A stretch of DNA of 38,343 nucleotides, from NCBI GenBank assembly GCA_943704425.1, contig CALSCP010001301.1:4957-43299 (forward strand), read 5' to 3'. Positions within the stretch are counted from its first letter, which is position 1; each line of letters begins with the position of its first letter. Below the pieces are notes generated by a model, which was given only the letters and a program-made list of their open reading frames with translations, made no database searches and was not told where the DNA came from. The stretch is from Ministeria vibrans ATCC 50519. Lineage: Eukaryota > Protista > Filasterea. Shown here in pieces: positions 1 through 38,343 of this stretch. A program made the translations under genes and the position numbers.

Positions 1-12
1 TTTTTTTTTTAC

Positions 13-85
13 CGTCATTGGTATTGATCGACGACAAGCCAGTCGATTGGATCGACTTGCTCAACAATGGGTCGCGCTCGTCCAT
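13..85 (-). CDS. First exon of a gene running off the left edge; N-terminal acidic dileucine motif suggests an endolysosomal membrane protein
   Basis: Minus-strand ATG at 85 gives MDERDPLLSKSIQSTGLSSINTND, followed by donor G|GTAAAA at 12. ERDPLL fits the [DE]xxxLL sorting signal. Divergent from the ATG at 236. Confidence 0.5.
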
Positions 86-235
86 GTCGAACAAAGAAAA
101 ATAGATTATGATAATATGATTTGATAATTAGAACTTTGAAGAAGAGGCAAAAAGGCAGCGCAAGTGAATAACTGAGTTTCAGTTTTACACAATACACACA
201 TTTTTTTGTCATTGTTGGTGTATACGTTTCCCATC

Positions 236-1476
236 ATGAGAGTCTCCAGCTTGCGATCGATGTGTATTGAAGCGCTAGCACGAGACGCGGACGCCTGGTT
301 TGCGGAGATTGATGCCATGGCGATGATGATTCCTACTTTTCGTTACCTGAGCGGACCGCTCGACCATTTGTCGGAGGCAGACGCCCAACTTCTTGTAAAG
401 CAACTTGGCAAGCTTGGACGGCTCACCCAATCGCGTCTGGAGTTCGTGGTGAATGCGAATTTGACGTCGGTTGATCTCCGCCAAGCGAATGATCTTGCGA
501 CCGACGCATTAATAGCGCGAATATGCCAGCGCTCCAAGGTGCGTCTGTCTGGCACACTGCCCCTGACCCTTTGTCTTGTCTTGCGCTCCTCGCGTTCTAC
601 CATTCTTCTTATTTTGTCGTTTCTTTTGTGTGTGTGTGTGTGTGTTGCGCAACCATACTAATAATAATACTATAATAATATGAGTAGAGACTTTGTCAAA
701 TCATCCTCACAAACTGTCGGCGAGTGACGCTCTTTCCAGCAATGGATCACACCACGGCGGCAACCCAAGAGAGTCTGGCGATGGTTAATGTGAGTGGGTG
801 TCCTATGCTACGTGACGCGTCTCTTGCCACCCTTGCCGAGTGTCCCAACCTGTGTGAACTTCGCGTGGCTGGCCTTGAGCGTCTTGAAGGCGAGGCGCTC
901 GTGAGGATAGCTAAAAGCTGTCAATATCTACGCGTGATTGACGTGACGCGTTGTTCACGACTGCGAGCGAGTCTGCTCCAACAAACGGTATGTCACACAC
1001 ACCGCCTTGAAGAGCTCATTGCGACCGACTGCCTCCAATTTGGCCACGGGATGCTCCTTGCCTTGGCTGGACGCCCCTTGAAAAGACTCGATTGTGGCTT
1101 TTGGGGCGAATTTGCCGACGAAAAGGAACTTGCCTGTCCCGACAGGGAGCGCAGCGAGCTCGCACGCGCCATTGCCGACAGCAGTGTTTTAACATTCTTC
1201 ACGGATAGCACGACACGCACTACATTGCTTCATGTCAATCTGGACGGCTGTGTTGTGACTCCGGCTGCATGTATGGGTCTAAGCGAGTGTACGCACCTTG
1301 AGTCCCTTTCACTCTCGTCCACCAGCATGGACGTCAATCAACTGCGCGCCCTTCTCCCCGCTCTCAGCGCCACTTTGCGTTCATTTCGTCATCTTCATGG
1401 CCTGCTTGACTCCGACGAAATTGTTTCTTTGTGTTCAAGTACTTGCCTTGAAGTCACCGTCACTGCTACTCTCTGA
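236..1476 (+). CDS. Leucine-rich-repeat protein (AMN1/FBXL-like LRRs) with an N-terminal BC-box-like motif; putative Cullin-RING substrate receptor
   Basis: Exon 1 is 236-538, intron 539-687 (GTGCGT...TAG), exon 2 is 688-1476 in frame. Cys-containing LRRs include LAMVNVSGCPML, LRVIDVTRCSRL, LEELIATDC and LLHVNLDGC. N-terminal SLRSMCIEAL matches the [STP]LxxxCxxx[AILV] BC-box. Confidence 0.7.
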
Positions 1477-1816
1477 TATACAATTGCTATAATATTATTA
1501 TTTCTTTTTATATTCTCTTATTATTATTATTATTACTATTATGGTTGTAAATCTGCGATTAACTCACTGGATAGCGATTGTATTCGTGCTTTTGTTGTTG
1601 TTCCTGGTGACTGTATCATGAATAAATGAGTTGTATTCTTCTTTAATTAGAGTATAAAATCCTGCTGACATGCGAAACAACTCAAACAAAGAGCAAATAT
1701 TTGAGATTAATGCTTTTATCGTAATTCCTAGGAGAATTGGGGAATGACTCAATAGATGTAGGTCTAAAACTGAAACAATCCTAGGTCATAACAAAACGCA
1801 TTAAAACTTTGTCTTT

Positions 1817-1876
1817 GACTGACTCACTCGCTCACTTACTTACTCACTCACTCACTCACTCACTCACTCACTCACT
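1817..1876. repeat. (ACTC)n microsatellite
   Basis: Imperfect tetranucleotide run directly visible upstream of the CHERP ATG. Confidence 0.9.
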
Positions 1877-1907
1877 CTTTGTTAGTTTCATTTTCAGTCG
1901 GTTTGCT

Positions 1908-4304
<2,397 letters not shown>

Positions 4305-4397
4305 CTAAAATCGAACGTCCAAAGTCGGATCAAAAAAGGAAAAAGATGTCCAGACTTTTAATCGCTCGCTCCCGTCGCTCTGCACACGCAATACACT

Positions 4398-7300
4398 TTA
4401 GACACTGGTGCCGTCGTCGCCTGCTCGACTGATCTCCAACGCCTTCTTGAGGTCCGCCATCTCCTTCTGTCGCGCCTGTTCCTGTGCGTCTTGCGCGTCC
4501 CGACTCTCCTTGAGCGCCCACGCCAATGCAGTGTCGCCCTATAGACCAAAAAAACAAAGACACATGAATGACAAATATCTGTTTCTCTCTGTCGCTCTGT
4601 CTCTCATCTTCATACCCCGTCACCAAAGGGATCATCATCATCGTTTGAGGGTGCAGCAACGACTACGCCTGCCGGTGCAAACGGATCGTCAGCGGCTGCT
4701 GCACAAGACACGGCTGGAAGGTCGTCGAGAGAGGCCGGGAAGGACGCGTCAAAGGTGGCAGACTCGGCTGCAAACATGTCTGTAGCCGACGTGCCTTTGG
4801 CGCCGTCCAGCGTCGTCTTGACTGCCGAAGGGGTCGTGTCAAATGACGCCGCAAACGGATCTAATAACACACACAAAAAAAGAAAAAAAAGAAAGAAAAA
4901 AAGAATCACATGTGCCACTCTTGATTCTCCACTAAACATACCGTCAGTGGAAAGTTTCTTGACAGCAAATGGATCGTCGGAAGCAGCAAAAGGATCGCTG
5001 TTGTTGTTGTTGTTGGAGACGGCGAACGGGTCGGCCGCGGCCTTTGTCGTGCCGCCGCTCACCGCAAACGGATCGTCTGTGGTTGATGCGGCGGCCGCGG
5101 TGAACGGGTCCGCGATGGTGGGGGTGGTGGGGACGGCAAAGGGGTCATCCGTGGCATCAGATGATGTGCCTGTAACGGCAAATGGATCGTCGGACGACGC
5201 AGACGCACCCCAAGGATCGTCGGCGACGGCGGCACCTGTGGAGTCGACAGTAGTGGAGGAAGAAAAAGGAGCAGTGGTGGCGAAAGGATCGTCGATGGCA
5301 GCAGCAAAGGGGTCGGGAGTAGCGGCTGCTGGCACAGGCGTTGTCGTCGTCGATGTTGTCGACGCATCTTTGACACTAGCGGGCGCAAAAGGATCGGCAA
5401 AGGAAGCGGGCGTATCGGCCACAGCGAAGGGATCGGTCGTGGGAGAGGTAGAGCCGTCAGCAAACGGATCAAAGTCAGGCGAGTCGGGAACAGCAGCAGT
5501 AGCAGACGCAGAAACAGCCGTCGTAGCAGCACCCTCAGCAGAGGATGGTAGAGGAAGAGAAGAAGAAGAAGAAGCATCGGCAACAGGTGTTGCAGCAGAC
5601 GACGTGGCGGGTGCGAATGGATCGGAGTCCGCATTGTCTTCGCTTGCGCCAGCCGCTTCTTGTTGACCTGTTGTGGTTGCAACGGCAGTGGCAGCCGCGC
5701 CACCTTCGCGCTCGAGTTCCTTAAGACGCACCTGAAGCTGTTCGGTCTCGCGACGAGCCTTGTCCGAGTCCTTTTCGACCTGGCGAATGCTATCATCGAG
5801 CTTGGCAGCTTCGGCGCGCGACCTGTCGTATTCGGCCGACAGTGTCGCCTCGGTTGCGTTGAGGTCGGCCAGCTCCTTCTTCTGACGCTCGAGTTCGACC
5901 TCGCGCTCCTTGAGCGTCCTCTGCTCGTCCTGAATGCGTGTGCGCAGCTTCTCGACTTCGGCTGACTCCACTTCGAAATTTCGACGGGCATTCTCGACGG
6001 CCGCCTCCATCTCAGCGAGTTGTGTCGACACAGCGTCCAGTTCCTTTTCGGTCGTCTCACGTTCGTGTCGAGCGGTCTCCAGCTCACCGTTGACGTCACG
6101 CAACTGAATCTCGAGCGCGTGCACCTCGGTACGTTTGCTTTCGACCGAGATGGCCTTCTCGCCGGCGTCTTTGAGCACCTCGCCAAGCTCTGCCTTGGCC
6201 GCGTCGACCTTGTTGGCCATGTCGGTGAGTTCCTGTGCCGACTCGCTTGCGCCTTCGTTGGGCATGGGAGGAGCGCTCGCGAGCATGGTCGAGAGCAACG
6301 AGGGTGCTTCGGGTCGCGACGCGCTGGGCGCTGGAGAGGCACTCGCGGACACGACAGAAGTAGCGACGGCGATCGGTGTAGTAGTAGGGGTCAAGGAGAG
6401 GTTGGAGGGCGAGCGAGCGACGGGAGCCGAATATTGTCGTCGTGAAGGGGGCACCATGTTGGGCGCGAGCTGATCGGGCAACTCAACGCCGCGTCGTTTC
6501 GCTGCCAGTAGGTGGAGAGCCAGCGCAAATTCCTCGTTGTTGATCAGGCCCGAGGTGGTGTCGTGCGCCACAAGGGACCATGTTTTGGCGAGGATGGCGG
6601 CGCTCAGTCCCGACTTGAGCATTGTCTCTTTTGCCTCGGCGCCCGAAATAAGGCCGTCGTTGTTGGTGTCAAGCTTCTTGAAGAGCTGTGTGTACTGTGA
6701 GAGGACCAGGGGGGTGACCACCCAGGCCGAGACAGGCGACGATGCAGTTGTCGTTGTCGCCAACGGGGTCGCGGTCGCAGTTGTGGTCGTGGTCTGTGGC
6801 GTTGCCGGAGTGGAGGACACAGACGAAGCACCTCCGGCACGCTTTGAGGGTGGAATGAGAGTGGGTGCGAGGGTGTCGGGCACGGGGGTGCCGGCGAGCG
6901 CCGCGTAGACGAGATGCATGGAGACGGCGAACTCGTCGGCGTCGAGGCACCCGTCGTTGTCCATGTCGGCGAGAGTCCACACTTTGGCGAGAGTCTCCGT
7001 AGGCAACTGAGACATCATGAGGATACCCTTGGCAACGTCACCATTGAGTTTGCCGTCGGTAGGGTGGTTCGACTGAAACAATTGATCGTAGCGAGTCTTT
7101 TCCGTCACGCCAATGTCCCACTGAGAAGCGCCTCCGTCGAGATTTGCCGGAGCAAACGGCGAGGTGGACACAAGAAGGGTCTCGTCAACGGAGCGACCGG
7201 CCTGCGCCGCGGCCACAAGGCGCAGGGCCGCCGAGAGACGATCGCAACTGAATCCGCCACTCGTCGGGTCTGCCGCCACACGCCAAATCTGCTGCAGCAC

Positions 7301-7410
7301 CGGGGCATCCAGGCCGCTCTGTCGAAGCAGCGGCACTACTGCATCGTCTGGCACAAGGCCACCCGGTCCTTTCGTTGCCTTTTTCCACAAATCAGAGAGA
7401 GAGAGAAGAC
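4398..7410 (-). CDS. EPS15: EPS15-like endocytic adaptor (3 EH domains, coiled coil, DPF repeats, 2 C-terminal UIMs); 5' end lost near an assembly gap
   Basis: EH motifs LRQSGLDAPVLQQIW, MSQLPTETLAKVWTLADMDNDGCLDADEF and LKSGLSAAILAKTWSLV. Heptad coiled coil and many DPF motifs follow. Last exon 4538-4398 (ALAWALKESRDAQ...EMADLKKALEISR) matches the EPS15 tandem UIMs. Introns at about 4861-4941 and 4539-4615. No ATG is visible before the gap at ~7426-7435. Confidence 0.92.
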
Positions 7411-7482
7411 AGACAGACAAAAAAAANNNNNNNNNCGACTATCCGCTGAGAATGACGATTATGGCTCCCTCCCCCCTGCATC

Positions 7483-8964
7483 ATGATCGACGTGCAGCTT
7501 GCCAATGCGGACCTGTGGTCGGCCTTTCACCGACACACGACAGAAATGATTCTCACTCGAAACGGCCGGTATTGCATCGCTGTCGCTCTCTCGCTTCCGC
7601 TTTCTCCGTCACACGCACAATCACTCGTTCTACTCTGCCTTTTCTCTCTTTCCATCAAAAATGTGTGAAAAACCCCCTTTTTTTCTTTTTTTTTTTTTTT
7701 TTTTTTCGACTCGCACTGGCAAAAACAGAGCCATGTTCGCACGCGTTCTCTTCACGTGCGACACGCGTGCCATATGTTCTATCTTAATCACGGCTGCTTC
7801 TGCTCCGTTTGCTATTGTACATGCCTATTTTTCCCGCTACGCTCTTGACAAGTGCGAACATTAACAACCTCGCACAACACAACGCGCGCGTTCTCGTCCG
7901 ATTCCCATTCGCAAGGCTCACTTTTTGTTGCATGCCTACTCGACACTCCCTCCCCCCTTTCTTATTGACGTGCTGACGATTCGTACCGGCCTCGGCGCGA
8001 GATGGGTCGCTGAAGTTGGTCGTTCTGTTGACTTAATCTCTCTCTCTCTCTCGCACTTGACTTTGCAGATGTCTCTTTCCCGTTCCACGCTTCAGCTTTC
8101 AAGGCCTCAAGGCGAGCCAGGAGTATGAAGTGGCACTTCTCATTGTGCCCGTGTCACCCAATCGCTGGCATTGGCGTAGCGACAGTCAGACGTGGGATCT
8201 GACTAGCAAACGGCCTACGGGTGGCGTTGCTGAAGCCAAACTGTACACCCACCCGACGTCGCCCGTTTCGGGCGCAACCCTCATGTCTAGTGAACTCCAC
8301 TTCCAGAAGCTGAAAATCACCAACACGGCCAACTCTCCGTTACACACGGTGCTCCTGTCGCTCGTCAAGTACTCCCTGCACGTCCGCCTGAGAGCCGTCG
8401 GCTCCTCGACCGACCTCATCTGCAAACCCTTTCCCCTCACCGAATTCATTGCGGTCACCGTCTATCAGAACTGGGACATTCGTCGTCTCAAGAAAGAAAC
8501 TAATCCACACGCGGGTCTGCCTTGTGGTCTGTCAGACACGACGGCCACCTTGCCCAGCTCGAGTTCGAGTTCGCGCCATCCACGACGCAAACGACAAAAA
8601 CCGAACCGTGCGCTGGAAGACAGTGGTAGTGGGGGCGATCTCAACGATGAGACAGACGAAGATGGTGCTGTCGTGGGAGTAGGCGGCGTGGGTGCGTACG
8701 ACATGGAGGGTGGCGGCCGTCGAAGCGCTGCCAACGGTGACACTTGGAGCAGCAAGGAAAAGAGCAAGAAACGCAAGCGCAGCGTTTCTGTGCCGAAACC
8801 GCATCCGCCTCTCATCAGTGGCCATCACCCGCATCATATGTACCGACCAACGCCCGATCAGATGGGCGTAGGCGGCAACCTGAACGGCCGCAACAACGGC
8901 GACGCACGCCACGACGAGGGCGAGCAAGGGACTGATGTTGGCGCGGACGAAGAGTACCAGGAAA

Positions 8965-9007
<43 letters not shown>

Positions 9008-10522
9008 CGACGATGATGAGTACGACGTTGATACGGAGATGGGTGGTGCACACAATCGGCGACGTCGATCCCAGCATCAGCACCAGCGACGGTTGTCGCG
9101 CACGCAGCAACACGGCGACACGACTGCCGATTTGTCAACGGCGCACGGTGGGCTACAGCCACAGACGTCGCGTTCGCTTGTGGTCAACACTATTGCTCCC
9201 ATTGCGCCTGGCGTGGTCGTACCCAGTGGCGTCTACCAGTCGGACAGTCGACACCACATTGCCAAGTCGTATTCGGGCACCAACAACTACGAATGGCAAC
9301 AGCTCATCAACGGCCAACAACAGCAACAGCATCAGCTCTTGCAAGCGCAGCTGCAACAGCAGGTCCATTTCAAGCAGCAATCCCAACATGCGGCTTCAAC
9401 AGCACCCGAAATAGCCACTCAGCAACCAACACCACCACCACCACAACAGCAGCAGCAGCAGCAACAACCGTTACCAACCACACCACTTGCGCTGCGCCAC
9501 CAGCGTCAACAAAGTGCTCTCTTGGACAAACGCTTCCGTCAGGTGGGCATTGCCATGTCGGAATCACAGCAGCTGCAAGTGCTCAATGAACTGGCGCAGC
9601 AAGAGATTCTCGACCAGGTGCTACATGCCGACACGTCCAAACTACAGTCGCTCATTAGCTCGCCGTCGCTATCTCACATCCTCTTCTCCGCCGGCATTTG
9701 TTCCAACGATTCGCCCGCGCCGACGTCGGATTTGCCTCACACACGTCCCTCGGCGAGCATCACGGCCATCAACGCACTGTTTGCACCGCGTGCACCGTCG
9801 CGTCTCTTGCACTCGAGCAGTCGCATGATTCTGCCGGGTGCCCGTCCCAACGGCAACCCCCATGCCTTTCCCCCTCCCCCTCGCCCGCAATTTCGATCAC
9901 CTCAACAACCACCATCGATGAAACAACCACAGCCACAGCCACAGCAATCACCGCAACAACACCAGCAGCAGTCGACAGCGTCCTCCTCTCCAATTCCGCG
10001 CCAGCTCAGTCGCTCCATTTCCGCGCAATTTGTGGCGGACAGCGCAGCTGCGTCGCCCTCACAGTATCTCATTCCATCCAATTCCCTGACACATTTGCAA
10101 CACTCGAGCAGTGCCGAGCAAGTCTTCGCACCCCCACCTTCGTCTGCACTTCAACAGTCACTCTCTCGCGACTTCCTCAACTCTCTGTCACGCACTAGTG
10201 TCCTGAACTTCAACCCACAGCTCGCCAGTGCACCCGCCCCCACACATCAACCCCAATCTACCTCCCCATCCGCTGCACCTTTGTCCACTTCCACCTTGGC
10301 CACAGCCTTGGTCCAAGGCGATTCCTCGTCGTCGCCTCCGCCCGAGAGCGCCTGGACCGCACCCTTGAAGCCAACGGCAATTCTCCTACAGCAGGGCAAA
10401 TGGAAGCACGCTCTGTGTCCCGACACGGGTCGTGCCACAATGTACATGTCTGACGAAGGGATACCTCTCGATCCCATTCCTGTGGTACGTCTTTTTAAAT
10501 AATAATAATAATAATAATAATA

Positions 10523-10557
<35 letters not shown>

Positions 10558-11041
10558 TATAATAAATAAAAATAACAATAATAATAATAACAATAATAAT
10601 AATAATAATTATTATTATTATTATTATAATATAATAATGATAAAATTGTCTTTCTTTCAATTTTCCATTCTCTAGATTCAACTGTACTCGCTTGACACCA
10701 CCTCTGCCTACAGCATGGACATTGTGTTTGAGTCGTTGCTGCCCGAGACGCCCAGCGTCACTGTGACACACCCAGACAGTCCCAATGTGGGCTCGCAATG
10801 GCTCTCGCAGTTGGTAAACTGCTCCATGTTTGTCCTTTCGCCTGCCGCCACCCCGGACGAGAGTGTCGCCGAGGTACTCACCTCCTCCAAACTCATTCGC
10901 GTGCGTCTCATGCCCGGCGAACACTACCTTATTCGTCTGGTGGTACGGCAAGTGCCTCCCTCGGGCGACGAGTCCTCTTGTATTACCGCACTCGACACGA
11001 CCTTTCCCTCGACTGCTTTTACTGCCCGTGTACAACAGTAA
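7483..11041 (+). CDS. T-box transcription factor with an N-terminal T-box domain, long acidic/Gln/Pro-rich linker and a second degenerate T-box-like domain
   Basis: Exons 7483-7568, 8069-10484 and 10676-11041. T-box 1: LWSAFHRHTTEMILTRNGR|CLFP...NRWHW...YTHPTSPVSGATLM...FQKLKITN...FPLTEFIAVTVYQN...NPHA. Basic NLS-like stretches RRKRQK and KKRKR. C-terminal domain contains HPDSPNVGSQWL and FPSTAFTA. Confidence 0.9.
10498..10640. repeat. (TAA)n/(TTA)n microsatellite in T-box intron 2
   Basis: Visible run between donor GTG|GTACGT (10485) and acceptor TCTAG (10675). Confidence 0.95.
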
Positions 11042-11213
11042 AAAGAAAAAAATGCGCCAAATCGTTTTTTTTATATATATAATCGGTCAGCAATCTCCAC
11101 CTCATCACTAACGACTGATTAGTGACTACTGGTCACTGTCTACTGAGTCCAGTAATGCACGACTACCCTGTTAAGACGGACTTTGAAATGAAGTGAAAAG
11201 TGAAAGATTCGGT

Positions 11214-11255
11214 ATTGCTCAACATTTAGCATTGCGCAATGAAATGTGGCGCAAT
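11214..11255. promoter_or_regulatory. Cluster of three C/EBP-like bZIP sites upstream of the eEF2 paralog
   Basis: ATTGCTCAAC (11214-11223), perfect palindrome CATTGCGCAATG (11230-11241) and GTGGCGCAAT (11246-11255). ATTGCGCAAT is the canonical C/EBP site. Function is inferred only. Confidence 0.35.
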
Positions 11256-11516
11256 CCGATTCCTTATAAAATGATCACAATCCAAAATCGAATCACTCTT
11301 TTTCACCACTTCCACCCTCAGAGGCTTGTGTACTCACCCCAGCCTTTACCAATACCCCAAGCGACCCTTGTGACTTAGCTCACTCTCTTCCTTTTCCACA
11401 TAATGTAAGTCCCGTTTCACTCGACCCAACAAAAGTTACTCACACACTCTCGTCCGCCTTAGCTTTTTGGCCTGTCGTCGCCCCTTTACACAGCTACACG
11501 CTAGTGATGGAGGACG

Positions 11517-11683
11517 ATGCTGATTGTTACCCCCGCGGTCGCCACAGCACAGATCAATATCAACATGAAGAACACCAAAGTTAGATCACATCAACAGCGG
11601 ACGCGCAACGTCGCCATCATTGCACACGTCGATCACGGCAAGACAACGCTCTCCGACAGTCTCCTACACCGCGCCGGAAAGTA

Positions 11684-11774
<91 letters not shown>

Positions 11775-12551
11775 NNNNNNNNNNTTTTTTGTCTCTTGGT
11801 CTTATTAGTCTTCGCGAAGACGGCATTGGCACCACCTGCTCGTTGGATTCGGACGAGCAGGAGAAGGCACGCGGCATTACCATCAATTCGACGGGAATTC
11901 GCCTGCGCTACACCGACTATGGCCCGCCAGTGACGTCGTCGAGTGCCATGCCGGACAGCGACCTGTCTGCTGCAACCACCACCACCACCACCACCACCAC
12001 CACCGCCACCACCACCACCACCACCACTACCACCACCTCGCTGTACATTGGCAATGTTCCCTGGCACTTGGCCGAGCACGACGATCTGGGCCTGGCTGTG
12101 CTGCGCAAATTGCTCGAGGAGCGCGCCGGTGCCAAGTCGGTCATCGACTTGACTGTTCGTCCCAAGCGCGGCTTTGCCATGGCGACCCTCTCGAGCACCA
12201 CAGCCGTGGATGCGTGCCTTGCACCCCCCGCGTTGCATCTTGAGGGTCGTGACCTTCAGCTGGCCGCCCACGGCGACGCTCCTCAACAGCGTCTGGCGGC
12301 GTGGTGTCGTGAACAGGGCTGGCGTCCCCCGGCCTACACGGAGACGTCAACGAGTCTTCCGGGCGCCGCACTCGTTTCTGTTGCCATCGACTCGGCTGAC
12401 ACTCCGGGCGCCCGACGCTTTTTCTTGTCCCCGCAACCATCAGCAACGGTCAAGGAGGCGCGACACGCTGCTGCCTCGGCAGCCCTTGACGCTCTGGTGG
12501 TTCCTACTATGACTGGCGTTGTGGAGGACAGTGACAACAACAACAACAACG

Positions 12552-12583
<32 letters not shown>

Positions 12584-14917
12584 AACGTGGGGCTGACGGT
12601 CAATCTGATTGACTCACCGGGCCACGTCGACTTTAACAGCGAGGTTTCGTCGGCTCTGCGTCTCGCGGACGGTGCCCTTCTTGTCGTGGACGCTGTCGAC
12701 GGCGTGTCGGCGCAAACGGAGACAGTCCTTCGACAGGCACTTGCCGAACGCGTTCAGCCTGTGCTCGTCATCAACAAGATTGACCGGTACTTCCTCGAGC
12801 TTCACCTCACCGCCGACGAGATGCACTCGCGATTTGCCGCGTTGGTCGCCAGTGTCAACACGATCATTGAGGACTTTGACACGAGCTTCTGTGTCAATCC
12901 CAAGGACGGCAACGTTGCATTTGTGAGCGCCAAGCAAGGCTGGGGCTTTAGTCTCGACACGTTTGCGCGCGTTCACGCGGCCAAGCGTGGCGCCGGACGT
13001 GACACCGATGCCGCTCTCATTGCCAAGCTGCGTCGTCGTCTCTGGGAGAGCTCGGGTGCCTTTGCCGAAGGCATCATTGCGCCACTCCAGGGCTTCTTTG
13101 AGCTGGCTGATCAACTTGCGCGCGACCCTTCCAGCATGGACGCTACCATCGAGCGTGCACTGGAGCGTCTGACGCAGCTCGGCTCTCGACGAGTCGTGAG
13201 CACGACGGCCTTGCGCAAGCGTCTGGACGCCCAGCCGCAGGGCAAGGAGGCCAAGGAACTGTTGCGATTCTCCTTGCACTCATGGCTTCCCGCCGCCGAC
13301 GTGCTCCTTGACATGATGTACGCACACATTCCAAGCCCGGACAAGGCTCAGCGCCACCGCGTTCCCGTGCTCTACAGCGGTCCCGTCGACGACGAGTGTG
13401 GTCAGGCCATTTGTGACGCAAATCCCGACGGTCCTCTCATGTTCTTCGCGTCGAAGCTCGTGCAGGAGCCTACCGCTCGCGGTGGTGCGGCCACCAGCAA
13501 CAAGTTTATTGCCTTTGGTCGTGTCTACGCTGGCACTGTGCGTCCCGGTGATCGTGTGCGCGTACTCACTCCTGAGTACGTTGCTCCCGTCGAGGGCGCA
13601 GCGGCATCGTCGTCGTCTGCCAACAGCAAGAACGCCTACATGGCCCGCGTCCAGTCGGTTGTGTGTTTCCAAGGTGCAAAGCGTGGCGATCCCGTCTCCA
13701 TTGCGTACCCCGGCGACATTGTTGGTCTCATTGGTGTTGACGCTCACCTGAACAAGAGCGGCACAGTGACGACGAGTGACGTCGCGCACTCAATGCGTGT
13801 GCTCCGCCTCACAGTCGCACCCGTTGTTCGCGTTGCCATTGAGGCGGTGCGTCCCAGCGAATTGCCCAAGCTCGTTGATGCCATGCGTCGTCTGGCCAAG
13901 GCCGATCCACTGCTGCGCTGTCCGCCACCTCAGGAGAACAACGGTCAAAATCTGATTTGTGCCGCGGGCGAGCTTCACCTCGAGGTGTCGCTCAAGAAGC
14001 TCGAAACCTTCTCGGCGGGCATTCAGGTGCGCGTGGGTCGTCCCACCGTCGAGTATTGCGAGACGGTGCTGGGCGACAGTGAGCCTGTCTGGGCAAAGTC
14101 GAGCAACAAGCACAACCGTTTGTCGATCACAGCGCATCCTTTGCCCGCCTCCTTTGTCCAGGCAGTTGCCGACGAGGACATTGTCTGGCCTCCGCGCGGC
14201 GAAGGCTCGGCCGTGGCATTTGCACGCAAGCTCGTCACTGAGCACAGCATTGACGCCAACATGGCGCGTCGCGTCATGTACGTGACTACGCCGGCTGACA
14301 TGGGCGAGCGTGGTCTCGGCTGCATGCTTGTCGACGGAACCACCTCGGTGCAAAACCTCGGAGCAATCCGCGACTCCATCACGGCCGCTCTCCAATGGGT
14401 GTGTCGCGAGGGACCTCTCTGCAACGAGCAGCAGCGAGGTGTCATGTATGTGATTCGCGACGCCAAGATTCACGGCGACGCCGCCCATCGTGGCACCTCC
14501 GAGATTCTCCCGTGTGCTCGACGAGGCTTCTACGCGGCCTTTCTTAGCGCCTTGCCGGCTCTGCTCGAACCTGTGTTCGAGGCGGAGATTCAAGCGCCCG
14601 ACGACTGTCTTGGCAAGATCTTCTCAACGCTCAATACGCGTCGCGGTCGCATCGTGTCGCACGAACCGCAGCGTGTGCTAGCCTCCCTGCCTGTCGCTGA
14701 GTCTTTTGGCTTTGTCGGCGATCTCCGTGGCGTTACCAGCGGTCGGGCTTTTGTGAATCTGCGCTTCGATCACTGGGAGCCGCTGCCGGGCGCTGTCCAG
14801 GAAGCTGTCAACGCGAGCGAGACCAATCTGGCATCGACTGTGTGCACTGGCGTGCGTGTGCGCAAGGGCATGTCTCCCGTCGTGCCTGCACCCTCACATT
14901 ACTCTGACCGTCTCTAA
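11517..14917 (+). CDS. Eukaryotic elongation factor 2 (eEF2) paralog with an RRM + dsRBD insertion in the G domain
   Basis: Exon 1 is 11517 (or 11565)-11680 with [20 protein letters not shown]. Intron 11681-11808 (GTAAG, poly-T, gap, TTAG). Exon 2 is 11809-14917 with [78 protein letters not shown] and [23 protein letters not shown]. These motifs are eEF2-type rather than EFL1-type. Possible 5'UTR intron at 11405-11493. Confidence 0.9.
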
Positions 14918-15225
14918 GACAGTCTCTTGTGTGTGTGTGTGTGTGTCTGTGTGTGTGTTTGTGTGTGTGTGTTGTTCTTAGCGTGTCTTAGCGGGTGAAC
15001 ACATGTTGAGTCTTTGCGTGACGAAGGTGTGTGTGTGCGTGTGTGTGAAGGGAGGACAAGATGTTGAGCGAAGAGACTGTGCACTGTGGACGACTGAGCG
15101 TGGCCCCAGGACGCAATCCCAGTCTCGCCTCATCTCTTTTTCTTCCTTCTTTCACCGACTCTCTTAACCTCTTAAACGTTTCTTGTCTTTGTGTTTACTT
15201 TTCCATTTCACGCGCTTTTTTGTTT

Positions 15226-15257
<32 letters not shown>

Positions 15258-15484
15258 CCAATATGCGTGGTATTTGAGAGAAAGAAATAGTGTGTGTGAG
15301 AGAGATTGTGAACGTGTGAGGGTGTTTTGAGGAGTCGTCGACTGAGCGGGCCCCAGCGACCTTCAAGTGTTCTCTGTTCACAATACAGCTTTTGAAAAAT
15401 TTATAATAGTAATAAATTATATATATTTTATTATTATCAATATTGGCTTACATTAGTTTGATAGAAGAATAAGAAAAACATAAT

Positions 15485-18400
15485 TCAAGTAGGCTTGGAC
15501 TTTTTGGCCTTGGCCATCTTTTTGGCGGCCTTTTCGTCCTTGTCCTTGCGTTTGAACAGGCCGAATTTGGACTTCTTGCCACGAACAGGTTTGTCGCTTG
15601 TCGCATGGGAAGGGTCCCAAGCGTCACCGTACGCTGCCAATTTAGAATCGATGGGGGTTCCGTCTGCATCGTAGTCGTGCTGCAGACGATGTGCTAGGCC
15701 AGCGACACTGGCCACGTCGCTGAGCGCCGTGCTGGCCACATCGTCGTCATCATTATCCCGCACGGGTGAGCGCGATATGTGCAGGGCCAGTGCCGACGCC
15801 TGCTTGTCAATCATGTCACGTTCCAACGCTTTCGTCGCCTCGGTCTCCTGTTGTGCAGCTGCAGCCGCACGGGCCTCTTCCGCCTTCTTCTGCGCCACAG
15901 ACGTCGCCACGGCCGCCAAGATCGCATCCTCCACGTCGTCTGCTTCCATCGCCAGCTCCGAGTGAGTGCGCACCAATGCTGGCTGAGGCTCCGCCTCTGT
16001 CGTACCGTCACTCGACACCTTATCTTCGTCGTCCTTGTCGCGACCAGCGTCCACTCCAATCTCAATGGTGCTTGCCAAACTGCTCTCACTCGAGCTGTGG
16101 GCGGCTCTTGTGGTGGGTGGAGCTTCAACCGGTGTTGTCTTTGGTACTGTCTTCTCCTCTTCCATCGCGGTCACATGTGCCTCCTTCTCTATCACCACTT
16201 TCGGCAATGTCACATGCGCCTCCTCCACTATCACCACTTTCTGCGATGACTTCCCTACCGCCTCTTGCACTCTCATCTCCTCTTCCACCCCGACCCTGTG
16301 TTCTTGTTGCACGCGTTGCTCCTGCTCCTGTTGCTCCACACGCTTCGCCAAATCCTTCTCGCGCACACTCGCCTCTTTCATCAAATCTTGTTCCAGCGCT
16401 CGCAAACGTTCGGACTCGCGCTCGGAAGCTTTGCGGGCCTCCGCCAACGCACGCGCCTGTTCCTCCATTTTGAGTCGCGCCACTCTCGCTCGCTCCACCT
16501 CCTTCTCTCGTTCCTCGTTCAATTCTGCTTCCGTCGCGTGCCACCACCACCAGAGCGAGCGCATCTCCTCAAGACCGAGTGTGCGGGTGCGACATACAAT
16601 GTTGCTACGATCCACGCCGCTGCGCGCGGCGCCACTCGAGAGTACATGTCGTCCAGTGGCCTCGTCGGAGCACGGACAGAAGGGCACAATTACCGGGTCG
16701 GTGTCAAAGCGCCCCCAATGGGACTGCTGACCCACGGCCGAGGCGGCCGCCACAAGATACTCAAGCGTGCGATTGACCTGACGCCAGGCGTCCACTGACG
16801 TCGTGCCCACGCGCAAACTCGCCACAATCCAGTCATCCTCCTCGCTATACTCCAACATGAGCTCGCAAAGACCACCCAACGAGACGTACGCACCGTTGGC
16901 CGACACGCGCGGCATCGGGTCGTCCATCTGAATGTCGCAGCAGAGTCGCACCACGAGACGATTGAACAAAAGCAACGAGAGTACTTGTCGACGCTCCACA
17001 CCCTTGATGGTGACCGGCCAGTAGAGCACACAGCGACGTACGCCCGAGGCAAAGCTCCATGGACCCACTTGCCACGGTTGCAGCCCCTTGTCGAGAAGCA
17101 GCGGAATCACCACAAGACGATAGTCATCGTCGTGATGGTCCTGTCGCGACAGTGTATGCATCAGTCCTAGCTGCTCAAGCAGCGCCAAAAACTCGTCGAC
17201 ATAACGCACGCCCAGCGAGCTCAGCGTGTCATGCACAAACGACAAAAGAATGGGTTCCTCGGGACACTCATGCAGTCGTCGCAGTGCCTCACGATGCGGC
17301 TCTCGTCGGTCCGCCGGCAATCTCTCCAACACTTAACAAGGAAAATACATATTAACCTACAGAGATACACAGCCAGAGCTTTATTGAATTTTACCTTGAG
17401 AGAGAATTTCAAGGGACTGCTGATCGGCTGTGGAACTTGGTGGCTGGACGGGGCGACGAGCGGCGGCATCAACGACACGGTACAGGCCCGCACACGCATT
17501 GACGACCGACTTGACGTCGAGGAAGAGACAGTCGTCATGCGACGACCTTATCGCATCTCCAATTCGCTCGAGGTACCCCAAGAATCCGGAACGACACTCT
17601 GACTAAATAAACAAAAATATTATTATTAGAAAATATTTATTTTAAAAATAAATAGAGAATCAAGAGCTGTACAGTACAATAATATTATTATTAAATAATT
17701 TTTTTATAATGAGCGTTTTTTTTTGTAGTATTGGTTGGGCTTACCTCGGAGATATTATGAGCGTCAGCTAGTTCAACAAGAGCATCCGTGGTCATGACGG
17801 CATTTTGAGGATCAGACGCAACGAGGTCGCGCAGGGCATCACCCAGACGTACCCACGCAAGGGGCTGGGGTGTCTGGAAGGTCTTGTCGTTGCTGACGGC
17901 GCTGTTGATGGCCTTGCGCAGCTCATCAATGCCTTAACGTGAGATAATGGGAGAGGTGTACGTGATGGGAAGAATATGGTGGGAAGGGTTGAGTACTAGG
18001 AATACAGTGTGAAGTTTCATCGTACCATCGCCATTGAGATTGGAGACAGTGTAGAACATATCGCCTTCGCCGTCGTCGTTGCACATCATGGGAGCGTGGA
18101 GGTGCACGTCGCCACACCACACGGACTCGAGAAAGGTGTTCATGTCGTCGGAGACATCGTCAATCTGGTCGTCGGGAATCAGGTCGACGTGCGTCGCGAC
18201 AATGACCACCTGTCCTCCCTGCGTGCGCTGACCAATGCGACGAAGCCAGGCGGCGACAGCGCGGTGCTGCTGTGCTGCCAAGTCGCCGCCACGCCACACA
18301 TTGTGTAGGTCAAAGACGACAATGAAGATGGCACAGTCGCTAATAAACAGCGACTGCAACGGTGTGTAGCGGTCCTGGCCGGCAAAGTCGAATAGTTCGA

Positions 18401-18742
18401 GAGCAACGCCGACTTTGTCGCTATCCAGCGCGAGCGACGCAATGTTGGACGGAGTACGCTGGCGCACGACTTTGATGACGGATCGCTGCCGCAGAAACTC
18501 GGGCAGCTTCGACAGAAGGCCGGATGAGGCGGAGGAGGAAGAGGCAATGGAGGTGGCGGAGGCGGTCGAGGGCAGGCGGGGAAGCAAGCGGCGCTTGGAG
18601 CTCAGTGCCTGCAGCGAGCGATGCAGTTGCGGCGCTGCTTTGTGCTCCTCCGTCCACGTTTCGTCCGCATTTTGCGACACCGTCGTCCGTTGCAAAACAA
18701 TTGTTTGGTTGTACTCGTTGTCAATCTGAGAAAGAAAGAAAA

Positions 18743-18773
<31 letters not shown>

Positions 18774-19123
18774 AAGACAAAGAGGAAAAATTTGAATATA
18801 TTTGCGTCTTGAATTTGAATGGTTACTCTGTCGCCAAGCAAAGCGGACACCAGCGAGGTCTTTCCTGCCGTGCCCAGACCCACAAGCATAATCTTCATGC
18901 GATGCACCTCGACAGTGCCGCGCGCCAACGCCTCGTTGTACGCAATTTCCGCTGGAAGTGCAATTAAAGGACGATTATCATTATCATTATTGTTTACAGT
19001 AATTTAGTTGACACTCTCACCTTCAGAGAGTTCGGCGTCTGTTGCAGCATCCGGGGCGGATTGAGACGGTTCAGTCACCACGGGCGCTTCTTCAAGGGGA
19101 GTGGAGCCACGAAAGAGCCACAT
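15485..19123 (-). CDS. Roco-family GTPase (Roc-COR) with C-terminal coiled coil and basic tail; no LRR or kinase domain
   Basis: ATG at 19123, exon 1 to 19021. P-loop KIMLVGLGTAGKTSL, G3 FDFAGQDRY, AIFIVVFDL and G4 IVATHVD. COR-like segments PLAWVRL, FLGYLERIGD..LFLDV and LLLFNRLVVRL. About five GT-AG introns; stop at 15485. Confidence 0.8.
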
Positions 19124-19398
19124 AAGGATAGTAATAATAATAATAATGATATTATGATAATAAAATAATTATTATTTTTATTATAATTATTAGCGTTAAT
19201 CGCTATTAATCGCTCTGATAAAGATTAGATTCTTATGTAAAAAAATTATTATCTTTGTTGTGTATATTGTCTTGTTTTGACATTGAGTACAGCTCTTGAT
19301 TATCTATTTATTTTTCTTATAATTATTATGTACATTAGTAACTCTCTACTGAAACTATTCAAAGTTGTTACTCAATGTTTGCTTTTACTGTTTGTAGC

Positions 19399-20081
19399 TT
19401 AATCATTCTTCTGATTGGTTGGCTTCTTACAGTTGGGCCCCATAGGAAAGAGATCACTGTCAACATGCTCTCGCTTGAAAATGGCCGTCGCCTGCGCAAT
19501 AATGTCGGGGTGGTCGGCCGCAACGTTGTTTGTCTCCGACTCGTCCGTTGCAAGATTGTACAGCTCGTACGGCTCATTGTACTTGAGCGAAACAGCCTTC
19601 CAGTCACCGATGCGCACAGCATGGCCCCACTACACACACGCATGTTGGTCAATCCACACCACACCCACAAAACCTGCTTTCGTACTCCGTTGTAACAGAA
19701 TTCCCAATAGAAAAATGGCTTTGGCGCTTGCGATTGACCAAACAGAGTGGGCACAATGGATTCGCCGTCAATGTCGGAGGGCAGTTGAGATGGCGACACG
19801 CCCGCCAGCTCGGCAAACGTCGGCATGACGTCCCAGAAGGCCCACGCGTAGTTGGACACAGCGGGTGTCTAAAGCGAGAAAGAAACCGCGTTCACACACA
19901 CACACACTCACACACACACACACAATAATCACTCAGCGTCGTACGATAGTCCCTGGCCAGCGCACTAGCGATGGCGTGCGGATGCCTCCCTCGTAGAGCG
20001 ACCGCTTAAAGCCACGCAGAGGACCAGTTGAGTCAAAGAACTTGTAGTTGTGTCCGCCCTCGTTGTGCGCACTACACACAG

Positions 20082-20112
<31 letters not shown>

Positions 20113-21527
20113 GTCATAATAAGCATAAGTACAAGTGTGTCTCTGTTGTGAGTGTACCCGTTGTCTGAGGCAAAGAAGACAATAGTGTCCTCGTCAAGTC
20201 CGTTTCTGCGCAGCGACGCCATGATCTGCCCCACATACACATCCTGGAAGGTCGAGATCTGACTGGCGTGATCACGCTCGACCGTAGGCCACGACTAACA
20301 GTATGCAAATGTCAGTCGCCCCCCCCCCCCCCCCCCCCCTTCTACTTCAACGGTGCAACCAACTCCCTATCTCTCAATCACTTTATTCCTTTCTTCCTCC
20401 TCTCTCAATCTATAAGCCTTGAGTGTGAGTCTGACCTGATTGGTGAAAATACCGTCCGAGGGTACGGGCGCACCCGTCTCGGGGTACGATCCCGTGGCAA
20501 AATCGTGCTTCCACCCGCCCGCATGTGGTGTGGTAAATGCCACATACAAAAAGAACGGCGTCTCCTAAAGCCACCGCCAGTTAACACAACCGTTACCTGC
20601 ATTACACTCCACTTTCCGTACCTTGTGGTTTGCACGCTCTTCAATGACCTGCAGCGTGCGGTTGACAAACAGATCTTGTGTCCACTGGCATTTAGTGTCG
20701 GGCGCCATGCACGTCTCCCGTGAAGGTGATTCGTTTCCGGCGACTTTTACCTATTAAACAGTCTTAACAACAACAGAAAAAAAAAGGGCTGCGTGCCTGA
20801 TGGAGTCCGTCAAAAATGGCTGGCGCATACATAAGATGGCACACACGCTGGTCCTGCTGTCCGTAGTACTCATTGAAGCCATGAGCAAGGGGGCCGGCCG
20901 TCTCGTTGTTGCACACTGAGCTGCCCAGACCCCATTTTCCCACAGCAACAGTGTGGTATCCGGCATCGCGCAGCACATTGGCCGTCGTGGTCTCTGCAAA
21001 GAAGCACATCAACACCAACAGGGCTCTTGTAAGCACATATGCATAGCAATGCCCAAGAACATAGAACATCAACACCAACAGGGCTCTTGTAAGCACATAT
21101 GCATAGCAATGCCCAAGAACATAGAACATCAACACCAACAGGGCTCTTGTAAGCACATATGCATAGCAATGCCCAAGAACATAGAACATCAACACCAACA
21201 GGGCTCTTGTAAGCACAGATGCATAGCAATGCCTGAGAAGATCATATGAGTACCATTCGGAGGAAGCGCCAGGTCTGACACCTTCCCTGGGCCATCAGGA
21301 CACTGAATGTTGTGATTGTTGCGAATGTAAGCTAATATATAAAAAAAAACACAACGGTTCAATAAAAGCACAATTGCCTCTGCGTTTCAGCCAAAGACCC
21401 ACATACCATGACCAAGATGTTTTGATGTGAACAACGTGCAGCGGCTCGGCGCGCACACGGGAGCCCCAGTGTACGCTACAGCGTGCGGTGTGCGTCGTCA
21501 ATGCACAAACCACAACTTGTCACTCTC

Positions 21528-21561
<34 letters not shown>

Positions 21562-21848
21562 CGTTACCCTGCGTAAACTGAATGCCCTCGCGTGCAAACT
21601 GGTTCAAATGCGGGGTGGGAATGCGCTGCCGCCCCTCTGGCGGACTCGCCGGGAACACCTCCACCTCGCCTGCACCGCAGAGGGTCAGCGGGAGTGGCAT
21701 GGCGCGAGAGAGCTCTTGGAGGCAAGTTCGCCTCGGACGTACCGTAGCCAAGGTCGTCCGACATGATCCACACAATGTTGGGTTGACGCGCGCCTGAAGC
21801 GACCGCAACGACACACGCGAGTAGAGCGATCACCGGTGCAGTGTTCAT
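19399..21848 (-). CDS. Secreted/lysosomal arylsulfatase (formylglycine-dependent S1 sulfatase); about 10 short introns
   Basis: Signal peptide [19 protein letters not shown], then [26 protein letters not shown], catalytic [52 protein letters not shown] and [16 protein letters not shown]. Confidence 0.92.
21005..21233. repeat. 60-bp tandem minisatellite (~3.8 near-identical copies) filling a sulfatase intron
   Basis: Unit CATCAACACCAACAGGGCTCTTGTAAGCACATATGCATAGCAATGCCCAAGAACATAGAA recurs at exact 60-nt spacing inside intron 20994-21253. Confidence 0.95.
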
Positions 21849-22112
21849 AGTTGAAAAATTATGTGAAGAAGACGAAGACATTTCAAATTTTATTATGAAT
21901 AATACAAATTATATTTTGGGCCTCTCTCAATCAATGTCTCTTGTAGCTTAGAAAAGAGGTCGACAGCTGTAAGCTGTCGAGGTTGTCAATTGTGATCAAA
22001 ATAATTGTAAAAATATTTATGTTGTTCTTCTTCTTCAATTAATTTTCCGCCCTCTCTCTATCTCTCTATCTCTCTCTTGACTATTCCTCCTCACATCTTT
22101 GAGAATCACACT

Positions 22113-25100
22113 CTATTTTTGTGCACCAGGTTCGCTGTTCAGCTGACGAATCAACGAGCCCAACTCGACGAGTTTCTCCTGCTCGGTCGCACAGCGCGCC
22201 ACAACTGCATCAACACGCTCAGTGGAACCCACAAACTTGTCCTTGCAAAACTGCCGCAACACCTCGCTGGTCGCCTGACGTCGCGTCTTCTGGTTCTCCG
22301 CAAGACGTCGTTGAAGTTCGGCTGCCAGAGGATTCGCACGCACTCCCGATGGAGCAACAGCAGGTACAGCAGAGGCGGCCGCTGCAGCAGTGGTTGCAAC
22401 TGCAGGCGTAGTAGAAGTATGCACACTAGCAGTCGTAGATGCTGCTGCGACAGCCGCGATCGCAGGGCGCACTGCTGTGCCCTCTGGGTTCAGCGCTGCC
22501 GTCACCGACGGCTGTTGCGACGACTGTTGCTGGCTGGCACGATCGGCAAGCAACGCAGACACGTCGACAGGCATAAAGATCTTGCGCACATTGGCGCGCG
22601 GCGGTGGCGGCATCACGGGCGGATACAAACTCGCTCGCCGGGTCATGGTGTCGCGGTTACGCGAGTCCGACACGCTCTCCATGGTCTCAAACATGCGCAG
22701 TCTCTCGTCCAACACACACTGGCCACGTACGGGCAACGTATACACACCCTCTTCCACCGCTTCGGGCTGGGGCAGTGTCTGCGGCACCTTGGTCATTAAC
22801 AGAGGCACACGCTCGTCCGCAGACGACTCTGTCAGTGCGCCTAGCGTCGTGGCCGTCGCACGATGCTCCGACGGACTCAATTCGTCAAACCGAGCACAGC
22901 ACTCGGCGGCCGATCGCGCGTGACTTGTTAGTTGTGTACACGAGTTGACCACGGACGCAACGAGCTTCCAGTTCAGCGAGAAGGAGCGCACCGCACGCAA
23001 CAGAAGCCAGTCCTCCTCCTCGAGCCAAGCACTTGTACCATTCCCCACATGATTTCCAGGCATACTCTTCTGCTCAGCGGATGCCTTGGCTGTCTCCACC
23101 CGGTCGTCGTCGTTGTCGTCATCCAGCTCCACTCCACCAAGTGCAGCACGATAGCGCTTACGAGCTCGTTTCAACTGCGCCTGCCGTTGCGCGCCCGTCT
23201 TCACCGCAGCGCTGTACGACGCAGCATCGGTCTCATACAGCGACTGCATGTTCACATCGACATAGTACTCGACGCCACCGTGGCGGTCGACGGGCGGTGC
23301 CGGAGGCATCAGACAGCACATAACGATCGCATCGCCGTTCATGCGCACCATACTCGGATCGTAGGCGAGCGGCAAATCTTCGTCATCCTCCTCCTCCTCG
23401 TCTCCCTCTGCACCGTCCCCTCCTTCCTTCCCCTCTACCCCCCCTTCGTCTTCTTCGTCGTCGTCATCATCATCATCGTCTTCTTCCTCCTCCTCTCCGT
23501 TCTCCTTCTCATGTTCACCTGTCTTCTTCGTCTTCTTCTTCGTCTTCTTCTTCGCCTCCTCACCACCCGTACGCTTTCGCTTGCGTCCCGACACCGACGA
23601 CAACGAAGACCCTTTGGCAATTGCAATGGCGTTCGCCTCAACCGCCTTGCGGTAGTCGGGGTCCTTGGGCGCACCCACTGGCAATGCGCTCGTGGGCACA
23701 ATTAGTGTGGACCCTGGCGCGTCCGGTTCGCGCGTCTCCACCACGCCAGTAAAAGCCGGGGGTGCTGCCGACGCCATCACTTGGCTCCGCTGTTGCTGCC
23801 TTCGTGACCGTCTCTCAGGCACCCCGCCACCATTACCATTGCTGCTACTATTATTATTCTCTCCATCGTCCTGTACATCCGCATCGGCGGCCGTGTCGGC
23901 ATCCACCCTCTGACGCGCCTCCTCCTTCTTGCGCGCGTCCTCGTCACGCGCCGCATCCACACTTGGCTTCTCCAGCGACTGTTGCAACTCGTCGTCGTAG
24001 GCTGTCTCAAGGAATCGCACCGCATACTTTTGAATGGGCCGCAGCACATTCTCAACCTTGGCAATGTCGACCTCGGCTGCATCCAGTGCGCGATCTACTT
24101 CCTTGGCCATTGTGTCGTCCATCCCCGCTGCACCATCACCATCACCCCCCGCAGCGGCAGCAGCAGCAGCGTCAGGCGCAAGTGGCACCGTCTCGTCAAA
24201 CTCAATCGTCTCCTCGACCACTTCAGCACGCAACGCACAGCTCGCAGCCACGTCCTCTTGCTCCTCAACACGCGCCAACTGCTGTTCAATCTCGCGCTGG
24301 CTCAGCGTTTGCACCGTAGACGCCAGGCGTTGTTGAGCCGCCTCAAAGGTCGCCGACACCTGGGCGGTCGACTTGGCGCTCGCCGAAGCCTCTTGCTGGT
24401 GCTGCTGCTGCTGCTGCGTGGCGTCGGTTTCAAACAGATCGCGCACCGACATGCTCTGCAGAATGTCGGTGGTGAAGCCGCCGCCGGTGATAGCCACCTC
24501 CTCGAGAAGACGCTTTTGCGTTGCCTTCTTCAGAATGTTCTCCTCAATAGTGCGCTCGCTCACCAGACGATAGATGTGCACGTCGCGCGTCTGTCCAATG
24601 CGATGTGCACGGTCCTGCGCCTGCGCATCCATCGTTGGATTCCAATCGCTGTCGTAGAAGATGACTGTGTCCGCGCCCGTCAGATTCACACCGACGCCGC
24701 CCGAGCGTGTGCTCAAGATCATGCAAAAGATGCGCGGATCGCGGTTGTAGCGACCCATCAAGACCTGCCGGTCCTCGATGCCCGTCGAGCCGTCCAGGCG
24801 CAGGTAGGTGTGCCCGTGGAAGTTGAGAAATGCCTCAAGAATGTCGAGCATACGCGTCATCTGTGAGAAGATGAGACAGCGGTGCGACTCGGACTTGAGG
24901 CGTCGCAACAGCTGATCGAGCACCTGCAACTTGCCACAGTCGTACTGCATCAGACGCTTGTCGGGAAAGCTCGCTTGCAATCGCGACTCGACCAGATGCA
25001 ACTCGCGACTCAGGCGCGTCGACACGTCACTGGCAACCGCGTGCATCTCTGTCTCGTGTCGAGCCGTAGATGCTGACTCGCGATGCGCCACACTCATCTT

Positions 25101-27024
25101 GACAGTGCTCGTGGACGTGGCACGAGGCGTCACAAACACGAAGCGACTCAACAGCGGTGTCATCAATTCGAGTCGTTCCGAGTGAGTCCGAATGGCCGCT
25201 CGCAGTGAACTGCACGATTCGCCAAAAAGTTCGCCGCGCATCGACTCGCCCAGCGCGAGTTCACACGGGCGTTCGGGCATGCGCACACGCTCATGCAGAT
25301 CTGCACCATAAATCACAGGCAAATCGCGGCCCTTAGACGCACCCACGAGCCACAGTCGCTGCAGGTGTGCCGTGTGCTCCAGATGGGCACGGCGCACGTC
25401 CGCCAGCGCACGGCGGAGTGCCACATGCGAGAAAGGCGACATGTCCTGCTCGGCATCGGCAAGTCGTCGTACCTCGAGGGTGTTGTCGGCGGCCTGCGCA
25501 ATCGTGTCGGGCTCAACCGCAAGCGATGCTGCCGTGTCCAGAGCCCAGCGTGACATGGACTGCTCGGCCTTGGCAAGCATGAGCTGAAACACGTCGAGAT
25601 GCACAGCGTCGTCGAGAGGACGGGGCAGACACACGTCGACAACAAGCGACGGTACGTGGTAGGTGAGCGGTGACAGGGCAAGGGGACTCACGACGGGACG
25701 CGGGTCGAACATGTCGGGATGGTTGCAGCATTTGCGCAGCTGCATGAGCACATTGATAATGCTGAGAAAGCTACCACCACGCAGAGTCTCGCGCGTCGAC
25801 ACCTGCGACATGAAGTCGTCGTAAAGGTAACGCTGGCGCTTCGACAGCCGACACATGATAACGTGCTCAAACTTTTTCGGCATTTGCTTTTCAACGTCGG
25901 CCTTGAGACGGCGCAACAAAAAAGGACGCAACACCTTGTGTAGACGACGTACGAGCTTGTCGTTGACTGCCTCGTTGCCCTCAATCATGTTCGTCAGTGG
26001 GTTGGCAAACCAGTCCTTAAATTCGCTGTGCGACTCAAATACACTCGGCATGAGGAAGTGCATAAGTGACCACAGCTCCATGAGATTGTTCTGAAGCGGC
26101 GTGCCCGTCAGCAACAACCGTCGGTTGGCACGAAAGCCTAGCAACGTCTGCCACCGCTGCGACTTGAAATTCTTGATGTTCTGTGCCTCATCCAAAATCA
26201 AGTAGTGCCAATGTCGTTTCTTCAGGGCCTAAAAGGGGAAAAAAAAAGTTACTGTCAATAAAAAGCATACACCCCCCCGCACACACATATATAGAGTCCG
26301 CTTTGTTGTTCTTTCGCTCTATCGCCGTGCGTGTCTCTCTCAATCTCAATCTCCAATATCTCTTCTATACGCAAACACAACTCTCCCTCTCTGTCCCTCG
26401 TTCTCCCACAGGTTGACTCAGTGCGAATCTTACGGATGCATCTTGAATGGCAAGCTTGTAGGAAGTAATGCAGACATGAAATGCATTCTGCTTGGTCCAG
26501 CCATGTCGCTTGAGACGACGCTCGCGAGGCGTGCCATAGTAAGTCAGCAACTTGAAGGCAGGACACCAGCGCTTAAACTCCATTTCCCAGTTGAGCATCA
26601 CCGACGTGGGAACAACAATCAGATGTGGTCCCCAGTTGCCCTGCTCGCACGCAAGATGCGCCAGCAACGAAATGGTCTGAATGGTCTTTCCGAGTCCCTG
26701 TGGGAAAAGAAAGAATGAATTATCACCAATGTCAGTCGTGCTGAGATAATATGGTACCATTTCGTCGGCGAGAATTCCATTGAGACGCTTGTCGTGCATG
26801 GTAACGAGCCACTCAAGACCCACATGTTGGTATTCGCGGAGTGTGCCGTGGCGAATCAGAAAGGGCACCTTGGTCTTGACCGAAGTGGTTGCAAGCGTAT
26901 AACCGGTCGGCTGGAGACTCTCTGCGGCCGCCGCAACGTCGTCCAACGATCCATCGGCACCCGCACTCCCTGCACCGACGCCACCACTGTCGTCACCCTC
27001 AACGAGTGCCTGCAGACCGACATT

Positions 27025-27056
<32 letters not shown>

Positions 27057-29423
27057 TAACACCGTTGTCGGCGGTGTCGCCAGCATCTCGTCGCACAAGC
27101 TCAGAAGTGGACATGGCCGCTGTTGCATCTTCATCGTTTCCATCCATGCCAGTGTCCATACCAGTGTACGTGGTCTTCCGACGGCGTCTTTGAGGCCTCT
27201 TAGACAATGCCTCCTTCTCCTCCTCCTCCTCCTCCTCCTCTTCTTCTTCTTCTTCCTCCTCCCCCTCTCCATCTTCGTCATCATCGTCAATATCCATTTC
27301 TTCGTCGTCCTCACTGGGTTGGACAAGGCCGTACTTGGCCATGAGCTGGTCAATGGGCATGTTCGCCTCGTCGTCCAATTCGGTCAGCTCCTGGCCAGTC
27401 TCGGCAGCTGTCACTGCACGCTCTGCCATCGCCATGGTGCTTTCATCGTCAGCCTCGTCTGCAGCTGCACCCGGCTCAAACACTGCGTCATCGTCGTCAT
27501 CGACATCGCCTTCGCCACGGTCAGCAGTGGCCGCAACTACCGCATTGGCACGTTGGGCCGTCGCACGCACAGGGCGGCGTTGTTCCTTGCCATTGCCAGT
27601 TACGGCCTCGGTGTCATTGCCCTTTTCCCCGCCATCGTTCCCCTGATCATCATCATCAACATTATCCTCCTCCTCCTCCTCTTCCTCTTCGTCACCACTG
27701 CCAGGAGGTGTCTCGACCGTTAGCAGCTCTTCGGGTAGATTCTTGATGAGTTCCTCCAAGGGCATTTCGCTCTCGCGTTGCAATGCAAGCAGCTCCTGAC
27801 GCTCTTCGTCGGCATCGCGCGTTGCCTCTGCCACTGCAATGGTCTCTTCGTCGTCAATCAGACCCGCCTCGAGTTCTCTTGCCGAATACTCAAGCATAGT
27901 GTCGCCATCCTCGAGGTCCGACGCCGAGCCAATGTCGCTACTGCCAGCCACGCTGGCCGGTGCAGTCGACGCGGTCCCTGCGGCCACGAGACCTTCGGCA
28001 ACGCGTGTCGATAGCGACTCGGTCTGACCCACAAGCTGGTCGAGTTGTTCGCTGAGAATTTTTTTGCGCTGTGCCTCCCATCGTGTTTTGGCTTTGAAGT
28101 TGGCCACACGCTCGATGCTCTGCCAGAACTTGCGCACTTCACGTGTAATGGACGATGCCAAGCGACGCGTCCGCTTCTCATGAGCCCGCTCTTCGTTGCG
28201 CTGGCGCGTCTCTGCATCCGCATGGTACTTGGCAACGACCTTGGCCGTCTTCTTGGCACTTGACAGCTTCCAGCGACGCTCCTGCTTGAAATCCTCGGCG
28301 AGCCAACGCATCTCCTGCAGCATGTAGTCCCAGTGCGCCTTGACGCGCGGCGGCTCCTGAATCTTCGGCAAACGACGTACGCCCCACGAGCCCGTTTGCT
28401 GCAGCATGGCCACGCGATGCAAGGTCACAGCCTCGTGGCGGGCGCGTCGCTCGAGGAACTCATCGCTGGCAGATGTCTCTTCGCGACGCAAACGCTCAAG
28501 TACCTCTTCAAAGGGCGGCGGTGGTGGCGGCGCGGGTTCACCGGGTGCAGGGAGAACAGCATTCGAGATGATGAGTGGTGGTGCGGCCGTGACATTGGAC
28601 GAGGCAGCGCCCACCACGAGCGCAGCAGCGAGGCCAGAGGCTGATGACACGGCGTTCGACGAGCCCTTGGATGCGGCACTCGGCGTTGCGGGATGGTGAG
28701 CAGCGGTAGCAGAAGAAGCGGATTTGGAGACGGAGTGGGAGATGCGTCGTTCGGGGCCGGTGAGCGGGGCATTTCGGAGACGATGCAGACTGGCCGCTTC
28801 ATACTCTTGGTAGGCGGCGTCGTCGACATACTTCCAGTTGTAAAAGCCCAGAAGATTGCTGCCGTTGCTGTGGTGCTCCATCCAGTAGAGGAGTCGAAGG
28901 CGGACCTGGTGGTCGCGTTCCACCTCTCCGAGAACACTCTGTTTGCTGCTGATGGCGCGCTCACGAAGTCGTTGTGTTTCCGGCGCGACTGCTCGCAACG
29001 GTGTCGTCGTGATCGTTGCTGGAGCGCCAGCTGTCCCTGTCGCCACCACACCCGGCGATCCTTCCTCCTTGCCAGTGTCAATTGAAGCGGCCGAGTCGCT
29101 AGCAGCAGCAAATGGCGCAGCTGCGTCGAAAATGAAAAAATGAGCGAAACAGTACAAAGAGAGAAAAAAAAAAAAAAAAAACGCATTTGCTTACCGTCTG
29201 ACGCATCGCTGACAAGACGGGCTCGCTTTGTCAAGGGAGGGTCAGACGGACAAACGCCAGCGGGGGGTGGTGGAGCGGGGTCGGCGATGGCTGAGACGGC
29301 GGCAGGGGCGGGGAGNNNNNNNNNNGCGGGGAGGGCGGGGAGGGCGGGCGGGGACGCGCACGACGCGTCCTCCTCGTCGTCGCGCGGACGTTTCTGTCGT
29401 CCACTCGCTTCTGTCTCCTCCAT
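22113..29423 (-). CDS. SWR1: SWR1/SRCAP/p400(Domino)-family Snf2 chromatin remodeller (HSA, split ATPase, C-terminal SANT)
   Basis: HSA motif EPPRVKAHWDYMLQEMRWLAEDFKQERRWK. ATPase motifs LREYQ..LNGILADEM|GLGKTIQTI, ILDEAQNIKNFKSQRWQ, LLLTGTPLQNNLMELW, QYDCGKLQVL and DSDWNPTMDAQAQDRAHRIGQ. SANT WLEEEDWLLL..NWKLVASVVN..RSAAEC. Introns near 29130-29194, 26700-26756 and 26229-26430; small N-gap at ~29316-29325. Confidence 0.95.
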
Positions 29424-29464
29424 TCCAAACACACTCGAGCCACTACAAGGGGACAGAGATACGC

Positions 29465-29498
<34 letters not shown>

Positions 29499-29711
29499 GT
29501 ATGTGACAAGAGGAGACAAAGAGAGAGGTGACAAGTGTCAACAATGAATGGGCGCCAGAGTTTGGTTATGTACAGGTCGATAAAGCGTGTGGCTGAAGGA
29601 AGACGATCAGACGAGAGCAGAGCCACGACAAAAAAGGTGTGAAGAATAAAGAATGTGTAAAGAATTGAGGTTTCAAGTCAGCTCTTCACAATTTTCATTT
29701 TCTGTATATTC

Positions 29712-30722
29712 ATGGAACGACACTGGCGAACAGTCGACTCAGACGACCCCAGCCACCCCACTTTTACTGTGGCCCAATTCAACTGCCTCGCCGATCAGCT
29801 GTCGGACGCTTTCCCTTTGGTCGAGTCGGCTCTCCTCAAGTTCGACGTGCGCTTTCCGCTCCTGTGCGCCGAGCTCGCGTCCGCCCGCGCCGACATCATT
29901 GCCCTTGAAGAGGTGGACCACTTTGATGCGTTCCAGAGCGCCCTTGGCGACGGCTACGCGGGTATGTTTGCCGCAAAGGGCCAAGGTCGCGATGGCACGG
30001 CGCTCTTCGTCTCCCGATCGCGCTTCACTGTGGCGCACCATCGTTCGGTCGAGTACAGCAGGGAAGGCGTGACCGGCGCTTCGCAGGTGGCGCTCATTGC
30101 GCTGCTTGAGGATTGCGCTGTGGACGGCAAGAGGCTCTGTGTGGTGGCCACTCACCTCAAGGCAAAGGAGGGCCATCCTCTCGAACAGCTGCGCCTCAAC
30201 GAGATGGCGTGTGCCCTCGCGACTGCCTCAGCATTTTGCACAACACACTCATTTGACGACGCTGCCCTTGTCTTTGCTGGCGACCTCAATACAGAACCAA
30301 AGTAAGGAACTAAACAAGATGATGTTATTGTTTATTGTTTATGTTGTAGTGGCCCAGTATACGCCTTGCTCACTGGTGACAGTGACGCCAGTGTCTGCTC
30401 CAGTTTTGTCCATCCGTCCGCCACTGCCTGGCCTACACCCAGCCAATGGCCTCAGCGTGCGTCTGCCTACTCATACACGCGCGGTGTCCCAACCGCCCGC
30501 ACCTGCGCCGGCGAGCCACCATACACCACATGGAAGATCCGTCCGCCTCTCGAGTCGTGTCGCGTCATCGACTACATTGTTATCGATGCGTTGCGCCTGC
30601 GCGTTATCTCTCTCCTCGACATGCCCTCCCCTCATCTCATTCCCGAATCCCGTCTCCCCTGTGCCTCCTATGGTTCCGACCATTTCATGTTGGCCGCACA
30701 GCTCTCTTATGCCACCTTGTAA
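29712..30722 (+). CDS. NOCT: Nocturnin (CCR4-like EEP-family NADP(H) 2'-phosphatase)
   Basis: Motifs TVAQFNCLA, ADIIALEEVDHF, DGTALF, VATHLKAK, GDLNTEP, the Nocturnin-typical EPPYTTWKIR..VIDYI, and SDH. One 48-nt intron at 30302-30349. Confidence 0.9.
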
Positions 30723-30951
30723 AATACTAGTGCAGTCGTTATTATAAATTTTATTGATTGTGCTTGTTCTGCATTGATGTGATGTAACATAATACTATAT
30801 TCGTCTGTCAGAAGTAAAGGGGAGTCACGACGGTGCTGAGCCCCTGAGTATATTCTGTGTGTCATCTCTTGGAGTGCTTGCGCTCGCCAAGTGACCATTG
30901 TCTTCTGACTGCAAATAACCCATCAAAGTTCTTTCGTTCCTCACTATATCC

Positions 30952-31105
30952 CCATCGTGCTTTGGCTGGCAGACCCACACAACTCGAGCGTCCTGCGACC
31001 TTTGCCGATCATCATTCATCCATAACTTTCCATCGTGCTTTGGTTGTCAGACCCACACAACTCGAGTGTCTTGCGACCTTTGTCCATCGCCATTCATCAG
31101 TAACC
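30952..31105. repeat. Two diverged tandem copies of a 78-bp unit between NOCT and MRPS25
   Basis: CCATCGTGCTTTGG..CAGACCCACACAACTCGAG..GCGACCTTTG..CATTCATC begins at 30952 and again at 31030. Confidence 0.85.
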
Positions 31106-31211
31106 ACCCTCCTTATCTATCTTTTATCACCTTTGTTTTACAATTATTGTACTCTCTCAGTTTAGAACACAGGGTACACACACACACGCTCTTGAGTGCG
31201 TTGTGATCTCG

Positions 31212-31808
31212 TCATTCGTTCGCTGTTGACTCAATAAGCTCAATGAGATTGTCAAGAGTCGTCTGTGTGTCTTCAGGCACAGGCTCCTCGATGGGCAATG
31301 AACATCGCTTGCCATTGTCTAACAACAGAATGAGACACATGAATCATACAATACATAACATTGTGTGTCGTACTCAACTCAGCAACGACAAAGCCACGAT
31401 TGTCTTCGCCTTCAAACACATATCTGTGAAACTGAACCGATGGGTTTGCATAGTGCAGAGGAGGAAAGCGCTCGTACGCGAATTTGCTGCAAAACGAGCG
31501 AAAAAGACAAAACGTCAAAAAAAAAAAAAAAACGCGTTTTGGTTGTGACTTGGGCAAACTGACCGTGTGGCGTTCATGGCCGGGCTGGATTCGTTTTTGT
31601 AGAGGATTTCAAGGGAGGTGACGGACGCAGGGAGCGTGGCGGCGTGCGCCTGCAGGTAAGCGAGCGTCTGCGGCACAGCAAAGCGTCCTCTGCGCTGGAG
31701 CAGTGCTTTGCGCGCATCCGCCGTCAGCCGGCCTGTCGTCGCGTCCCGGAACGCGCTTTTGGCTGCCTGGCTGAAGGCGTTGACAACAGGAGCGACTTTT
31801 GAGGCCAT
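31212..31808 (-). CDS. MRPS25: Mitochondrial ribosomal protein S25 (L51/S25/CI-B8 fold)
   Basis: Presequence-like N-terminus, then RGRFAVPQTLAYL..SVTSLEILY..ATR|KFAYERFPPLHYANPSVQF, resembling human MRPS25 [33 protein letters not shown]. Introns at 31487-31563 and about 31319-31374; stop at 31212. Confidence 0.78.
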
Positions 31809-31959
31809 TTTTAAGACGTAATCAAGTGAGAATAATCTGTATTCTGTGAGATTGTAGGAAGTGAGACGATTACACAGGCCAAATATCAAAATATCATATC
31901 ACTTTCATATCACTCACTCCTCCTCACTCGATCATTCAATATTTTTTTCATATCACCCA

Positions 31960-32584
31960 ATGCTTGACATTCGCGCGACAACACCGGACGATCTGCCGGA
32001 GCTTGTGGCGTTGGAGACGGCCAGCTATCCGGGTGACGAGGCCGCAACACCCGAAGGACTGCGCGCCCGCTACGCGCAGGCAGCGCCGTACTTCTTGACG
32101 GCACGACTGGAAGGGTATCATGCTGCAACAGATCTGCTCCAAAGGAGACAACTCATTGGGGTTCTTATTAATTTCTTGTGCAGACGAATCGTCGGATTCA
32201 TTTGCGCGACTCGGATTGATCTTGCGTATCTCTCTGAAGAGTCGATGAGCACCCACACGCCCACGGGGCCCAGTCTGTGCATCCACTCTGTGGTTGTCGA
32301 ACAGTCCCACAGACGACGAGGCTATGCCACTGAGCTCTTAAGAGCAGTGAGACCATCGGACTGAATGTCAACACGAATTCGTCACTCATTCTGTTGCACT
32401 GTAGTTCATCACACTCGCTGCAAACGATGCTAACCCTGCAAAGGATCTCCTTCTCATCACCAAGGAGTATGCGCTGCCGCTGTACACATCCGTGGGGTTT
32501 GTGTGTGAGGGGCCGTGGCGGTTTCAACACGGCGCAGAGCAATGGTTGCATTGCAGAAGAAGCAACCATGACAACAAAAAATGA
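31960..32584 (+). CDS. GNAT acetyltransferase, AANAT/Paa1-like (arylalkylamine/polyamine N-acetyltransferase)
   Basis: LETASYPGDEAATPEGLRAR, IVGFICAT, ESMSTH, acetyl-CoA motif IHSVVVEQSHRRRGYATELL, LYTSVGF and HGAEQW. Two short introns at about 32116-32183 and 32347-32404. Confidence 0.85.
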
Positions 32585-32598
32585 ACATGTCTTTATCA

Positions 32599-35427
<2,829 letters not shown>

Positions 35428-35523
35428 TCTATTATTTACGTGCAAATATTACTGTTCGCTGCCTTTGTCTCCTTAGGAGATCAACAGTTCAAAACGAACT
35501 ACATATTAATTATTAACTTTCTC

Positions 35524-35565
<42 letters not shown>

Positions 35566-35621
35566 GTCGACTACCACCCATTCTTCCATTTGACATCGTT
35601 GATTCTTCGTTCCTTCTGACG

Positions 35622-36361
35622 ATGGACGACGCCAATCGCTCGGTACAAACCAAAACGGAAACCTAACCGTAACTCAAACCCAACACTCTCTCCAGAACGA
35701 ATTCAAACAACGCGGCGCGGGGGTTCACTGGAGAGACGCCTTTCGAAAGCGATGCTTGGCCCGACTCAAACAATCGCGACAGCAGCTCCACATGCAACGA
35801 CGGTCGCTCGACGCGTCCGCGACAGACGAGGAACGCGCGCCGTCGCTCTCGGCCATGATGCGCGCCGAATACGCCACCATGGAGACCGATCCCGACTTTG
35901 CTATGTCTGCCACCGAGATGGGCAGCGAAGAGTTCGAAACCCTGTTGCGCGAAGAAGAGGAACTGCTTTTGGCGCAACTGGACGATGTTGAAGATTTCGA
36001 AGAGCGCTCCGTCGCCGCGTCCGTCGCCGCCTACCACGAATCGGCTTGCGTACAGTGTCCCATTTGCAGGCTATCCAATTTGGTTCTTCTTCAAGGGGTA
36101 AGTCTGATTCAGCAGACGACAAAACATCAAAATAATCCTTACTTCTTACACTAGGTGCTTTTGTGCAAGTGTGGTCTTCGCGTCGACCTTGGCGCCGACC
36201 ACTTCAGTCTCGACTACGTGCAGGAGCGCATTCGCGACTGTTACGACGTCCATGCCACCGTCTGCCCTGACCCACCCGAGTTTGTGCAGCTCCACTCTGG
36301 TGCCATTGACACTCTCACTGTGCGCTGTCCTTCATGCAACTTTTACGACATTATCGTGTAG
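35622..36361 (+). CDS. RPAIN: RPA-interacting protein (RIP/RPAIN)
   Basis: Exons 35622-35642, 35696-36097 and 36155-36361. WRDAFRKRCLARLKQSR, an acidic middle, and the C-terminal Zn finger CPICRLSNL..G|VLLCKCGL..HATVCPDPPEF..CPSC match RPAIN. Confidence 0.88.
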
Positions 36362-36567
36362 CGTTGAATACGATTCGAGAATAAACGTCATTGTATAAAA
36401 ATTATCATGCGATTGCTCTATTGTGTAGTTCCAAATTGATTTGCATTCGTGAAAAAAAAGTATAATATTGTGAATTTTAATATTATTGTTGTATGTATGT
36501 AGTCTCTCTCCTCACTCACTCACTCTCTCTCTCTCCTTCCCTATCCAAAGTTCTCATACTCCACTCT

Positions 36568-38343
36568 CTAAGAGAACGACTCGGGACCCCAGGGGTTCTC
36601 AAACTCGGTAATGTACGCATTGGAGCGAATGTTGTCCTCGACCACGGCCGAGCTCGACGTCGAGGCACCCGGCACGGGCATGGAGATGGCAGCGGCCGCA
36701 GCTGCAGCCGCGTCAGCGGCAGCCGCGTCCAACAGCTCTTGCACCTTCATGGCCTCTGCGTGTTCACGCTCGCGACGTTTCACAGCAAAAATGACAACGA
36801 CCGCAATGAGTAGCGCCACACCAACCACAATGATGGCCGCAAGCGAACTCACAGTGGCCACCGAGCCAATGCCACCAGGCGTTGGCGACGCATCGCACAG
36901 GGCTCCCGTAAAGCCCGCAGGACAGGCGCAGGTCACTGTCTCACCAATCGACGAACAGGTGCCGCCGTTGGCACACGGGGTCGACAAGCACTCTTCCGGA
37001 TCGTAATCGCACGACGGTCCAAAGTAGCCAGTCGCACACATCTCGCAGTTGTCACCCGCAAAGTTGTGCGGGCACGTGCACGAGTAGTCAACGCCTTGCG
37101 ACGAGCAAGTCGCGCTACCGTGGCACGGGTTCGACGCGCACTCGTCGACAGCATCCACAGCACAGCCGATGCCCGAGAAGCCGTCGGCACACTGACAGGT
37201 TGAAGCGAGACAGTTGACGCCGGACGTGTCGCAAGCCTCCCAACTCTGTACAACGGAATCACCGCAGCCAACGTGCGAAAACAAAACGGTGCCATCAATG
37301 GCGTCGCCACTGACAGCAGCCGTCAGCACCGCCTCGGACGCACCAAAGGGGAAGGCGCTCGTCGTGGGCAGCACGCAGACCGCGTTGAACTCGGTGATGA
37401 CCGTGGCCGGAACGACAATGACAGTCGACGACGCGAGATGCGTAATGCGGCACGAGAAGGCACCAAAAGCAATCGGATCAAAGTTGATGCCCTGGAAAAG
37501 AGCAAGCGGGTTTGCGTTGTCGCCTGCGCTCGTCTCCTTATGCAGCACCGTCGGAAGTTCCACCGTCTCGCTTGCACACGAGCTACCGTAGAAGCCAGTC
37601 GAGCAAGCGCACATGCACTGACCGACCTTGGCATCGTACTCGCACTGACCATTCATATTGCACTGGTCGACACAGTCAAAGAAGCAGGGGATGGGATTCT
37701 CGCAGCGCTCGCCGTTGAAACCCGACGTGCACTGGCAGGTAAACAGGTCGTGTCCATCGCTGCAGGTGCCGCCGTTCTTGCACGGAATCGAGGCACACTC
37801 GTCGACATCCGACTCGCATCGGCTGCCCTCATAGCCCACTTCGCACGCGCACGAGAAGTAGTCGGTGCCATGCGTGCAGGTTCCGCCATTCATGCATGGA
37901 TTCGAGTTGCACTCGTCCACATCCACATCGCAGAGAGGTCCTTCCCAGCCGGGAACGCACAGGCACGTAAAGCTGTTCACGCCGTCCACGCACACGGCCG
38001 AATTGAAACATGGTTCGCCAAGACAGTCATTAATGTTCGTCTCACACGCATCACCCGTGTAGCCAATTGCGCAAGCACAGTTAAAGGTCGCCACTGCGTC
38101 CGTGCAAGTGCCACCATTCTGACACGGCGTTGAGGCACACTCGTCCACGTCCGTCTGACACTTAGCTCCCGTATAGCCCGCAACACACAGGCACGAGTGG
38201 GCGTCGATGCCGTCGACACACACGCCACCGTTGCGGCAGGGCGACGACTCGCACTCGTCAAGATCATCGCCACAATGGTCGCCACCGTATCCGCTGGCAC
38301 ACACACACGAGTACGTGTCCACTCCATCAACACATGTAGCGCC
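36568..38343 (-). CDS. Single-pass membrane protein with tandem Notch/Crumbs-type calcium-binding EGF repeats (C-terminal part; continues past the window)
   Basis: Frame is open to 38343. About 10 EGF-like units, e.g. DVDECASTPCQNGGTCTDAVATFNCACAIGYTGDAC. TM segment LAAIIVVGVALLIAVVVIFAV, stop-transfer KRRER and a ~70-aa cytoplasmic tail. No ankyrin, LNR or DSL domain is seen in this part. Confidence 0.88.
   Translation of the reverse strand, partial: GATCVDGVDTYSCVCASGYGGDHCGDDLDECESSPCRNGGVCVDGIDAHSCLCVAGYTGAKCQTDVDECASTPCQNGGTCTDAVATFNCACAIGYTGDACETNINDCLGEPCFNSAVCVDGVNSFTCLCVPGWEGPLCDVDVDECNSNPCMNGGTCTHGTDYFSCACEVGYEGSRCESDVDECASIPCKNGGTCSDGHDLFTCQCTSGFNGERCENPIPCFFDCVDQCNMNGQCEYDAKVGQCMCACSTGFYGSSCASETVELPTVLHKETSAGDNANPLALFQGINFDPIAFGAFSCRITHLASSTVIVVPATVITEFNAVCVLPTTSAFPFGASEAVLTAAVSGDAIDGTVLFSHVGCGDSVVQSWEACDTSGVNCLASTCQCADGFSGIGCAVDAVDECASNPCHGSATCSSQGVDYSCTCPHNFAGDNCEMCATGYFGPSCDYDPEECLSTPCANGGTCSSIGETVTCACPAGFTGALCDASPTPGGIGSVATVSSLAAIIVVGVALLIAVVVIFAVKRREREHAEAMKVQELLDAAAADAAAAAAAAISMPVPGASTSSSAVVEDNIRSNAYITEFENPWGPESFS

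Follow-up and report, generated by a model that had tools for sequence, protein, structure and literature searches.

The question raised by this locus is whether two RNA-binding domains are genuinely part of an elongation factor-like GTPase and, if so, what kind of protein results. The window, that is, the whole stretch of DNA analysed, comprises 38,343 nt of contig CALSCP010001301.1 from the filasterean Ministeria vibrans ATCC 50519. The initial annotation, made from the sequence alone, had placed an RRM and a dsRBD inside the GTPase domain of an eEF2 paralog; the motifs, linkers and domains were found where it had located them, and all parts of the insert are in frame with the GTPase. A low-GC bin at 33-34 kb of the window is an assembly gap only. 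The features of the gene, in window coordinates, are as follows.

11405..11462, plus strand: 5' UTR intron (GTAAGT...TTAG); the matches of RNA contigs from three runs stop at 11463.
11517-14917, plus strand: whole gene, encoding an eEF2-derived five-domain GTPase.
11517..11680, plus strand: coding part of exon 1; its translation contains the G1 motif AHVDHGKTT.
11681..11808, plus strand: intron of 128 nt (GTAAGT...TTATTAG), absent from the contigs of each of the four runs, poly(A) RNA-seq included.
11809..14917, plus strand: exon 2, the remaining coding sequence, a single open frame recognised by Pfam and closed by a TAA stop at 14915-14917.
11870..11884, plus strand: G2 (switch I) motif RGITI, without variation across alignments A1 and A2.
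11964..12037, plus strand: poly-Thr low-complexity linker encoded by an ACC repeat, read from the sequence; the related protein P0125 has a Thr-rich linker in this position too.
12035..12274, plus strand: predicted RRM with RNP2 LYIGNV and RNP1 KRGFAMA (profile, AlphaFold2, Foldseek).
12278..12502, plus strand: predicted dsRBD-fold domain abutting the RRM (profile, AlphaFold2, Foldseek).
12503..12588, plus strand: Asn/Asp-rich low-complexity linker running into strand beta3, read from the sequence.
12611..12625, plus strand: G3 motif DSPGH, including the catalytic His; A1 and A2 show no variation here, nor does A5 within D.PGH.
12773..12784, plus strand: G4 motif NKID, whose N, K and D columns are invariant.
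14471..14494, plus strand: domain IV tip H.D..HRG with the diphthamide-position His, from the alignment to eEF2; its His residues are also invariant in the family alignment A5.

The first in-frame ATG, at 11517, follows two stops and was taken as the start codon; an alternative ATG lies at 11565. Upstream of 11463, the letters of the RNA contigs from three runs align to 11376-11404 with one mismatch. The end of exon 1 was set by RNA contigs, in which exactly 6 nt separate 11674 from 11809; the intron that they skip contains about 90 nt of poly-T as well as an assembly gap of 10 N. RNA contigs are colinear with exon 2 up to 14916. A single contig spans 12044-12523, the linker and 12594-14916 in each of the X1 and X5 runs, and the 12044-12523 and 12594-14916 parts lie on two separate contigs in the X6 run. 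The Asn/Asp-rich linker of run X5 is an in-frame length variant (73 nt compared to 70 nt), and the simple repeats on the 5' side of the cassette were not spanned by the short-read contigs. No joint skipping the insert was found in the RNA contigs of the four runs, the fourth of which, from poly(A) RNA, confirmed the splicing and had no coverage of the cassette region. Since RNA contigs from three studies drop both introns yet keep the cassette, it is not spliced out. The eEF2 paralog gene is expressed and its cassette is kept in the spliced mRNA, as the initial annotation had supposed.

Protein searches were carried out with exon 2 only (window 11819-14914); exon 1 was read separately. Pfam analysis of exon 2 identified GTP_EFTU (1.4e-32, split into two stretches), EFG_C (2.4e-21), EFG_IV (4.8e-12), EFG_III (1.2e-9) and EF-G domain 2, and the presence of a G domain with G1-G5, of domain II and of EFG_III, EFG_IV and EFG_C places the protein in the EF2 family. 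The GTPase motifs had been reported as intact; all of them are present, with the correction that GKT (G1) sits in a separate upstream exon that ends at 11680. In the family alignment A5, which has 13 members, the DxPGH, NKxD, QTxxVL, NK.NR and H.D..H columns are invariant. Residue H890 of the exon-2 translation (14486-14488) occupies the position of the His that becomes diphthamide in eEF2, and H885, D887, H890 and the NKHNR loop (K764-R767) are invariant in the alignment with eEF2.

The protein as a whole is 40-43% identical to eEF2s. Its a/eEF2-specific subdomain had been described as a shortened G' subdomain, and the WGD..F..KKW segment is indeed missing; however, other residues are inserted, and at 124 aa, compared to 115-124 aa in canonical eEF2, the region is remodelled and not merely short. 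The end branch of the protein was about 1.1-1.2 in the trees. It thus evolves fast, as would be expected if its function had changed.

The spacing between G2 and G3 is 252 aa in the window protein compared to 32-45 aa in nine of the 11 named canonical eEF2s; in some canonical eEF2s the same loop measures 64-84 aa. The extra residues, about 210 including the RRM, the dsRBD and the linkers, lie in the beta2-beta3 hairpin; the two low-complexity linkers, each about 25 aa long, leave its turn between switch I and G3. RNP2 (SLYIGNV) begins at 12038 and RNP1 reads KRGFAMATL. The expectation that a domain search would recognise the insert was borne out in part. Pfam analysis of the window sequence alone gave no RRM hit and only a sub-threshold dsRBD (DND1_DSRM, 6.9e-5 in one search and 3.4e-5 in another, the latter scoring 24.5 bits where the cut-off is 25.7); RRM_1 was above the cut-off in the orthologs P0002 and P0132. 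A cassette profile built from eight family members and searched against solved structures matched the RRMs of nucleolin (2e-13), CIRBP, U2AF65 and hnRNP A1 over profile positions 3-85, and the dsRBDs of TARBP2 (1e-8), Loquacious (5e-8), Staufen1 and R2D2 over positions 85-153.

Structure prediction from the single sequence of the insert gave a pLDDT of 44 and was replaced by an AlphaFold2 run on the eight-sequence alignment, in which the pLDDT was 86.4 and the model had a b-a-b-b-a-b arrangement at residues 2-79 and an a-b-b-b-a arrangement at residues 84-156. Foldseek searches with this model returned the RRMs of RBM39, Fox1 and ZNF638 on one side and, on the other, DCL4 dsRBD2 (TM 0.77), Loqs, HYL1 and DUS2; the DHX29 dsRBD on 43S/80S complexes was also among the matches. 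The predicted RRM and dsRBD folds are therefore both supported, by the profile, the AlphaFold model and Foldseek.

The cassette was found in at least 22 further protein clusters, in agreement with the suggestion that an architecture search would be informative. Named carriers are Chromera, Ancoracysta, Stephanoeca, Savillea, Acanthoecidae, Rhizochromulina and Cafeteria, three choanoflagellates included, and orthologs from the transcriptomes of distant taxa contain both domains, inserted at the identical position. Cassette-bearing eEF2 paralogs are a family that extends across several eukaryotic supergroups, in choanoflagellates, algae and other protists, and its members are only 36-41% identical. 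Five clusters have the cassette at the N-terminus instead; they belong to two lineages that branch from within the forms with an internal insert. In Ras-like G domains the beta2-beta3 turn lies at the pole opposite the nucleotide, beside the N-terminus; this closeness would explain the N-terminal cassette in some relatives. Together with the loops of 64-84 aa in some canonical eEF2s, the N-terminal cassettes reflect a tolerance of the insertion site. A word-seeded search with the cassette alone gave no matches and missed P0002 too, which is an effect of the method and not absence. When a profile of 13 full-length members was searched against a 90% identity database, canonical eEF2 swamped the results, and P0287, P0289, P0290 and P0293 were the only new members.

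Canonical eEF2s formed their own group in both trees and the window protein fell outside it. In the second tree the window protein grouped with P0125, P0132 and P0287 (support 90/90); P0125 is its nearest relative and shares with it the Thr-rich linker and the GN.PW and PQQ.LA motifs. A single clade of cassette bearers was not rejected by the AU test (p = 0.54), the constrained tree being 3.2 log-likelihood units better. In the first tree the window protein lay near two cassette-less long-branch sequences, P0133 and P0138 (the latter from the rotifer Seison). This placement was read as long-branch attraction because of the AU test, the grouping with P0125 and P0132 in the second tree, and the Thr linker, GN.PW and PQQ.LA held in common with P0125. 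The EFL1 and Snu114 rows from this genome consisted of single exons, had very long branches and were uninformative, and rooting with archaeal EF2 gave an unresolved base of the eukaryotic sequences, so that the tree does not date the duplication.

Three other EF2-family genes were identified in the genome. Contig C2463 carries a canonical eEF2 with 56-67% identity to its fungal counterparts and an intact WGD..KKW segment, C1064 carries EFL1 (PF25118, 1.7e-13), and C498 carries a gene that we take to be Snu114-like, partly on the basis of the N-terminal motif of Snu114. Since the genome holds all three, the window gene is an additional paralog. It is not the ortholog of canonical eEF2, given its low identity, the separate copy on C2463 and the position of the eEF2s as a group apart in the trees. 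No match to the EFL1-specific domain PF25118 was obtained on the window protein with Pfam, and only 17-33 residues precede G1, with no acidic N-terminal domain of the Snu114 type. The Snu114-like exon on C498 likewise ends in RGGGQIIPTARR; since it shares the domain IV tip, conservation of this tip is no proof of translocase function. No stand-alone RRM-dsRBD donor gene was found in the Ministeria vibrans genome, where the best other match to the cassette is an ordinary tandem-RRM gene.

With roughly even confidence, we regard the window protein as belonging to a family of eEF2-derived paralogs that has not been listed before and that stands beside canonical eEF2, and as a putative ribosome-docking GTPase with a presumed RNA-binding cassette. 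Its function, as we infer it, is most likely that of a ribosome-binding, translocase-like GTPase that is recruited or regulated through RNA. Such a protein would dock in the ribosomal factor-binding site and hydrolyse GTP there, like eEF2, and the flexibly tethered cassette would bind RNA, either mRNA or rRNA in the vicinity of the factor site. If the cassette does bind RNA, recruitment or action of the GTPase would hinge on a particular RNA context, a logic that may be comparable to that of SelB. The tethering to single- and double-stranded RNA proposed in the initial annotation, and its candidate roles on structured mRNA, in ribosome rescue or hibernation or in viral sensing, are conjectural.

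The residues of the cassette bear on this proposal. The RNP aromatics are kept (RNP2 Tyr in seven and RNP1 Phe/Trp in all eight of eight family members), and RNP2 LY[VI]GN and RNP1 [KR]RGFA are conserved across members. In the dsRBD, the helix-1 Glu and the GPxH loop are lost or variable among members, and the KKxAK motif is reduced to K-x-A-[RK], with two of the three basic residues retained. The net charge of the RRM and the dsRBD ranges from -4 to +4, a near-neutral value that is unusual among strong RNA binders. The degenerate dsRBD motifs, the near-neutral charge, the remodelled a/eEF2-specific subdomain, the fast evolution and the precedent of Snu114 were counted as points against a ribosome-docking GTPase steered by RNA.

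A more far-reaching proposal is that the family represents a fourth cytoplasmic EF2 branch, possibly older than LECA and lost from animals, fungi and plants, whose cassette would recognise particular structures in mRNA or rRNA. On that view the protein would be a translocase guided by mRNA elements, serving recoding, structured mRNAs or selective translation, and the equivalent of SelB on the EF2 side. We consider this extension doubtful.

It is also rather unlikely that the protein remodels RNPs off the translating ribosome, as Snu114 does in the spliceosome and EFL1 on the pre-60S particle, with the cassette as a targeting module. Both known cytoplasmic/nuclear eEF2 paralogs have abandoned translocation (PMC4342817; PMC6143161), and the long branches, the remodelled a/eEF2-specific subdomain and the domain IV tip ending shared by the Snu114-like C498 exon all speak for a similar fate here. 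However, EFL1 and a Snu114-like gene are already present in the genome, the window protein has neither the acidic N-terminal domain nor the EFL1 insert, and in a family of only 36-41% identity there is no variation in the NK.NR loop or in the two His residues at the domain IV tip.

The cassette may instead not read mRNA at all, and could serve as an additional rRNA anchor (holding, for example, an expansion segment or some helix close to the factor site) or as a protein-protein module in an eEF2 variant with altered affinity for ribosomes, for example those that are idle or hibernating. We give this reading little probability: conserved RNP1 and RNP2 aromatics are typical of RRMs that bind single-stranded RNA, and long flexible linkers are more in keeping with the capture of a ligand that is distant or variable than with docking at a fixed place. 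It does draw on the partly degenerate dsRBD motif set, on the near-neutral cassette, on the existence of ribosome-binding dsRBDs (with DHX29 among the fold matches) and on the fact that DND1-type dsRBDs are the closest resemblance in both Pfam and ESM. That the insert is not protein but an unrecognised intron, an assembly chimera or an in-frame low-complexity expansion, as the flanking simple repeats (ACC; AAC/GAC), the assembly gap 130 nt upstream and the lack of a significant Pfam match on the window's insert might suggest, is extremely improbable and was rejected, since the spliced RNA contigs of several studies keep the insert, transcriptome orthologs from distant taxa have both domains at the same site, and the fold prediction is confident and accompanied by profile matches.

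The EF2 family is usually given as three cytoplasmic/nuclear members, and the window gene is a conserved, expressed further member. Should the RNA-steered GTPase favoured here act on ribosomes, it would represent the first case of an EF2-type factor open to steering by an RNA ligand, and a natural system for studying mRNA- or ribosome-specific translocation. The family is present in close unicellular relatives of animals and no animal is among the named members found, so it would also mark a gene loss on the animal stem. Furthermore, the two attachment points of the cassette, at the hairpin turn or the N-terminus, would represent domain relocation constrained by three-dimensional proximity.

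In the comparison with known systems, no description of a GTPase with an RRM-dsRBD cassette in its G domain was found in the literature searched, consistent with the view that the architecture was undescribed; two surveys of the EF2 family omit it and list only eEF2, EFL1/Ria1 and Snu114 (Atkinson 2015, PMC4342817; Narrowe 2018, PMC6143161). None of these three contains an RRM or a dsRBD, as had been stated. Canonical eEF2 shares with the window protein the five domains, G1-G5, the NKHNR loop, the diphthamide-position His and the C-terminal tail ..RKG....P......D+L; the window protein differs in its limited identity, its additional cassette and linkers and the loss of WGD..F..KKW. Snu114 (EFTUD2) and EFL1/Ria1 are likewise eEF2-derived, have kept the domain layout and carry a lineage-defining extra segment, and they set a precedent for changed function, although the acidic N-terminal domain of the one and the PF25118 insert of the other are absent here. 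Snu114 has kept eEF2-like motifs but works off the ribosome.

DND1 and A1CF resemble the cassette in that a non-canonical dsRBD comes immediately after an RRM; these proteins have no GTPase. The ESM Atlas clusters nearest to the window dsRBD are DND1 (cosine 0.77); since the DND1 scores are below threshold, a common origin of these dsRBDs is only a lead. SelB and eEFSec are translation GTPases with a domain that recognises RNA structure, and they act at particular mRNA sites. Their likeness to the window protein is one of logic and not of sequence: SelB belongs to the EF1/SelB branch and carries a C-terminal winged-helix appendage, whereas the window protein belongs to the EF2 branch and carries its RRM and dsRBD inside the G domain.

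RNA contigs from four public runs of four studies, one of them poly(A) RNA-seq, were mapped on positions 11450-15050 of the window. The long plus-strand ORF occupied a single frame from 11789 to 14917, and the G1 motif AHVDHGKTT lay upstream of it in another frame segment. Positions 11681-11808 were absent from the contigs of all four runs; between 11674 and 11809 the contigs had exactly 6 nt, CGGAAA, which fixed the intron boundaries as GTAAGT...TTATTAG. Loose contig ends at 11463 matched 11376-11404, and a 5' UTR intron was therefore placed immediately upstream.

Features of the window gene and its neighbours
8130-10502, plus strand: upstream neighbour ORF, poly-Gln/Asp-rich protein
11405-11462, plus strand: 5' UTR intron
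11517, plus strand: putative start codon, the first in-frame ATG downstream of two stops
11565, plus strand: second in-frame ATG, from translation
11681-11808, plus strand: coding-region intron, including a poly-T run and a 10-N gap, from RNA contigs
15485-17332, minus strand: downstream neighbour ORF, Glu/Ala-rich, coiled-coil-like protein

Short-read contigs were interrupted at every simple repeat, such as the poly-T run of about 90 nt in the coding-region intron (11687-11774) and the TG repeat directly past the stop codon (14930-14975). Elsewhere in the window, about 470 N in an assembly gap bordered by GA and CT dinucleotide repeats (33354-33820) accounted for a bin of 27% GC. Exon 1 and exon 2 (11819-14914) were handled separately in the protein analyses.

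RNA evidence for retention of the insert, a check proposed in the initial annotation, was obtained: no contig joint omitted the cassette. Spliced 5' contigs continued directly past 11912 into the ACC (Thr) repeat; this 80-nt repeat was bridged by no RNA contig, the flanking contigs reaching 41 and 46 nt inside it. In runs X1 and X5 one contig spanned the RRM and dsRBD (12044-12523), the Asn/Asp linker and 12594-14916, and in run X6 the segments 12044-12523 and 12594-14916 were covered by two contigs. The linker, an Asn/Asp repeat at 12524-12593, was 73 nt in X5 versus 70 in the window, an in-frame variant. The poly(A) run, X13, was shallow, had no contig across 12044-12523 and supported splicing only. 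X6 also carried A instead of C at 11868 (Ala to Glu, which yields an eEF2-like ..E-RGITI) and a synonymous T>A at 12292.

Pfam analysis of the window protein found EF2-family domains, with GTP_EFTU in two pieces; the sole match within the insert was DND1_DSRM, below threshold. A transcriptome ortholog, P0002 (35% identity at 100% coverage by BLASTP), had an equivalent insert at the identical site, in which RRM_1 exceeded the Pfam cut-off. The window cassette was aligned with those of seven environmental or transcript contigs. The first half of the resulting profile matched the solved RRMs of nucleolin (2e-13), CIRBP, U2AF65 and hnRNP A1, and the second half the solved dsRBDs of TARBP2 (1e-8), Loquacious (5e-8), Staufen1 and R2D2. 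An AlphaFold2 model built on the same alignment (pLDDT 86.4) had the topology b-a-b-b-a-b followed by a-b-b-b-a, and Foldseek matched it to DCL4 dsRBD2 and ZNF638 RRM1 (TM 0.77 each). Together, the profile matches, topology and Foldseek results confirmed the annotated RRM and dsRBD within the GTPase domain of an eEF2 paralog. The RNP2 Tyr and RNP1 Phe/Trp were conserved, only K-x-A-R/K was kept of the three canonical RNA-contact motifs of the dsRBD, and both domains were near neutral in charge.

The window protein was 40-43% identical to eEF2s across eukaryotes and formed a long branch in trees. The same genome carried a canonical eEF2 (contig C2463; 56-67% identity to fungal eEF2, with intact FTDTR and WGD..KKW segments), an EFL1 (contig C1064; PF25118 above the Pfam cut-off) and a Snu114-like gene (contig C498). 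Like eEF2, the window protein kept the G motifs, the NKHNR loop and a His at the diphthamide position; unlike canonical eEF2, its eEF2-specific subdomain was remodelled. Between G2 and G3 it had 252 aa, where most canonical eEF2s have 32-45 aa; since two of the canonical proteins reached 64 and 84 aa, the loop tolerates insertions. Eukaryotic eEF2 genes were also found within assemblies labelled bacterial or archaeal (L023-L028, L032), including two Gluconobacter aidae AC10 contigs with about 95% identity to plant eEF2 and a 1.7-Mb contig labelled Desulfobacterium (L032), the longest exon of which shared about 80% identity with its eukaryotic counterparts; contamination or mis-binning explains all of these cases.

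At least 22 other clusters were found to bear the cassette when 1.84 billion representatives were searched exhaustively by profile and the cassette profile was used in a local scan. Named carriers were Chromera velia, Ancoracysta twista, Rhizochromulina marina, Cafeteria and the choanoflagellates Stephanoeca diplocostata, Savillea parva and Acanthoecidae sp.; the remaining clusters were environmental, and no named carrier among the matches listed was an animal, fungus or land plant. In a first tree, with cassette columns left out and archaeal EF2 as the outgroup, 14 of the 15 cassette bearers grouped together and the window protein was pulled toward two other long branches. A single cassette clade was not rejected by the AU test (p = 0.54), and the tree constrained to it was better by 3.2 log-likelihood units. 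A family tree placed the window protein with P0125, P0132 and P0287 (support 90/90); it also united the three choanoflagellates with one another (100/99) and recovered a group containing both named stramenopiles (99/96). Because the family tree was built with cassette columns, the separation of the family from eEF2 in it does not count as independent evidence. With archaeal EF2 as the root, the earliest splits among eukaryotic sequences could not be ordered, and the trees give no date for the duplication.

The 900-aa protein P0124, encoded on a 116-kb Logan contig, adjoined the choanoflagellate cassette clade with a G2-G3 spacing of just 66 aa, reflecting either secondary cassette loss or a cassette exon missed when the gene was modelled on genomic DNA. 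Divergent eEF2-like proteins without the cassette (P0127, P0128, P0129, P0131, P0133, P0134, P0138, P0139 and P0144) had end branches of 0.9-1.4; one was from the rotifer Seison nebaliae, and the eEF2-specific segment was shortened in two. Eukaryotes seem to have additional eEF2 paralogs more often than a family of three members would imply.

Five clusters (P0168, P0182, P0208, P0244 and P0256) carried the cassette before G1 and had a short beta2-beta3 loop; in the family tree they occupied two positions nested among the internal-insert forms. In Ras-like G domains, such as those of Arf GTPases, the N-terminus adjoins the beta2-beta3 ("interswitch") turn at the pole opposite the nucleotide, so both architectures would display the cassette from roughly one spot.

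In the window protein, catalytic and domain-IV motifs are intact in a body of the eEF2 type, to which an RRM-dsRBD is tethered; the protein is expressed and conserved. We infer that it would occupy the ribosomal factor site and that RNA binding by the cassette would condition GTPase action, setting its place or time. The reduced motif set of the dsRBD, the near-neutral charge of both domains, the remodelled subdomain and the long branch call for caution over this reading. Two rival readings, each less probable, are that the protein is an off-ribosome RNP remodeller, and that the cassette is an anchor to rRNA or protein. The initial observation was confirmed for architecture, paralog status and mRNA retention, and the initial interpretation was partly supported.

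The closest look-alikes of the cassette were DND1-type RRM-dsRBD proteins, with matches below threshold; no stand-alone RRM-dsRBD gene was found in the Ministeria vibrans genome. Full-text literature searches found no description of an eEF2-type GTPase with an RRM-dsRBD, and the initial annotation likewise knew of none. A survey of trGTPases (PMC4342817) and a study of EF-2 evolution (PMC6143161) both list only eEF2, Ria1/EFL1 and Snu114 as the EF2 family of the eukaryotic cytoplasm and nucleus, and neither mentions an RRM or dsRBD. The window gene is an EF2-family paralog absent from both lists; its domain architecture is novel and its function is a prediction.
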